Positions 1 through 64,000 of a stretch of DNA of 64,000 nucleotides are shown piece after piece. Location: the NCBI GenBank assembly GCA_963808235.1, contig CAWEEQ010000004.1, positions 781,084 to 845,083 on the forward strand. Direction: 5' to 3'. This stretch comes from an uncultured delta proteobacterium (GTDB lineage Bacteria; Desulfobacterota; Binatia; Binatales; Binataceae). Position 1 is the stretch's first letter. Every line of letters starts with the position of its first letter. The notes below the pieces were generated by a model. It had not been told where the DNA came from. It saw nothing but the letters and a program-made list of their open reading frames with translations, and searched no databases. The translations under genes were made by a program, and so were the position numbers.

Positions 1-1
1 C

Positions 2-325
2 AATGCGATCAAATACACTCCGCGCGAAGGACACGTCACCGTCGAGGCGCATGAAGCGATGAGCGCCAACGGTACTGCGCCGACGCCGGGCGTGGCGCTG
101 GTGGTCTCCGACACCGGAGAAGGAATTCCCGCGCCCGACATCCCGCGCCTGACGGAGCGATTCTATCGCGTCGATCGTGCGCGCTCGCGCGAACTCGGCG
201 GCACCGGCCTGGGCCTCGCGATCGTCAAACACATCGTGCAACTCCATCACGGAGCGCTTCGCATCGAGAGCAAAGTGCGCGAGGGCACAACAGTCACAGT
301 CTGGATCCCCGCCGCCCCGCAGTGA
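2..325 (+). CDS. Sensor histidine kinase, C-terminal HATPase_c fragment (gene continues past the left window edge)
   Basis: The reading frame is open from nt 2. It contains the N-box NAIKYTP, the G1 box DTGEGIP and the G2 box GGTGLGLAIVK, which are typical of HisKA/HATPase_c kinases. The ORF-track start at 59 is only an internal Met. Confidence 0.8.
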   Translation, partial: NAIKYTPREGHVTVEAHEAMSANGTAPTPGVALVVSDTGEGIPAPDIPRLTERFYRVDRARSRELGGTGLGLAIVKHIVQLHHGALRIESKVREGTTVTVWIPAAPQ

Positions 326-431
326 TTCCTTCTTATCCGCGCCACAAATTGCACGAATCGAGCACTTTCCGCCCTATTCGTCGCGCGGCTTGCTCGCGCG
401 CGCTCGATATGAAAATTTCTAGGGTTCCGGT

Positions 432-508
432 GCGCCCATAGCTCAGTGGATTAGAGCGGATGACTACGGATCATCAGGTCGGGGGTTCAAGTCCCTCTGG
501 GCGCACCA
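432..508 (+). tRNA. tRNA-Arg (anticodon ACG)
   Basis: A 77-nt cloverleaf was folded by hand. Acceptor GCGCCCA/TGGGCGC, D-stem GCTC/GAGC, anticodon stem GATGA/TCATC with loop CTACGGA (anticodon ACG, G37), T-arm GGGGG-TTCAAGT-CCCTC, discriminator A and encoded CCA. Confidence 0.85.
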
Positions 509-556
509 AATCTTTTTTTCAGATCGGCTAATTCCGAAAACGAGGAGCCAGCCGAG

Positions 557-1444
557 ATGAGAACGGCTCGCGACATCTCTATTCCCTATCGCATCGAGGA
601 TGGCGCCAAGTTCCGCCTGAAAGACTTCGATCCCGCCGACGCCGGTCGCATAAAATCGAAGAAGCACGCCGAAGAGGAGTTGCAGCACGGGGTTCAGCTA
701 CTGAGCGAATTGCAAGACAAACTCTACGCGCAGAACCGATGGGCCGTGCTGTTGATCTTTCAAGCGATGGACGCCGCCGGCAAGGACGGCGCTATCAAGC
801 ACGTGTTGTCGGGCGTCAATCCGCAAGGATGCGAGGTCTTCTCGTTCAAGCAACCATCGGTCGAAGAACTCAGTCACGACTTCATGTGGCGGACTTCGAA
901 GCGCGTCCCCGAGCGCGGGAAAATCGGAATCTTCAATCGCTCTTATTACGAGGAAGTTCTGGTGACGCGGGTCCACAAGGATTTGCTCGAGCGTGAGCGC
1001 ATCCCGCCGTCACTGATCAGCAAAGACCTCTGGAAAGAGCGCTTCGCGGATATCAATGCGCACGAACGCTACCTCGCGCACAACGGAATCGTGATTCTGA
1101 AGTTCTTTCTCAACCTGTCGAAAAAGGAACAACGCAAACGCTTTCTGAAAAGACTCGAAGAGCCCGCAAAGAACTGGAAATATTCGGCCGCCGACATCAG
1201 CGAGCGCGGTCTCTGGCGCGACTACATGTCGGCGTACGAACAAATGATCCAGAATACTGCGACCCCGCATGCGCCCTGGTTCGTCGTGCCTGCCGACAAC
1301 AAGTGGTACACGCGCCTTGTGGTCGCCGCGGCTATCGCGCATGCGCTCGAAGAATTGAAGCTCAGCTATCCTAAAGTCGACGCGGCAAAGCGCAAGGAAT
1401 TGAAAGCGGCGCAGATCGCGCTTCAAAATGAGCGCAGTGACTGA
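557..1444 (+). CDS. ppk2: Polyphosphate kinase 2 (PPK2) family, polyphosphate:nucleotide phosphotransferase
   Basis: 295 aa. Walker A LIFQAMDAAGKDG and the PPK2-typical lid region. The single-domain length fits a one-domain PPK2. Confidence 0.85.
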   Translation: MRTARDISIPYRIEDGAKFRLKDFDPADAGRIKSKKHAEEELQHGVQLLSELQDKLYAQNRWAVLLIFQAMDAAGKDGAIKHVLSGVNPQGCEVFSFKQPSVEELSHDFMWRTSKRVPERGKIGIFNRSYYEEVLVTRVHKDLLERERIPPSLISKDLWKERFADINAHERYLAHNGIVILKFFLNLSKKEQRKRFLKRLEEPAKNWKYSAADISERGLWRDYMSAYEQMIQNTATPHAPWFVVPADNKWYTRLVVAAAIAHALEELKLSYPKVDAAKRKELKAAQIALQNERSD

Positions 1445-2675
1445 GCCGCCCGCATTTGCGGCCGCCGCGCCCGCCGATTCTATTTCGCCGCTCGCCGAGT
1501 TCGACTCGCCACGTGCGTGGTGGATGGTTGCGGCCGCATTTGTCGCGATGTTCGCGACGTACAGCGTCGCCTACAGCTTCGGCGCGTTCTTCAAACCGAT
1601 GGCCGCGCAGTTCGGCGCGGATCGCAGCGCCACCTCCGCAATGTTTTCGTTGACCGTGCTGGTCTGGTGCGTGCTCGGCCCAGTCACCGGCCATCTCTCG
1701 GATCGATTCGGTCCACGAATCGTGCTCGCGTCCGGGGCGCTCGTCATGGGGCTGGGTCTCGCGCTTACATCAACGATCGATCGCCTGTGGATTGGCTACC
1801 TGACCTACGGAATCGGCGTCGGCGTCGGAGTCGCGTGCGCGTATGTTCCGATGGTCGCGGTGGTCGGAGGATGGTTTCTGCGCCGGCGCAACACCGCACT
1901 CGGGATCGCGGTGGCCGGAATCGGATTCGGCACGGTGTGCGGCGCGCCGATCGCCGCAGTGTTGATCGCGCCGCTCGGCTGGCGCGCGACCTACCTTGTT
2001 TTCGCGATCGCGACCACCGCGATTCTGCTCGGATGCGCTTTCGTAGCCGAGCGCCCTCCGGTCCACGTCACGCCCTCGCGCGTACGTCTTGGCGACGCGC
2101 TCCGCACTCCGGCCTTCGTACTTTTGTACGCATCGTCGGTTATGGTCTCAACGGCACTGTTCGTGCCGTTCGTCTATCTGCCGTCATTCGCGCACGATCA
2201 TGGCGTGTCCGAATTTTCAAGCGCCGCGCTGGTCGGCGTAATTGGCGGCGCGAGCGTAGCGGGGCGGATGGGACTCGGCGCGCTTGCCGATCGCGCCGGC
2301 GTCGTGCGCCTCTACCAGGCAAGCTTTCTGGTACTCGCGCTCAGCTATGGCATCTGGATGTTTGCGAGTTCGTACTCCGCAATGCTGCTCTTCGCAATCG
2401 TGATGGGCGCCGGCTACGGCGGATACGTCGCGCTATCTCCCGCGGTGATAGCTCACCTGTTCGGGACGCATCGGATGGGCACGATGCTCGGCGCTCTTTA
2501 TACCGCCGGTGGATTTGGCGCGATGGTCGGTCCGCCGATAGTTGGCTTGATCATTGACCGGACCGGCAGCTACCGCGTCGCGATCGCGGCCGCATTCGCA
2601 GTCGCGATGCTTTCCTTCGCGCTGCTGATCCCATTGCGCCGCTACGAACCGGCCAGCCAAACCCTCGTAGATTGA
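1428..2675 (+). CDS. MFS transporter
   Basis: 415 aa with about 12 predicted hydrophobic helices. MFS motif A-like GHLSDRFGPR between TM2 and TM3. Overlaps the PPK2 stop by 17 nt; a later start is possible. Confidence 0.75.
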   Translation: MSAVTEPPAFAAAAPADSISPLAEFDSPRAWWMVAAAFVAMFATYSVAYSFGAFFKPMAAQFGADRSATSAMFSLTVLVWCVLGPVTGHLSDRFGPRIVLASGALVMGLGLALTSTIDRLWIGYLTYGIGVGVGVACAYVPMVAVVGGWFLRRRNTALGIAVAGIGFGTVCGAPIAAVLIAPLGWRATYLVFAIATTAILLGCAFVAERPPVHVTPSRVRLGDALRTPAFVLLYASSVMVSTALFVPFVYLPSFAHDHGVSEFSSAALVGVIGGASVAGRMGLGALADRAGVVRLYQASFLVLALSYGIWMFASSYSAMLLFAIVMGAGYGGYVALSPAVIAHLFGTHRMGTMLGALYTAGGFGAMVGPPIVGLIIDRTGSYRVAIAAAFAVAMLSFALLIPLRRYEPASQTLVD

Positions 2676-2708
2676 AAGTAGTCACAATATGAACTACATT
2701 GAAGTTCG

Positions 2709-3008
2709 ATGCCGAAGCGTTCTGTTAAGCTCGGCCCCGATGCGATCCGTCACTTCAGGGCGCTCCGCGCGGCCGAACGCGCGCGGCTTGCGGCGGCGAT
2801 GCAGGCCGGGCTCGGTGAAGATGATGCAACCGTTGAGAACAAAAACCGCTTCCGTTTGCGACGTCCCTCCGGGCAGTCCGAGTTCGAGTTCCGGAAAGGA
2901 GATTTGCGCGTCTTCTATCGCGTTGCAGACGATGAAGTACTGGTCGATGCAATCGGACGCAAGCGCGGCAACCAACTTTTCATTGGCGGCAGTAAGGTGA
3001 CTCTATGA
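2709..3008 (+). CDS. RelE/ParE-like type II toxin (putative)
   Basis: 99 aa. C-terminal pattern GDLRVFYRV-DDEVLVDAIGRKRG resembles the RelE/ParE core. It overlaps the downstream Phd/YefM gene by 4 nt (ATGA). Confidence 0.5.
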   Translation: MPKRSVKLGPDAIRHFRALRAAERARLAAAMQAGLGEDDATVENKNRFRLRRPSGQSEFEFRKGDLRVFYRVADDEVLVDAIGRKRGNQLFIGGSKVTL

Positions 3009-3247
3009 AAATTGAAAACATTCGCGAGGTTAAGACGCGGTTCAGTCGCTATGTCAACGAGCTGCCCAAAAGTGGCTCGATACTGATCACCAAGAACGGC
3101 CGGCCGTGCGCGGCGTTGATGCCGGTGACAGAAGACACGGACCTTGAAGCCCTGGCGCTGTCCCAGAACAAGCGTTTCTGGAAAATAATCGATGATGCGA
3201 TTGCGCGCGGGAAAAAAGAGGGCTTCGTTGATTTGGCTGATCTCTAG
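3005..3247 (+). CDS. Phd/YefM family antitoxin
   Basis: 80 aa. The N-terminus IENIREVKTRFSRYVNELPKSGSILITKNGRPCAALMPV is the canonical Phd/YefM fold signature. Confidence 0.75.
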   Translation: MKIENIREVKTRFSRYVNELPKSGSILITKNGRPCAALMPVTEDTDLEALALSQNKRFWKIIDDAIARGKKEGFVDLADL

Positions 3248-3277
3248 AACACTAGCGGCGCACGCGCTACGAACCGG

Positions 3278-4348
3278 TTACCGAGTCGCCGATTGCGCCG
3301 GGCTGGCCGGCGCCGCGACCGTGAAACTCCACTCGTAGAGCTTGTCGGCTTCCTTCAACGCGACCTTGTAATGACCGGGCGCCAGCGGTTCGCGCGGAAT
3401 GATCACCGCCGCGCCGATCGCTTTGAGACCTTCCTTGCCAGTCGTGGTCTCTTGCGTATCGCGGCCATTATATGACGCCGCCGTGATGAGGCATGTTTCC
3501 AGCTCGACACCATCGCGCGAAACGAGATTCGACGAAACTTCAAGACTGCCATCGGCGCCATATCCTTCGCCAAGTTGAATCGAAATCGGCGCGCCAGTCG
3601 GCGCTTTGTATCCGGGGCACGCCGTCAATGGATCGGGATACTCGCCGCCCGGATACGATTGCCAATCTATAGTGGCGCCGTTGGGCGGAAATTCGACCGC
3701 CGCTTTCAATCGTCCGGTCTCTGCGGGGATTAGCCCAAGCCCCGGATTCCAAAGTCGATCGCTTGCAGGTCCGTCGTAGAGCTCCAGGCGCACCGACTTC
3801 TCCAACCCGTACCGGCCCGGAATCACGATTGCGCATTCTCCAGAATCGCAGTAAGCGCCAAGTCCAACCAGCGAGAACTGCGGGACCATCGCAGTCAGGC
3901 CGCTGAATGGCATCGCCAGCAGGCGATCGACAAATTCGGCCCCGCTCAGATCGATCTGGCGCGCATTCAGGATTACCGATCTCACGCCGGCTGACGCGCC
4001 CCTGTCGCTGTAGAACGGCTTTCCCTTGATCTCAAACTTTGCGGGTTCCTGCCGAACTTGAATCTGCAGCTTCTGTTTGTCGAGAACGATATCGCCGCCG
4101 CCAATCCCATTTTTGACCAGGTAGCGCGCGTGATCATACGCGCCCGCGCTCAGCGCGCTGTCATCGACGACCGGCGGCAGCTTCGCCATCGCGCGATAGT
4201 AGTTCAGCCGCGCGTTGGCACTCGAGGCGAAATCGGCCAGCGCGCCCGACGATGCCGGGTCCGTCTGCGCGACGGCAAGGCTCGTCGCGAAAATCATTGC
4301 GCCACCGGCCAAAACGGCAAACTTGAAGTATCGCATGAAGTATCGCAT
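3278..4348 (-). CDS. Secreted hypothetical protein (signal peptide)
   Basis: 356 aa. N-terminal signal KFAVLAGGAMIFATSLAVAQT. The start region lies inside a 12-nt tandem repeat (MRYFMRYF). No confident domain assignment. Confidence 0.6.
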   Translation of the reverse strand: MRYFMRYFKFAVLAGGAMIFATSLAVAQTDPASSGALADFASSANARLNYYRAMAKLPPVVDDSALSAGAYDHARYLVKNGIGGGDIVLDKQKLQIQVRQEPAKFEIKGKPFYSDRGASAGVRSVILNARQIDLSGAEFVDRLLAMPFSGLTAMVPQFSLVGLGAYCDSGECAIVIPGRYGLEKSVRLELYDGPASDRLWNPGLGLIPAETGRLKAAVEFPPNGATIDWQSYPGGEYPDPLTACPGYKAPTGAPISIQLGEGYGADGSLEVSSNLVSRDGVELETCLITAASYNGRDTQETTTGKEGLKAIGAAVIIPREPLAPGHYKVALKEADKLYEWSFTVAAPASPAQSATR

Positions 4349-4357
4349 GAAGTATCG
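4322..4357. repeat. Three tandem copies of a 12-nt unit (cttgaagtatcg / catgaagtatcg / catgaagtatcg) spanning the start codon of the 3278..4348 gene
   Basis: Direct reading of the sequence. The copies create two in-frame ATG codons 12 nt apart. Confidence 0.9.
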
Positions 4358-4358
4358 C

Positions 4359-4760
4359 TTACGACTCCGAACAAAGTCCGTGCGCGCGCAGATACTTCAC
4401 ATCGTCGTCAGTAATTTTCGGCCCACTTTTGATTTGTGCCCAGGTTACCGACTGGTTCAACGTGTTGATCCCGCATTCGACCTCGAACATCTCGGCGCCG
4501 TCAGTCCTTTTGATCGGCACGAAGATGTTCGCCGTGCGTACCGAATTCTGCTCGACCATCCGCGGATCGGCCGTCATCCCATTGCTCATCTCGACGCTTT
4601 GCCCGCGAACGCTGTTGCAGATTGGCGCCGGATCGACTTTGCATCCGTTCATGTCGACGACGTTCGTCGAACCCGTGCTGCCGCTCGGCGCAGGTTGTGA
4701 CGCGCATGCCGCGACCGCCATCGATACAAACAGAGCTGGAATCAGCAAACCTCGCCGCAT
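4359..4760 (-). CDS. Putative lipoprotein or secreted hypothetical protein
   Basis: 133 aa. Signal peptide MRRGLLIPALFVSMAVAACAS with a lipobox-like AVAAC. Confidence 0.55.
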   Translation of the reverse strand: MRRGLLIPALFVSMAVAACASQPAPSGSTGSTNVVDMNGCKVDPAPICNSVRGQSVEMSNGMTADPRMVEQNSVRTANIFVPIKRTDGAEMFEVECGINTLNQSVTWAQIKSGPKITDDDVKYLRAHGLCSES

Positions 4761-4982
4761 GTCGGAACCCCTTTATCGAGACGGATTAAAGATCTCACCG
4801 GAAAGTAACAGTGCGCCAACTCTTTGACAACAAAACCGGTTCCGCGGATTACCAAGTCGCGGGAATTCATGTGCGCACTTCCACGCCTTCACGAGTTGAG
4901 TTGTTAAATCGAGGATGGTGCTGCTAGTTTCGAAAAATGAATTGCCCGCGGCTTGGGGCTGCGCGCTTAGGGGATATTTTCG

Positions 4983-5231
4983 ATGCGTAAAATCATAATG
5001 TCCGGTCTCTTTGCGATTGCGGTAGTCGGGCTCGCGTTCGCGGCCGATAGGGATCGCCACGCGAGCTTCAACGATCCGAAGACGCCGGCCGCAGTCGCGC
5101 AGTGCAAGGGCTTCTACGGGACGGACGACAATCTGACGGCGTGCAACGATTTCTGCGGCCAGTGGCGGACTGCCAACGCGGGCGGCACCTGCGCCTGCGA
5201 CGACGGCAGGTGTCCCGCCGACGACCATTAG
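4983..5231 (+). CDS. Small secreted cysteine-rich protein (6 Cys), hypothetical
   Basis: 82 aa. Signal peptide MRKIIMSGLFAIAVVGLAFA followed by a 62-aa mature region with six Cys (CKGF...CNDFCGQW...CACDDGRC). Confidence 0.5.
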   Translation: MRKIIMSGLFAIAVVGLAFAADRDRHASFNDPKTPAAVAQCKGFYGTDDNLTACNDFCGQWRTANAGGTCACDDGRCPADDH

Positions 5232-5256
5232 GATTCAGTTCGCGCGCGCAGCGCCG

Positions 5257-5850
5257 CTAAGCTGCGTCGTGAAAGATCACGCCCATCGCATAGCGCACGC
5301 CGGATGTAACCGTGCTCACGCCGTGGCGCATGTTCACGCGATGAAATCCGCGCGCGCCCGCGACCGGGCGATAGCGGTTCGCGAAGATAATTCCTTCGCC
5401 TTCATTCAGCGCGATCGCTTCGCCGCGCGATTGCGCCCGCGGCCGCTGCTCGACCAGTAGCAATTCGCCGCCTTCGAAATCGCGCCCGCGCCGGTTGAGC
5501 GCGCACGTGAACTGAACCGGGAACGCAATCTCGCCGTACAAGTCCTGATGCAGGCAGTTGTATCCGCCGGTCTCGTAACGAAGGATTAGCGGGGTCGGCC
5601 TGGTCTGGCCACGCGCCGCGCACATCTTCAGAAAAGCCGAGAGCGTTTCGGGATACGAGTCGCGACTGCGCAATCGCGCGGCCCACCTGTCGGCGGTACC
5701 GACCAGCTTGCGATACAGCTCGGTTCGAAGCCGTTCGACGATCTCCGGCATCGGGCGCGCGAAGTACTTATACTCTCCGACGCCGTAACGGTGCCGCTCC
5801 ATCACGATGCGGCTTCGAAACCGCTCGCGATTCGGATAGAGCGCGATCAA
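5257..5850 (-). CDS. 2OG-Fe(II) oxygenase family protein
   Basis: 197 aa. An H-x-D motif (CLHQDLYG) with a distal His (FHRVNMRHG), and a jelly-roll region GGELLLVEQ typical of the 2OG-Fe dioxygenase (PF10014-like) family. Confidence 0.65.
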   Translation of the reverse strand: MIALYPNRERFRSRIVMERHRYGVGEYKYFARPMPEIVERLRTELYRKLVGTADRWAARLRSRDSYPETLSAFLKMCAARGQTRPTPLILRYETGGYNCLHQDLYGEIAFPVQFTCALNRRGRDFEGGELLLVEQRPRAQSRGEAIALNEGEGIIFANRYRPVAGARGFHRVNMRHGVSTVTSGVRYAMGVIFHDAA

Positions 5851-5971
5851 GTCGGCGCATTCGCTCGAGCGCAGGAACTTTCCGGTCGTCGCGTAACCGC
5901 GCGCGTCGAGATCGCGCTCGATTCGATCCCAGTCGAGCCGCGCAATACGATCGGCGATGCTCGCTCCAATC

Positions 5972-6862
5972 TTACTCGGCGTTGGCGCGGATGAACTCTC
6001 CTATCTTCTCGATCGCCTGCTGCCCCTCATCGAGCATCGGTGCGAAAATTTGCCATACGTGGATCATGTTCTCCCACGGCTCCAGCGTAACCTTCACTCC
6101 CGCTTTGCGCGCGCGCTCTGCGAGCCGGGTCGAGTCATCGAGCAAAGTTTCCGCAGTGCCGACCTGGATCAACAACGGCGGAAGTCCTGCGAGGTCTGCA
6201 TAGAGCGGCGCTGCGAGCGGCGTGCGCGGATCCTTGCCCGCAAGATAAGCCGCCGCCATTTCGATCAGGCCGTCCTTTTGGACCATCGGATCCGCAGCCG
6301 CCTTCGACTTCATCGAATCGCCGAGCCCTTCGAGATCGACCCACGGCGACATACACACGCCGGCGCCCGGAAGCGCGAGCTTCGCATCGCGAATCGCGAC
6401 CAGCGTCGCGACCGTCAGCCCGCCGCCTGCGGAGTCGCCGGCGACGGCGATGCGCGCAGGCTTCAGTCCCGTCGAGATCATCCAGCGATACGCGGCGACC
6501 GAATCGTCGACAGCCGCGGGAAATGGATGCTCCGGCGCGAGCCGGTACTCGATCACCAGCACTCGCGCTTTCGACGCGCGCGAAAGTCTCGCCGCGAGCG
6601 AGCGATGAGTATTGATCGAGCCGATAACGTACCCGCCACCGTGCAGGTAAAGGATCGCGCGCCCCGTGTCTGCCCCCGGCGCCGTCACCCACTCGGCCTT
6701 GATTCCGCCAGCATTCACCGGCTCGCACTTGACGTCCGCATCGACCGGAAAGAGTCCAGCCATCTGCTCAAATCCCGCGCGCGTCTCCTCGACTGACGGC
6801 TTGCCCGCGATCGGCTGCGCCTTGAGCATTTGGACGATTTGTTGAAGCTGTTGTTGTGACAT
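5972..6862 (-). CDS. Alpha/beta hydrolase, hormone-sensitive-lipase family esterase
   Basis: An HGGGY oxyanion motif (LYLHGGGYVIGS) and a GDSAGG nucleophile elbow. The ORF track extends to 6949, but the Met 29 codons downstream (MSQQQLQQ...) is preceded by GGAGG at good spacing, so 6862 is the likelier start. Confidence 0.8.
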   Translation of the reverse strand: MSQQQLQQIVQMLKAQPIAGKPSVEETRAGFEQMAGLFPVDADVKCEPVNAGGIKAEWVTAPGADTGRAILYLHGGGYVIGSINTHRSLAARLSRASKARVLVIEYRLAPEHPFPAAVDDSVAAYRWMISTGLKPARIAVAGDSAGGGLTVATLVAIRDAKLALPGAGVCMSPWVDLEGLGDSMKSKAAADPMVQKDGLIEMAAAYLAGKDPRTPLAAPLYADLAGLPPLLIQVGTAETLLDDSTRLAERARKAGVKVTLEPWENMIHVWQIFAPMLDEGQQAIEKIGEFIRANAE

Positions 6863-6963
6863 CGAATACCTCCGGTTTCCTGGTGCGGCGCCGAGTATAG
6901 CGCCGCTCGTTTGCACCCTGCAAAGACGCGTTCGGTTCGCGCCGCGCATGGCATAATCACCGC

Positions 6964-7392
6964 ATGGCGATCGAGTACACGATCCTCGCCGACGCGATCG
7001 TCATCGTCCACGCGGCATACGTAGCGTTCGTCGTGGGCGGACTCGTCGCGATTCTGATCGGCGGTGCGACGGGATGGCGATGGACCCGAAGCTTCGCGTT
7101 TCGAGTCGCGCACCTCGCCGCGATTACGCTCGTATGCATCGAGTCAGTCGTCGGCGTGATGTGTCCGCTGACTTCGCTCGAAGACTGGATGCGCGCGCGT
7201 GGCGGAGCCGCGCGGTATCGCGGTGACTTCGTCGGCTACTGGGCGCATCGCCTGATTTTCTACAACTTCCCGCCGTGGGCATTCGCGATCGTGTACTTCA
7301 CATTCGCGGCTCTGGTCGTCATCACATTCATTCTTCTACCGCCACGATGGCCCACCCGCACGCATCGTGCGCACACTAGCGATCCGCTCTGA
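6964..7392 (+). CDS. DUF2784 family membrane protein
   Basis: 142 aa. The pattern LADAIVIVHAAYVAFVVGG...CPLTSLEDWMR...YRGDF matches the DUF2784 family. Confidence 0.6.
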   Translation: MAIEYTILADAIVIVHAAYVAFVVGGLVAILIGGATGWRWTRSFAFRVAHLAAITLVCIESVVGVMCPLTSLEDWMRARGGAARYRGDFVGYWAHRLIFYNFPPWAFAIVYFTFAALVVITFILLPPRWPTRTHRAHTSDPL

Positions 7393-7405
7393 GAGGAAGA
7401 CGCGG

Positions 7406-10400
7406 CTATGCGTTGAGTTCGTCGAGGAGCGCCTTGGCGTCCATCAGGTCGGCAGTGTCGAAGCCCTCAGAGAACCAGTTGTAGATGTCGGCGAGCATCG
7501 CGCACGCCTCGTCGCGGCGGTCGGTACTCATCAGTATTCGCGCGAGCGAGGTCGTCGCGCGCAGTTCGAGCGATTTCGCCCCCTGCTGTCGGGCCTTCTT
7601 GATCGCGTGCTCGACCGACGCTCTCGCCAGAGCCGGATCGGAAGGACTCTGACCCAGGAGCAACTCGCCGCGAAGGCGATTAATTTCCGCTTCCCAGAAA
7701 CATTCGCCGCTGCGACGGACCAGGTCCAGGGCGTCGCCGATCGCCTTCAAACCATGCTCGATGCGTCCGGCTCTCAGGCACGAGTCGGCGAGAGTCGCGA
7801 GACTGAGCGTGAGCCACAACTCCTCTCGGTTGGCCGAAAGTGCATCGGTTTCTTCGCGTATCTGCCTTATTCCCTCCTCCGCTCTTCCAAGCTCGGTTAA
7901 GGCCCACCCTTTGACAACGCGCGCATGGCGCAGAACGTAGAGGAACCCCACGTCCTCCGCTGCGTTTATCGCGGCCCCGGCGATTTCCAGCGCAAGCTTC
8001 GGTTCCAGCATCATGCGATGAACCAGTGCCTTCTCGTACAAGGCGAAAGCTGCCGAGATGGCGTCTCCAAGTTCATTCGCAAGTGAAACGGCCCGTTCCG
8101 CGCATCGCCGCGCCGCATCGGGACGACCGCGCAGCCATGACAGCTGCGCGTCCCATGCATAGCCGCACACGGCCGGATGATGAGCGGTGTAGAGCGGGAC
8201 GGCAGCCGAACGAAGCTTCGACTCGAACAGCTTGAGCCCCCGCTCGACATGGCGTTGCGAGGCCTCCAGTTCACCTGCGGAAAGCGCCACCGACCAGTCA
8301 TGATGGATCGCCTCGAGAAGGAAAACCGGATCGGGGTGGCGATCGACGAAATCCCAGATCGGCTTCTGCCGTTCGCGGGCTCCCCTCAAGTTGCCGCCGA
8401 CGTAGAGCAGTCCAAACAATCCAACCAGTAGCGCGAACTGCTGCTCGGGTGTGGCTCCTGTCTCAGCAAGCCGCTCGGCGCGAAGATAGGCCCTCTCGGT
8501 TTCCGGCGCCGCCCACCCTTTGGTGGCCATCAGCGCGGGACCAAGGCTGGTTTGGAGCGCGAATTCGCGCCGGTCCCGCTCGGGGCTAGATGGCGTGCGT
8601 TCAAGTAATTCCAAAGCGGCGGTTAGGTTCCGCATCGCCTCGCCGTACGCCAGTCGCCGAACGGCTCGGAGACCTGCGCTTTCGAGATAGTCGAGTGCCT
8701 TCGCGGAATTTCCGCTGCGGCTGTAATGATGGGCCAGTTCGTCGAGGTAGTCGTCGATTGAATTTGCGTAGAGCCTCTCGAGAGCCGCACCGATTCGTCC
8801 ATGAAGTTGTCTGCGCCGTTCCATCAGTGCCGAGTTGTACGAGACCTCCAGTGTCAGCGCGTGCTTGAAGGTGTATTCAGAATCGCCGATGGCCGGCTGC
8901 TCGTAGATGAACTCGCCGAGCTGGAGGACATCGAGCAGCCGCCTGGTCTCGTCATCCGGGATCGAGACCACCGCGCGAATCAGCGACAGCGGAAATTCGC
9001 GGCCAATCACCGCCAGCGTCTGTAACAGGTCTTTGGCATCCTGCGGCAGGCGGTCGATGCGCGCGGCGAGAATCGCCTGAACTGTCGGCGGAATCTTCAA
9101 CGCCGCCAACGACCGCGTGAGCTTCACCGCCCCGCCGTCACGCACCAGCGCGTTCTCGTCGAACAGGACCTGCACCGTCTCTTCCATGAAGAACGGATTG
9201 CCCTCGGTCTTCTCGACAATCAGCCGCTTGAGCGGCGCGAGTTCGGTACCGTCGCCGAGCAGCGCGGACAACATCTCCTCGGCAGATTCTTTGCCCAGCG
9301 GGTCCAAGCGTAACTGAATGTAGTAGGTCTTGCTGTTCCACTGATGCGAGTACTCGGGGCGATAATTGACCAGCAGCAGGATCTTCGCCGTGCCGATGGA
9401 TTCTGCCAGCAGGTTCAAAAAGCCTTGCGTCTCCTCGTCGATCCAGTGCAGGTCCTCGAAAATCACCATCAGCGGCTGATTCATCGACTCTCGCAGCAGG
9501 ATGCGCTTGATCGCGTCGAGCGTGCGCCGCCTGCGCACCTCCCCGTCCATTTGCGCCAGCGGATCGTCGCCCTCGATAATGCCCAGCAATACGAAAAGGT
9601 ACGGCAACGTATCTTCAAGCGAACGATCGAGCGTCAAGACCTTGCCGTTGACTTTCTCGCGCCGCGTGCGCACGTCGTCATCCGAGGTGATGCGGAAGTA
9701 GCCGTGTAGCAACTCGATTGTGGGCAGATACGCAGACGCTTTCCCGTGAGAGACGGAAAAGGTCTCCAGCACCATCCAGCCCGACTGGTGCTTGGCCTTG
9801 AACTCAAAGAACAGGCGCGATTTGCCGGTGCCGGCCTCGGCCATCGCGGCGACAATCTGTCCGCGTCCAACGCGCGTGAGTTCCGACGCGTTGCGCATCG
9901 CCTCCATCTCGCGCTCGCGCCCGACGAACTTGGTAAGCCCCCGCCCCGCCGAGCGTTGCAGCCGTGTGCGCAACGGCCCGAGCCCGGTCACCTCGTAAAC
10001 ATTGACCGGCTCGGTGACTCCTTTTACTTTGGTCGGACCCAGCGGCTTGAGCTGGAAATATCCCTCGACCAGTTTGCTCGTCTGCTCACTGATCGCGATC
10101 GAGCCGGTTGGCGCGACGGCCTGCATCCGCGACGCCAGGTTGGTGGTGTGCCCAATCGGCGTGTATTCAACGTGGCCGCTGCCGGTTGAGATCGAGCGCA
10201 CGACGACTTCGCCGGTGTTCGCGCCGATGCGCGCCTCGATCGGCCTTCCACCCTCGGCCACCAGTTTGGCCGAGTAGCGTTTCAGCTCCTCCTGCATCCG
10301 CAGGCCAGCGTACAGAGCGCGCTGCGGATGGTCCTCGTGCGCAAGCGGTGCGCCGAACAGCGCGAAAATCCCGTCGCCGGTGGACTGCACGATGTATCCG

Positions 10401-10843
10401 TCGTAGCGGCGGACGGCGTCGATCATCAGCTTGAGTGCCGGATCGACGATCGCGCGAGCCTCTTCGGGATCCAAGTCCTGCTCCAACTCCGTCGATCCCT
10501 TGATGTCGGCGAACAGCGCCGTGATCGTCTTGCGCTCGCCCTCCAGATTTTCAGGGGCTGGTGTCTCAGCTACTAGAATCGGTGAGTCATTCGCTTTCTT
10601 TGCCGGGGCAGTGCCCGCGGGCGCTCCGAGCGCCGTGCCGCATTCGCCACAAAAGCGTTTGTCCGCTGGATTATCGGCGCCGCACTTCGGACAAAGATTC
10701 GCGAGCGCCGCGCCGCAATCACCGCAGAACTTCTTGCCGGCCGGATTTTCAGCTTTGCAATTCGAGCAGCGCATCGGCTTTGTCAGAAAAGATGAGCGAC
10801 TTGCCTCGTATATCACCGAGCGCGTTGAGGGACTAGCCGACAA
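7406..10843 (-). CDS. Multidomain signalling protein: 2x zinc ribbon, class III adenylate/guanylate cyclase domain, STAND-like P-loop NTPase (AAA_16-like), TPR repeats
   Basis: 1145 aa. The N-terminus has CSNCKAENPAGKKFCGDCGAAL and CPKCGADNPADKRFCGECGTAL. The cyclase core is ITALFADIKGSTEL...GDGIFALFGAP. Walker A is AGTGKSRL. A long C-terminal TPR-like helical repeat region follows. The ORF start is a TTG; an internal ATG at about 10774 is equally possible. Confidence 0.85.
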   Translation of the reverse strand: MSASPSTRSVIYEASRSSFLTKPMRCSNCKAENPAGKKFCGDCGAALANLCPKCGADNPADKRFCGECGTALGAPAGTAPAKKANDSPILVAETPAPENLEGERKTITALFADIKGSTELEQDLDPEEARAIVDPALKLMIDAVRRYDGYIVQSTGDGIFALFGAPLAHEDHPQRALYAGLRMQEELKRYSAKLVAEGGRPIEARIGANTGEVVVRSISTGSGHVEYTPIGHTTNLASRMQAVAPTGSIAISEQTSKLVEGYFQLKPLGPTKVKGVTEPVNVYEVTGLGPLRTRLQRSAGRGLTKFVGREREMEAMRNASELTRVGRGQIVAAMAEAGTGKSRLFFEFKAKHQSGWMVLETFSVSHGKASAYLPTIELLHGYFRITSDDDVRTRREKVNGKVLTLDRSLEDTLPYLFVLLGIIEGDDPLAQMDGEVRRRRTLDAIKRILLRESMNQPLMVIFEDLHWIDEETQGFLNLLAESIGTAKILLLVNYRPEYSHQWNSKTYYIQLRLDPLGKESAEEMLSALLGDGTELAPLKRLIVEKTEGNPFFMEETVQVLFDENALVRDGGAVKLTRSLAALKIPPTVQAILAARIDRLPQDAKDLLQTLAVIGREFPLSLIRAVVSIPDDETRRLLDVLQLGEFIYEQPAIGDSEYTFKHALTLEVSYNSALMERRRQLHGRIGAALERLYANSIDDYLDELAHHYSRSGNSAKALDYLESAGLRAVRRLAYGEAMRNLTAALELLERTPSSPERDRREFALQTSLGPALMATKGWAAPETERAYLRAERLAETGATPEQQFALLVGLFGLLYVGGNLRGARERQKPIWDFVDRHPDPVFLLEAIHHDWSVALSAGELEASQRHVERGLKLFESKLRSAAVPLYTAHHPAVCGYAWDAQLSWLRGRPDAARRCAERAVSLANELGDAISAAFALYEKALVHRMMLEPKLALEIAGAAINAAEDVGFLYVLRHARVVKGWALTELGRAEEGIRQIREETDALSANREELWLTLSLATLADSCLRAGRIEHGLKAIGDALDLVRRSGECFWEAEINRLRGELLLGQSPSDPALARASVEHAIKKARQQGAKSLELRATTSLARILMSTDRRDEACAMLADIYNWFSEGFDTADLMDAKALLDELNA

Positions 10844-11035
10844 CGCGAGAACGATCGCAATACGTCGCCTGCTATGTCCGGATCGAGCGCATGCTGATGG
10901 AACAGCTCAACTACAACTTCGTTTGCCGTCTTCGCGGGTGAGGGCGCTCACATCGAGCACAGCTACGCGCTCGTGCTGGAACTTTGCTAGCATCGCGAAC
11001 GCGACCCGGAGCGAAAGGGAAAGGAAAAGACAGCC

Positions 11036-11809
11036 ATGGTTAAGATCGTGTACGTACTGGCGCGGCGCGCCGATGTGCCTGCCGAAAAGTTTTACGACTA
11101 TTGGCTCAATTCGCACGGGCCGCGAGTGCGCGGTCATGCAAAAGCGATCCACGCGCGCAAGTACATCCAGAGCCACCTGATCGACACTCCTCTTAACCGC
11201 GAATTTCAGGAACCGCGCGGAATGCTGGACCCGATGGCTGGCATCACCGAAGTCTGGTGGGACTCTGTTGCCGACTTCGAGCGCCGTGACAATGATCCGA
11301 CGCGCGCCGCGGCAACCCGCGACCTGGCGGAAGACGAGGCCAAGTTCATCGACATCGCGCGCTCGCAAGTGTTTCTGACCGAGGAGCATACGATCTTTGA
11401 CTACACCGCCGGCGCCAAGCTCGGCCGCGATGCGATCAAAGTCACCTATCTGCTCAGCAAGCGCGATTCGTTGTCGGTCGCGGATTGCCACAAGACCTGG
11501 CTGAGGGATCATGGGCCGCTGGTAACCAGCTTCGCGAAAGATGTTCGCGCGGCGAAGTATATCCAGAGCCACACCATCGCACCGGAGTTCAACGCAGCGG
11601 TTGTGAAGAGCCGCGGCTTTGCCAAGCCGCTCGACGGAATCACCGAGGTATGGTGGAAATCGATCGATGACCTGACCGCTGGTTCCGCTACACCGGCAGC
11701 GGCGCAAGCGTATGCGAAGCTCATCGAGGACGAACGCCGCTTCGTCGAGATGTCGCGCTCGCGATGCTTCCTGACCAAAGAGCACGTCATCTTCGATTAC
11801 ACGAGTTAG
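11036..11809 (+). CDS. Tandem EthD-domain protein (two EthD/dimeric alpha-beta barrel repeats fused)
   Basis: 257 aa made of two homologous halves of about 125 aa (VYVLARRADVP...ITEVWWDSVADFE and TYLLSKRDSLS...ITEVWWKSIDDLT). Confidence 0.7.
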   Translation: MVKIVYVLARRADVPAEKFYDYWLNSHGPRVRGHAKAIHARKYIQSHLIDTPLNREFQEPRGMLDPMAGITEVWWDSVADFERRDNDPTRAAATRDLAEDEAKFIDIARSQVFLTEEHTIFDYTAGAKLGRDAIKVTYLLSKRDSLSVADCHKTWLRDHGPLVTSFAKDVRAAKYIQSHTIAPEFNAAVVKSRGFAKPLDGITEVWWKSIDDLTAGSATPAAAQAYAKLIEDERRFVEMSRSRCFLTKEHVIFDYTS

Positions 11810-11843
11810 GTCTCGAGCCGCACGCGCGCGCAGAGAGGTGAAT

Positions 11844-13007
11844 ATGAAAGTTTCGCTCTTCTACCTGCCTTCGGTCGGCAGCAAGGCCGACATCGAAAAA
11901 GGCCAAGCCGGATTGCGGGGTCATCTCTACGATCAAATGCTCCACGACATCACCGGCCAGGCCAAGCTCGCCGACGATCTCGGCTACGACTCGATCAGCT
12001 TCACCGAGCATCACTTTCACGTCGAGGGTTTCGAGCTGTCGAACAACCCCGTCCTGCTCGACTTGTACATCGCGATGCAAACCAAGCGGCTGCGCGTCGG
12101 CCAGCTCGGCATCGTGCTGCCGTCGCAGAATCCGCTACGCGTCGCCGAGGATATCGCGATGCTCGATCATATGTCCGGTGGTCGCGCCAACGCCGGCTTC
12201 GCGCGCGGCTATCAGCGCCGATGGGTCGACATCATGGCCCAGCAGACGCATGGGATTCACGGCGCGCTGCCGCATCAGCACGACGAGATCGACAACGCAA
12301 ATCGCGCCGCCTTCGAAGAAAACTTCCGCATCATCAAAAAGGCGTGGACCGAAGACTTCCTTTCATACGATGGCAAGTACTGGAGCGTACCGCCCGGCGA
12401 GACGCCGTGGACTCTCGACGCGACCGCGAAGTGGGGCGGCGGCATAGACAACGGCATCGTACGCATGGTCTCGGTGGTGCCGAAGCCGGTGCAGAAACCG
12501 CATCCGCCGATATTCCAGCCGTTCGCGTCGTCCGAGCGCAGCATCAGATGGTGCGCGCAGGAGGGCGTCACCGCGATCCTGCCGCCGCTCCATCCGTCGC
12601 TCGAGCATCAGCTCTGCGAGGTTTATGGCGAGGTCTCGCACAAGCCGCTCGGCGAAGGGATGGGCGTGTTGCGCGACATCGTGATCGCCGACAGCGACGA
12701 TGAAGCGCGCGCAATCTGGCGCGAGAGCGGCTACTTCTGCGGCCACGAATGGTTCGAGCCGTTCGGATTTTCCAAGGGCCTCGACGATCCAAAAACCGGC
12801 GAACCGGCCGACCTTTGGACCAACGGCCTCGCGTTCGTCGGAACCGTCGACACGGTGACGCGCCAGGTCGAGCATCTGCTCAAACGCCTGCCGATTAGAT
12901 GGATCTTCGCGTGGATGTACAATGGCCTGATGCCGCACGATCGCTTGATGAAAACGATCGAACTCTTCTGGACCAAAGTGCTGCCCCGCGTTTCGGATCT
13001 GCGCTAA
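11844..13007 (+). CDS. LLM-class flavin-dependent oxidoreductase (luciferase-like monooxygenase)
   Basis: An LLM TIM-barrel signature (ISFTEHHFHVEGFELSNNPV). GAGAGG lies 6 nt upstream of the ATG at 11844. The ORF-track start at 11838 is 2 codons upstream. Confidence 0.8.
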   Translation: MKVSLFYLPSVGSKADIEKGQAGLRGHLYDQMLHDITGQAKLADDLGYDSISFTEHHFHVEGFELSNNPVLLDLYIAMQTKRLRVGQLGIVLPSQNPLRVAEDIAMLDHMSGGRANAGFARGYQRRWVDIMAQQTHGIHGALPHQHDEIDNANRAAFEENFRIIKKAWTEDFLSYDGKYWSVPPGETPWTLDATAKWGGGIDNGIVRMVSVVPKPVQKPHPPIFQPFASSERSIRWCAQEGVTAILPPLHPSLEHQLCEVYGEVSHKPLGEGMGVLRDIVIADSDDEARAIWRESGYFCGHEWFEPFGFSKGLDDPKTGEPADLWTNGLAFVGTVDTVTRQVEHLLKRLPIRWIFAWMYNGLMPHDRLMKTIELFWTKVLPRVSDLR

Positions 13008-13031
13008 CTGCGCATCATCTCTGACTCCGAA

Positions 13032-15086
13032 GTGCCGATACTCGCCTCACACACGGTTCTCGAAGACCTCGCAATGGTGCTATGCGTCGCCGCAATCACC
13101 ACCGTTATCTTTCAGAAAATCCGCCAACCGGTCGTCGTCGGTTACTTGCTCGCGGGAGTAATCGTCGGTCCTTATGTCACGATTTTTCCGCTGCTCGCCG
13201 ATTCCGAGCGCATCCACACCCTCTCCGAACTCGGCGTGATCCTCTTGATGTTTGCGCTGGGGCTGGAGTTCCGGCTGAGCCGGCTGATCCGCCTAGGCCC
13301 GACCTCCGGCTTCATCACCGCGCTTCAAGTCGGCTTCATGATCTGGCTGGGCTACATATGCGGCCGCGCACTCGGATGGACTCCGCTCGAGTCCATTTTC
13401 ACCGGCGCGATACTTTCCATCTCGAGCACCACGATCGTTGCCAAGGCCTATGAGGAGACGCCGGTCGCCCCGACTTTGCGCGAACTCGCGTTTGGCATCC
13501 TGCTCGCTGAGGATCTGACCGCGGTCGTCGAACTCGCCGTGCTGACCACGCTCGCATCGGGCGCCGGCGTGTCGGCGCCGATGATGACTGTCACGATCGG
13601 CCGCCTCATCTTGTTTCTCGTCGCGTTCGTAGGAATCGGATTTATCGTCGTGCCGCCGCTCGTGAGGATAGTGGTGAGCCTCGACCGGCCCGAGACCACC
13701 CTGGTCGCGAGCGTCGGTATCTGTTTCGCGTTCGCGCTCATCGCGGAGCACTCAGGTTACTCGGTCGCACTCGGCGCGTTTCTGGCCGGCTCGCTGGTCG
13801 CGGAGTCGGGTAAGGCCGATCAGATCGAACGCCTTGTCGCGCCGGTCCGCGATATCTTCGGCGCGGTATTCTTCGTCTCGGTCGGCATGATGATCGATCC
13901 TCAGCTAATCGCGCAGCATTGGATCGCGCTGATCGTGCTGACCGTGGCTGTGATCGCCGGGAAATTCATCGGCGTCACCTTCGCGTCGATTTTGAGCGGC
14001 GTCGGCACCAGGACGTCGATCCAGGCGGGCATGAGTCTCGCGCAAATCGGCGAGTTCTCGTTCATCATAGCGGGCGCCGGAATGAAAACCGGCGCGACCC
14101 GCGATTTTCTTTATTCGATTGCCGTTGCCGTCTCTGTAATCACAACATTCCTGACTCCATATCTGATTCGATCGTCCGGGCCATGCGCTGACTTCGTATC
14201 CCGCCATCTGCCACGTCCGCTCAAGGTACTCGAATCGCTCTACGACTCGTGGTTCGAGCGAATTCGTCAAGCCGCGGCGCCAACTGAAGACAGCCGTTCG
14301 ATCGGATGGCCCATCGCGACCATCGTGTCCAGCGCGAGTCTAATCGGCGCGATTCTCATCATCAACGAACGCGACCCCTTCGACGTGACGACGATCGTCG
14401 CTAAGCTGGAGCGCCTACCGTATTTTTCCGCCGGCCTGTTCGTGGACGCATTCGCGTTGCTGCTGTGCGTGGGGCCTGCGGCCGGTCTTTATTTCGGCGC
14501 GCATCGTCTTGCGACCGCGCTTGCATCACGAGCGTTTCCGGATTTGACCACAGAAGAAATCAGCGCGGGAAAAGCGATGATCGAATTGCTGCACGTAACC
14601 ATCCTGCTGGTCGCCGCGGTGCCGCTCCTGGCGGTAGTTCAGCCCTTCATGGCGCCGGTGGAAGGAATCGCAGTTATGGTCATCTCGATCCTGCTGATGA
14701 TCATAGTAGTTGCTCGAAATGTTGGCCGGATACAAAACCAGATGCGCGACGCGGTGCATTTTATCGCCAATACGATGCGCGGCTCGCGTGCCGAAGGCCG
14801 CTCGTACGAAGTTCCCGGCATCGGGACGCTGACCCCGGTCAGCGTGCAGGCAGGCAGCAGCGGAATCGGAAAACGCCTCTCCGAAATCGATCTGCACACG
14901 CAGAGTGGCGCCGTGGTAGTAGCAATAGGACGCGGCGGCTCGGACGTGATAATTCCCACCGGCGACGAAGTCCTCCGCCCCGGCGACATCCTCGAACTAG
15001 CGGGCTCAACCGACGCAGTAGCAACCGCAATCCGCCTCCTGAACCTTCCGCGACCAACTTCGGCCACCGCCGAAGCCTCGCTCTAA
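13032..15086 (+). CDS. Cation:proton antiporter (CPA2/Kef-type) with C-terminal TrkA-C (RCK_C) domain
   Basis: 684 aa. About 12 TM helices of the Na_H_Exchanger type, and a C-terminal domain VPGIGTLTPVSVQAGSSGIGKRLSEIDL...GDEVLRPGDILELAG typical of TrkA-C. Confidence 0.8.
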   Translation: MPILASHTVLEDLAMVLCVAAITTVIFQKIRQPVVVGYLLAGVIVGPYVTIFPLLADSERIHTLSELGVILLMFALGLEFRLSRLIRLGPTSGFITALQVGFMIWLGYICGRALGWTPLESIFTGAILSISSTTIVAKAYEETPVAPTLRELAFGILLAEDLTAVVELAVLTTLASGAGVSAPMMTVTIGRLILFLVAFVGIGFIVVPPLVRIVVSLDRPETTLVASVGICFAFALIAEHSGYSVALGAFLAGSLVAESGKADQIERLVAPVRDIFGAVFFVSVGMMIDPQLIAQHWIALIVLTVAVIAGKFIGVTFASILSGVGTRTSIQAGMSLAQIGEFSFIIAGAGMKTGATRDFLYSIAVAVSVITTFLTPYLIRSSGPCADFVSRHLPRPLKVLESLYDSWFERIRQAAAPTEDSRSIGWPIATIVSSASLIGAILIINERDPFDVTTIVAKLERLPYFSAGLFVDAFALLLCVGPAAGLYFGAHRLATALASRAFPDLTTEEISAGKAMIELLHVTILLVAAVPLLAVVQPFMAPVEGIAVMVISILLMIIVVARNVGRIQNQMRDAVHFIANTMRGSRAEGRSYEVPGIGTLTPVSVQAGSSGIGKRLSEIDLHTQSGAVVVAIGRGGSDVIIPTGDEVLRPGDILELAGSTDAVATAIRLLNLPRPTSATAEASL

Positions 15087-15190
15087 TATTTGTTCCCCTT
15101 CCCAGATGGGAAGCGGCTATGGGGTTAGGTCGCTCGGTTGCATCATCGGATCTTCGGTCGTAACGTCTCGATAATTTCTGCGAGGTTGAT

Positions 15191-15958
15191 ATGAATCTGA
15201 AAAACGCAATTGCGATAGTCACCGGCGGAGGCTCAGGACTCGGCGAGGCCACAATCCGCGAGTTCGCTTCCGCCGGCGCGAAAGTCGCGATTCTCGATCT
15301 ACCGTCGTCACCCGGCGCCAAAGTCGCCGAATCGCTCGGTGACAACGCGCTATTCGTGGTCGCCGACGTCGCCTCCGCCGATCAGGCCGCCGACGCCGTT
15401 GCAAAGACAGTTGCGAAGTTCGGCGCGGTTCATATCGCCGTGAACTGCGCCGGCATCGGCCGCGCGATGCGCACGATTACCAAGGACGGTCCGCACTCGC
15501 TCGATTTGTTTAGCAAAGTGATCGCGGTGAATCTCATCGGCACGTTCAACGTCACGCGCCTGGCCGCGGCGGCGATGGCGAAGAATCAGCCGAGTGCCGA
15601 CGGCGAGCGCGGCGTGATCATCAATACCGCTTCGGTCGCGGCCTACGATGGACAGATCGGGCAGGCCGCATACTCCGCATCGAAGGGCGGCGTAGTCGCG
15701 ATGACGCTGCCGATCGCGCGCGACCTCGCATCACTGGGGATCCGCGTCTGCACGATCGCGCCGGGAACTTTCGAAACCCCGATGCTCGCGGGACTCCCCG
15801 ATCCAGCGCGCAAAGCCCTCGCTGCGCAAATCCCATTCCCGCAGCGCCTCGGCAAACCAACCGAGTACGCCGCCTTGGCGCGTCACATAGTAGAAAACGA
15901 AATGTTGAACGGTGAAACAATCCGCCTCGACGGCGCGCTGCGCATGCCTCCGCGCTGA
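15191..15958 (+). CDS. SDR family oxidoreductase (3-hydroxyacyl-CoA dehydrogenase type-2-like)
   Basis: TGGGSGLG cofactor motif, NCAG, and the YSASK catalytic motif. Confidence 0.85.
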
Positions 15959-15979
15959 ATCCTGAAGAGGTGATAGAAG

Positions 15980-16867
15980 ATGATCATCGCGCAAATCACG
16001 GACCTTCACGTGGTAGCGAAAGGTCGCCTGTGTTACCGCAGAGTGCCGACCAACACACAGCTCGCGCAGTCCGTCGCGCACATCAACGGTCTTGATCCCA
16101 AGCCGACCGCGGTCATCGCTTCGGGCGATCTGACCGATCACGGGCGCCCGGAAGAATACGATTTGCTGCGTGAGATCCTGTCAGAGTTGATTCCTCCCGT
16201 GTTCGTGATTCCGGGAAATCACGACCGGCGCGAGGTCCTCTTGAAGGCATTTGCCGCCGAGGAGTACATGCCGACGCCTGATTCGCCGTTCGTGAACTAT
16301 GCGATCGATAAGTATCCCGTCCGGCTGGTTGGACTCGATACCTCCGTGCCGGGACACCATCATGGGATGATGTGCGAAGAACGGCTGCGATGGCTCGACG
16401 CTACGCTTGGCGCGCGGCCCGATTCTCCGACGCTGATTTTCATGCATCACCCGCCGTTTCGCTCCGGGGTGCAATGGATGGATGCGTCGGGCCTGCATGG
16501 TGGCCGGATGATGGAGGACATTGTGCGGCGGCATCGACAGGTCGTGCGAGTCGCGTGCGGTCATATACATCGGCCAATCCACGTGGCGTGGGGTGGCACG
16601 ATTGCGTCCACGTCACCGAGCACTTGTCATCAGGTTTCGCTCGACTTGGCCGGGCGAGACGGATTCGAATTCACGATGGAGCCGCGAGCGGTGCAGCTTC
16701 ATGTATGGGACGAGAATTACGGATTGGTTTCGCATCTCAGCTACGTTCCTGCCGGCTACGAGGAAGTAGCGATGCTCAGTGGTCTGACCGATGAGGCCCG
16801 CGTGAAACTGCTCGCGCAGAACCGGCGAGACTATCAGGAGCTCTGCAAGAGCGAGTACGACAGATGA
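15980..16867 (+). CDS. Metallophosphoesterase, class III 3',5'-cyclic-nucleotide phosphodiesterase (CpdA-like)
   Basis: Motifs DLHV, GDLTDHG, GNHD and GHIH in canonical order. Confidence 0.75.
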   Translation: MIIAQITDLHVVAKGRLCYRRVPTNTQLAQSVAHINGLDPKPTAVIASGDLTDHGRPEEYDLLREILSELIPPVFVIPGNHDRREVLLKAFAAEEYMPTPDSPFVNYAIDKYPVRLVGLDTSVPGHHHGMMCEERLRWLDATLGARPDSPTLIFMHHPPFRSGVQWMDASGLHGGRMMEDIVRRHRQVVRVACGHIHRPIHVAWGGTIASTSPSTCHQVSLDLAGRDGFEFTMEPRAVQLHVWDENYGLVSHLSYVPAGYEEVAMLSGLTDEARVKLLAQNRRDYQELCKSEYDR

Positions 16868-17656
16868 TCAAATCGTCGAGGCGTTTCGCGCGACGCGCGT
16901 TGCCAGGATGAACGTGAACGCCGCGAAGGCGATCGCGATACACACTGACGACGCCATCGGCATCGTGGCGCCGCTGGCGGCGGGCTCGGCGAGGTAGAGT
17001 GCGTGGCGGAGCGCCTCGGTCCCATAGGTCACGGGATTCAGGCGCGTGGTCCATTGAAACCACATTGGCGCGCCGGCGACCGGGAAGACCGCCCCCGACA
17101 GCATCCAGATCGGAAGCAGCAGCATATTCATGAACCCATGGAAGCCCTGGGTAGTGTCGATTCGCCACGCCATCATCAGTCCGATGCTGGTCATCGCGAA
17201 CGCGACAATCGCCATCATCGCGATCGACACCACGAAAGCTTCGAGACTCAAGTGGATTCCCGCCAGCGGCGCCAGCGCGAGGAAGATAACTCCCTGCATC
17301 AGCGCCAGCGTGGTGCCGCCGAGCGCCTGTCCGAGCACGATTGTTGAGCGTGAGATCGGCGCGACCAGCACTCCTTGAAGGAAGCCTTCGCGGCGATCGT
17401 CGACGGTCGAGGCGGTCGCGAAGATCGCCGTGAAGAGGAGCATCAGCACGATCACGCCGGGGTAGAAGTATTGCACGTAGTTGCTGCCCGCCGGCATCCC
17501 GCTCGGCTTGAATGACGCTTGCAGGCCGGTGCCGAGCAGCAGCCAGAAAACCAGCGGAGTCAGGATCGCGCTCATCACGCGGATCGGCTGGCGGATGAAG
17601 CGCACGATCTCCCGCTCCCAGAGCGTCTCGGCCTGAAGAAAAATTTCGCGCATCAC
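16868..17656 (-). CDS. ABC-2 type transporter permease
   Basis: 262 aa with 6 predicted TM helices. Immediately downstream of the ABC ATPase with a 3-nt gap. Confidence 0.75.
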   Translation of the reverse strand: MMREIFLQAETLWEREIVRFIRQPIRVMSAILTPLVFWLLLGTGLQASFKPSGMPAGSNYVQYFYPGVIVLMLLFTAIFATASTVDDRREGFLQGVLVAPISRSTIVLGQALGGTTLALMQGVIFLALAPLAGIHLSLEAFVVSIAMMAIVAFAMTSIGLMMAWRIDTTQGFHGFMNMLLLPIWMLSGAVFPVAGAPMWFQWTTRLNPVTYGTEALRHALYLAEPAASGATMPMASSVCIAIAFAAFTFILATRVARNASTI

Positions 17657-17659
17657 TTT

Positions 17660-18655
17660 CTATTCTTCCGCCGGAGCATTTGCGAAGAACTGATGCCCGG
17701 TCAGATGCACGAACACGTCTTCGAGGGTGGGTTTGCCGAATGAGACTGATTCGACCTCATCGCCAAATGCGTCGACAAGATCGCGAACCAGTTCGTGCCC
17801 GCGAAGGCGTTCAATCCGAATCGTCCCATCGACCAATTGGCTCTTGAGCTTGAAGCGTTGGAGAATTTTTCGCTGCAGAACTTCAGACGCCTCGGTGCGG
17901 ATCACGATCACGTCGCCGCCGACTTCCGACTTGAGTTCCGCGGGCGGTGCGATTGCGACCAGCTTCCCCTGGTGGAGAATTCCGATTCGATCGCATCGCT
18001 CGGCCTCTTCCATAAAGTGTGTCGTCAGCACCACGGTCACGCCGTCATGCTCGCGCAGGTAGCCGAGGTAATTGAAAAACTCGCGGCGCGCCGCCGGATC
18101 GAGACCGGTGCTCGGCTCATCGAGCAGCAACAGTTCCGGCTCGTGCAGGAGCGCCTTGGCGAGCTCGACGCGCCGCTGAAGTCCGCCCGACAGCGTCTCG
18201 ACCAGGTCGCGTGCGCGTGGTGAGAGCCCGAGCCGCTCGAGCATCGCGGCAGTGCGCTCGCGCAGGCGCTTTCCGGTGATTCCATATAGATGTGCGTGAG
18301 CGGCAAGGTTCTCTGCCACGGTCAGCTTGCCGTCGAGACTCGGATGCTGAAACACGACTCCGAGCTGGCGCCGCACCGAACTCGTTTCACCAGCGAGATC
18401 ATGCCCGAGCATCCGCACGATCCCGGACTGAATCGGCACCAGCGTCGAGAGCAACTTGAAAAGCGTCGTCTTGCCGCCGCCATTCGGACCGAGAAAGCTG
18501 AAAATTTCGCCGCGCGCAACCGTGAAACTTACGTCTGAGAGCGCCGCCCGCTCGCCGTAGCGAAAACCAACCGCGCTCGCGTCGATCGCGGACGAACTGC
18601 CACCTGCGGCGTGTTCAGCAGGTTCTGATCGATTAGAAATTGTCGAGGCGCCCAT
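17660..18655 (-). CDS. ABC transporter ATP-binding protein
   Basis: Walker A GPNGGGKTT, the ABC signature LSGGLQRRV and Walker B LLLLDEPSTGLD. Confidence 0.9.
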   Translation of the reverse strand: MGASTISNRSEPAEHAAGGSSSAIDASAVGFRYGERAALSDVSFTVARGEIFSFLGPNGGGKTTLFKLLSTLVPIQSGIVRMLGHDLAGETSSVRRQLGVVFQHPSLDGKLTVAENLAAHAHLYGITGKRLRERTAAMLERLGLSPRARDLVETLSGGLQRRVELAKALLHEPELLLLDEPSTGLDPAARREFFNYLGYLREHDGVTVVLTTHFMEEAERCDRIGILHQGKLVAIAPPAELKSEVGGDVIVIRTEASEVLQRKILQRFKLKSQLVDGTIRIERLRGHELVRDLVDAFGDEVESVSFGKPTLEDVFVHLTGHQFFANAPAEE

Positions 18656-18751
18656 GGTCAGAGATTAGGATTGATTATCATCTGCCGGTGCTCCCGCCGC
18701 AAACGGCGAAGCAGTCACCAGCCGTGACAACCAGCCGCCGGAGATAAACCT

Positions 18752-19468
18752 TTACGGCTCGCCGAGTCCGCCCGCCGGCCGCGAGCCTTGCTCGGGCAGC
18801 CCGACTTCTGCGCGGTGCCATCCGTCCTGAAATGCGGTGGTGCGCTCCGCGCCGTTGCCGTGACCGGAGGCATGGCCGACGAAGTCGTCGCCGGTCATCA
18901 GGTAGTAGCGCGTAATTTCGTCCGGATCGAGCCGCCTGATCCCAAGCCGCGCGAGCGAGTAGCCGGAGAACTGATCGGCGGCAAGCTCCTTGTTTTTCAC
19001 CGGGACGTTGTCCTGGCTGGGAGCGAAGTCGTCGTGCGCGAGATGGCCGATTTCGTGCGCGAAGATCGCATACAGCATCGGACGAACCGCGTCCTGATCG
19101 TCGATCCGCATCCACTTTCCCATCAGGCTGTCGAGGAACTCGCGGTTGTAAAAAATGCATCCGCCAGCATGCGCATGAGGCGAGACCGCGCTCACCGATT
19201 CATACAGCGGAAAATTAGTTCCCCACATATCGTTGAGCTGCGCGACGATCGACTTGTAGGGTTCCTGCGCCGGGCGCGCGGGCTCGCCGCATGGCTCGAC
19301 GTTGTTGCCGGCTTTCGCCGCCGGGGCCTCCCTGGTTTCCGCCGGCGCGCTGGTGGTATGCCGCTCGATCACGTGCCAGTCGTCCTGAGCGCGGACCGAT
19401 TCGGGTAATGCGACACTCGCGACAAACGCAAGTGCAAGTAGCGCCGATATGATGTTCGATCTTCTCAA
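18752..19468 (-). CDS. Secreted putative zinc metallopeptidase (HExxH)
   Basis: Signal peptide [16 protein letters not shown]. An HEIGH zincin motif with a downstream ELAADQF glutamate. The start overlaps the ilvD stop by 4 nt. Confidence 0.55.
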
Positions 19469-21153
19469 TGCGTTACGGCGCCGCGTGAGGACGACGATAC
19501 CTGGTGCGCATACTTCGCCATCACGCCGCTCTTGTAGTGTGGCTCGGGTGACTTCCAGTCTTTGAGCCGCGCCTTGATCTCCGCATCGGTGAGTTCAACG
19601 TCGAGGCGGCGCTTCGCTACGTCGAACGTGATCGTGTCACCGTCGCGAAGCGCCGCGATCGGTCCGCCGACGAATGCCTCAGGCGCGATATGTCCCGCCA
19701 TCAGACCGTGCGTCGCGCCTGAAAAACGTCCGTCAGTCATCAGCGCCACCGAGTCGCCAAGTCCCTCTCCCACCAGTGCCGCCGTGACGCCGAGCATTTC
19801 CGGCATCCCGGGCGCGCCCTTGGGACCCTCGTAGCGAATCACCATCACGTCGCCGGCTTTGATCTGCCGCTTCGAGACCGCTCGGAACGCATCGTCTTCC
19901 GAGTTGAACACGCGTGCGGGCCCCCGGTGCTTCATCAGCTCGTGCCCGGCGACTTTGACCACGCATCCTTCCGGCGCAAGGTTGCCTTTCAGAATCACCA
20001 GCCCGCCGGTTTCTTTCAGGGGATTCTTGAGCGCGCGGACGACCTCTTGTCCCGCCGTTTCGCGCGCGGCGTCGGCCTCTACGCCGATCGTCTTGCCGGT
20101 GACTGTCATTTCGTTTTGATGCAGCAAACCGGCTTCCTTCAGCCGTTTCGCGACGAGCGGAATTCCACCCGCCTTGTACATGTCGGTGGCCATGAAGCGG
20201 CCGCCCGGCTTCAGGTCGGCGAGCAGCGGAGTGCGCGAGCTGATGCGATCGAAATCGTCGATATCCAGCGCGATTCCCGCTTCCGTCGCAATCGCGAGAA
20301 GGTGCAGCACCGCATTGGTCGAGCCGCCGGTCATCGCGACCGCCGCGATCGCATTCTCAATCGCCTTCTTGGTGATTATCTGGCTCGGCCGCAAGTTCCT
20401 CTTCAGCAAATCGACCGCGAGTCGCCCGGCATCGAACGCGCTCTCAGGCTTTTTCGGATCGGTCGCCGGGATACTGTTCGACCCCATCGGTGAGATGCCG
20501 AGAAGTTCAGTCGCAGTCGCCATCGTGTTGGCCGTGAACTGGCCGCCGCATGCGCCAACTCCCGGACACGCAACGTCTTCGAGGCGCTTCAGATCCTCGA
20601 GCTTCATCTTGCCGGCCGAATGCGCGCCGACCGCCTCGAACACATCCTGAATCGAAACGTCCTGATCGCCGAAGCGTCCCGGCTGAATCGATCCGCCGTA
20701 GATCATCAGCGAGGGCAGGTCGAGTCGGAGCAGTGCCATCACCGTCGCGGGGATTGTTTTGTCGCACCCCGACATCGCAACGACGCCGTCGAACAGATGC
20801 CCTCGCACAGTGAGTTCGATCGAGTCCGCGATTACCTCGCGGCTGATCAGCGACGCACGCATTCCATGGGTGCCCATCGAGATTCCGTCGCAAACCGCAA
20901 TCGTGTTGAACTCTATCGGCGTCGCGCCGGCGTCGCGAATTCCGCGTTTCACGTGCTCGGCCAAATCGCGCAGATGCGCGGTGCATGGCATGATCTCGAT
21001 CCACGTATGGGCGACGCCTATGAGCGGCTTGCTCAAGTCCTCGTCGGTGAAGCCGACCGCTTTGAACATCGCTCGCGCAGGCGCCCGCGAGGGTCCATCG
21101 ACCAGGATGCTGCTATTTGATCTCAGCGAATGGTTGTTGTCGTGGTCTGCCAT
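19465..21153 (-). CDS. ilvD: Dihydroxy-acid dehydratase
   Basis: An IlvD/EDD family signature (CDKTIPA, GSIQPG) at full length. The true start is probably the Met 42 codons inside the ORF-track start (MADHDNNHS), which is preceded by AAGGA. Confidence 0.9.
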
Positions 21154-21224
21154 CCTTGCATTTGTATAACAGCGCGCGCTTTCGCGAAATCCCGGCAGAG
21201 GCCAGCCCCTGTCGCGCTTGCCGA

Positions 21225-21698
21225 TCAGCCCTTTGCGGCGAGGTTGTTGCGCAGTCGCGCCTTGCTCTCCGGCGACCACACCTTATCGATGCTATAAGCG
21301 GTTTCGAACGCGCGCGCTCCCTCTGGGAGCCGCAGCCAGGGCACTTTGCTGCGGGTGAAGATGTGCACGTCGGGAGTGACGGCGTCGGGCGTGTCGAGTG
21401 TCCCAGCGCGAACGAAAAGCGCATCGCCGGGCGCGACGTGATAGCGGCTCCATACGTAGGTGCCGCAGTTGTCGCAGAAGAACACCTCGTGATCCTTTCC
21501 GGTGCCGCCCTTGAGCGTGAACGACTTCGGAGTCGCGCCCGTTCTTTCCACGAACTTGCTCTCGATCCATATGTTGATCACAAAGCCGCTGCCGGTAACA
21601 CGCTGACAATCACGGCAGTGACAGGCGTGCACAATCAGCGGGCTCGAGGTCAATTTGTATCGGATCGATCCGCAAGAACATCCACCTTCCAGATTCAT
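21225..21698 (-). CDS. GFA family protein (glutathione-dependent formaldehyde-activating / CENP-V-like)
   Basis: Cysteine pattern CSCGSIRY...CHCRDC...CDNCG. Confidence 0.8.
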
Positions 21699-21770
21699 AA
21701 GAAATCTCCGTATGAGGAAAAAGATTGCCCCGATCGGATGCGCACCGATCGGGGCAGCGCCGTGCGTTAG

Positions 21771-22133
21771 CTATTCTTCCTGATGGCAGACGGCCTCGAT
21801 GTTGTTGCCGTCGGGATCCTTCACGAAACCGCCGTAGTAGTTGGCGTGATACTGGGGCCTGAGGCCGGGCTCTCCATTGTCCTTGCCGCCGGCGGGCAGA
21901 GCCGCGCCATAGAATTTCCTGACACTGGCCCGGTCTTTCGCCGTGAATGCGACATGCACGGATCCCTTTGACTCACCCTTGCTCAGCCATAGGGCAGGTG
22001 CGTCTTTGGGTCCGAAGCCGACCACGCCGTCGTCCTCGTACTGGACGCTGAAGCCCAGGGGAGCCAAAGCGGCCGTGTAGAAACGCTTGCTCGCATTGAT
22101 GTCCTTCACCTTCAACATGATGTGATCAAACAT
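21771..22133 (-). CDS. VOC (glyoxalase/bleomycin-resistance) family protein
   Basis: 120 aa. N-terminus FDHIMLKVKDINASKRFY, with a beta-alpha-beta-beta-beta module. Confidence 0.8.
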   Translation of the reverse strand: MFDHIMLKVKDINASKRFYTAALAPLGFSVQYEDDGVVGFGPKDAPALWLSKGESKGSVHVAFTAKDRASVRKFYGAALPAGGKDNGEPGLRPQYHANYYGGFVKDPDGNNIEAVCHQEE

Positions 22134-22181
22134 AACTCTCTCCTTCTCCTTGAATTTTTCGTTCGCAGATCGTTTCTGGTT

Positions 22182-22436
22182 TCAGTGCTGTCCGCGCCAT
22201 GCAGGCATGTCAGCCAGCAGATCGCGCGCGAGACGCTTCGCCGCTTCCGGCGTCACTCCCTGGCTCTGCTCGTAGATGCGCGCGTTGCAGTCGAGCACCT
22301 GCTCGTATGGCAGCAGCTCGCCCCGCGCATCGGTGCAGTAGCTGCAGTAGGGACGGGTCACGTCACCGAGCGCGAAGTCCTCGGGCTTCTCCATAGGCAT
22401 TCCACATGAACCACACGAGATACATTTTTCGGCCAT
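22182..22436 (-). CDS. Small zinc-ribbon domain protein, hypothetical
   Basis: 84 aa with CxxC...CxxC (CISCGSC ... CSYC). Confidence 0.5.
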   Translation of the reverse strand: MAEKCISCGSCGMPMEKPEDFALGDVTRPYCSYCTDARGELLPYEQVLDCNARIYEQSQGVTPEAAKRLARDLLADMPAWRGQH

Positions 22437-22451
22437 ATCGTTGCCTCCTTT

Positions 22452-23039
22452 TCAGGGTTTCACCAGCGTCATAAAATGCTGCACCAGAGCCTCTCCATGT
22501 TCCGCGATCACCGAGCCTCCGTTCGCGAACATGTCTCGATTCACCAGGTAATGATGGACCAGGCCGATCCACGTGTTGAACAGCAGCGGCCGCTCAATCT
22601 TGCGCGCGCGGCCGAGTTTGCGTTCCCGCTCCAGCGCCATAAAGAGCCGTTGCGAAATGGCCGCATGAAGCATCAGCAAGGTGCTGCGCACCTTTGGCGG
22701 CAGCATCGGCGCTTCGATCACCAGGCGCGAGTAGAAGGGCTCGAACTCGGCGAGCACCTTAAGATGCGCTCGCAGCACCGCCCGCAGTCCAAGATCCTTT
22801 TCGAGGACCTGGCGAAACTCGACTTGCAGCCGGCGCCCGAACTCGTCGATCACGGCGATCACCAGGTCGTCGCGCTTGGGGAAATGAACGAACACGTTGC
22901 CGTGCGACATGCGGATCGACCTGGCGATGTCGGCGGTGGTGGTCTCGGCGATTCCGTTGCGCGCAAATAGCGCCATCGCCGCGTTGACCAGCCGTCCTCG
23001 GGTCGCAACCTTCTGTTCTTGCCGGGTCGCCGCCTGCAT
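22452..23039 (-). CDS. TetR/AcrR family transcriptional regulator
   Basis: N-terminal HTH TRGRLVNAAMALFARNGIAETTTADIARSIRMSHGNVFVHF. Confidence 0.85.
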   Translation of the reverse strand: MQAATRQEQKVATRGRLVNAAMALFARNGIAETTTADIARSIRMSHGNVFVHFPKRDDLVIAVIDEFGRRLQVEFRQVLEKDLGLRAVLRAHLKVLAEFEPFYSRLVIEAPMLPPKVRSTLLMLHAAISQRLFMALERERKLGRARKIERPLLFNTWIGLVHHYLVNRDMFANGGSVIAEHGEALVQHFMTLVKP

Positions 23040-23200
23040 CTTCCTTCCCCGGAATAACTGAGTGAAGACTCAGTGAGTCCATACTCACCATACGAGCCGG
23101 GCGCTTCTATGTCAAGGGGTCAAACGCCGCCATCCTTTGAGCATTCAGATGATGCTGTTAGAATCTGCCCGACTCGAATGATTTGCTGTCGCAGAACGGC

Positions 23201-23277
23201 GCCCCCTTAGCTCAGATGGATAGAGCACAGGATTCCTAATCCTGGGGCCGTGGGTTCGAATCCCGCAGGGGGCACCA
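23201..23277 (+). tRNA. tRNA-Arg (anticodon CCT)
   Basis: A 77-nt cloverleaf. Acceptor GCCCCCT/AGGGGGC, D-stem GCTC/GAGC, anticodon stem CAGGA/TCCTG with loop TTCCTAA (anticodon CCT, A37), T-arm GTGGG-TTCGAAT-CCCGC, discriminator A and encoded CCA. Confidence 0.85.
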
Positions 23278-23304
23278 GGTTTTTCGCGACAGCAGGCAGC
23301 GGCG

Positions 23305-23757
23305 TTAAACAGACCCCGCCGGCGCAACCGTTCCGCGTATTACCAGCACCGGGCAGGCAGCTTCCCGAATGACATGCTCAGTGACGCTTCCCAGAACGAA
23401 ATGTCCGAGGCCCTTGCGCCCATGCGTAGCCATCACGATCAAGTCCACGCCGAGCTCCTGAGCAGCCCGCACGATATCAGTATCAGGCACGCCCGTTCTG
23501 ACATCGATCACATATTTCACAGCGGCCTTCACGGTCTTTCGGACTATTCGCGCGAGCCTCGCTTTCGCTTCCTTCTCCCACCGTGGCTCGGCGTCAAATG
23601 GTAGTGGCACGTCCATATCCTGGGTAGGCACTCTGGCAATGTGCAGTATGTAGAGAGTGGCATTGCTTTCTTTTGCGAGCGAGGTCGCCAAAGACAACGC
23701 AACGGTCGTATTTTCATCGAATTCGAAGGCACATAATATCTTGCTGTAATTCAGCAT
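23305..23757 (-). CDS. Universal stress protein (UspA family)
   Basis: 150 aa. ILCAFEFDE...LYILHI...VMATHGRKGLGHFVLGSVTEHVIREAACPVLVIR. Confidence 0.85.
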   Translation of the reverse strand: MLNYSKILCAFEFDENTTVALSLATSLAKESNATLYILHIARVPTQDMDVPLPFDAEPRWEKEAKARLARIVRKTVKAAVKYVIDVRTGVPDTDIVRAAQELGVDLIVMATHGRKGLGHFVLGSVTEHVIREAACPVLVIRGTVAPAGSV

Positions 23758-23792
23758 AGGTTCGGATTCGCCATTCCGGGCGGAAGCCGCCG

Positions 23793-25325
23793 CTAGAATT
23801 CCGCGAGCGATCGACCGGCCGCTCTATCGACCGCTGCCTTGGTCATGGAAAATCCGTAGAGGGCATCGGCGTACGCAGCATCGTCAAAAGTGTAGCTGCG
23901 CTGCGCATCTTCCAGTTCGATAATGCTTGTCAGGCCTGCTTCATAGCGCTTCTCCGCGAGTTCCAGTTCCGCATGTGAAGCAGCAAGCGTCCTTTCCGCG
24001 CGGGAGATGCGCTGAAGAGAAGCCTGCCAATTGAGAAACGCAGTACGGACCTGCAAGTTTATTTCTTGCCGCAGATCTTCGATCGCGCGCAGGATCGCGT
24101 GTTGCCGAAACCTCGTCTCCGCAATCTGGTCGGTAGTTAGAAAGCTGTTGAAGATTGGCCATGTGATCACGATCCCGACATTGAAATTATTCGCGGCAGG
24201 AGTTCCGGTCCCGAGCGCTGAGTAACCGCCCACCGCACTGGCGGTGGGATAGTAGTCACTCTGATACTCGACGATTTTCGCACCCATGGCTTTCGCCTGA
24301 TCCTGCAGCGCCTTCAAATCCGGTCTGGTTCGAAAAGCCGCGTCAAGCAACCCATTTAATGAGTCGTTGATCGGATGGTAGGTCAGGATGTCTGCTGGTT
24401 CAAACGCGGGTGCCGAGTCACTGAGACCCAGAGCATTGTCCAGCGCAACCTTTGCGTCTTCGTCATCATTACGGGCGTCGACGAGATGCAATTGAGCTCG
24501 CTCAACTTCGGCTTGCGTAACATAAGTATCGAGCTGTGGGCGCAGACCGGCGTTAGCCTTAACCTGAGCCTCGTGCAGATGATATTGACGCTGCTCCAGT
24601 GCCTTCTCGTAAACCTCGATCAGTCGTTTCGCTTGCAGCAACGCGAAGTATCGTTGCGAGACCTCGAAGATCAAATCAAGCTCAGTGAGCTGCTGATCGG
24701 CAGCCACGGCAGCAGCTTCAAACTGTCGCTCCGAAACAAATCCATGTCGGCGGCCGAAATCGACAAGAAACTGGGAGAGGCTCACGCCTCCCATGTAGTT
24801 ATTGCTGGTGTCCCAACCTTGCGAAGTATCATTCGCCGGGAGGTTGTGATTGGTTCCACTTATTCGCGGAAACGCTCCGTCCGGATTGTAGTAGCTCGCA
24901 TTGCCGATGCCATTGTCGGTGCTGCGCAAATATTGCGCGGCACCAAATAGTTGCGGACCCAGGTACGATCGCGCCTGGCCGATTTGCTCCTGAGCGGCGC
25001 TGGTGTTGTCCGCCGCTTCCTGGAGTCTCGGGTGATATTTCAGAGCGATCGCGATTGCTTCCTTGAGTGTCAATTGCGAGCCCGGCAGAATTGGTCCGGC
25101 GCTTGAGCCGGTCGGCTCGGATCGGGCCGTTTGGCTGGAAGTTGACGAGTTGATAGTTGACGCCGTCCCTAGCGACCAGCTGGTTCCTGGCCCCGGCGTT
25201 CCCGTAGCCGACGCCGCAGTTTGCGTTTCACCGAGTAGTACCTCCGCGGGGCCCGCGGCGTTAGCGACGCCATGAGCTGAGAGAAGGAGGTATGCGACAA
25301 GAAGCAGGATTCGCGAAGATTCCAT
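23793..25325 (-). CDS. TolC-family outer membrane efflux protein (OMF)
   Basis: Signal peptide and an S/T-rich low-complexity N-region, then duplicated OEP helical repeats. It is the last structural gene of the RND operon. Confidence 0.8.
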   Translation of the reverse strand: MESSRILLLVAYLLLSAHGVANAAGPAEVLLGETQTAASATGTPGPGTSWSLGTASTINSSTSSQTARSEPTGSSAGPILPGSQLTLKEAIAIALKYHPRLQEAADNTSAAQEQIGQARSYLGPQLFGAAQYLRSTDNGIGNASYYNPDGAFPRISGTNHNLPANDTSQGWDTSNNYMGGVSLSQFLVDFGRRHGFVSERQFEAAAVAADQQLTELDLIFEVSQRYFALLQAKRLIEVYEKALEQRQYHLHEAQVKANAGLRPQLDTYVTQAEVERAQLHLVDARNDDEDAKVALDNALGLSDSAPAFEPADILTYHPINDSLNGLLDAAFRTRPDLKALQDQAKAMGAKIVEYQSDYYPTASAVGGYSALGTGTPAANNFNVGIVITWPIFNSFLTTDQIAETRFRQHAILRAIEDLRQEINLQVRTAFLNWQASLQRISRAERTLAASHAELELAEKRYEAGLTSIIELEDAQRSYTFDDAAYADALYGFSMTKAAVDRAAGRSLAEF

Positions 25326-25385
25326 TGTTAGCTCACCCGCCTGTTCGGCGATCTATTTCGTGTTGACCCCCTTGGCTAGTTCAGA

Positions 25386-26594
25386 TCAGTCGGAGCTTTG
25401 AACTGGCGCCGACTTAGTCTGCACATCCCGGTTCTCTATCCTACAATCAACTGGGACTCCCGGAGTGAGAGTGCTGCTATAGGTCGTCACTACCAGCGAC
25501 TTCGCCGACACCCCCGAGGTTACCTCTACATAAGCGCCGTTGTTGATCCCCGTTTTAGCCGGAACTTCGGCAAGACGGCCGTTGTCTACAATCAATAGGC
25601 GCGCTGAGCCTCCCGATCCCTGAATCGCTGAGGCCGGTACACTCAGAGCGTCAGGATGCCGGATCAGTTCGATGCTGACGTGCGCATAGCTTCTCGGATA
25701 GATCAGGCGGTTCGGATTATCTATGTCGACCTCAGTCAGCATTGTGCGAGTTGCGAGATCGAGCGACGACGCATACCTGGCGACGATGCCATTGAAGACT
25801 CGGCCAGGAAATTCGTCGAAGTGCAGCATCGCCGGGGTGCCACGATGGATGAACGGATATGAAGCCTCCGGAACGTAGATATAGACTCGTAATTTATCTA
25901 TGTCGGCGAGCGTCAGGATCGGGCCGCCACCCTCGCGATGCCCTCCGGCGCCCTCAGTAGCTCCTGGGGAAATCAACCCCGAGGTTTCGTCAACTCCAAG
26001 GTCACCGCCGCCGGCGCGGATCAGAGCCCCGGGATCGGCGAATCGCCCAGTGATTACTCCATCGAAGGGCGCGATGATTTTTGTATATGAGAACATAGTC
26101 TGCAGGGTTGCAACCGCGGCTTGAGCCTCACGATACTTGGCATAAGCCATGTCGACGTCTTGCTGCGATATCAGCCGTGAGTCACTCTGCTGGACCTTCT
26201 TCAAACGATCATAAGTTATGCGCTCGATTTCGAGGCTAGCCTGCGAGCGCGTTAGGTTCGATTGCAGTTCCGGTACTTCGATTTCGGCCAGCACCTGACC
26301 GGTCTTGACCGAGTCGCCCTTGTCCACGCTGATACTCTTCAAGTATCCGGTGACTTTCGAATGAAGAGCAGCCTCGTAGAAGCCCACAACGTCGCCTGGG
26401 AGTTCGATACTTTTGTCTATTTCTCCACGGCGTGGATATACAACGTTCACTATCGGTCGTTGAGTCGTAGTCATGGGCGTGACAGGCGTGTCGCAGCCGC
26501 TCGTGCATAAAACGACGATCGATAAGATAGTCGTTACTGCCCAGCCTAAACCCCTCACTGTCGTTTGCTCCCCGGGAACTAGTAGCATGGACAT
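25386..26594 (-). CDS. Efflux RND transporter periplasmic adaptor subunit (MFP)
   Basis: A biotin-lipoyl-like hairpin and beta-barrel regions (VTGYLKSISVDKGDSVKTGQVLAEIE). Its start overlaps the RND permease stop by 1 nt. Confidence 0.85.
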   Translation of the reverse strand: MSMLLVPGEQTTVRGLGWAVTTILSIVVLCTSGCDTPVTPMTTTQRPIVNVVYPRRGEIDKSIELPGDVVGFYEAALHSKVTGYLKSISVDKGDSVKTGQVLAEIEVPELQSNLTRSQASLEIERITYDRLKKVQQSDSRLISQQDVDMAYAKYREAQAAVATLQTMFSYTKIIAPFDGVITGRFADPGALIRAGGGDLGVDETSGLISPGATEGAGGHREGGGPILTLADIDKLRVYIYVPEASYPFIHRGTPAMLHFDEFPGRVFNGIVARYASSLDLATRTMLTEVDIDNPNRLIYPRSYAHVSIELIRHPDALSVPASAIQGSGGSARLLIVDNGRLAEVPAKTGINNGAYVEVTSGVSAKSLVVTTYSSTLTPGVPVDCRIENRDVQTKSAPVQSSD

Positions 26595-29500
26595 CAGCCT
26601 CGGTCCTCATTCGGCGTCTGCACGGCCGCTGCCCGTTCGATCCGCCGATAGAAGAACTCGTAAATGCAAGGGACGAGAAACAATGTAAGTACGGTGGACA
26701 CCGCAAGACCGCCCACCGCGGCCCTTGCCAGGGGAGCCGAAGCTTCTGATCCCTCGCCGAGCTTCAACGCGATCGGCATAAGACCAGCCACCGTGGCCAA
26801 GGCGGTCATCAGGATTGGCCGCATTCTTATGCGGGCGGAATCGATCGCCGCGCGTCTTAGCTCATGTCCCTGGCGGCGTCGTTCATTGGCGAAGTCGACG
26901 AGCAAAATCGAATTCGACACAACGATACCGACCATCACGATGATCCCCATGAACGATTCTATGTTGAGTGTGGTTCCTGTCGCCCACAACGTCCAGATGA
27001 CGCCTATCAATCCCATCGGGACCGCGAACATGATGATGAAGGGGTCCAGGAAAGACCGAAATTGAGCCACCATCACCAGGTAAAGTAGAACGACCGCCAG
27101 CGAGAGACCGAAGCCGAAGCTCGAGAAAGATTTCTGCATCGAGCTTACGGCGCCGCGGTACCTGACGGAGACGCCCGGAGGGAGAGTCATCTTGCTCACC
27201 TCGCGCTGGATTTTCTCCTGCGTGCCACCCAGATCCTGGGTGCTGGGTGCGACGAGCAGATCGACAATCCGCTGAATGCTGTAATGATCTGCTTCGGAAG
27301 GGTGGGATTCGGGAGCAATAGACGCCACATCACGCAGCAAAAGGCTCTGCGCGTGTCCCGTTTCCTTGTTCACAGTCTCGATAGGGATGTTTTGCAGCAC
27401 CTCCAGAGAATCAAAGCCATTCTGGGCGCCTAGGTACTGCACCGTCAGAAAGTAGTCGTCCTTGTTTGCGCGATCGATCCAGATCGATGGTTTAATGTAC
27501 AGGTTTGAATCGAGCGCGGTGATGACGTTCTGAATGACTTCCTGCTGCGCTACGCCCAAACGCGCCGCTCTCACGCGGTCGACCTTGATGTTTAGTGTCG
27601 GATAGTCCAATTCCTGGGCGATGAAGCTCTGCGAAACTTGAGAGAGGGCGTTGATTCTCGCTTGAAGTTCCTTCGCCGCATTATGCAACTCGGTAAAGCT
27701 ACTACCGGCAAATTCGACATCGATGGGAGCTATCTTCCCGAGATTGAGAACGGAGTCGATTATGCTGCCTGAGGAAAACAGGGTACGGGCGTTCGGCAGT
27801 TGTATAGGGAGCAGTTGCTTCAACCGGGCTACATAGTATTGGGTCGGATGTCGGTGACCGGACTTGAGCGCCACCTGCATGAAACCTGAATCCTGGGCCG
27901 AGTTAGGCGAGTAAATCGCCGATATGCTGGGGGCAATTCCGATATTCGAAACGACCATGTCGAGCTCGTCCGGCGGAATCACCTTTCTGACAAGGTCTTC
28001 GATTCGACGCGCCATATCGGTGGTCAGTTCAATACGAGTACCGGCTGGCGCGCGAAAATTGATCGTGAACATTCCCGCATCGGTCTCCGGAAACAACTCG
28101 GTACCGAGACGTGGATACATCGCGAGACTTACGACGAACAGAATCGTAACCCCCACGATGACCACAGACTTGTGGTCCAGCGCATTTTCAAGAAGACGCT
28201 CGTAAGCGGAGGCAAAGCGCTCATACGCGCGATTGAAGATCGCGAACACCCCGGAAGATTCGCCGTGCTCCGCCGCGAGCGCCTGTTCGCGGGTGAGAAA
28301 ACGAGCACAGTAGATCGGTATTACGCTCATCGCGACCAGATACGACGCGGCCATCGATAGCACCACCGCCAGCGCCAGCGCACTAAACAGGTACTTCGAG
28401 ACTCCAAACAGAAACATGACCGGGAAGAAGACGATGCAGGTGGTAACGGTCGACGCCAGAACCGGTAGCGCGACCTCCTCGGCCCCATCACGTGCTGCAG
28501 CGTGCGGTTCCTTGCCTTCGGCAAGATGACGGTTGATGTTCTCGAGGACAACCACCGAGTCATCGACTAGTCGGCCGATCGCAAGCGCGAAGCCTCCAAG
28601 GGTCATGATGTTCAGCGTCGAGCCATTGAAGTATAGACCGAATGCCCCTGCCAGAATGGAAAGTGGAATCGAAAGAAAAATCGCAAAGGTCGATCGGAAG
28701 CTGCCGAGAAATATAAGAATCATGAGCGAGGCCAGAACTGCACCGGATATGGCCTCATGTTCGAGACTATCTACCGCCTGTCTGACGTAGATGGACTGGT
28801 CTAGTATGGTCTTCAGTTTCATCCCGGCTGGCAGGCCGAAAACGTTTGGAATCAGTTGCTTGACGCCATCCACCACCGAAATGGTATTGGCGCCGGCTTG
28901 GCGAAGAACCGGGATGTATACCGACGGTTGCCCGTTAATCAGCACCGTATTGTATTGAATCTGAGCAGAGTCTGTGACCTTACCGACATCATCCATCAGC
29001 ACGGGGGCCTGACCACGTCCTATCTTCACTGGCACCTGGTTAATATCGGGCACCTTTTCGATCAAGCTGTTCGAATAGATGTAGTAATCCTTGGATCCGA
29101 TCTTGACGTCGCCTGCGGGCAAGATGACGTTGGACGTGTCGAGCGCACTGACAACGTCCATTAGCGACAGGCCACGCGCTTGCAGCGCTTGCGGATTTGC
29201 GTATGCCATCACCTGTCGAAACTTGCCGCCGAAGGGAATCGGTACCGACGCGCCCGGCACCGTCGCCAGCTGATTGCGAACGTTGTAGCGGGCTTGATCC
29301 TCGAGTTGCGTCTCGTTGTAACCTTTACCTCCGAGCGTGACCAACACCACCGGCAGAGATGATGCGTCGTACTGCAGCACCAGCGGCGGGAGCGTCCCCG
29401 GCGGCAGAACCCCGAGATCGGCCTCCGCCAAGGTTCCCATCTGCGCGGCGGCAGCCGCAACGTCGGTGCCCGGCTGAAAGAACACTTTGATGATGCTCAC

Positions 29501-29755
29501 ACCCGACAGCGAACGCGACTCGATATGCTCAATGTTGCTGCCCAACGTAAAGAATCGCTCGTAGCGAAAGGTGATGTTGTCTTCCATGTCGAGCGGCGGC
29601 ATGCCCTGGTAAAAGGTAGCCACCACAACCGCTGGGATTTTAATGTCCGGAAAGATGTCCACCGGCATCTGCGTAAACGCCGTTGCACCCAGAATCACGA
29701 TGATCAGCGCTCCGACAATGATTAGGTACGGATTGCGCAGCGAGAAACTTGGCAC
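26594..29755 (-). CDS. Efflux RND transporter permease subunit (AcrB/CzcA superfamily)
   Basis: 1053 aa with 12 TM helices and two large periplasmic loops, the typical RND topology. Confidence 0.9.
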   Translation of the reverse strand: MPSFSLRNPYLIIVGALIIVILGATAFTQMPVDIFPDIKIPAVVVATFYQGMPPLDMEDNITFRYERFFTLGSNIEHIESRSLSGVSIIKVFFQPGTDVAAAAAQMGTLAEADLGVLPPGTLPPLVLQYDASSLPVVLVTLGGKGYNETQLEDQARYNVRNQLATVPGASVPIPFGGKFRQVMAYANPQALQARGLSLMDVVSALDTSNVILPAGDVKIGSKDYYIYSNSLIEKVPDINQVPVKIGRGQAPVLMDDVGKVTDSAQIQYNTVLINGQPSVYIPVLRQAGANTISVVDGVKQLIPNVFGLPAGMKLKTILDQSIYVRQAVDSLEHEAISGAVLASLMILIFLGSFRSTFAIFLSIPLSILAGAFGLYFNGSTLNIMTLGGFALAIGRLVDDSVVVLENINRHLAEGKEPHAAARDGAEEVALPVLASTVTTCIVFFPVMFLFGVSKYLFSALALAVVLSMAASYLVAMSVIPIYCARFLTREQALAAEHGESSGVFAIFNRAYERFASAYERLLENALDHKSVVIVGVTILFVVSLAMYPRLGTELFPETDAGMFTINFRAPAGTRIELTTDMARRIEDLVRKVIPPDELDMVVSNIGIAPSISAIYSPNSAQDSGFMQVALKSGHRHPTQYYVARLKQLLPIQLPNARTLFSSGSIIDSVLNLGKIAPIDVEFAGSSFTELHNAAKELQARINALSQVSQSFIAQELDYPTLNIKVDRVRAARLGVAQQEVIQNVITALDSNLYIKPSIWIDRANKDDYFLTVQYLGAQNGFDSLEVLQNIPIETVNKETGHAQSLLLRDVASIAPESHPSEADHYSIQRIVDLLVAPSTQDLGGTQEKIQREVSKMTLPPGVSVRYRGAVSSMQKSFSSFGFGLSLAVVLLYLVMVAQFRSFLDPFIIMFAVPMGLIGVIWTLWATGTTLNIESFMGIIVMVGIVVSNSILLVDFANERRRQGHELRRAAIDSARIRMRPILMTALATVAGLMPIALKLGEGSEASAPLARAAVGGLAVSTVLTLFLVPCIYEFFYRRIERAAAVQTPNEDRG

Positions 29756-30419
29756 GATGCAAACTCCCTGTCACCGGCGAAGTGATTACGCCGGTGGACT
29801 TTGACTTGACTATAACCGCCCGCGAATATCGGGCGCGTGTTAGCGAATCTGAAGTTTGCTTACAGCGGGTCTTGGCTTTCCGCGCGCGAGGGGAGCAATT
29901 TGAATCGTCTTATGAATGGCTGTACGGAAGGAGTCGCGAATCTGAACCTCGGTAAGGGCCTCACGGCCAGGTTGTCCGATACCGACGTCAAGTACTTCGG
30001 GAATGAAACATCAAGCGCTTGAGAGCCGGAATCGAGGTCGGGCTGACTTGACGAGGCCTTGGTGAATCTCTGTGCACCGCTAAGCCTATTCTGCTCGCAC
30101 GATCCGCAAGACACGCGAAAGTGTGGAACCTGCAATCGAGGGGTGAAGGCCACGATGCTCGTCACGATGAGAACCGCGGCAACCAGTTGCAGATGTAGAC
30201 GAGAAAACATTACTCCGACGCTCATCTTATCGTTCCGCATTTTCGAATGCAAAGCGGAAGAATCTTTCCGCGTCTCGCGAAGATTTCCGCATTCGGCAGA
30301 CAACGTTTATTGCAGTCTGCCCTCTCGTTCAATCACGCCAGGAGCAGGTGCCAACTTTGCGGCGTATGATGTATACGTCGTGAAGCTTTTCAGAGACGCG
30401 AGTCCGAGCGCTGGGCCGG

Positions 30420-30875
30420 ATGCCCTTATTCAAGAAAATTCTTTGTCCTCTCGATTTCGATCAGAATTCGCTTCTGGCGCTCCAGGTTGCGACCGAACTG
30501 GCGCGGGAACGCAAAGCGACCCTCGATTTGCTGCACGTCGTCTCGATACCTTCCGGACCCGAGGTTGCGTTACCCTTCGCCAAAATGGAGAAGGCCGCAC
30601 GAACCAGGCTTGAGCGGCTGGCGGGCCAAAAAATAGGCAGCAAAGTCTCCCATCGCGTCGACGTATCGATGGGCGATCCGGCCGCCGAGATCATTCATAC
30701 CGCGAAAAAGTTGGATACCGATCTTATTGTGATGGCAACCCACGGACGGAAAGGACTCCGTCACCTTGTGCTGGGAAGCGTAGCCGAACGCGTGGTGCGG
30801 GAAGCCCCGTGCCCGGTGCTCGCGATCAAGTCGAAAGCTCCGGCCGCGAAGATCAAAAGACCTCGATCGAAATAA
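30420..30875 (+). CDS. Universal stress protein (UspA family)
   Basis: 151 aa. ILCPLDFD...LDLLHV...VMATHGRKGLRHLVLGSVAERVVREAPCPVLAIK. Confidence 0.85.
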   Translation: MPLFKKILCPLDFDQNSLLALQVATELARERKATLDLLHVVSIPSGPEVALPFAKMEKAARTRLERLAGQKIGSKVSHRVDVSMGDPAAEIIHTAKKLDTDLIVMATHGRKGLRHLVLGSVAERVVREAPCPVLAIKSKAPAAKIKRPRSK

Positions 30876-31153
30876 TTCGCTGTATGACGTCACAGCTCAA
30901 ACGGTCGAAATCCTCGCGGTCGTCGCGAAATCAGAACTGTCGCGCTTTCCGCGGTTGGCAGAGAGGGCCAGGGGATCGAAATCTGGTTAAATTCAAGCCA
31001 TGAGCGGTGATGAAGGGAATATGGGGATCCGCCAAAAGGGTTTCACTGATACAAGAGCAATAATGAGGCTGCTTAAGGCTTGACTAATTTCTTGTCTTGC
31101 TCCATAGTGATGCTGCCACCGAAAGGGCGGGCAAAAACGGGGAAGGTAGGATA

Positions 31154-31399
31154 ATGCAACGATCACGAGAAAATGATGAGACTCAGCCGGAATTCTATAC
31201 TGTCGGCCAGCTCGCGGACTTGCTCCAACTGACGCCGATGACGATATACCGGATGGTCAGACGCGGCGAGCTCGCCTGTCATGCGATCGGGCGAATCAAA
31301 CGCTTTCGCCGCGGCGACGTAGAGACGTTCCTCGAGAATTCCAGGCAGCCGGCCTCGGAAGCCACCGCGGCTCCGGCTCCTCGCCGTCTCGATGGCTGA
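31154..31399 (+). CDS. Excisionase-family (MerR-superfamily) HTH DNA-binding protein, paralog 1
   Basis: EFYTVGQLADLLQLTPMTIYRMVRRGELACHAIGRIKRFRRGDVETFLE. The start was chosen by homology with paralog 2 and because GGAAGG lies 8 nt upstream. The ORF track extends to 31097. Confidence 0.7.
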   Translation: MQRSRENDETQPEFYTVGQLADLLQLTPMTIYRMVRRGELACHAIGRIKRFRRGDVETFLENSRQPASEATAAPAPRRLDG

Positions 31400-31663
31400 A
31401 GACTCTCGGCGAATAAGTTCCAGCAGCCCCTGAGATTACCGCTACTTCCTGAGCGCTCGCGGGTCAGTACGCGTTCGTGCCCGGCGGTAATTTTTCCCCC
31501 AGCTCTTTCCTCAAAACAGATTCTGCGAACGAGTGTAACCACCAGTACAAACTGGTTGCAGGGAAGAGTCGCGTCTATAGAAGATGGAGGGCGAGCATTG
31601 TAGAAGCTTGACAGGAGCGTTGCATTCCCAAAGGATAGCGCAGCAGTCGATTACGGGGGAAAA

Positions 31664-31882
31664 ATGCAACGCTCACGTCCGAAAGAAGACGCCCAGCCCG
31701 AGTTCTACACCGTTGGACAACTTGCCGATTTGCTGCAACTCACACCCATGACCATTTACCGCATGGTCAGGCGCGGCGAGTTGGCTTGTCACGCGATCGG
31801 TCGCATCAAGCGTTTCAGACGCGGCGATGTCGAGGCTTTTTTACAAAGCTCGAGGAAACCAGCGGCAAGCGCACCAAGCTAA
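31664..31882 (+). CDS. Excisionase-family HTH DNA-binding protein, paralog 2
   Basis: 72 aa. The core is almost identical in protein sequence to paralog 1 but is encoded with many synonymous differences. Confidence 0.7.
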   Translation: MQRSRPKEDAQPEFYTVGQLADLLQLTPMTIYRMVRRGELACHAIGRIKRFRRGDVEAFLQSSRKPAASAPS

Positions 31883-32103
31883 GACTTGCTCGTCTTACGC
31901 TCGGCGCCTGAATCGCCGTTGGTTTGGTGTTCCGGTTCCCTGGCTACGCTCCCGCCCGCCGCGACCCATTGATCGACGACTGGCACTTCAAAGCGCAGAT
32001 CCCGTCCAACTCTAATAGCCCGCAACTGGCCTCTTCGCACCAGCCTGCGAACGGTAGCCGGATTGACATGCAGGTAGTCGGAAACCTCACGCAATGTGAG
32101 CAT
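31879..32103 (-). CDS. Excisionase-family HTH DNA-binding protein, paralog 3 (convergent)
   Basis: MLTLREVSDYLHVNPATVRRLVRRGQLRAIRVGRDLRFEVPVVDQWV. AAGGA precedes the internal ATG at 32103. The ORF track extends to 32160. Confidence 0.65.
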   Translation of the reverse strand: MLTLREVSDYLHVNPATVRRLVRRGQLRAIRVGRDLRFEVPVVDQWVAAGGSVAREPEHQTNGDSGAERKTSKS

Positions 32104-32160
32104 CCTTGCTGGCATATGCTCGCCCCTGGCTGACTCCATTCGACCCGGATTCATCCGCAA

Positions 32161-32511
32161 GCTCGCAAAAGTCTCATCAGGTTTGTCCTCGCCGTTTCGG
32201 TGACCGGAGGTGGCCGGAGGTCTCTAAATCTATTTGACTGTCTAATGCGCATTATCATTCAAATTACTTGACGACGACTCATCTATTGCTTGATGACCAT
32301 CATCTGCTTTCTCAAACGTAGCAAGATTTCAAAGACTAATCAAGCCATGAAAATATTGTCAAGTTAAGATAAAGCTGTTAGAATTCTAAAGCGTGGCATC
32401 TTTATTTACTTTATTTTATGTCTCATTGCTTTGTTTATTCTTTTATGGTACAGTCTTACATAGCGTGCATCCCTTACGATTCATGCGTCGAATCGCGTAC
32501 TGACCTGAGCA
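32161..32511. promoter_or_regulatory. About 350-bp AT-rich island (about 35% GC in a 62-65% GC background) immediately upstream of the exopolysaccharide operon
   Basis: Visible in the base composition. Contains A/T tracts and several TTGACn/TAnnnT-like hexamers. No ORF of 60 aa or more. Confidence 0.6.
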
Positions 32512-33252
32512 GTGAGAAAAAAAACCATGAAACGAAAACTATTGGTCATAGCTCTTCTGTGTTGTGCGCAGCTTCTGTTCGGATGCTCCGCGAAGGACCC
32601 GGAGGCTACCGATATCAAGGGTGTGTCGATGGCGCCGGTGTCGCCTGCCTGCCAATTCACTTCGGTCGACGACCAGTTTCGATCATACCGGATTCAGCCG
32701 GGCGACCAGCTCGACATCAGTTTTTATATGAGCCCCGAGTTTGACCAGGACCTGACCGTACGACCCGACGGCGACATCTCGATGCCGGTGGTCGGCAATA
32801 TTCACGTGCAGGGACTAACCCCGGTCGGGCTCGAGAAGAATCTCAATCAGCTCTATTCGCAGGAGTTGAAAGATCCGAAGACCACGGTCCGCATCGACAA
32901 GAGTCCAAGCCAGGTCGTGTACGTCGAGGGCCAGGTTGGCAAACCCGGCGCGGTGCCGCTGCAGCCCGGGATGACCGCGATCCAGGCGATCGCCGCGTCG
33001 GGCGGAATGAACGATAACGCCGGACCGAGCCGGGTGATTCTCATAAGACGCGACGCGTGCGGGAACGCGCACGGGCAGCCTCTCAAGCTCGACAAAGTGC
33101 TGAACCAGAAAAATAACGAAGAAGATGTGGCGCTGCTGCCTTCGGACATCGTGGTCGTACCGCGCAGCGGGATTGCCCAATTCGATCTCGACGTGAAGCA
33201 GTACGTGCGCGACGCGATGCCGGTCGAAGTCTACGCCGCGCCGCCATTTTGA
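32512..33252 (+). CDS. Polysaccharide export protein (Wza/EpsE-like, SLBB domains)
   Basis: Lipoprotein-type signal peptide LLVIALLCCAQLLFGCS. Poly_export and SLBB motifs IQPGDQLDISFY...GDISMPVVGNIHVQGLT. Confidence 0.85.
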   Translation: MRKKTMKRKLLVIALLCCAQLLFGCSAKDPEATDIKGVSMAPVSPACQFTSVDDQFRSYRIQPGDQLDISFYMSPEFDQDLTVRPDGDISMPVVGNIHVQGLTPVGLEKNLNQLYSQELKDPKTTVRIDKSPSQVVYVEGQVGKPGAVPLQPGMTAIQAIAASGGMNDNAGPSRVILIRRDACGNAHGQPLKLDKVLNQKNNEEDVALLPSDIVVVPRSGIAQFDLDVKQYVRDAMPVEVYAAPPF

Positions 33253-33262
33253 GCCGAGTGGG

Positions 33263-34786
33263 ATGAATCAGATGAACAACGAAGCTGTAATGCAGTGGAT
33301 AGAGAAGATATTCCGGCGCCGGGCGTTGGCGCTCCGGATAGGCCTGCTGGTCTTCGGCGTAATCGCGCTGGGCTCGATCATGTGGCCCCCGAGCTACGCG
33401 TCGTCGTCGAAAATCCTGGTTCAATCCAACCGCGCGCAACTGCTGGTCTCGCCCGGGCTGAAGGAAGACGCCGCCAATCAATCGACCCAAACGGTTCCGG
33501 TGGCGGAGCAGGACCTCAACTCGGAGGTCGAGCTGCTGACCAGTCCGTTCCTTATTAAGCAGGCGCTCGCGGGGATGAAGCTCAATCAACGCAAGGGCGG
33601 CGTGATCGCGGGAATGCGAAACATTGTCGACGCGGTCGTCAGCGTCCCGACAGACGTGTACACGGTGCTGCACGGAGGCCCCAGCGCGACTGCGAACCAG
33701 GACGAGATTCAGAAAATCGTGAATCATCTCAGCGCGGACGTGATCAAGCGCTCGAATGTTATCGAGGTTTCGATTGTCTCGCACGATCCCGCGTGGGCGA
33801 AAGCGTTTCTCTCGCAATTGATGACTTCATACCTGAACCTGCACGGGCAGTTGTCGCAGAATCCGCAGGCGCAGGCATTTTTCCAGCAGCAGCGCGCGCT
33901 GCTCGATCAGCGCCTCCAGGACTCAGAGAAGGAGTTGCGCGCGGCGCAACTGCAGACCGGAATCGCTCAATTCAGCGAGCAGCAGCAGGCGCTCATCAAC
34001 CAGGTGTCCGCCGCCGAGGCGAACTATCGCACCACCAGCGCCTCTCTGGATTCCAAGCTGCAGCAGATCAGGAGCCAGGAAGCCGAGTTGAAGCAGACTC
34101 CGCAGCGTCAGACCAAGGAATCGAAGTCGGTCCAGAACATGGCGCTCAGCCAGTTGAAGCCGCAGATGCTTCAACTCGAAACCGAGCGTGCCGAGTTGTT
34201 GAGCCGCTATCAGCCCACCAGCGAGAGAATCCGTGCGATCGACGCCAAGCTGAAAGCCGGCCAAATCATCCTGAGCCGCGAAGATAAGACCAACGTCCAG
34301 GAAACCACCACCGATGTGAATCCGACCTGGCAGGCGCTCGATGCCGATTTGGCCAAAGCGCGGGCCGAAGCCGCGTCGGATAAGGCGGCGCAGACCACTG
34401 AAGCGGCGCAAGTCGCAACGTTACAGAATCAGCTCAAACAGATGACCACGGATGGAGTCGAGATCGAACGCCTGCAGCGCAAAGTCGATAGCGACAAGGA
34501 AGCGTACATGTCGTACGTGCGCAAGGGCGAGGAGGCCCGCGCGGCCGAGGCTCTTAACCAAAGCCGGATCCTGAACGTGAGCGTGGTGCAGGATCCGACC
34601 ACTCCGATCGATCCGGTGTCGCCGCGAATCCGGTTGAATCTGATCGCCGGGCTCCTGTTTGCCCTGATGCTGGCGGTCGCCGCGGCGCACTGGACCGAGG
34701 AATACGATCCCAAGATTTGTTCGACCGCGTCGATATTCAAGGACACCGGGCTCAGCACGGTCGCGATCCTCGACGACAGGTTGTAG
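33263..34786 (+). CDS. Polysaccharide chain-length determinant protein (Wzz/GumC/EpsF-like, PEP-CTERM-locus type; no kinase domain)
   Basis: TM1 near the N-terminus, a long periplasmic coiled-coil and TM2 near the C-terminus (LIAGLLFALMLAVAAAHW). There is no Walker motif. Confidence 0.8.
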   Translation: MNQMNNEAVMQWIEKIFRRRALALRIGLLVFGVIALGSIMWPPSYASSSKILVQSNRAQLLVSPGLKEDAANQSTQTVPVAEQDLNSEVELLTSPFLIKQALAGMKLNQRKGGVIAGMRNIVDAVVSVPTDVYTVLHGGPSATANQDEIQKIVNHLSADVIKRSNVIEVSIVSHDPAWAKAFLSQLMTSYLNLHGQLSQNPQAQAFFQQQRALLDQRLQDSEKELRAAQLQTGIAQFSEQQQALINQVSAAEANYRTTSASLDSKLQQIRSQEAELKQTPQRQTKESKSVQNMALSQLKPQMLQLETERAELLSRYQPTSERIRAIDAKLKAGQIILSREDKTNVQETTTDVNPTWQALDADLAKARAEAASDKAAQTTEAAQVATLQNQLKQMTTDGVEIERLQRKVDSDKEAYMSYVRKGEEARAAEALNQSRILNVSVVQDPTTPIDPVSPRIRLNLIAGLLFALMLAVAAAHWTEEYDPKICSTASIFKDTGLSTVAILDDRL

Positions 34787-34791
34787 CCGAT

Positions 34792-36375
34792 ATGTATTAC
34801 GAACACTTCAGACTTAGCGGCGCTCCCTTCGAGTTCAATCCCTCGGCGTCGGTGCTCTTCATGAGCGCGGGGCATCGCGAAGGATTGGCGGCGCTCGAGT
34901 GGGGACTGTCCGAGCCGAGCGGATTCACGATGCTGGTCGGCGAGATCGGGACCGGCAAGACCACGCTCATCTACTCGCTGCTCGCGACGCGGCATCAGGG
35001 CGTCCGGACCGCGTGGGTGGCGAATCCGCGCTTAAGCTTCGAAGACATGATGCGCCAGATTTTGGGCCAGCTGGGCGCAGTTGCGCCGGAGACGTCGGGC
35101 AAGCTCGCGCTGCTGCAGGCGTTCGACGCGCAGCTCGCGAGCCATGGGCTCGAAGAGTGCGTGGCGGTGATTGTCGACGAGGCGCAGGACCTGAGCGACG
35201 ACGCGCTGGAAGATCTGCGCCTGTTGACCAACTTTCAATCGCTCGAGCGCAGACGCCTGCAAATAGTGCTGGTCGGTCAGCTCGATCTCGCCAGAAGGCT
35301 GGGGCGGCCGCAACTGCGCCAACTGAATCAGCGAATCGGTGCGCGCGCGCTGTTGCCGACTCTGCAGGACCGGGAGATTTACGACTACGTCGAATACCGG
35401 CTGCGCTCGCGCGGCGGAGATATCGAGAACCTGTTCACGCGGAGCGCGATGCGGGAGCTCGCGCGCGCGAGCGGCGGAATCCCGCGGCGGATCAACATGC
35501 TTTGCCACAACGCGATGCTGCAGGCATACGCGGACGGCGAGCAATTCGTCGCCGAAAAGCATGTGCGTGCCGCCGCCAGCGACTACGATAATTTGCTGGT
35601 CGGCAAAGATTCGGCGTCCGCGAAGATGGCCGCATCGGCGAGCGCGGCGATGCAATCCGCGAGCACAAAGATACGGTCGGCGAGCGCGTCGATGCATTCA
35701 TCGGCGGTCTCGATGGCGCCGGCGATGCGTTCGGGCGCGACCAAGGCGGTTCGCGCGTTGAGCGCGGCGGCAACATTCGGGGCGCTGAGCTTGCTCGGCG
35801 TAGCGGTAGTCGGATTTTGCGAGATGCAGCCGGTGCACAATGATCTTTCCGCGCTGGTCAGGAAATTCGAATCGAAAGCGGCGAGTTTCAGAAGGCCAAT
35901 CGTGGTGCAGCGGGCGCCGGCGCAGTTCGTGACCGGTTCGTCCCCGGCGACCGTTCCGGCGCCGAACACAATTGGTTCGGCTCCAGCGGCCGTTCATGAC
36001 AGCACCGCCCCGGGCGCCCACGAATTGAGTACGCGCGGACACCTCAGGGGTCTTTCGGCGACTGGCCGGCGGGTTCCAGTCAAGCCGCAACCTGAAGCGA
36101 GCGCCGTTCCCAATATTTTGCCGGTGACGTTGTCGCCGGTCGGAAATATTTCCGCATCTCCGGATTCTTCGACGAAACCAGATGACGGCGCCTTGCGCAC
36201 CGACTCGACCATTTTGGTCAGGGCGGGCGACTCGCTCAGCAAGATAGCGATGAGAATCTATGGTTCGTTCGGAGCCGATGAAGTTAAGCGATTGACCGCG
36301 GCGAATCCGCAAATCAAGGACGCGAACGTGATCTATCCCGGTCAGTCTATTCACGTGCAGCAAGCTACCAAATGA
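34792..36375 (+). CDS. AAA ATPase of the XrtA/PEP-CTERM-associated (ExeA-like) type with C-terminal LysM domain
   Basis: Walker A VGEIGTGKTT, Walker B AVIVDEAQ and a sensor region. The C-terminus ILVRAGDSLSKIAMRIYG...VIYPGQSIHV is a LysM motif. The real start is the ATG 6 nt after the upstream stop; the ORF-track start at 34717 lies inside the previous gene. Confidence 0.75.
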   Translation: MYYEHFRLSGAPFEFNPSASVLFMSAGHREGLAALEWGLSEPSGFTMLVGEIGTGKTTLIYSLLATRHQGVRTAWVANPRLSFEDMMRQILGQLGAVAPETSGKLALLQAFDAQLASHGLEECVAVIVDEAQDLSDDALEDLRLLTNFQSLERRRLQIVLVGQLDLARRLGRPQLRQLNQRIGARALLPTLQDREIYDYVEYRLRSRGGDIENLFTRSAMRELARASGGIPRRINMLCHNAMLQAYADGEQFVAEKHVRAAASDYDNLLVGKDSASAKMAASASAAMQSASTKIRSASASMHSSAVSMAPAMRSGATKAVRALSAAATFGALSLLGVAVVGFCEMQPVHNDLSALVRKFESKAASFRRPIVVQRAPAQFVTGSSPATVPAPNTIGSAPAAVHDSTAPGAHELSTRGHLRGLSATGRRVPVKPQPEASAVPNILPVTLSPVGNISASPDSSTKPDDGALRTDSTILVRAGDSLSKIAMRIYGSFGADEVKRLTAANPQIKDANVIYPGQSIHVQQATK

Positions 36376-36393
36376 CGAACTTAGGTGTGACCC

Positions 36394-37254
36394 ATGAGTA
36401 GATACTTTCAGGCAATGGAACGCCGCAAGAACGGAATGGTTCCGTTAACTGATTCCAGGATAGGTGATGCGAGAATCGCTGATTCCAACTTCGCTGATTC
36501 GAAGGTCGTTGAGTCGAAGATCATCGATTCCAAGATCATCGAGACCAAGACCAAGCCGTTCTCACACTCACAGGCTGTAGCGCGAACTCAGCCGATGGCG
36601 CTTCCGTCTGTTTCGGAGCCGCAAGGGTTGCTCGATACGCTCGCATGCTGCCATTCGATGCGCAGCTTGAGCGAGCAGCTGGCGGCGGCGAGCGCGCACA
36701 ATGGCCCTGCGCGAATACTCATGACCGGATGCCGGCCGGGCGACGGCGTATCCACCGTGGCTGCGGCGATGGCGCTCGACATAAGTCAGCGCCTGGCGGC
36801 GCGGACAGTGCTGGTAGAAGGACAGCCGCGAGTCACGATGATGCATCCGTTCTTCGCGCGCTCTTGCGCGCCAACTCCCGCGACGATCACGAGCGCGTCG
36901 ATCGCCGTGCAAGGAACCGGATATCCGCGGCTCGAGACGGCGCGGCCGGAGCAGTTGGCGCTAGCGGACCAACCGGCACGGCTGGTGGAAGATCTGGACG
37001 AATTACTTATGCGCTATCGCCTGGCGGTTATAGATCTCGGCGTAGTGCGTTTGGACCCACGAATGTTAGCGCTGGCGCGGCCCACCGATCCGATCCTGAT
37101 TGTGGCCCGACATCTGCATACAGATCGAGCGGAAATGATCGCGACGGCAAACATCCTGCGCTCTACCGGACATCCCGTAGCTGGGGTGATTCTGAATGGA
37201 TACAAGTCGCCGTTGCCATCGCTGGTTCGCCGCCTTGTTGGAATGGAGGAATAA
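36394..37254 (+). CDS. BY-kinase-like (CpsD/CapB/MinD-fold) protein with degenerate Walker A and N-terminal pentapeptide repeats
   Basis: The C-terminal half aligns to the BY-kinase catalytic domain (MTGCRPGDGVSTVAAAMAL...VLVEGQP...LAVIDLGVV...ILIVARH...VAGVILNGY). The Walker A Lys is replaced (GDGVST instead of GxGKST/T) and there is no C-terminal Tyr cluster. Confidence 0.6.
   Translation: MSRYFQAMERRKNGMVPLTDSRIGDARIADSNFADSKVVESKIIDSKIIETKTKPFSHSQAVARTQPMALPSVSEPQGLLDTLACCHSMRSLSEQLAAASAHNGPARILMTGCRPGDGVSTVAAAMALDISQRLAARTVLVEGQPRVTMMHPFFARSCAPTPATITSASIAVQGTGYPRLETARPEQLALADQPARLVEDLDELLMRYRLAVIDLGVVRLDPRMLALARPTDPILIVARHLHTDRAEMIATANILRSTGHPVAGVILNGYKSPLPSLVRRLVGMEE
36451..36555 (+). 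repeat. Seven tandem 15-nt (5-codon) repeats inside the 36394..37254 CDS
   Basis: The units gattccaggataggt / gatgcgagaatcgct / gattccaacttcgct / gattcgaaggtcgtt / gagtcgaagatcatc / gattccaagatcatc / gagaccaagaccaag encode DSRIG-DARIA-DSNFA-DSKVV-ESKII-DSKII-ETKTK. Confidence 0.85.
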
Positions 37255-37257
37255 GCA

Positions 37258-38379
37258 ATGGAAGATCTTATCTCGCACAATGGTACTCTAGCCGGTTCAC
37301 ACAACGGCATTCACGCGCCATCAAGTGTGCCTACCTACTCAACTCGGCGCCAAATGCGCGGGATTGCGATTGTTGGGCTCGGCTACTGGGGGCCCAACTG
37401 GGTGAGAAATTTTTCCCAGATACAGGGAATCGACCATGTCGTGTGCTGTGACTTCAGCCGCCCGCGGCTCGATCACATCAAGGGACGTTACCCATCGGTA
37501 GTCATTACCGACCAGCTAGACCGGGTGCTCACCGATCCCGCGATCGACGCGGTCGTAGTTGCTACGCCGGTTAACACTCACTTTGAGATAGCAAGTCGAT
37601 GCCTGAAGGCAGGTAAGTCGACGCTGGTCGAGAAGCCACTGGCTACCTCATGCGACCAGGCAGAGCTTCTAATAAAGATGGCGCGCGAGCGCGATCTGAC
37701 GCTTATGGCGGGCCACACCTTCGAGTACAGCGCGCCGGTGGTGAAGATTCGCGAGCTGATCGACAGCGGCGAGCTCGGCGATATTTTCTACATCAGCTCG
37801 GTGCGCGCGAATCTCGGGCTCTTTCGCCGCGACGTCAACGTGGCCTGGGATCTGGCTACGCACGACATCTCGATCATCCTGATGCTGCTGGGCGAGATGC
37901 CGCTTGAGGTGACTTGCCAGGGCGAGAGCCACTATCACGATCACGTCGAAGACGTTGCGCTGCTCACGCTTCGCTTTGCCAACAACGTGATCGCTTTCGT
38001 GCACGTTAGCTGGCTCGATCCGAACAAGATTCGGCGCACAACTATAGTAGGTTCGCGCAAGATGCTGGTGTACGACGACACGGCGTTGCAGGAAAAAGTC
38101 CGCGTCTACGATAAGGGCGTCACCAAGCATCCTTACTACGACACTTATGGAGACTTTCAGCTTTCATATCGTTACGGCGACGTGAATATCCCGCGGATCG
38201 ACGACCCGGAGCCGCTCAAGGTGGAATGCGATCACTTTATTGAATGCATCAAGAGCGGGATTGCACCGAACAGCGACGGACTGAGCGGACTTAGAGTAGT
38301 GAAGGTGCTGGAAGCAGCCGACCGTTCGCTCAAGAGTCACGGAAGGCCGATAGCGCTTACTCCAACCAGGGTGAACTAG
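37258..38379 (+). CDS. Gfo/Idh/MocA family oxidoreductase (WbpB-like UDP-sugar 3-dehydrogenase candidate)
   Basis: Rossmann motif IAIVGLGYWGPNWV, an EKP motif and the Gfo/Idh/MocA C-terminal domain. GGAGG lies 6 nt upstream of 37258. An internal Met at 37354 is an alternative start. Confidence 0.8.
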   Translation: MEDLISHNGTLAGSHNGIHAPSSVPTYSTRRQMRGIAIVGLGYWGPNWVRNFSQIQGIDHVVCCDFSRPRLDHIKGRYPSVVITDQLDRVLTDPAIDAVVVATPVNTHFEIASRCLKAGKSTLVEKPLATSCDQAELLIKMARERDLTLMAGHTFEYSAPVVKIRELIDSGELGDIFYISSVRANLGLFRRDVNVAWDLATHDISIILMLLGEMPLEVTCQGESHYHDHVEDVALLTLRFANNVIAFVHVSWLDPNKIRRTTIVGSRKMLVYDDTALQEKVRVYDKGVTKHPYYDTYGDFQLSYRYGDVNIPRIDDPEPLKVECDHFIECIKSGIAPNSDGLSGLRVVKVLEAADRSLKSHGRPIALTPTRVN

Positions 38380-38411
38380 CACACACCACTTAGATGTAGC
38401 ACTGAAAGAAT

Positions 38412-38924
38412 GTGAGAACTGAGATGTCACCGCACGAACTACCACCCAACGTATGCGCCTCGGCCGACGTGATCCTGGGCGAGGAGGTCCAATTAGCACC
38501 TTTCGTAAATCTATACGGATGCAGCGTCGGAGACGCGTCGCGAATCGGCGCCTTCGTGGAAGTTCAGCGCGACGCGCACATCGGCAAGCGCTGCAAGATA
38601 TCGAGTCACACTTTCATTTGTTCCGGCGTCACTATTGAAGATGAGGTTTTCATCGGTCACGGGGTGCTGTTCATCAACGATCGGCATCCACGCGCGACCA
38701 ACCCCGACGGCACCTCCAAGACCCCGGACGATTGGGTGATGGAGCGCACTTACGTGCGGCGCGGCGCCTCGATTGGGAGCGGTGCGATCATCATGTGCGG
38801 CGTCGAGATTGGCGCGAGATCGATGGTCGCAGCCGGTGCGCTAGTGACCAGTGACGTTCCCGCGCGAGCAACTGTCCTAGGTATACCGGCACGTCTATAT
38901 ACCGGCCAGCGCCGGTCCGCATAG
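38412..38924 (+). CDS. Hexapeptide-repeat (left-handed beta-helix) N-acetyltransferase, WbpD/WlbB-like
   Basis: 170 aa with repeated [LIV]G-x4 hexapeptides (IGAFVEV, IGKRCKI, IGHGVLF, IGSGAII, IGARSMV). Confidence 0.75.
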   Translation: MRTEMSPHELPPNVCASADVILGEEVQLAPFVNLYGCSVGDASRIGAFVEVQRDAHIGKRCKISSHTFICSGVTIEDEVFIGHGVLFINDRHPRATNPDGTSKTPDDWVMERTYVRRGASIGSGAIIMCGVEIGARSMVAAGALVTSDVPARATVLGIPARLYTGQRRSA

Positions 38925-38941
38925 ATCAGGAGTCGAACGAG

Positions 38942-40078
38942 ATGCCAATCAAATTTTTGGACCTCGCGGCACAGAACCGCGAAATCATGCCACAAGTCGA
39001 GCGCGGCTTCGCGGAAATCCACGAGAAGACTTCGTACGTTGGAGGCCCACAGGTGGCGGCGTTCGAAGAGGAATTTGCGAACTTCCTGGGCGCCCGCCAG
39101 GTGATCAGCGTGGCGAGCGGGACCGACGCGCTAAGACTCGCGCTGCTCGCGATCGGAATCGGGCCGGGCGACGAAGTGATCACGACTCCGATGACGTTCA
39201 TCGCGACTGCCGAAGCGATCGTGCAGACCGGCGCGCGGCCCTCGTTTGTGGATATCGATCCGAACACCGGAAATATGAGTGTTCCGGAAATCTCGCGCTA
39301 CCTCGAGCGGGGACGCTTCACAGCGCCCAACGGCCCGCGCGCGATCGTCCCGGTTCATCTCTACGGAATGCCGGCGCCGATGATCGAAATGCGCGATCTC
39401 GCGCAGGCGTGCAACCTTAAACTGATCGAGGACGCATGCCAGGCGCATGGCGCGCGCATCACTCACGACGGCCAATCGCAATATGCCGGCACGATCGGCG
39501 CGGCCGGTTGCTTCAGTTTTTATCCCGGTAAGAATCTGGGCGCGTGGGGCGAAGGCGGGGCCGTGGCGACCAATGACGAGGAGCTGGCGGCGCAGATCCG
39601 TACGTTACGCGACCACGGACGCCTTTCGCACTACGCGCACAGTGCATATGGATACAATGCGCGGCTCGACACGATGCAGGCGGCGGTACTCCGTCCGAAG
39701 CTCGAGCGCCTGGCGGAGTGGAATGCACGACGCCGGCACTTCGCGGCGCTTTATCGTGAAACTCTGCCTCACGAGGTGGAGCTGCTGTCCGAGCCCGAGG
39801 GTATCGAGTCGTGCTACCACCTGTTCGTCATCCGCAGCGAGCGGCGAGACGCGATCAGAACCGCGCTGCTGCAAAACCAGATCGAGTGCGGGATCCATTA
39901 CCCGGTTCCGCTTCATCTACAGCCGGCATGCCGCGACCTCGGATATGCGCAAGGAGATTTTCCGCACGCCGAGACGATGGCTGACACCGTGCTGTCATTG
40001 CCGATGCATCCCTTTCTGACCGAGCGCGAAGTTAAGACGGTCAGCCAGGCAGTCAAGCGCGCATTAACCACAGGTTGA
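38942..40078 (+). CDS. DegT/DnrJ/EryC1/StrS family aminotransferase (WbpE-like)
   Basis: A PLP-fold signature including FSFYPGKNLGAWGEGGA (the Lys-containing active-site region). 378 aa. Confidence 0.85.
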   Translation: MPIKFLDLAAQNREIMPQVERGFAEIHEKTSYVGGPQVAAFEEEFANFLGARQVISVASGTDALRLALLAIGIGPGDEVITTPMTFIATAEAIVQTGARPSFVDIDPNTGNMSVPEISRYLERGRFTAPNGPRAIVPVHLYGMPAPMIEMRDLAQACNLKLIEDACQAHGARITHDGQSQYAGTIGAAGCFSFYPGKNLGAWGEGGAVATNDEELAAQIRTLRDHGRLSHYAHSAYGYNARLDTMQAAVLRPKLERLAEWNARRRHFAALYRETLPHEVELLSEPEGIESCYHLFVIRSERRDAIRTALLQNQIECGIHYPVPLHLQPACRDLGYAQGDFPHAETMADTVLSLPMHPFLTEREVKTVSQAVKRALTTG

Positions 40079-40085
40079 TAATGTT

Positions 40086-41600
40086 GTGTTAGGCGGGGAA
40101 TTACAGCGTCAGAAGGCGCTACTTGCGGCCACCGACGCGCTAGCAGTCGTCGGCGCGTGTGCACTGTCGCAAGCCATCAGGAACCACGATTTATACCCCC
40201 TGGACCCAGGCAACTGGGGCGAGGCGCTGGCGGGCATGGCGATGCTGGGTGTGATCTGGATACTGGTCGCGCGCGCGGTCGGGCTGTATCGAAACGGGCG
40301 GCGGCACGAAGTCAAGTCGATCGTGAAGGCGAGTTGCGCGGCGTGGTTCACGATGGTGTCGATCAGCTTTTTCCTGCATCTGGCGCCATCGCGGCTGGTG
40401 GTAGGCATCGGACTGGCGCTGACGATTGGTTTTGTCGTAACGGCGCGGATGCTGGTCCGCCGCTGCATCAAGTTTTTTTATTCGCGCCCCGAGTTCGCGG
40501 TGCCGCTGGTCATCGTTGGGGTCAATTCGTTCGGTGTTTACCTGCGTGATCGAATCAAGGAAGAGCTCACGCAGTACGAATTCCTGGGCTTTGTAGATGA
40601 AAACCCGGTCCCGCTCGCATCCAACGGTGTGAACGGGCACAGCGGCACCAACGGACACGACGACGCGAATCGGCACAACGGGCATTCCAAAACGAACGGA
40701 CATTTTGGATCGACCGGGCTCGCCACTCCGGCGCCGGTAATCGGAAGCCTCGAACGCATCGCGAGTCTCGCAATCGTACATCCCAACCTTGAGGCGGTGA
40801 TAGTTCTTCCCGAGCGCGACCACAGCCAGGTCGAGCGTATCATTAAGCTTTGCGAGCGTTATCGAGTTCGCTGGCGGATGATGCCGCGAGTTGCGGAATC
40901 GATGGCTCTGACGGTGGAGATGGTCGGCGCGATTCCGCTGATTGGGCCTCCGGGATCGAACATCGAAGGGCTCAACTGCGTGGTAAAGCGCGGCTTCGAT
41001 GTCGTGGTGGCGAGCCTCCTGCTGCTGCTTGCGTCGCCGCTCTTGATGTTCGCGGCGATTGCGATCTGGCTCACCGACGGACATCCGTTGCTGTTTCGCC
41101 AGACCAGGGTCGGTATCCACGGCACGCCGTTCGAACTGCTGAAATTTCGCACGATGCGCACCGAGTGCTCCGACACGGTGCATCGCGAGTACGTCAAAGA
41201 ATGGATTCAGCGCAATGCGGCCGAGGGGTCGGAGCCCAACGGCGCCAAGGTTTATAAGATCGGCAGCGATCCGCGGATTACGCCGATCGGACGATGGCTG
41301 CGGCGCTTCAGCATCGACGAGCTGCCGCAACTGATCAACGTCCTTTACGGGAACATGAGTCTCATCGGACCGCGGCCCGCGATGCCGTACGAGCTCGAGC
41401 TGTACCAGGAATGGCATCGGCATCGGCTCGACGCGCCGCCGGGAATCACCGGGCTGTGGCAGGTCAGCGGACGCAATCGTCTGTCGTTCGACGAAATGGT
41501 GCAGCTCGACATCGAATATATCGAAGACTGGTCGCTCGCGGGCGACATGGGAATCCTGCTGCGGACGCTGCCCGCGATGCTGCAAGGGAATGGAATGTGA
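40086..41600 (+). CDS. Exopolysaccharide priming polyprenyl-phosphate glycosyl-1-phosphate transferase (WbaP/CpsE-like bacterial sugar transferase)
   Basis: GTG start. N-terminal TM helices and a C-terminal Bac_transf domain (LLFRQTRVGIHGTPFELLKFRTM...DELPQLINVLYGNMSLIGPRP). An NGH-rich low-complexity insert lies between them. Confidence 0.85.
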   Translation: MLGGELQRQKALLAATDALAVVGACALSQAIRNHDLYPLDPGNWGEALAGMAMLGVIWILVARAVGLYRNGRRHEVKSIVKASCAAWFTMVSISFFLHLAPSRLVVGIGLALTIGFVVTARMLVRRCIKFFYSRPEFAVPLVIVGVNSFGVYLRDRIKEELTQYEFLGFVDENPVPLASNGVNGHSGTNGHDDANRHNGHSKTNGHFGSTGLATPAPVIGSLERIASLAIVHPNLEAVIVLPERDHSQVERIIKLCERYRVRWRMMPRVAESMALTVEMVGAIPLIGPPGSNIEGLNCVVKRGFDVVVASLLLLLASPLLMFAAIAIWLTDGHPLLFRQTRVGIHGTPFELLKFRTMRTECSDTVHREYVKEWIQRNAAEGSEPNGAKVYKIGSDPRITPIGRWLRRFSIDELPQLINVLYGNMSLIGPRPAMPYELELYQEWHRHRLDAPPGITGLWQVSGRNRLSFDEMVQLDIEYIEDWSLAGDMGILLRTLPAMLQGNGM

Positions 41601-43114
41601 TGGCGGCGCCGGGTGACATCAGCTCCGTAGCGAACGTCGAGGGTTGGCATTCGCCGGCCTTCGCGCGGGGCGTGCGTGACAACGTTATTGGCGAGGTCGG
41701 TCTGCAGGCAGTGCGGATCGGCGGATTGGTGGTGCTCGCGCGCGCGCTGGCGCCTTCGGACTTCGGACTGTTCAGAGTCCTGATCACGATTAGCGCAATC
41801 ATAATGATGGTCAATGATTTGGCGATGCCCGACACGCTCGTGCAGCGCCAGGAGCTCAGCAGCGCGCACGAGAGCTCTGCGTGGTGGGCGACGATCGCGG
41901 TATCGGCGTTGAGCTGCGCGGTGATCTACCTGGTCGCACCGTTGATTGCGCAAGCGATGGCGATGCCGACGATTACGGGCGCGCTGCGCCTGCTATGCAT
42001 CCCGATTCTGCTCGAAGGCTCGGTGACCGTACCGATCGCGAGGCTCACGCGCAAATTGCAATTCCGCACCCTTGCGATCGCCGAGGTCGTTGGCGAGCTG
42101 GCGTTCCTGGGCGTTGCGATCGCGCTGCTCGTGATGGGTCATCCTAGACTGAGCCTGGTCGGTGGCCTGTGTGCGCGGATGGGCGCGCATGCACTGCTTC
42201 TCTGGTGCGCTGAGCCGTACATCCCGCGAGTAGGACCAAGCCGCAAGGCGCTGCTCGAGCTGCGAGGCTTCGCGAGTGGCGCGATGGGCGGCCAAATCTT
42301 TCACGCGATTTCCTGCAACATCGACTACCTGCTGGTGGGACGCACGCTCGGAAGTTCCGCGCTTGGGTTTTACGGGATGGCGTGGGACCTGCTTCGTTTC
42401 GTTCCCGACCGGCTCTACAAAATCGCTGGCCGCGTGACGGTTCCCGCGTTCGCCCGCATGCAACATCAGCCCGAGCAACTGCGGCGCGCCTACTTGAGCT
42501 TTCTCGATTACATGTGCCGGCTGATCGTGCCGCCGCTCGTATGTATTGCGATCGCGGCGCCCGAACTGTTGCGCCAGATTTACGGACCGCAGTGGATTGC
42601 GGCCGCGCTTCCGCTGCGCATCCTGAGCTTCGGAATAATTACTATCGGGCTACGTTCGGGAATGGGCGCGGTTTTCTATTCGCTGGGACGCCCGGTATTC
42701 GAAATGTATCTGTATGCTATCCGATTCGTGCTGATCGCAGTAGCGGTGTTGGTCTCGGCATCGAGTGGATTGCTGTGGGTCTGCGCCGCTGTCAGCGCGG
42801 TCGAGGGCGCGTGCACCGTTATCGGCCAGCTGGCCGCATGCCGCCTGCTGGACGTCGGCCTCGTAAAAGTATCGCGCGCGCTCATTTCCGGATTCACGAC
42901 TGCGGCAGGCTGCGCGGCTGCGACCGTAGGCGGCAGAATGCTGGCGAACAATCTCGGTATCGGCGGCCTGTTGGAACTGTCGATGATGGTTGCGCTTCCG
43001 GCGCTCGCGTTCCTTCTAATCGAAGCTCGCACCGTTCGCGAGATGCTCAGCAGCGCGCTCGGCTCCGTAAGCGTCGACAGTCCACTTCCCGAAACCGGCC
43101 AGGAGCGGGCCTAG
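41600..43114 (+). CDS. Polysaccharide flippase (Wzx, MOP superfamily)
   Basis: 504 aa with about 12-14 TM helices. The start ATG overlaps the upstream TGA (tgATGg). The ORF-track start at 41294 is an out-of-frame extension inside the previous gene. Confidence 0.75.
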   Translation: MAAPGDISSVANVEGWHSPAFARGVRDNVIGEVGLQAVRIGGLVVLARALAPSDFGLFRVLITISAIIMMVNDLAMPDTLVQRQELSSAHESSAWWATIAVSALSCAVIYLVAPLIAQAMAMPTITGALRLLCIPILLEGSVTVPIARLTRKLQFRTLAIAEVVGELAFLGVAIALLVMGHPRLSLVGGLCARMGAHALLLWCAEPYIPRVGPSRKALLELRGFASGAMGGQIFHAISCNIDYLLVGRTLGSSALGFYGMAWDLLRFVPDRLYKIAGRVTVPAFARMQHQPEQLRRAYLSFLDYMCRLIVPPLVCIAIAAPELLRQIYGPQWIAAALPLRILSFGIITIGLRSGMGAVFYSLGRPVFEMYLYAIRFVLIAVAVLVSASSGLLWVCAAVSAVEGACTVIGQLAACRLLDVGLVKVSRALISGFTTAAGCAAATVGGRMLANNLGIGGLLELSMMVALPALAFLLIEARTVREMLSSALGSVSVDSPLPETGQERA

Positions 43115-43115
43115 C

Positions 43116-44291
43116 ATGGCGCGAGTACTAATAATCGCGTACACGGCCTACGCGCGCGACGGACGCGTCAAGCGGCAGGCCGAAGCATTGACCAGCCGCG
43201 GCGATCGGGTTGACGCGATCTGCCTTGCCGACGGCAATGTCGCCGACACGCACGGAGTCAACGTCACCGGACTCAGGCTTCCGCGCTATCGTGGCGCAAG
43301 CAGAATTAACTACCTGCGAAGCTATATAAACTTCTTCGCCCGCGCGGCTGCGCTTGCGGTTCGACGCAGCATGAAGGAGCGCTACGATATAGTGATCGCC
43401 TGTACGATGCCCGATGCGGCAATACTAAGTGCATTACCATGTCGGTTGTTTGGATCGAAGTTAGTACTCGATGTCCACGATACCATGCCGGAGCTGTATC
43501 TCGACAAGTTTGGCGGCCGGCTGGGGCGAATCGGCGCGCGGATGCTGATGCTTCAGGAGCGCTTGAGCGCGCGACTCGCGGACCAGGTGCTGGCAGTGCA
43601 CGATTTGCACGCTGAACGCCTGCATCAATCCGGGATACCGGAACGCAAGCTGGTGGTGATTACCAACTCGCCCGATCCGCGAATTTTCCCGGTCGCGGAT
43701 TCGAATCAGCCGCGCCGAATCCGGCCGAACGATGAACCATTTTCGATCATCTGCCATGGAACAATTACCCGCAGGCTCGGGCTGGATACTGCTCTGGCGG
43801 CGTTAGCCCTGCTGCACGAGCGATTTCCTCTCATCCGGCTCAAGGTTATAGGCGCCGGCGATCATTTGAACGAGGTCAAGACTCTCAGCCGGCAACTCGG
43901 CGTCGAGTCCGCGGTCAGTTTCGAACCTCCAGTTCCGATTCAGGAACTGGCCTGCAAAATCGGCGAGGCTCACGTCGGACTGGTTCCCAACCATGCCTCG
44001 AGCGCGACGCATCTGATGCTGCCGGTCAAGCTGCTTGAATATGTGGCGGTCGGAATCCCGGTGATATGTGCTCGTTTACGAACCGTCGAGCATTACTTCG
44101 ACGAAAGATCGGTGCGTTATTTTTCTCCGAACAACGCATCGCAACTGGCGCACGCGATCGAGGATTTGTACCTCGATCCGGCGCTACGAGATAGCCTTTC
44201 GAATTCCGCGGCAAAAGTGGTTAAGAGCTTCAGCTGGCCCGTCCATAGCCAGCGCTTCTGCAATGCGGTCGATTCGCTACTCAACGTTTAG
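43116..44291 (+). CDS. Glycosyltransferase family 4 (GT-B fold)
   Basis: 391 aa. An N-terminal Glyco_trans_4-like region and a C-terminal Glycos_transf_1 core (E-x7-E region around LLEYVAVGIPVICA). Confidence 0.75.
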   Translation: MARVLIIAYTAYARDGRVKRQAEALTSRGDRVDAICLADGNVADTHGVNVTGLRLPRYRGASRINYLRSYINFFARAAALAVRRSMKERYDIVIACTMPDAAILSALPCRLFGSKLVLDVHDTMPELYLDKFGGRLGRIGARMLMLQERLSARLADQVLAVHDLHAERLHQSGIPERKLVVITNSPDPRIFPVADSNQPRRIRPNDEPFSIICHGTITRRLGLDTALAALALLHERFPLIRLKVIGAGDHLNEVKTLSRQLGVESAVSFEPPVPIQELACKIGEAHVGLVPNHASSATHLMLPVKLLEYVAVGIPVICARLRTVEHYFDERSVRYFSPNNASQLAHAIEDLYLDPALRDSLSNSAAKVVKSFSWPVHSQRFCNAVDSLLNV

Positions 44292-44304
44292 GAGGAGTTA
44301 TCAA

Positions 44305-45120
44305 GTGCGCAGCGCAATACCATTGGTAGTAGGCTTGGGCGAAGTCGGAAGCGCCTTGTCGCAAGTGCTGAAGGGCGACGGCCGGCGCATCCTCGAGCAC
44401 GACATCGAAAGACGCGAGTTCGACGAACCGATCAGCGTGATGCATCTGTGTTTTCCATTCACCCGGCAGGATGCTTTCGAAGCTATCGCGCTTTCCTATA
44501 TCAAGCGGTTCAAGCCGGAACTGACTATCATCAACAGCACTGTAGTTCCCGGAACCAGCCGGTCGATAGCTGAAAAAGCGTCGGCGCCGGTTGCCTATAG
44601 TCCGGTGCGCGGCAAACACATCCGAATGGCGCAGGACCTGCTGAAGTACCGCAAGTTCGTCGCTGGCACCGATGATGAGACCACGAATCGAGCTGTCGAG
44701 CATTTTCGCGAAGCCGGAATGACTACTCAGTGCATTAGCAAGTTGGAGACTCTCGAGCTTGCCAAGCTCGGTGAGACTACCTACTTCGGCGTGCTGATCG
44801 CCTTCGCACAGGAGCTCAACCGTTACGCTAATCGGGTCGATGCTGACTATGTGGAAGCGCTGGACCTGTTCGAGGAAGTCGATTTTCTGCCGCCCACGAA
44901 ATACTACCCGGGCTTCATCGGCGGTCACTGTGTGATTCCAAATATACAATTGCTGCGCACGATTGCGTCGTCGCCACTGCTCGAGGCGGTCCTCGAATCC
45001 AACCGGATGCGCGCGGGCGAGTTGGCCAACGAAGCCAAGATGGCCCTCACGCCCGAACTCAAGCCGGGCGCTGCCGCCAACGGACACAAAACGGAGTCGC
45101 AGGCTCAGCTGCGTCGCTGA
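44305..45120 (+). CDS. NAD(P)-binding protein resembling the N-terminal and central domains of UDP-glucose/GDP-mannose dehydrogenase (short form, no C-terminal UDP-binding domain)
   Basis: GTG start with AGGAGG 8 nt upstream. The Rossmann motif VVGLGEVGSAL, the central-domain pattern LELAKLGETTYFGVLIAFAQELNRYANRVDADYVEAL and GFIGGHCVIPN (a catalytic-Cys-like motif) are present. It has only 271 aa, against about 430 for the full-length family. Confidence 0.45.
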   Translation: MRSAIPLVVGLGEVGSALSQVLKGDGRRILEHDIERREFDEPISVMHLCFPFTRQDAFEAIALSYIKRFKPELTIINSTVVPGTSRSIAEKASAPVAYSPVRGKHIRMAQDLLKYRKFVAGTDDETTNRAVEHFREAGMTTQCISKLETLELAKLGETTYFGVLIAFAQELNRYANRVDADYVEALDLFEEVDFLPPTKYYPGFIGGHCVIPNIQLLRTIASSPLLEAVLESNRMRAGELANEAKMALTPELKPGAAANGHKTESQAQLRR

Positions 45121-45139
45121 CGGCAGCCAAGAAGTGAAA

Positions 45140-46570
45140 ATGGAACTCGTGCAGACAGCCAGAGTATCCAAACCGCCGGCCGCCGCGATGCTGGCCGGTG
45201 TGGCGGGGCTTGGCCTGCTCGGCTTGCTGATGCTCAACTATCCGAGCCTCGCGGCCGGCGCGGTGGTCCTTGCCGGCGGAGTCGCGGTCATTTGGGCGGC
45301 CCAGATGGTGCAGGGCAACACTGGCTACCTGCTTTGCTCGCTCCTGGTTATTGAAGAGCTGAGCGGGGCAAACTTTATCCCGCTCACACCCGATCAGCTC
45401 TACCTGGTCCGTTATCCATTGCTGGTTGCATTTTGCGGAGCCTCCGTGTGGAAGGCGCTCCATGACAAAGAGATATGGCGGGGCGGATTCCTTGATTACC
45501 TGATCTATCTTGGTTTTGGCGTTATAAGTATTTCCTATTCACTATTGCCTGGCTATTCGACCGCCAGGATTGCAGCTGCAATTCTGATGTTCATGACGAT
45601 AGTCAGAATTGCCCAAGCAGTAGCTAATCGCGAAGATATCGAGAAGCTACTCAATTGGTATCTGATCGGAACCGGAATCGTCTGGCTGGTGATACTGATC
45701 TGCTCGCTGACCATGTCTTACGATCTGATCTGGGACGTGGAAGACATGACCGGCATTGTTCGCCTGCGCGGCATCTACGGTTCTCCGAATCTGATTGGCG
45801 AAATCGCACTCCCCACCATGGGCGTGGCGGCGGTCATGTGGAACTCGGCCAGCGGATGGAAACGGGCGCTGCTCGCCGCGGAGATAATGCTGGCGGTCAC
45901 GCTCGCGATGCTGGCCGATTCGCGATCGCCATTCATCGGTTTCGGACTCGGCGGGCTCCTCTATTTGATTTGGAGATACCGGTTCCGCGCGGTGCCGATC
46001 ATTCTCGCGCTCGGAGTGGTGGGCTTCGGCCTAATTAGTCAGCTCAATCCCGAGTATCTCAGTCGTGGCGACGTTACCAGTCTCACCGGACGCACCGACA
46101 TCTGGAAGTTTGCGATCGAGAAAATCGAGCAACGTCCGCTGATCGGATATGGCTTCGAGGTCGAAGGCGAAATCATGAAGGCCCACGACTTTCCGATCTG
46201 GTGGGGACCGTGGGAGGAAGGCCCGCGCAGTTCCATCCACAGTGATTATCTGTCGAAGGCGGTCAGCCTCGGCGTCCCGGCGCTGATATTTTGGGTATTT
46301 TTCATCATCCGTCCGTGGCTCGCGCTGCTCCGGCGCAAGGACGATCCGTGGAATCTGAAACCGCTCTTGTTTCTCGTTGTCATTCCGATCCTGATTCTAG
46401 ATTTCACTGAGGCCACCGGCGACTGCCGTTATGCAGTAGGGACGATCGCGACGCTTGGTTGGGCGCTGGCGGAAAGGCAACGACTCGCGAACTTGCGCCG
46501 CCGTCCCGCGGCGCTCCAGCCGGCAGAGCCGATCAACCCGGCGACACCGCTGCTGCGGCGAGTAGGTTAA
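45140..46570 (+). CDS. O-antigen ligase/polymerase-like (Wzy_C domain) integral membrane protein
   Basis: 476 aa with about 10-12 TM helices and a large periplasmic loop (Wzy_C-like). The start is an internal ATG. The ORF-track start at 44963 lies inside the upstream gene. Confidence 0.65.
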   Translation: MELVQTARVSKPPAAAMLAGVAGLGLLGLLMLNYPSLAAGAVVLAGGVAVIWAAQMVQGNTGYLLCSLLVIEELSGANFIPLTPDQLYLVRYPLLVAFCGASVWKALHDKEIWRGGFLDYLIYLGFGVISISYSLLPGYSTARIAAAILMFMTIVRIAQAVANREDIEKLLNWYLIGTGIVWLVILICSLTMSYDLIWDVEDMTGIVRLRGIYGSPNLIGEIALPTMGVAAVMWNSASGWKRALLAAEIMLAVTLAMLADSRSPFIGFGLGGLLYLIWRYRFRAVPIILALGVVGFGLISQLNPEYLSRGDVTSLTGRTDIWKFAIEKIEQRPLIGYGFEVEGEIMKAHDFPIWWGPWEEGPRSSIHSDYLSKAVSLGVPALIFWVFFIIRPWLALLRRKDDPWNLKPLLFLVVIPILILDFTEATGDCRYAVGTIATLGWALAERQRLANLRRRPAALQPAEPINPATPLLRRVG

Positions 46571-46584
46571 CGGATGTGGGCGAC

Positions 46585-47385
46585 ATGAGGCAGAGGACTA
46601 ATAATCTTCCGATACTGATGTATCACGCGATCTGGTCGGGCGCGGACGGTGCGATCCCCAGGACGTCGAGCATCGAGCACGCTGTAAAGGATCGTGACTT
46701 CCGCGCGCAACTCGATGCGATCGTCAGTGGCGCGTTTCACACCATCAAGCTCGCCGACCTCGAGCATCCGGTTGATGCGCCGAAGCCGCTGTTGATCACC
46801 TTCGATGACGGCCATGAAAGCGACTTCACCATCGCCGCGCCCGAGCTCGCGCGGCGAAATCTGCACGCAATCTTTTTTGTCGTATGGTCCTACCTCGGAC
46901 AGCCCGGCTATCTGAGTCGAGAACAAGTGCTCGCGTTGCGTGAGCAAGGATTCGAAATCGGTTCGCATGGACTGACCCACGTCCCGCTCAGCAAGATAAG
47001 TCCGGCGCAAGCGTCGAACGAAATCCTCGAATCGAAGCACAGACTGGAAGACTTGCTCCAGCAGCCAATCGCAGGGCTTGCGCTTCCGTTCGGCCATTAC
47101 AACGATGCGGTGCTGAAAGCCGCGTGGGCCGCCGGCTATCGCCGGGTGATGACCTCGGACTTCAGGATTGCCAATCGGGAGCATCGGATCATGCCGCGGA
47201 TGGGACCGATGGCTGAGCATACGCTGGAGGATTTCAAGTGGATGCTCGAAGCGAGTCGTGCAGCCGCGATTCGTCATCGCACGATTGAGGCGATTGGTGA
47301 GCGGTTGAAACGCTTTATCAGCTATGGAGAGGCGCTGCTGATGCGCGCCCAGAATGGGGAGGTTCTAGCCAAGCCCGAGAAATAG
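46585..47385 (+). CDS. Polysaccharide deacetylase family protein (NodB homology, PEP-CTERM-locus type)
   Basis: NodB motifs LITFDDGHESDF and IGSHGLTHVPL. The start was chosen at the first ATG after the upstream stop. Confidence 0.75.
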   Translation: MRQRTNNLPILMYHAIWSGADGAIPRTSSIEHAVKDRDFRAQLDAIVSGAFHTIKLADLEHPVDAPKPLLITFDDGHESDFTIAAPELARRNLHAIFFVVWSYLGQPGYLSREQVLALREQGFEIGSHGLTHVPLSKISPAQASNEILESKHRLEDLLQQPIAGLALPFGHYNDAVLKAAWAAGYRRVMTSDFRIANREHRIMPRMGPMAEHTLEDFKWMLEASRAAAIRHRTIEAIGERLKRFISYGEALLMRAQNGEVLAKPEK

Positions 47386-47410
47386 TCGGCGCTGACTGAA
47401 AACAAATAAA

Positions 47411-48277
47411 ATGCGTGAACACGAAATGGCCGAATTCTTTCGAGCGCTGGGGCACAAGATCGTCCAGACCCGGAGCTGTTTCTGGTACAGCTCGCAGCGC
47501 TTCCTCTACAAGAACCTGCCGATTCATCGCAACGTCGACCCCTCGCAGTCCGAACTCGCCAAGGTGATGTTCCGCGGGACCGCATTGGCAATTCGTTATC
47601 CGGAAACCGCCGGCGAATCGACCCCGGACGGCGGGATTTACGTTTGCGCGGACCGGAATTACGACTTCGCGTCGCTTACCGCCAATGCTCGCAGCCATAC
47701 CCGGCGTGGACTTGCGCGCAACATCGTCGAACAGGTCGATTTCAATGATCTCGCGAACAAGGCTTACCCGCTAATCCAGGAAACCAACCTGCGCCAGACC
47801 GGAAAACAGCCGATGCGCAGCGAGTCGCATTGGAGATCGTTTTGCGAACTCTCACGCCGAACGCCCGGGCTGGAGGCTTGGGCCGCGTTCGTTGACGGTG
47901 AGCTGGCCGCGTTTATCGTCGCGATGATGGCCGAGGATTGTTACTACCTTCACCTGCAAAAGAGCGCGTCGGCCCTGCTCAAGCACTATTCCAACAACGC
48001 CTTGCTGTTCACCGTGATGAAAGCGGCGCTCGCACGTCCCGAAGTCGGCTGGGTTTCCAACGGACAGATCGCGCTGGCCGCGAAAGAGGGTCTTTACCAT
48101 TTCAAGACCAGCATGGGCTTCGACATCCATCCGTTTAAAGAGCGGCTGGTTTTCAATCCGCTGATCAAGCCTGGTCTGTGGGCGGGCAGGGCGCTGACCA
48201 GCCGGCTCACGAAGGTCAATCCGGAAAATCTTTTCTGGCGGAGAGCTTCACGGGCATTCGACCTGGCGGGGGATTGA
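47411..48277 (+). CDS. FemAB-like / GNAT-fold acyltransferase (PEP-CTERM-system-associated type)
   Basis: 288 aa. Its position and size match the FemAB-related proteins of exosortase loci. The assignment rests on length and context plus weak motif similarity. Confidence 0.5.
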   Translation: MREHEMAEFFRALGHKIVQTRSCFWYSSQRFLYKNLPIHRNVDPSQSELAKVMFRGTALAIRYPETAGESTPDGGIYVCADRNYDFASLTANARSHTRRGLARNIVEQVDFNDLANKAYPLIQETNLRQTGKQPMRSESHWRSFCELSRRTPGLEAWAAFVDGELAAFIVAMMAEDCYYLHLQKSASALLKHYSNNALLFTVMKAALARPEVGWVSNGQIALAAKEGLYHFKTSMGFDIHPFKERLVFNPLIKPGLWAGRALTSRLTKVNPENLFWRRASRAFDLAGD

Positions 48278-48439
48278 GGGCCAGTGAAGACGCATCAAAT
48301 GTCACTGGAAGGTTTGCTCGGAGTCGACGAGACGCAACACGGCCCCTGCAGGAATAGGGCGTTCGGATCAGGCACCGGTATCGTCGGTTGTGAAGGGCCC
48401 TGTATCGGAAATTATCTGAGTCCGGAGGGAACTGGCAGA

Positions 48440-48856
48440 TCAGGCTTCGACTTCCGCGGGCAGGTCTCGAAGGCATTTGCCGCAAAGCGCGTAGCACTCT
48501 TCCGGATCATCGCTCATGGCAAGAATTGCTACCACCCACGAATTGAGATCCGCGCACCGATGACAAACGAGCAAGCCACCTTCGGATCGAATCTTGAACC
48601 AGCACTCGGCGATTGTCACCGGATCTTCGATCAATTCGACGCGTACGCAACTGTCTTCAGGTTCCAAGGACGGTTCCATGACTTCTGGTGCTACGAATTT
48701 GGTGCGGCTGTTCATAGTTAAACCCCTCAGCAAGGTCGCATCGAGCCCTAATCGAGCAACCATCATGCCAGTCAACCGCTTCCTTTCGCCCCGATTAAGG
48801 ACGGCAATTTGATAAGGATTGTGGGCATTGGGAAGGAAATGCCCGGTCGGCGCCAA
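48440..48856 (-). CDS. Hypothetical CxxC...CxxC protein on the minus strand between two plus-strand operon genes (uncertain)
   Basis: A 138-aa ORF with CHRC...CGKC. It fits in the gap once the methyltransferase start is moved to 48873, but it has no recognisable RBS and no known domain. Confidence 0.3.
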   Translation of the reverse strand: MAPTGHFLPNAHNPYQIAVLNRGERKRLTGMMVARLGLDATLLRGLTMNSRTKFVAPEVMEPSLEPEDSCVRVELIEDPVTIAECWFKIRSEGGLLVCHRCADLNSWVVAILAMSDDPEECYALCGKCLRDLPAEVEA

Positions 48857-48872
48857 TTCGGGAGGTTTGTCG

Positions 48873-49745
48873 ATGCTGTTGGAGTCTAAAGAGGTGAAAA
48901 ATTTACGGGATTACCGGATTGAGCCTGATACGGCAATTCCGTTAAGGGTTGTTCGTCCAAGTAGAGTCAGGGAACTAACGATGTTCGAGGGAATATCGAG
49001 AGCGCCGTCTGATCATGGACCAGACGATGAACATGGGAATAGACTCCGCGGCCACCTGAAACGACGGGCCATCGATGAGATCGAACGGCTTTTCGGTTGG
49101 CTGAACAAACGCCAGCGAATCGAACCATCGGCACAACTGGTCAAGGTGAACCTGGGCAGCGGACTCTTCGTGGCTCCGGGATGGATCAACCTGGATGCCA
49201 GCGTAAAAACCGTGTTCGCGAGGCTCCCGCGTTTCGCGCTGCGCTGGACCTATCCGCTGGCGAACGTCCGGAACACGCACTCGCGCGATGAATTCGTCGC
49301 CTTGCTGCGGGATAATCGGTTTATTTTCCACAATTTGAAATATGGAATCCCGCTTCGAGATTCTTCGGTTGATTTCATTTATGCCTCCCACATGTTGCAT
49401 CACCTCTATCGTGACGACGCTTTGAAACTTCTTCGGGAGGCAATCCGGGTGCTCAAGCCAGGCGGCACCATGAGAATTGCGGTGCCAGATCTCGAACTTA
49501 TCGTCCGGCTATATCTGGAAGGGAGACGCGAGCAGGCACTGGGATATTTTTTCTATTTGCGGAGTCCAAGGAGCAACTTGAGCAGGCGCTACTATCAGTA
49601 CGATTTCACGCTCTTGAAGGTTCTTATGGAAGAAGCCGGAGCGCGGAACGTCCGACGTTGCAAGTTTCGGGAGGGCAGGGTCCCTGACCTCGAGCAGCTC
49701 GACCGGTTGTCCGAGGAGACCCTGTTCGTGGAAGGGGAACGTTAA
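48873..49745 (+). CDS. Class I SAM-dependent methyltransferase
   Basis: Motif I-like GSGLFVAPGWINLD and the Methyltransf_11-type region LREAIRVLKPGGTMRIAVPD. GGGAGG lies 7 nt upstream of 48873. Confidence 0.7.
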   Translation: MLLESKEVKNLRDYRIEPDTAIPLRVVRPSRVRELTMFEGISRAPSDHGPDDEHGNRLRGHLKRRAIDEIERLFGWLNKRQRIEPSAQLVKVNLGSGLFVAPGWINLDASVKTVFARLPRFALRWTYPLANVRNTHSRDEFVALLRDNRFIFHNLKYGIPLRDSSVDFIYASHMLHHLYRDDALKLLREAIRVLKPGGTMRIAVPDLELIVRLYLEGRREQALGYFFYLRSPRSNLSRRYYQYDFTLLKVLMEEAGARNVRRCKFREGRVPDLEQLDRLSEETLFVEGER

Positions 49746-49838
49746 TCTCCCGATCTAAAAAAACTATACATATAAGGATTATATGCTTCAAATATCATCA
49801 AATAGTACTAAGAATCATGGACAGTAATGAAGTCACCA

Positions 49839-49847
49839 TGGTATAAT
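49839..49847 (+). promoter_or_regulatory. Extended -10 promoter element TGgTATAAT upstream of the CRP/FNR gene
   Basis: Exact match to the TGnTATAAT consensus within a 140-bp AT-rich intergenic region. It is followed by an AGGGG-TTTTCGA-CCCCT stem-loop (49859..49875) and the ATG at 49885. Confidence 0.55.
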
Positions 49848-49884
49848 AAGGTACAGCAAGGGGTTTTCGACCCCTGAAGCTATC

Positions 49885-50718
49885 ATGAAGCGGCTCAGAC
49901 GCCCAAGAAAGCGAATTTTGGATGCTTCCGCCAGTCCGCCGGTGGAAAAGCCCTTGGAAATTCAGGCCCTTTTGAAGCTCTTTCCGACCCTCGAATCCGA
50001 AAAACTCAAACGGCTGGCCGGCGAGATGTCGTTGGTGCGATTCAAACGAGGCGATCGCATTCGCGTCGACACCCAGTCATCGACGGACGTACTGGTGGTT
50101 TTGAAGGGAGCGATCGCGATCACCTGGCAGCACGACAGCCGCCATCAGGTGCTGGTCACGATGCTCGCGCCGGGAGAAATGTACGCGGTTTCCACGCTGC
50201 TACCCGAGATGGCGCAAGGCCTGAAAGGCTGCGCATTCACCAGCAGCCTGGTAGCGACGATCGATTCGAAGAGGCTGGTGGAGATAGTTCTCGGCGTCGG
50301 GCTGGGAGCGTTCAAATCAGCGATGGAAATGACGGTTGGATGGTCGGCCGAAACGCTCATGCGATACATCAAGATGTTTCACATGGCGCCGCGCGATCGT
50401 CTAGTCATTGCGCTGATCGAGATGGGCGCAAAGTTCGGCGTGCGTGACTCGAGAGGCCTCATTCTGAATTTGCCGATGACTCAGAAGGACCTGGCCAACC
50501 TGCTGGGCGCATCGCGGCAAAAGGTCAACGCATACCTGGGCGAACTGGTGCGCATGGGAGCGGTGATCAATCTGAGCCGGCAGATCGTTCTGGTTCCGGA
50601 CAAGCTATTCGCGTTGGTCGGCGATCCCGATGTCCATTACTACAGCGCGCCGCACAAGCATTCGGTTGCCAAACCGCACGACCTCTCGTCGCATTCAAGA
50701 CGCGAGATGCATCTCTAA
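49885..50718 (+). CDS. Crp/Fnr family transcriptional regulator (cNMP-binding domain + C-terminal HTH, with about 40-aa C-terminal extension)
   Basis: An effector-binding beta-roll (FKRGDRIRVDTQSSTDVLVVLKGAIAI) and the HTH LPMTQKDLANLLGASRQKVNAYLGELVRMGAV. Confidence 0.8.
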   Translation: MKRLRRPRKRILDASASPPVEKPLEIQALLKLFPTLESEKLKRLAGEMSLVRFKRGDRIRVDTQSSTDVLVVLKGAIAITWQHDSRHQVLVTMLAPGEMYAVSTLLPEMAQGLKGCAFTSSLVATIDSKRLVEIVLGVGLGAFKSAMEMTVGWSAETLMRYIKMFHMAPRDRLVIALIEMGAKFGVRDSRGLILNLPMTQKDLANLLGASRQKVNAYLGELVRMGAVINLSRQIVLVPDKLFALVGDPDVHYYSAPHKHSVAKPHDLSSHSRREMHL

Positions 50719-50844
50719 AAAGTTTGTTGCCGCGATCCGCGTGGAAATACTGCAACCGCGGGATCGCTTGACAGAACCTTGGCGCGCAATGTACTTTGCA
50801 TTGCAAAGCTATTTGCCGAATGGGCTCCTGGAATCGCCGACTAT

Positions 50845-51465
50845 ATGAAAGACCTGAACGAAGCGCTCACCGAGATCTCGGCGATTCGCGCGCAGATCGT
50901 ACGTACCGCGGAGTTTCGCGGCTATGGACCCGTGACTGTCGCGATGACCAGTCTCGTCGCGATCGCGGCTGCCGTGGTCCAGGCCCGATTCTTCACCGTC
51001 GCGGCGCATGACGTACGGATCTACCTGGCCGTATGGATCTCGACCGCCGCGATCGCGACCGGCCTTATTGGGTTCGAAATGGTGACTCGGTCGCGAACGA
51101 TCCATTCGGGTCTCGCCCAGGAGATGATCTTTCACGCCGTTGAGCAGCTCGTTCCATCGCTAATGGCCGGGGTCCTGATAATGGCCGTGCTAATCAGGGT
51201 CGCTCCTGAAGCCGTCTGGATGCTTCCCGGCCTGTGGCAGATCATCTTCAGCCTTGGCGTATTCGCCTCAGCGCGATTTCTGCCGCGAGCGGTGTTCGCG
51301 GTCGCGGCCTGGTATCTTGTCGCCGGCCTTGTTTGCCTCTCATGGGCTGCGGCCGAGCGCACGCTGTCGCCGTGGATGATGGGAATTCCATTCGGCGTCG
51401 GCCAGTTGCTGGCCGCGTCGATTCTGCAATGGAGTGAAACAGGTATCGATGGCTCAACCGAGTAA
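50845..51465 (+). CDS. Hypothetical integral membrane protein
   Basis: About 4-5 hydrophobic helices. The ORF-track start at 50779 is a TTG; the ATG at 50845 (MKDLNEAL) is preferred. Confidence 0.5.
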   Translation: MKDLNEALTEISAIRAQIVRTAEFRGYGPVTVAMTSLVAIAAAVVQARFFTVAAHDVRIYLAVWISTAAIATGLIGFEMVTRSRTIHSGLAQEMIFHAVEQLVPSLMAGVLIMAVLIRVAPEAVWMLPGLWQIIFSLGVFASARFLPRAVFAVAAWYLVAGLVCLSWAAAERTLSPWMMGIPFGVGQLLAASILQWSETGIDGSTE

Positions 51466-51835
51466 AGACAAGCCGCGCGCGGGCCGCTTTTCATACGAAG
51501 GTCTCGACCGCGTGATCCACGAGCGGGCCCGGCTCAGCATTCTGACGTCTCTAATCGCCAACAAGCACGGTCTTTTGTTTGCCGATTTGAAGCGGCTCTG
51601 CGCGCTCAGCGACGGTAACCTGAGCCGCCATCTTCAGGTTCTTCAGGAGGCGAAATTGATCGCGGTATCCAAGGGCTTTGAAAAGAATCGGCCGCAGACG
51701 GCATGCCGGATCACCGCGCTGGGACGCGCACGCTACCTCGAATACCTCGAAGTTCTCGAGCAAGTGGTGCGCGATGCGGCGGCGGGGTTGAACGAACAGC
51801 CGCGTGGCGTAGCGGAGCGCCTAGCGCCGACCTGA
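51434..51835 (+). CDS. Winged-helix transcriptional regulator (ArsR/PadR-like fold)
   Basis: [47 protein letters not shown] is a wHTH recognition-helix pattern. It overlaps the upstream membrane-protein gene. Confidence 0.55.
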
Positions 51836-51860
51836 GATTTTTTTAATTGGTTACTCTACG

Positions 51861-52622
51861 ATGCCAAGTACTCTACAATGCAATGCTAACCTTCACGTCG
51901 CAATTATCATGGATGGCAACGGACGCTGGGCCACCAGCCGCCGTCTGCCGCGCTCCGCTGGCCATCGCGCAGGCATCCAGGCGGTGCGCGCAGCGGTCGA
52001 GGCGGCGTTCGACTTCGGTATCAAAACGCTCACCCTGTTCGCCTTTTCCTCCGACAACTGGCTGCGACCTCGGGACGAGGTCAAGTCGCTGATGTGGATG
52101 CTTCGCGGCTACCTCCGCAGCGACACGCGCCGCTTCATCGAGAGTGGCTCGCGCGTGGTCGTGATCGGCCGCCGCGACCGCTTGCCGGCGTCCATCCGCG
52201 CGGAGATCCGTCGAATCGAACGCGCGACTGCGCACGGCCGACGCCTTACGGTGCGAGTCGCAATCGACTACTCCTCGCGGGATTCCATACTGCGGGCCGC
52301 ATCGAGGCTGCCCGCGGGGCGACTCTGGTCGCGCGAGGATTTCGCGCGCTTCCTGGTCGAGCCGCCTGCAATCGCCGATACCCGTCCGCCGCTCGATAGC
52401 GAGGTTGACCTGCTTATCCGAACCGGTGGCGAGCAGCGGCTTTCCGATTTCATGCTGTGGGAATCGGCGTACGCGGAACTGCTTTTCAGCGATCTGATGT
52501 GGCCCGAGTTCGGAGCCAACGAGCTCAAGTCGGCGGTTGAAGAGTTTCATCGCCGCGAGCGGCGCTTCGGAACCCTCATAATTTCCAAACCCAACGCGGC
52601 CTTCGCGCCAGGAGAATCATGA
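51861..52622 (+). CDS. uppS: Undecaprenyl-diphosphate synthase (isoprenyl transferase)
   Basis: [13 protein letters not shown] and [25 protein letters not shown] are diagnostic UPPS motifs. Confidence 0.9.
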
Positions 52623-53434
52623 ATCGATCAACGCAGGATTGGGTGGATCACTTTCGCTGGAACGGTTCGGTTGCGATGCGCATCCCATGGCATATCGGTC
52701 CCGATTTGAGCGATGAGGAACGGGCTGCGATCTCTCATTCAATCCAGATGTTCCAGCTCGGAGAGAACTCGGAGGGTCGGCATCTGATGCGCTACGCGAA
52801 AGAGTGGGCCGCCCGCACCGGCGACATCGCCTACCCGGAGGCGATCAGGATGCTGATCGTCGAAGAACAGCGCCACGCCGGTGTGCTGGGCCGCTTCATG
52901 GAGGTCAATGGAATTGCGCGCGTCAAAGGCGGCTGCACCGACGGAGTTTTCCGACGGGTGCGAAATATGTTCGGCACGCTGGAGATCTCGATCAGTGTCC
53001 TGGTGACGGCCGAGATCATCGCGAAGATTTACTATCCGGCATTGAGCGAGGCGACCGCGTCGATCGTCCTGCGCGAAATTTGCAAGCAGATTTATCGTGA
53101 GGAAATTGCGCACGTGGAGTTCCAAACCGAGCAACTGGCGCGCATCCGGGCCGGGCGGAATGCGTCGGGCATGTGGGCGACCCGCTTTTTTCACCGCGCG
53201 CTCTTCTATCCGACCGTCATCGTAGTCGGCGCGTCTCATCAGATGACGTTGCGCCGCGGCGGTTTATCGCTGCGGCAGTTCTTCTCGCGATGCCACCGGC
53301 AATTCGTGCGCGACCTTGCCGCGATGGAACCGGACCGGAACTCGCGCCGGAGCGAAGGGCGCGCTATCGAGACCCGAGGAAAAGTGCCTATCGAGGATCT
53401 TCCGTCAACTGCGATTCACAACATTCAGTCATAA
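52619..53434 (+). CDS. Ferritin-like diiron-carboxylate domain protein, hypothetical
   Basis: Two E-x-x-H motifs ([19 protein letters not shown]) spaced as in ferritin-like four-helix bundles. It overlaps the uppS stop by 4 nt. Confidence 0.55.
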
Positions 53435-53810
53435 TTCTATGACATATAGTTAGCACCAATCCGCGCCACCGAGTCGTAAGGATCCTCGCGATCGATCACC
53501 CCAATAGCTGGATTCGCGAACATCAGCGCGTCCTCGCGGGTATCGCCGGCAGGGCGCTGAAGCCCTGAGCCATGGCGACGCGCTCCGTCGTACCATTAGC
53601 TACGCCGCGTTTCGATTGCTCGATAGAAAGCCCGATCGCCAATCCAGTCAATATCGTTGAGTGTCAACGCGGCGACACTTTCTAGCTTTTCTTAATTTTT
53701 AGGTACAGGATTAATTGAAATCCACCCTTCCCCTTGTGTACCTACTTCACCCAAGACATTTCGAGAATTCGACTGCGGATTGTGTCCTTAGCGCGTTGAC
53801 CTGTTGACCG

Positions 53811-55274
53811 GTGCCGGCGTGTGTAGGGCGAGAGCTGGGGAGTAGCTCTGGTATGGCAGATCGGTCGCGATGGCAGATTCCGGTTACAACGGTACCCGCA
53901 ATCGTACTTGTGTTGCTTGGTTACGATGGCTTGAACTCGCTCATTGGGGGAGCGCAGGCGATCGTTCCAACGCTGACTTACGTTTCAACATCGAATGGCG
54001 CGACCTTTTTCGTATCTCTTGATGGCAGAGATTCGGGGGCGGGTAGCTCGGGTTCTCCGTGGCGGACGATTCAAAAAGCGGCCGACACGTTGCAGCCCGG
54101 GCAGACCGCGATAGTAGCGGCCGGCAACTACGGCGAGCGGGTGGAGATTTCGCATTCGGGGACGCGGACGGCTCGGATCACATTACGAGCCGCGAGCGGT
54201 GCGGACGTTCAGCTCCTGGGCTTCGATCTTACCGGAAGCAACTGGGTGCTGAGCGGGTTTGATATCTCCACCCGCAGGAACGGGCGCCAGGGCTATGGGA
54301 TCCACGTGTCCGGTTCGGCCTCGCACGACATTATTCAGAACAACTACATCCATGAACTTTGCCGCGAGGGGATTTTCATGGAGTCGGGAGTCTCGTACAT
54401 TTCGGTTCTCAACAACCGCATCTGGCGGGCCGAGATGGCGGGTGCGCAGGTCGACGGCACCGACGACCTGATCGAAGGCAACGAAGTCTGGGGAACTCAG
54501 CAGGAGCCGGTCCGGGCCGGTGGAATCTATTCGGGATGCGTAACGCCCGACGGCGCCGACGCGGACGCGTTCCGCTTCTTCGGGCAGCATAACGTGTTCC
54601 GATCCAACTACGCGCACGACGTCTACACCGCGTTGCCGACCAACCCCGATCCGCATACCGACTGCTTTCAGACCTGGGGCAGCACCGCGATGAAGGTGGA
54701 CGACATCCTCATCGAGCGAAACGTCTGCCGCTGGCCGGTCGCGTCGACCAAGGTGGACGCGTCGACCGCGATGATCGAGGGAATCGACGGGCCGGTGGGA
54801 ACAGTGACCTTCCAGAACAACCAACTGTCGAATATGCGGCAGGGGATTGTCGTCGGGAATAAGGTCGAGGCGCTGAAGATCTACAACAACACCTGGGACC
54901 ACATCGTGGAAGAAGCGCTGATCTTCAACGACACGAGATCTCCTGCCGACGAGATCATCAACAATATTTTCTATGACGTCGGCGCTGGCGGCGATGCTTA
55001 CGCGTCGGTTCCGAGCGGCAGCCCGCTCTTCCGGAGCAACGTCTTCTACATGCCGGGCGGTGCCAGCGTTGGCACTTATCCGAGCGTGGAGCCCTATACA
55101 AGCGTCGATCCGAGGTTCGCCAACCCCGGCGACTCGACCGGTGCCGGCGCCGATCTGCATCTCCAGGAAAGCTCGCCGCTCAAGCGCTCCGGGGTAACGC
55201 TTCCCCAGGTTACCGATGACTACTACGGAACCAGCCGCGCCGGTGCGGCGTACTCAGTGGGTGCCGCGCGATGA
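53811..55274 (+). CDS. Secreted right-handed parallel beta-helix protein (pectate-lyase-fold; candidate polysaccharide lyase/hydrolase), paralog A
   Basis: A hydrophobic N-terminal segment, then PbH1-like repeats (GNYGERVEI, GFDLTGSNWVLSGFDIS, GIHVSGSASHDIIQNNYIH, NNRIW...). Alternative start at 53853 (MADRSRW). Confidence 0.65.
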   Translation: MPACVGRELGSSSGMADRSRWQIPVTTVPAIVLVLLGYDGLNSLIGGAQAIVPTLTYVSTSNGATFFVSLDGRDSGAGSSGSPWRTIQKAADTLQPGQTAIVAAGNYGERVEISHSGTRTARITLRAASGADVQLLGFDLTGSNWVLSGFDISTRRNGRQGYGIHVSGSASHDIIQNNYIHELCREGIFMESGVSYISVLNNRIWRAEMAGAQVDGTDDLIEGNEVWGTQQEPVRAGGIYSGCVTPDGADADAFRFFGQHNVFRSNYAHDVYTALPTNPDPHTDCFQTWGSTAMKVDDILIERNVCRWPVASTKVDASTAMIEGIDGPVGTVTFQNNQLSNMRQGIVVGNKVEALKIYNNTWDHIVEEALIFNDTRSPADEIINNIFYDVGAGGDAYASVPSGSPLFRSNVFYMPGGASVGTYPSVEPYTSVDPRFANPGDSTGAGADLHLQESSPLKRSGVTLPQVTDDYYGTSRAGAAYSVGAAR

Positions 55275-55507
55275 TTGTCACTATGGGGACACCGTCGCGC
55301 GCAGTCGGCCGTGGACGGGCAGACCGGTTGCGCGATCCCTCATGTGTCAGGGGCGTAGCCTCTCTGCGACAGTTTGTTGCACCTTCCGCAAACAAGGAAC
55401 CAGTTGTCTTAGTGAGTTGTAGCGAATCACTACAACGCGCAACGGCACATTTCGTGCTCCGCAGACTTGTTGGATTCTCGCGTCGCTTTAGGTTGATCGG
55501 GTTCGCA

Positions 55508-55583
55508 TCGGAGCGTTGCTGTCGCTCCGGTGCGGACCAATTCAAAGCTCCAGCCGGAGCGTTGCTGTCGTTCCGGCGCGGAC
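55508..55583. repeat. Two 30-nt direct repeats (tcggagcgttgctgtcgctccggtgcggac / ccggagcgttgctgtcgttccggcgcggac), each containing a 7-bp inverted repeat CGGAGCG-N7-CGCTCCG
   Basis: Direct reading of the sequence. 27/30 identity with 46 nt spacing, in the 500-bp intergenic region before paralog B. Confidence 0.8.
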
Positions 55584-55721
55584 GGAAACAAACGGAGCGC
55601 GCCGGCAAATGCCCCGCGCTCAGGGGAAAAGGAGTGCGACACTGATGTATCGGTAACTTGCGATGGAGTGCTGTCCATCGCAGGTACCGATCCCACATTG
55701 CACCAAAGCGTTTTTAAGTCA

Positions 55722-55755
55722 GGCGCCACGTGTTGCCTTTAGTGATCGTGGCGTC
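55722..55755 (+). promoter_or_regulatory. 5'-leader inverted repeat GGCGCCACG-N16-CGTGGCGTC, 17 nt upstream of the ATG of paralog B
   Basis: A 9-bp stem. The same element in a covarying form sits at 58031..58064 before paralog C. A GGGGGAG Shine-Dalgarno sequence follows. Confidence 0.6.
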
Positions 55756-55772
55756 GGGCTTGGGGGAGAAAA

Positions 55773-57860
55773 ATGGCAACAGAAAAGGCCTTGGGCCTGC
55801 GCAGGCTAATCCTTGTCGCGGCGATCGGATTTCTTCTGATCCTGCTCGGTCACAGCCGGGCATACGCTGCGAGTCCCATCCACATTAACAAACCGGCACC
55901 CGACTCGGTCGTCTCCGACTTGGTGACCACGCTGGTTCGGGTCAAGCCGAAGGTCGCCAAGATAGTTTTCATGCTCGATGGCAACCCGCTGTCGACCACT
56001 ACCTCAACCAGCTTCACCTGGAATTCGGCGACGGTTGCGAACGGGATGCATACCATCGCCGCCAGCGCCTACTCTTCATCCAACCAGTTGCTGAAGACGG
56101 TCACCGAGCAAATCAGAGTTGCGAACAAAAAACCTCCTCCGCCGACTCGTACTCCGACGCCAACCTCCACGCCGACGGCCACCCCGGTGCTTTCGTTCGT
56201 GTCTCCGACCAGCGGGCAGACGCTCAGCGGATCGATAAGCGTCGCGCTGTCATTCTCGAGCCCACCATCGCAAACCAACCCTGGCGCGGTTTGGTGGACC
56301 GAATTGTCCGTCGACGGTGCACCGGTGGTTTCCGGATACAACAATTTGCCCTGGGACACGACCACGGTCGGCAACGGATCGCATACCTTGCGCGTGGATG
56401 GTTACGCGTACAACGGGACAACTTCGATCGGCAATGCGACCATCAACGTGACGGTCAACAACTCGGGCGTAACCGCAACTCCGACGGCTTCATCGACGCC
56501 CACGATCGGCCCGACGCCGACCGTGACCGCTACACACACGGGCACCCCAACCACCGCTCCGACGCCGACTGCGACACGAACGGCGACTCCGACTCTCGGC
56601 GCGACACCGACTGCGACGTCCACCCTGCACGCGACCCCGACTGCGACGTCAACGCCGGGCGGATGCGTCAGCATCACGGCACCGGCTCCCAGCGCGACCG
56701 TCAATGGCATCGTGGCCATCAACACTAACGACACTTGCTCAGGCGCCTGGTTTGAATCGCTCTACGTCGACGGCGCGCATGTTTCCGACTTTCCGGTCGG
56801 ACAGATCATGTTCACGAGCACTAGCTACGCCAACGGGATGCACACCATCCAGGTGACCAGCCAGAGCACCAATCCGGGTTCGGTCCAGCTTGGCAGCGCG
56901 TCCGAAGCGTTGAACGTGCAGGCGGGTTCGGCGACCAAGACAGCCACCGCGACGCCTACCACGAAGCCGAGCGCGACGCCGACGCCGGGAGGGGGCCATT
57001 ACTCAATGATGGGACCCGGAGCGTCTCTGCCGAGCGAAGCGGCTTGCGTCAGCGCGGTGAACGCGTCGCCTATTCCGGAGAACGCGCCGTGGAACCAGGA
57101 CGACGGCACCGGCTTTAACTCGAATCTGCCTCCATCCGGCGGTGTGCCGGCGTACTTCTACGCCAACGCGCCGTGCTGCAACGAATTGCCGCATGCGGAT
57201 TTTGCCAACGTCGACGGAAACTATTCGGGCTCCACAGATGACCTCATCCGAATCACCGCCTGCAAGTGGGGTATCGACGAAGACTACGTGCGCTCGCAGG
57301 CGTGGATCGAATCCGATTGGCATCAGGACTGCTCCGCGGCGCATGGCGGCTCCGACTGTCAGGAAGGCGGCGATATGGACAGCCCGAGCGGCGATCCGTC
57401 AGGCCTGGCGGTCACTTCGATATCGCCGGGAGGCGTATTCAGCGCCTTCAACGGATTTGGAAATCCCGGCGGCCCAACCGATCACTGGGATTCGTGGAGC
57501 ATCGTTCAGACCAAGGTGTACTACGAGTGGATGACGTGGCCGATGATGGAGGAGTCCACGCCTTTCGGGCTCGATTTTCGCTACGCGGAGATGCGCGGTT
57601 GCGTCAACGGCGATCAATATAGCTACTACAATAGCCAGTCATCCGCGCAGGGCACTGACTATCAGAATGCCGTCAATGCCGCCCGCAACAATCCGAACGG
57701 AGCATCGGCAGTCACAGGCTGGACCAACCTTCAGTACCTTTCGTACGGATGCATCGACACCCACTTTTCCGGCGACTGGTTCAACGGCACAGCCGACAGC
57801 TATCTGAACGAGTTCCTGAACAGGTTGGCAACCGCACCGTGGCCGGGCGGTCTGCAGTAG
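55773..57860 (+). CDS. Secreted multi-Ig-like-domain protein with Pro/Thr linkers and a Cys-rich about 290-aa C-terminal domain of unknown function, paralog B
   Basis: Signal peptide LILVAAIGFLLILLGHSRAYAAS, three Ig-like modules of about 90 aa separated by (PT)n and TPTATxT linkers, and a C-terminal domain with 8 Cys including a CC pair (APCCNELPH) and CKWGIDEDYVRSQAWIESDW. Confidence 0.7.
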   Translation: MATEKALGLRRLILVAAIGFLLILLGHSRAYAASPIHINKPAPDSVVSDLVTTLVRVKPKVAKIVFMLDGNPLSTTTSTSFTWNSATVANGMHTIAASAYSSSNQLLKTVTEQIRVANKKPPPPTRTPTPTSTPTATPVLSFVSPTSGQTLSGSISVALSFSSPPSQTNPGAVWWTELSVDGAPVVSGYNNLPWDTTTVGNGSHTLRVDGYAYNGTTSIGNATINVTVNNSGVTATPTASSTPTIGPTPTVTATHTGTPTTAPTPTATRTATPTLGATPTATSTLHATPTATSTPGGCVSITAPAPSATVNGIVAINTNDTCSGAWFESLYVDGAHVSDFPVGQIMFTSTSYANGMHTIQVTSQSTNPGSVQLGSASEALNVQAGSATKTATATPTTKPSATPTPGGGHYSMMGPGASLPSEAACVSAVNASPIPENAPWNQDDGTGFNSNLPPSGGVPAYFYANAPCCNELPHADFANVDGNYSGSTDDLIRITACKWGIDEDYVRSQAWIESDWHQDCSAAHGGSDCQEGGDMDSPSGDPSGLAVTSISPGGVFSAFNGFGNPGGPTDHWDSWSIVQTKVYYEWMTWPMMEESTPFGLDFRYAEMRGCVNGDQYSYYNSQSSAQGTDYQNAVNAARNNPNGASAVTGWTNLQYLSYGCIDTHFSGDWFNGTADSYLNEFLNRLATAPWPGGLQ

Positions 57861-57877
57861 TCGGCGAAAACGAAACA

Positions 57878-57914
57878 GTTGGGGGCGACTGGATACTCAG
57901 TCAGCGCCCCCAAC
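57878..57914 (+). terminator. GC-rich stem-loop (GTTGGGGGCG-N17-CGCCCCCAAC) 18 nt after the stop of paralog B
   Basis: A perfect 10-bp stem. It lacks a downstream U-tract, so it is a candidate intrinsic terminator or RNA-stabilising hairpin. Confidence 0.5.
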
Positions 57915-58030
57915 AAATGTCACTGTGGAGACATTTAGATAGTCAATAACGATAGTCAGAACCAGGCTGGAACGAGGTCCGATAGTAGGCGCTGGCTGTA
58001 GATTGCCGGGGAATTGGGTTTTTTAAGCCA

Positions 58031-58064
58031 GGCACCGCGTGTTGCCTTTAGTGGTCGTGGTGCC
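58031..58064 (+). promoter_or_regulatory. 5'-leader inverted repeat GGCACCGCG-N16-CGTGGTGCC, 18 nt upstream of the ATG of paralog C
   Basis: Homologous to 55722..55755, with three substitutions that all preserve base pairing. Confidence 0.6.
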
Positions 58065-58082
58065 GGGCTTGGGGGAGAAAAA

Positions 58083-60323
58083 ATGGCAACGGAAAAGGCC
58101 TTGGGCCTGCGCGGGCTGCCGCTTGTCGCGACGGTCGGACTGTTTCTTATGCTGCTCGGTCACGGCCAGGCTTACGCGGCGGGTCCCATCCACATTAATG
58201 CGCCGGCCCCGGACGCGGTCGTCTCCGACATGGTGACGACATTGGTTCGGATCAAGCCGCAGGTCGCTCGGGTAGTTTTCCTGCTTGACGGCAACCTGTT
58301 GGCGTCGACTTCGTCCACCAGCTACACGTGGGATTCGGCGACGGTTGCGAACGGTATGCATACCATCGCGGCCAGCGCCTATACTTCATCCAATCAGTTG
58401 CTGCGCACTGTCTCCGAGCGAATCAGGATTGCGAACAAGCATAAACCGACTCCAACCCCCACTCCGACCACCACGCCGACTGTTACTGCCACTGCCACGA
58501 CCAACCCCACACCGACCGCGACTGCCACCTCGACACGGACGAGGACTCCAACTGTCACCGCGACGACGACCGCGAGTGCCACTGCGACACGAACGGCGAC
58601 TGCGACTGGGACACGAACGGCGAGCCCGACCCCGACTGCGACGTCAACGCCGGGCGGATGCGTCAGCATCACGGCACCGGCTCCCAGCGCGACCGTCAAT
58701 GGCATCGTGGCCATCAACACCAACGACACTTGCTCAAGCGCCTGGTTTGAATCGCTCTACGTCGACGGTGCGCATGTTGCCGATTTTCCGGTCGGACAGA
58801 TCATGTTCACGAGTACGAACTACGCCAATGGAATGCATACCATCCAAGTGACCAGCCAGAGCACCAATCCGGGTTCGGTCCAGCTTGGCAGCGCGTCCGA
58901 AGCGTTGAACGTGCAGCCGGGCGCCACGGCCACGCCGACATCAACCGCGACGCCAACGGCGACCTCCACATCGACTTCGTCGGTCCAGCCGACCCCGACG
59001 GCCACGTCGACGCCCAACGGCTCGACGTTCTACGTATCGCCAACCGGTAGCGACTCGGCGTCTGGCAGTTCGGGCTCACCATGGCGCACGATTCAGAAGG
59101 CAGCGGACACGCTGCTGGCGGGACAGACTGCGATCGTATCGGCAGGCAACTACGGCGAGCGCGTCTCGATCTCGCGCTCCGGCACGTCGTCCAGTCCGAT
59201 CACCTTGCAGGTCGCAAGCGGTGCGGATGCCCAACTCCTCGGCTTCGATCTCACAGGCAGCAACTGGGTTCTGGACGGCTTTGACATCTCGACCCAGACC
59301 AATGGCAGCGAAGGGTACGGGATCCACGTAGACGGTTCGGCCTCGTATGACACGATTCAGAACACCTATATCCATGAACTCTGCCACGAGGGCATTTTCA
59401 TGGAGTCAGGGGTCTCGCACATCTCGGTGCTGAACAACCGCATCTGGCGGGCCGAGATGGCAGGTGTGCAGGCCGATGGCGTGTACGATCTGATCGAGGG
59501 CAACGAAGTCTGGGACACTCAGCAGTATGCGATGAATGCGGGTGGAATTTACTCGGTGTGCACGATTGCCGGCGGCGCCGATGCGGACGCGTTCCGCTTC
59601 TTCGGCCAACATAATGAGTTCCGTTCTAACTACGCACACGACATTTACCACGATATGCCAGGCGATCCGCATCCTACCAATCCCAATCCTCACACCGATT
59701 GCTTCCAAACTTGGGGGAACTCTGCAATGACGGTGAGCGATATTCTATTTGATCGCAACCTTTGTCGCTGGCCAGGAACTAATCAATTTCAGCTTGCAAA
59801 TATAAATTCTACAACGCTTGCAAACATTGGGGTTAATGAAGGCGCAGTAACTAACTTAACCTTTCAAAACAACATACTCTCCAATTCAGGACAGGGAATA
59901 GATATTGAAGGTGGCGTTGGTCCAGTAAACGCTTATAACAATACTTTTGTTCATATAGCGCAGGAAGGATTAGTTTGTAATGGCGCTCGTACATCAGCGG
60001 ACCAGATCATGAACAACATTTTCTACGATGTTGGCGATGGTGGTGATTCGTACACTTCAGGCTGTCAGAATTCAACATTCAATAATAATGACTTCTACAT
60101 GCCGGGCGGCGTCAGCGTCGGCACCTATCCGAACGTCGAGCCGTACCTGAGCCTCGATCCGTTGTTCGTCAACTTCGGCGACGCGACCGGCGGCGGCGGG
60201 GATTTCCATCTGCAGTCCGGCTCGCCGCTAAAAGGCGCCGGGACCACGGTCTCGACCGTCACCAATGACTACTACGGCACCAGCCGGGTGGGGGCAGCAT
60301 ACTCAGTCGGCGCCGCTCAATGA
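58083..60323 (+). CDS. Secreted mosaic protein: Ig-like modules (as paralog B) fused to a right-handed beta-helix (as paralog A), paralog C
   Basis: The N-terminal 300 aa are about 85-97% identical to paralog B, including a near-identical segment of about 295 nt. The C-terminal 450 aa are about 75% identical to paralog A. The start was chosen at MATEKALG by homology; the ORF track extends to 58014. Confidence 0.7.
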   Translation: MATEKALGLRGLPLVATVGLFLMLLGHGQAYAAGPIHINAPAPDAVVSDMVTTLVRIKPQVARVVFLLDGNLLASTSSTSYTWDSATVANGMHTIAASAYTSSNQLLRTVSERIRIANKHKPTPTPTPTTTPTVTATATTNPTPTATATSTRTRTPTVTATTTASATATRTATATGTRTASPTPTATSTPGGCVSITAPAPSATVNGIVAINTNDTCSSAWFESLYVDGAHVADFPVGQIMFTSTNYANGMHTIQVTSQSTNPGSVQLGSASEALNVQPGATATPTSTATPTATSTSTSSVQPTPTATSTPNGSTFYVSPTGSDSASGSSGSPWRTIQKAADTLLAGQTAIVSAGNYGERVSISRSGTSSSPITLQVASGADAQLLGFDLTGSNWVLDGFDISTQTNGSEGYGIHVDGSASYDTIQNTYIHELCHEGIFMESGVSHISVLNNRIWRAEMAGVQADGVYDLIEGNEVWDTQQYAMNAGGIYSVCTIAGGADADAFRFFGQHNEFRSNYAHDIYHDMPGDPHPTNPNPHTDCFQTWGNSAMTVSDILFDRNLCRWPGTNQFQLANINSTTLANIGVNEGAVTNLTFQNNILSNSGQGIDIEGGVGPVNAYNNTFVHIAQEGLVCNGARTSADQIMNNIFYDVGDGGDSYTSGCQNSTFNNNDFYMPGGVSVGTYPNVEPYLSLDPLFVNFGDATGGGGDFHLQSGSPLKGAGTTVSTVTNDYYGTSRVGAAYSVGAAQ

Positions 60324-60372
60324 TGGGCGCGGAGGAGATCGAAGATAGTCAATAGCTATAGTCAGAATCAGT

Positions 60373-61695
60373 TCAGAGCGACGTCCGGTAATAGTGAATC
60401 GATTGCCGCAACCCGCCTCCGAGGCGGGTGCGGATGTACCCCAGCATCTCATTCGTCAGCAGGTACTTGGGGCGCAGATAAACGCCGCCATTGTTGAGCG
60501 AGAACAGGATGCGGTGGAATTTCCAGTTGTTGAAATTGCGCAGCAGCCGGAACCGCGCCGATACTCCCAGCGTCTGTATCCCGAAAGGGAACTTGAAGCC
60601 AAACCAAAGCGGCTGAGAATTGATCGCCAGGTCGGGCTCGGTCGAATTGTCTATTTCCTCGAGCGAACCCTCCGCCAACCTGAACCTGACCGTCTTGTCG
60701 AGGTCGGGTATCTGAATAGTCACTGGACGGAGCATCCGTAGCAGGAGCATCGAGTATTTGTCGCGCATCTGCGCGGCAAGACCGTCGTAAGCGGCAACAA
60801 TTTCAGGCATCGATTTGCTCTCGACCGGATCGTACGTGCGCTCATCGACGCTCGGCAGTTGATCGAATCGCGTCAGCGCATCCGACGAATCGTGTTCGGC
60901 GCCAACTTCGTAGATATCCCCCGGATACAGCACCACTGCGCGCTGACCTTGGCGGCTTAAATAATTGGCGGCGTCGCGCGCGGAATTCGCAAAATTATTG
61001 ACGTACTTGTTGTCGAGGCTCGAAAAGTAGATGAAGCTCGCAAACGGGATTGTCGCTTTCGCATCCAGGCCGCGATGCACTGAAGATACATTTTCGAGAA
61101 TCTGCGCAGCTCGCTGCGGCAGAAATTTCTCATGCGGCTCAAAGCCGGCGTAGGCGGCCAGCGAGAACTGATTAAGGAGAACATCGACGCGTCCGATGTC
61201 GTGCAGGATGCCCTTGCATTCGCCGGCGCTGATGCGTGCGTCGTTGGCGTTGAAGATGACTTGTCCTTTACTCAGTACCGCCAGCGCGGAGTCCATTATC
61301 CCGGCGTGATAGCAATATACTTTCGTCGCATCGGGCTTGCTGCTCAGCGATACGATCATCCGATGCGGCAGCCGCTGAAATCGCTCATAGCCAAGCTTGC
61401 GAAACGCCGCGAACATCTTTGTGTAATCGCGATCCTGAAAGAGGATCGTCACCCGCGCTTTGAAGTCAGCCGGAAATGATCCGAGGGTCGGGAAGTGACA
61501 ATGATCGGGATGCTCGTGCGAGATCCAGATGTACTCGACCTTGTCGAGCACCGCCTGGTCGAACTTTGGTTCCGGCAGCAGAGTCCATGAGTCGTTGAAA
61601 ATTTTTCCGAATAGCCAGGGATCCATCAGGATCGACGTGTCGGCGCATTCCGCGACGATGCATGCATGTCCGACAAAGTGAATTTTCATGAGCAC
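60373..61695 (-). CDS. MBL-fold metallo-hydrolase family protein, hypothetical
   Basis: HEHPDH (HxHxDH) motif near the N-terminus. 440 aa. Confidence 0.6.
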   Translation of the reverse strand: MLMKIHFVGHACIVAECADTSILMDPWLFGKIFNDSWTLLPEPKFDQAVLDKVEYIWISHEHPDHCHFPTLGSFPADFKARVTILFQDRDYTKMFAAFRKLGYERFQRLPHRMIVSLSSKPDATKVYCYHAGIMDSALAVLSKGQVIFNANDARISAGECKGILHDIGRVDVLLNQFSLAAYAGFEPHEKFLPQRAAQILENVSSVHRGLDAKATIPFASFIYFSSLDNKYVNNFANSARDAANYLSRQGQRAVVLYPGDIYEVGAEHDSSDALTRFDQLPSVDERTYDPVESKSMPEIVAAYDGLAAQMRDKYSMLLLRMLRPVTIQIPDLDKTVRFRLAEGSLEEIDNSTEPDLAINSQPLWFGFKFPFGIQTLGVSARFRLLRNFNNWKFHRILFSLNNGGVYLRPKYLLTNEMLGYIRTRLGGGLRQSIHYYRTSL

Positions 61696-62109
61696 TCTCC
61701 GGCAGATTCTGGAGGTCTCGCTTGGGCGTCTCTGAGTGTGGTTCCTAGAGCACGCCGCTTGCCCTAAAAGCGTAACATTAAAGTTTAGTCAAGGCAAATC
61801 AGTATAGGTCAATCTATTTAAAGTCACTCTCGATATTGACTAATTCTCAACTCACGTTAATTTAACTAGATTTTTGTTACTTGTGCTAGCTTCTAAAATC
61901 TGTTACTTTGGACCTAAGCCATTTGCAAGGGCCAGTGAGCGAGAAATGGTAAGAGAAACGGGATGTTTCAGGTCAATCTGGCCGTCAGTGTCGCAAACTT
62001 TGAACAAGGAACCGGGCTTGAGCGCTCGCAACATGCTTGAGCCGATAACATCTGTATCCAATGGGAAAGGGGGCGGCGTGGAGGAACACGGCCGCCGGGG
62101 GTTTAACCC

Positions 62110-63513
62110 GTGAAAGTGACCCTGGTTTCGCATGCTTCGGTGATAATTGAGTCACAAGGAGTCAGAATTTGGACTGACCCGTGGCTCACGGGCAAAGTCT
62201 TCAATGAATCGTGGTCGCTGTTTCCGCCGGCGGCATTTGATCCTGCGATGCTTGATTCGATCGACTACCTGTGGATTTCGCACATTCATCCGGATCACTT
62301 CCACATTCCAAGCCTGAATTCGCTTTCCCCGCAGTTCAAACGCCGGGTCAAGGTCCTGTTCCAGGACAATCACGCCGATCAACTTTTCGAAGTGATGAAA
62401 AAGTGCGGATACCAGAACTTCCAGGCGCTGCGGCATCGCCGGATGGAGTCTCTCAGCGAGCACACGTCAGTCTACTCCTACAGCGCCGGGACCCTGGATT
62501 CCTGCCTGGGCGTGATGGAGCCGGAAGGGGGCTTGTTCAACATCAACGACTCGCGGCTGAATGCGACCGATTGTCGTCGTGTGAAGTCGGACATGGGGCG
62601 GATAGACACGGTGCTGAGCCAGTTTTCGCTGGCGGTCTATAATGGTCTTCAACCGCGCGAATCTCATCTGCGCCGCGGCGCGGCGGCGATGTTGGAAAAG
62701 ATTTTCGATAATCACGCGAACCTGGGCGCCCGGATCACGATTCCGTTCGCGAGCATGATGCGTTTTTCGCTGGTCGACAATCGTTACATGAATGCATTTG
62801 CGAACCGTCCGCGCGACGTGTGGGAACATGCCGCCGTACGAGGTCTCGGGGTGGCGATCCTGTTCCCGGGCGACACTTACAATTCATCCACCAGCTACGA
62901 TTCGACCCAGGCGCTTGAAAAATACGACGCGGTCTACGAGACCATCGACCAGTTTCCCTACGACACGCCGGCGGCGGTCCCGCTGCAGCCGATCGAAGAA
63001 GCTTTCCACGAGATGGTACGCCATTTGCGTGAAAAGTATCCCGCGCCGATACTTCGGATGCTGCGCGGGGTGGTGGTGAAGTTGCCCGACCTCGACAAGA
63101 CCGTGGCGTTTTCGATTCCGGCCGACTCCTTCAGCGAAGTCGATTCGTCAGAGTCGCCCGACATCTTGATGTGTTCGCAGGCCCTGCATTTTTGTTTCTT
63201 CCGTCCGTACGGGCTGCAGACGCTCTCGAGCTCGGCGCAGCATACCGTGGTGCGCAACCTGGCGAATTGGCGGATCCATCGCGCGCTGTTCGCGCTGAAC
63301 AATGCGCAGGCATACGGCCGACTCCGCTATCTGCTTCGCCGCGACACCATAAGTTTTTTCGCGAAAAGAATTAGAGCCATGGTCCGTTACACCGACCTCA
63401 CCCACGCCCGGCTCAGATATCCGTACAGCTATAAGCCAAAGCATCACTCCAGCATCCCAACTGAGGCGGGGCAGGTAATGGGTCCGTTGGATCGATCCGG
63501 GCATTCGGAGTGA
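62110..63513 (+). CDS. MBL-fold metallo-hydrolase family protein, paralog of 60373..61695 (divergently transcribed)
   Basis: GTG start. HIHPDH motif. The N-terminal 70 aa are collinear with the minus-strand paralog (VxxHAxxxxExxxxxIxxDPWLxGKxFNxSWxLxP...WISHxHPDHxHxP). Confidence 0.6.
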   Translation: MKVTLVSHASVIIESQGVRIWTDPWLTGKVFNESWSLFPPAAFDPAMLDSIDYLWISHIHPDHFHIPSLNSLSPQFKRRVKVLFQDNHADQLFEVMKKCGYQNFQALRHRRMESLSEHTSVYSYSAGTLDSCLGVMEPEGGLFNINDSRLNATDCRRVKSDMGRIDTVLSQFSLAVYNGLQPRESHLRRGAAAMLEKIFDNHANLGARITIPFASMMRFSLVDNRYMNAFANRPRDVWEHAAVRGLGVAILFPGDTYNSSTSYDSTQALEKYDAVYETIDQFPYDTPAAVPLQPIEEAFHEMVRHLREKYPAPILRMLRGVVVKLPDLDKTVAFSIPADSFSEVDSSESPDILMCSQALHFCFFRPYGLQTLSSSAQHTVVRNLANWRIHRALFALNNAQAYGRLRYLLRRDTISFFAKRIRAMVRYTDLTHARLRYPYSYKPKHHSSIPTEAGQVMGPLDRSGHSE

Positions 63514-63540
63514 GAAGCCTGAGATGTGAGAGTGACTGAG

Positions 63541-64000
63541 ATGATTGAGAAGAATAGGTACATTGCGATTACCCCGGCCCGCGACGAAGAGCAATTCCTT
63601 CCCGGGCTGATCAGCAGCATGGCGGCGCAAACGCGCTTGCCGCAACGATGGATAGTCATTGACGACGGCTCGGTCGACAGGACCGCGCAAATCCTTGACG
63701 GGGCGGCGCGGCAGTACCACTGGATCGAGCCGGTGCATCTCGCGCGAAATCGTCCCCGGCAAGCCGGCGGCGAATCGGTGATCATGCAGTTCCTGCCGCG
63801 CGAAGCATGGCAGGACGTCGATTTTGTCTTCCGGCTCGACGCCGACTTGAGTTTCGAGCCGCAGTTCGTGGAGCTGATGCTCAGAGAATTCGCCGCGAAT
63901 CCGAAGCTCGGAATCGCCGGCGCTACGCTCTACGAGCCGGCCAACGACAGCTGGCGTGCGGTGCCGGAGTTTCATGCGTTCCACACTCGCGGCGCCACCA
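63541..64000 (+). CDS. Glycosyltransferase family 2 (partial, runs off the right window edge)
   Basis: IAITPARDEE...WIVIDDGSVDRT is the GT2 N-terminal DXD region. The frame is open to the window end. Confidence 0.65.
   Translation, partial: MIEKNRYIAITPARDEEQFLPGLISSMAAQTRLPQRWIVIDDGSVDRTAQILDGAARQYHWIEPVHLARNRPRQAGGESVIMQFLPREAWQDVDFVFRLDADLSFEPQFVELMLREFAANPKLGIAGATLYEPANDSWRAVPEFHAFHTRGAT

Follow-up and report, generated by a model that had tools for sequence, protein, structure and literature searches.

Pseudoknotted translational operators are known from E. coli rpsO (S15) and from the T4 gene 32 leader. The E. coli ompA and B. subtilis aprE leaders carry 5'-terminal stem-loops that act as stabilisers. 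Another kind of leader hairpin is the fourU RNA thermometer, as in Salmonella agsA, Yersinia lcrF, and SPbeta blyA (PMC3185406, PMC10586365). In the 64-kb stretch of DNA analyzed here (the window), two genes, B and C, are each preceded by a hairpin that shares features with these systems. We judge the chances a little better than even that the hairpin acts in cis, as an RNA stem-loop within the 5' untranslated leaders of both genes, and gates translation initiation. If this is true, the leader is a concrete and testable point at which secreted, polysaccharide-active proteins of an exopolysaccharide locus are controlled post-transcriptionally. The element is compact (~75 nt) and strongly structured, and can thus be tested in heterologous reporters. 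To our knowledge, the Binatia are an uncultured soil lineage essentially without experimentally characterized gene regulation.

B and C share a signal peptide and a Big_7 N-terminus, and the DUF1565/right-handed beta-helix (Pel9A-like) domain of C is also found in paralog A. The C-terminal domain of B had no sequence match in Pfam, NCBIfam, or PDB. Most likely, these two neighboring genes encode secreted PL9-like/Ig-domain, sugar-polymer enzymes within an exopolysaccharide locus of an uncultured soil bacterium, probably of the Binataceae, a placement that rests on how homologs are named. A protein search with the N-terminal domain returned a single match, P0001, which is truncated. A protein-pattern scan of a genome collection from which the lineage is absent found no relative, and two DNA-motif matches in the same collection, in a delta-proteobacterial MAG and a Helicobacter MAG, lie within coding regions and were rejected as chance. 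The coordinates of the genes and of the hairpin parts are listed in the table.

Genes B and C and the parts of their leader hairpins (window coordinates)
Feature	Position	Strand	Description
Copy B, lower stem 5' strand	55711-55720	+	UUUUUAAGUC; U-run pairs with the Shine-Dalgarno G-run in RNAfold minimum-free-energy folds
Copy B, upper stem 5' arm	55722-55730	+	GGCGCCACG; covariation at pairs 21-52, 22-51, 24-49, and 26-47 (alignment A7)
Copy B, loop	55731-55746	+	16 nt; TGTTGCCTTTAGTGAT, as RNA UGUUGCCUUUAGUGAU
Copy B, upper stem 3' arm	55747-55755	+	CGTGGCGTC, as RNA CGUGGCGUC
Copy B, lower stem 3' strand	55757-55768	+	GGCUUGGGGG (55757-55766), overlaps Shine-Dalgarno GGGGGAG (55762-55768)
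Copy B, start codon and codons 2-3	55773-55781	+	AUG GCA ACA; GGCAACA (55775-55781) is the candidate loop partner
Gene B	55773-57860	+	Signal peptide, Big_7 Ig-like domains, Thr/Pro-rich linkers, ~290-aa C-terminal domain without match
Copy C, U-run and lower stem 5' strand	58019-58029	+	UUUUUUAAGCC
Copy C, upper stem 5' arm	58031-58039	+	GGCACCGCG
Copy C, loop	58040-58055	+	TGTTGCCTTTAGTGGT, as RNA UGUUGCCUUUAGUGGU
Copy C, upper stem 3' arm	58056-58064	+	CGTGGTGCC, as RNA CGUGGUGCC
Copy C, lower stem 3' strand	58066-58077	+	GGCUUGGGGG (58066-58075), overlaps Shine-Dalgarno GGGGGAG (58071-58077)
Copy C, start codon and codons 2-3	58083-58091	+	AUG GCA ACG
Gene C	58083-60323	+	Signal peptide and Big_7 N-terminus as in B, then DUF1565/right-handed beta-helix (Pel9A-like) domain

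The original prediction, made from the letters of the window, described a 9-bp inverted repeat with a 16-nt spacer before both genes. Both copies are present as described, and the three arm differences reported between them (G-C to A-T at pair 4, G.T to G-C at pair 2, A-T to G.T at pair 7) are correct. The repeat forms the upper portion of an RNA hairpin of ~20 bp. TTTTTAAGYC (55711-55720 and 58020-58029) pairs with GGCTTGGGGG (55757-55766 and 58066-58075), extending the stem over the Shine-Dalgarno G-run. UUUUU (55711-55715) lies opposite GGGGG (55762-55766), so that the helix ends, on its outer side, in five consecutive U.G pairs; the same is seen in C. The G+C-rich upper stem locks the fold. 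The segment tttttaagYcagg is conserved as claimed, but it is not a flank, since TTTTTAAGYC is the 5' strand of the lower stem. Its T/C difference is a fourth pairing-preserving change between the copies (U.G to C-G). Altogether, B and C differ by six substitutions in 62-63 nt, of which five fall in the stems and preserve pairing and one falls in the loop. A distance of 17-18 nt had been assigned to the gap between the repeat and the Shine-Dalgarno sequence; it holds for the ATG (55773 and 58083), whereas GGGGGAG begins 6 nt past the upper stem. Shine-Dalgarno masking, the complementarity between loop and start codon, and the recent paralogy of B and C were absent from that first reading. The hairpin does not have the layout of an intrinsic terminator or attenuator, as it is followed by AGAAAAAUG and its U-run lies 5' of the stem, and a terminator scan found nothing on the plus strand at the hairpin coordinates.

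Folding calculations show that the plus-strand transcript can form the ~20-bp hairpin, in which the 5' U-run and its neighbors are predicted to pair with the Shine-Dalgarno G-run. B and C have minimum free energies of -29.1 and -33.1 kcal/mol, respectively, and score z = -3.0 relative to dinucleotide shuffles. In the same test the minus strand of B folds poorly (z = -0.4), and the structure is confined to the strand of the gene. The full fold compared with the upper stem alone gives -27.5 vs. -17.7 kcal/mol in B, -31.5 vs. -19.0 in C, and -30.7 vs. -18.0 in the related leader L017, so the lower stem contributes about -10 to -12.5 kcal/mol to these three folds. The computed mean unpaired probability of the B Shine-Dalgarno sequence is 0.11, 0.12, 0.18, and 0.41 at 10, 25, 37, and 50 °C, respectively; L017 behaves similarly to B, and in C the value moves from 0.20 to 0.24 between 10 and 37 °C. 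Predicted masking is strong in B, C, and L017 (0.1-0.2 unpaired) and partial in several orthologs (0.4-0.6).

The homology between B and C begins abruptly at the T-run, and 57937-57988 is a copy of 60343-60394, a region downstream of C. This boundary is probably the junction of a tandem duplication. Since B and C are recent tandem paralogs, agreement between these two copies alone is weak evidence for a selected structure. Divergence between B and C is, however, only about a third as high in the leader as at four-fold degenerate sites: 6 of 62 leader positions differ (10%) vs. 16 of 56 such sites (29%) in the first 119 codons.

The original prediction suggested looking for the motif upstream of homologous genes, and such a search yielded ten further distinct leaders that keep the hairpin with compensatory changes. 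A metagenome scan gave L001-L005, and contigs encoding homologs of paralog A gave L008, L009, L012, L013, L017, and L018. The ten leaders precede genes that share the signal-peptide N-terminus, and the organisms bearing them are uncultured bacteria, probably Binataceae. Of the genes with the MAT..AL.LRRL-type N-terminus, all but L019 have the hairpin. Ahead of a third N-terminal type, at L004:197-269, lies a diverged copy (E = 0.008). The leader and signal-peptide cassette is re-used on proteins that differ in their mature domains. Within the window, a covariance model run with filters off finds B and C as the sole copies, at 88.7 and 87.7 bits, with the next best hit at 11 bits. In agreement with the earlier statement, the region upstream of paralog A lacks the element. 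A dispersed repeat or mobile element was dismissed because the window holds only two copies and the others occur only ahead of homologous genes.

Covariation was counted over 12 distinct leaders, that is, B, C, and the ten metagenomic relatives. In this set, 90.4% of the stem cells are paired, vs. 37-66% when the 3' partners are slid. Seven pairs and 13 cells have changed on both sides, which was reached by 9 of 500 shuffles for pairs and by none of 500 for cells, although these counts come from a model-fitted alignment of 12 related sequences, and kin sequences can beat shuffle controls without any structure. The slid controls gave 0-2 both-side-changed pairs. Core pairs alternate among G-C, A-U, and G.U, and RNAalifold independently recovers a 7-bp core with four covarying pairs. 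The covariation reaches into the lower stem that holds the Shine-Dalgarno sequence, where the U-run is kept in the orthologs (alignment columns 5-9 are U.G in 8-12 of the 12 sequences). The U-run, loop, and Shine-Dalgarno sequence are conserved, with majority fractions of 0.76-1.00 vs. 0.50 in the upstream flank. Sequence comparison thus shows that pairing has been upheld by compensatory and wobble substitutions across the 12 leaders, and the hairpin is more than a chance structure once orthologs are included. The earlier call of a selected secondary structure is borne out by these leaders. Orthologs that break the pairing had been named as the evidence that would speak against it; pairing is largely kept, while in L008 and L009 the upper stem does contain A.C mismatches, and the minimum-free-energy folds computed for these two in a longer context lack the canonical hairpin.

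The loop adds another conserved feature. Its 5' half, UGUUGC, is invariant in all 12 leaders, and UGUUGCC (55731-55737) is complementary to GGCAACA, that is, the last base of the AUG and codons 2-3. This helix is 94% paired over the 12 leaders, and in 11 of them the computed duplex energy lies between -9 and -17 kcal/mol. Compared with shuffled loops in seven leaders, it gives p values from 0.002 to 0.25, with 0.02-0.05 for B, C, and L001. It is also the RNAalifold consensus helix on the unfitted alignment and is present in the minimum-free-energy fold of L009. Among the 12 related leaders, none of its seven pairs changes on both sides, and there are three single, wobble-compatible, one-sided changes (ACG in C, AUA in L017, and GCA in L018). 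The change in C, from ACA to ACG, retains the loop pairing as U.G. In L012C the pairing is lost, the codon being deleted and the loop diverged. Over the seven genes of the window that were counted, 15% of Ala codons are GCA and 10% of Thr codons are ACA. Paralogs that lack the hairpin (A-type genes, L019) likewise keep GCA at codon 2, and part of its conservation therefore has another cause.

A conserved sigma-54-type promoter-like element (55443-55459) lies ~330 nt upstream of B, which suggests that the B hairpin may be the final part of a long, structured 5' UTR. Only 20-60 nt separate C-type leaders from a strong terminator-like hairpin that belongs to the gene before them, so that a long 5' UTR would hardly fit. 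A sigma-54-like match upstream of C (TGGCTG-N4-TTGC, 57993-58006) was rejected since its spacing is off by one base, and a scan for a sigma-70-like promoter beside the hairpin found none. An upstream ORF of 124 aa (55271-55645) was treated as non-coding, as its translation is Arg-rich and not protein-like; it resembles its counterpart in L004 over no more than 68 residues, a similarity that stems from conservation of the nucleotides. Translational coupling or an arrest peptide, encoded by an upstream ORF ending at or in the hairpin, was also discarded, because neither the stop codons near the U-run nor the GTG-initiated frames that cross the loop are kept in frame from one ortholog to the next.

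In the gating mechanism proposed here, the lower stem would keep the ribosome-binding site closed, so that translation would be low unless the hairpin is opened. The invariant loop may be the site of a second interaction. Its partner would most likely be the start-codon region of the same mRNA, in a pseudoknot or in an alternative helix formed in competition with the lower stem; a protein or small RNA acting in trans may be the partner instead. A closed ribosome-binding site together with a second loop interaction would make the leader a translational operator rather than a passive structure. A more elaborate version, which we consider decidedly improbable, takes the element as the expression platform of a new translational switch with two states. 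The first would be the long stem that hides the Shine-Dalgarno sequence and the second the pseudoknot or alternative helix between UGUUGCC and the start codon, with a ligand, protein, or small RNA selecting between them; for B, the platform would stand at the end of a ~300-nt conserved multi-hairpin 5' UTR driven by the sigma-54-type promoter. A rough estimate from computed energies puts the two states at roughly equal energy. For steric reasons, the ~20-bp hairpin and the loop/start-codon helix probably cannot coexist in one pseudoknot, which leaves the two-state picture as a model. Such a switch would tie the secretion of exopolysaccharide-modifying enzymes in Binataceae to a signal.

Other explanations account for parts of these data. 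The hairpin may be an mRNA-stabilizing or processing-protective stem-loop at or near the mature 5' end, with Shine-Dalgarno masking as a secondary effect, but we regard this as unlikely. The 5' end would come from the primary start or from endonucleolytic cleavage at the conserved CUGA/UUUU junction, and the stem would shield abundant secreted-protein transcripts from 5'-dependent decay. The computed stability of the stem is consistent with such a role, as are the CUGA found directly ahead of the U-run in most orthologs, the onset of both B/C homology and C-type leader conservation at the hairpin base, and the short distance (only 20-60 nt) of C-type leaders from the terminator-like hairpin. 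A pure stabilizer, however, has no need of covariation in the lower stem bearing the Shine-Dalgarno sequence and leaves the invariant loop unexplained, and the sigma-54-like element ~330 nt upstream of B means that the hairpin there would not be 5'-terminal unless the transcript is processed. A fourU-like RNA thermometer, in which the U.G wobble pairing of U-run and Shine-Dalgarno melts on warming and switches on translation, is very unlikely. A run of 5-6 U paired with Shine-Dalgarno purines is the defining fourU arrangement (PMC10586365, PMC3185406), and the five successive U.G pairs sit at the outer end of the helix. In silico, however, the unpaired probability of the Shine-Dalgarno sequence is nearly constant from 10 to 37 °C and reaches only ~0.4 at 50 °C; the energy of the lower stem speaks against a thermometer as well, the invariant loop and the G+C-rich upper stem would be superfluous, and the gene products are secreted, polysaccharide-active proteins from a soil bacterium rather than heat-shock or virulence factors.

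The original prediction left open whether the repeat acts as a cis-regulatory RNA leader or as a dyad operator for a dimeric regulator. A Crp/Fnr-type regulator gene does lie in the same locus (49885-50718), ~5 kb upstream, and at the DNA level TGTTGCC in the loop and GGCAACA in the start region make up another inverted repeat beside the 9-bp one. We nevertheless consider a DNA operator or other protein-binding site extremely improbable. The stem cells of the 12 leaders include 67 G.U vs. 3 A.C, which argues for a plus-strand RNA and supports the RNA leader reading. The arms drift with compensation, and a Watson-Crick dyad with conserved half-sites was not found in them; the T-run/G-run lower stem is not a DNA palindrome; a 16-bp arm spacing with a conserved asymmetric loop is atypical, and the minus strand does not fold. 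That the structure is functionless, a fortuitous fold inherited with the leader and signal-peptide cassette through duplication and gene conversion, has only a slight probability in our view. B and C are indeed products of a tandem duplication with a sharp homology boundary, all known copies (12 distinct sequences) come from one narrow lineage, and related sequences can outscore shuffle controls. This explanation is opposed by the threefold conservation of the B and C leaders relative to four-fold degenerate sites, by several independent two-sided compensatory changes in different orthologs, and by the contrast between the conserved U-run, loop, and Shine-Dalgarno sequence and the variable upstream flank.

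Taken as a translational control element, the leader can be compared with the described systems. The ompA and aprE leaders likewise have a stable hairpin near a strong ribosome-binding site in front of genes for abundant exported proteins, but their stems exclude the Shine-Dalgarno sequence, and B, unlike them, has a conserved promoter-like element far upstream. H-type pseudoknot riboswitches such as preQ1-I and SAM-II share the order of a hairpin, an A-rich linker, and a loop-complementary segment. Unlike in these riboswitches, there is no conserved internal loop or bulge resembling a ligand pocket, and the gene context gives no metabolite hint. Rfam 15 at the gathering threshold reported two tRNAs only in the whole window, and a search of 55200-55850 at E <= 10 turned up nothing above noise (13-20 bits vs. 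thresholds of 37-108), with no match to preQ1-I, SAM-II, ROSE, or other cis-regulatory families. As in fourU thermometers, a uridine run in the 5' strand of the leader hairpin is predicted to pair with Shine-Dalgarno purines and block ribosome binding, and at least four consecutive uridines do so in both B and C. The wobble pairs differ from those of fourU elements in being embedded in a ~20-bp hairpin of roughly -30 kcal/mol, with an invariant loop, secreted polysaccharide-active genes downstream, and negligible predicted opening below 50 °C. Melting in the physiological range was not found in silico, and by thermolability the leader would not be a fourU member. In the rpsO and T4 gene 32 operators, a leader loop is likewise complementary to the start-codon region, here through UGUUGCC and GGCAACA, and the ribosome-binding site may similarly sit in an equilibrium between hairpin and pseudoknot. 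In contrast to these two, the candidate pseudoknot helix is without covariation support and would have an 8-nt linker once the lower stem has formed. The downstream genes encode secreted enzymes and not RNA-binding proteins, which makes autogenous control unlikely. In kind, the leader is an ordinary Shine-Dalgarno-masking hairpin and no new class of mechanism; it is a real, previously uncatalogued family of a well-known type of translational control.

Re-reading of positions 53500-60500 of the window bears out the inverted repeats before paralogs B and C, the spacer of 16 nt and the arm differences at three positions, just as the original prediction gave them. The 17-18 nt that the original prediction placed between the hairpin and the Shine-Dalgarno (SD) sequence is in fact the distance to the ATG (55773 and 58083); GGGGGAG lies 6 nt past the hairpin end. 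TTTTTAAGYC is conserved as described, but it is a stem strand rather than a flank. By RNAfold, UUUUUAAGYC pairs in B and C with GGCUUGGGGG, forming a lower stem of five U.G pairs and five others that covers the SD G-run. The T/C difference in this strand converts U.G to C-G and keeps the pairing. The two leaders differ at six positions in 62-63 nt: five in the stems, all pairing-preserving, and one in the loop. The folds come to -29.1 kcal/mol (B) and -33.1 kcal/mol (C), with z about -3 against dinucleotide shuffles, and some -10 to -12.5 kcal/mol of this is due to the lower stem; when B is reverse-complemented, its fold is on a par with shuffles (z = -0.4). The computed probability that the SD sequence is unpaired is 0.1-0.2 in B, C and L017, a leader from a relative contig.

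Features of the locus and of relative contigs (window positions unless a contig is named)
Feature	Position	Sequence	Basis
Upper-stem arms, copy B	55722-55730; 55747-55755	GGCGCCACG; CGTGGCGTC	direct sequence reading
Upper-stem arms, copy C	58031-58039; 58056-58064	GGCACCGCG; CGTGGTGCC	direct sequence reading
52-nt element after B; after C	57937-57988; 60343-60394	GATAGTCA, present twice within the element	
Conserved 5-7-5 dyads	55365-55381; 55418-55434	TGCGACAGTTTGTTGCA; TGTAGCGAATCACTACA	
Sigma-54-like block	55443-55459	(C/G)GGCAC-N6-TGCTC	
Tandem 38-nt block	55509-55546; 55555-55592	GGAGCG-N7-CGCTCC, then GGYGCGGAC	
SD-like motif and mini-ORF	55629-55656	AAGGAG, 10 nt on ATG TAT CGG TAA	
Rejected 124-codon ORF	55271-55645		
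Small hairpin before paralog A	53820-53856	AGAGCU...AGCUCU	
Cys-rich domain of B (residues ~405-695)	56980-57860		
Hairpin past B stop	57878-57914	GTTGGGGGCG...CGCCCCCAAC	
Diverged hairpin copy	L004 197-269	CGCCACG/CGUGGCG	
Hairpin-less cassette gene	L019 690-800	UUCGU...ACGAA before GGGGGG	
Paralog A homolog with its phage-gene neighbours	L010 3554-9527		
A and B-type leader, identical in two contigs	L012 12045; L013 12041		

The B/C pair looks like a tandem duplication, since the similarity begins sharply at the T-run and a 52-nt element in the B-C spacer recurs downstream of C with 79% identity. This repeat is probably the footprint of the duplication, and the left junction looks to have fallen at the hairpin base by happenstance. 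The downstream copy overlaps the 3' end of a convergent metallo-beta-lactamase-fold (Lactamase_B_3) gene. As evidence for selection, B and C by themselves go no further than a suggestion: they offer one double change plus three single transitions. The leader has nevertheless been constrained since the duplication, as 6/62 of its positions diverge, versus 16/56 four-fold degenerate sites over codons 1-119.

Relatives are scarce. Few proteins carry the N-terminal module common to B and C (signal peptide and Big_7 domain): a protein search gave one truncated match among 5.8 billion proteins and none in species-representative genomes. Two DNA-motif matches in the latter were rejected as chance, both lying inside coding regions. 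A metagenome scan yielded five loci, and paralog A homologs served as a route to longer relative contigs. All organism-named homologs belong to "Candidatus Binataceae". After merging of identical leaders (L001 = L002 = L003; L012B = L013B, the suffix giving the gene type), twelve were distinct: window B and C, L001, L004, L005, L008, L009, L012B, L012C, L013C, L017 and L018. The hairpin precedes every gene found with a MAT(R/E)..AL.LRRL start, with the sole exception of L019. There a MATRM..LRRL gene has a different leader, with a small hairpin of another sequence before GGGGGG, so the cassette is able to lose the element; a GCAACG repeat surrounds its ATG. A-type genes (MADRSRWQ...) lack the hairpin, as predicted for paralog A. 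A small hairpin presents the SD-like GGGGAG of paralog A in its loop, where it is predicted to be exposed, the opposite of B and C. L004 also carries a diverged hairpin copy with an identical core stem before a third N-terminal type. In L012 and L013, the A proteins and B-type leaders are identical, whereas the C-type gene starts and leaders are clearly unlike (CCACCGC...GCGGTG versus GTCATCACG...CGTGATGCC), pointing to recombination between strains at the cassette of leader and signal peptide.

The proposed selection on secondary structure is borne out by these leaders. A covariance model built from six of them recovers all others at E <= 1e-7, and a second, run with filters off on the 64-kb window, reports the B and C copies alone, at 88.7 and 87.7 bits, with 11 bits for the runner-up. 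Standard pairs fill 90.4% of stem cells in the 12 distinct rows, versus 37-66% with the 3' partners slid. Two-sided changes occur at seven pairs in 13 cells, counts that come from few, related sequences in an alignment fitted to the covariance model; shuffles matched the pair count in 9/500 and the cell count in 0/500, and slid controls gave 0-2 pairs. Pair 4 of the upper stem is A-U in six rows, G.U in four, G-C in one and unpaired in one; pair 7 is A-U (9), G-C (2) or G.U (1), pair 5 C-G (11) or U-A (1), and pair 9 G-C (8), A-U (1) or unpaired (3). Lower-stem pairs alternate too, one of them between C-G (5), U-A (3) and U.G (2). RNAalifold recovers a 7-bp core with four covarying pairs. L008 and L009 have A.C mismatches in the stem, and the hairpin is not what their minimum-free-energy folds show when computed in long context.

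The alternative of a dyad operator in DNA is disfavoured by the same comparison. Stem cells hold 67 G.U against 3 A.C (12 against 3 with the U-run left out), the lower stem joins a T-run to a G-run, pairing is kept while the arms drift, and the minus strand folds poorly, all of which argue for plus-strand RNA. As a structure, the leader hairpin is real and well supported, and its proposed function is plausible.

The 5' half of the loop, UGUUGC, is invariant in 12/12 leaders and more conserved than either stem; the majority fraction in the upstream flank is 0.50. UGUUGCC and GGCAACA (the G of AUG plus codons 2-3) are exactly complementary. The helix they form is 94% paired over the 12 leaders, lengthens in several orthologs to 8-9 bp at -15 to -17 kcal/mol, is the RNAalifold consensus helix when seven B-type UTRs are aligned by MAFFT without fitting to a model, and appears in the minimum-free-energy fold of L009. 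Start-side changes pair via wobble (ACG in C, AUA in L017, GCA in L018), and in L012C codon 3 is deleted and the loop has diverged as well. None of its pairs has a two-sided change in the 12 leaders, conservation being its sole support; against shuffled loops, p is 0.002-0.25 in seven leaders (0.02-0.05 in B, C and L001). GCA at codon 2 is also retained in hairpin-less paralogs; GCA (15%) and ACA (10%) are minor codons here. Since the full 20-bp stem leaves an 8-nt linker to GGCAACA, the loop/start-codon helix would compete with the lower stem rather than add to it.

The spacer between A and B (about 300-440 nt) is non-coding and is conserved at seven loci. It holds an invariant block, spaced GG-N10-GC like a sigma-54 -24/-12 promoter, that recurs in 7/7 orthologous spacers, 254-329 nt before the B-type start codon. 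B may be transcribed from this block, with a 5' UTR of ~300 nt; if so, the hairpin would be transcribed as the last module of a structured leader. Two more conserved hairpins in the spacer show slight covariation. C has the leader hairpin alone, so the hairpin is an autonomous module. An activator, or the Crp-type regulator of the locus, may bind at the two dyads upstream of the sigma-54-like block. The tandem 38-nt block (46-nt period), which includes the hairpin GGAGCG-N7-CGCTCC, is single-copy in orthologs, and RNAalifold gives a conserved extended hairpin at this place with little covariation. Where the window has the mini-ORF ATG TAT CGG TAA, mini-ORFs of 2-3 codons (MH*, MHR*, MHG*) stand in L005, L008, L009 and L012 and are absent from L001 and L004. 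The 124-codon ORF overlapping the gene A stop (ATGA) was rejected as a gene: it is Arg-rich, resembles L004 only in conserved nucleotide blocks and looks non-coding.

The locus is a Wzx/Wzy-type polysaccharide cluster, syntenic in relatives, with genes for a sugar transferase, flippase, GT4 glycosyltransferase, Wzy_C, DegT aminotransferase, methyltransferase, Crp-like regulator and uppS, followed by the secreted beta-helix (Pel9A / PL9-like) paralogs and two Lactamase_B_3 genes. B has a Cys-rich C-terminal domain in place of the A/C beta-helix domain, with no sequence match in Pfam, NCBIfam or PDB. The L010 homolog of paralog A lies beside phage integrase, Prim-Pol primase, small terminase subunit and polysaccharide-export genes and may be a prophage-borne depolymerase-like copy.

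The best-supported model is a translational gate. The lower stem would hold the SD sequence, the G+C-rich upper stem would nucleate the fold, and the invariant loop would make a second contact, with the start region or a trans-acting factor. The obvious comparison is with a fourU-type thermometer (PMC3185406, PMC10586365), but the computed opening is negligible at 10-37 °C and the gene context is unsuited. A role as 5'-end stabiliser is a serious rival, because conservation begins at the hairpin base and CUGA stands just before the U-run in most orthologs. No sigma-70-like promoter was found near the hairpin, and C-type leaders begin only 20-60 nt past a terminator-like hairpin. At that position, 18 nt past the B stop, the G+C hairpin of the window is strong, spans 10 bp and lacks a U-tract; in orthologs the place is taken by another strong hairpin plus a U-rich tract.

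No family in Rfam 15 matches the element. As a translational gate, it would share its way of working with fourU and other SD-masking hairpins, although its computed opening is not that of a thermolabile fourU element. The loop/start-codon complementarity recalls pseudoknotted translational operators. We regard the element as a new family, restricted to one lineage, of a kind that is already well known.
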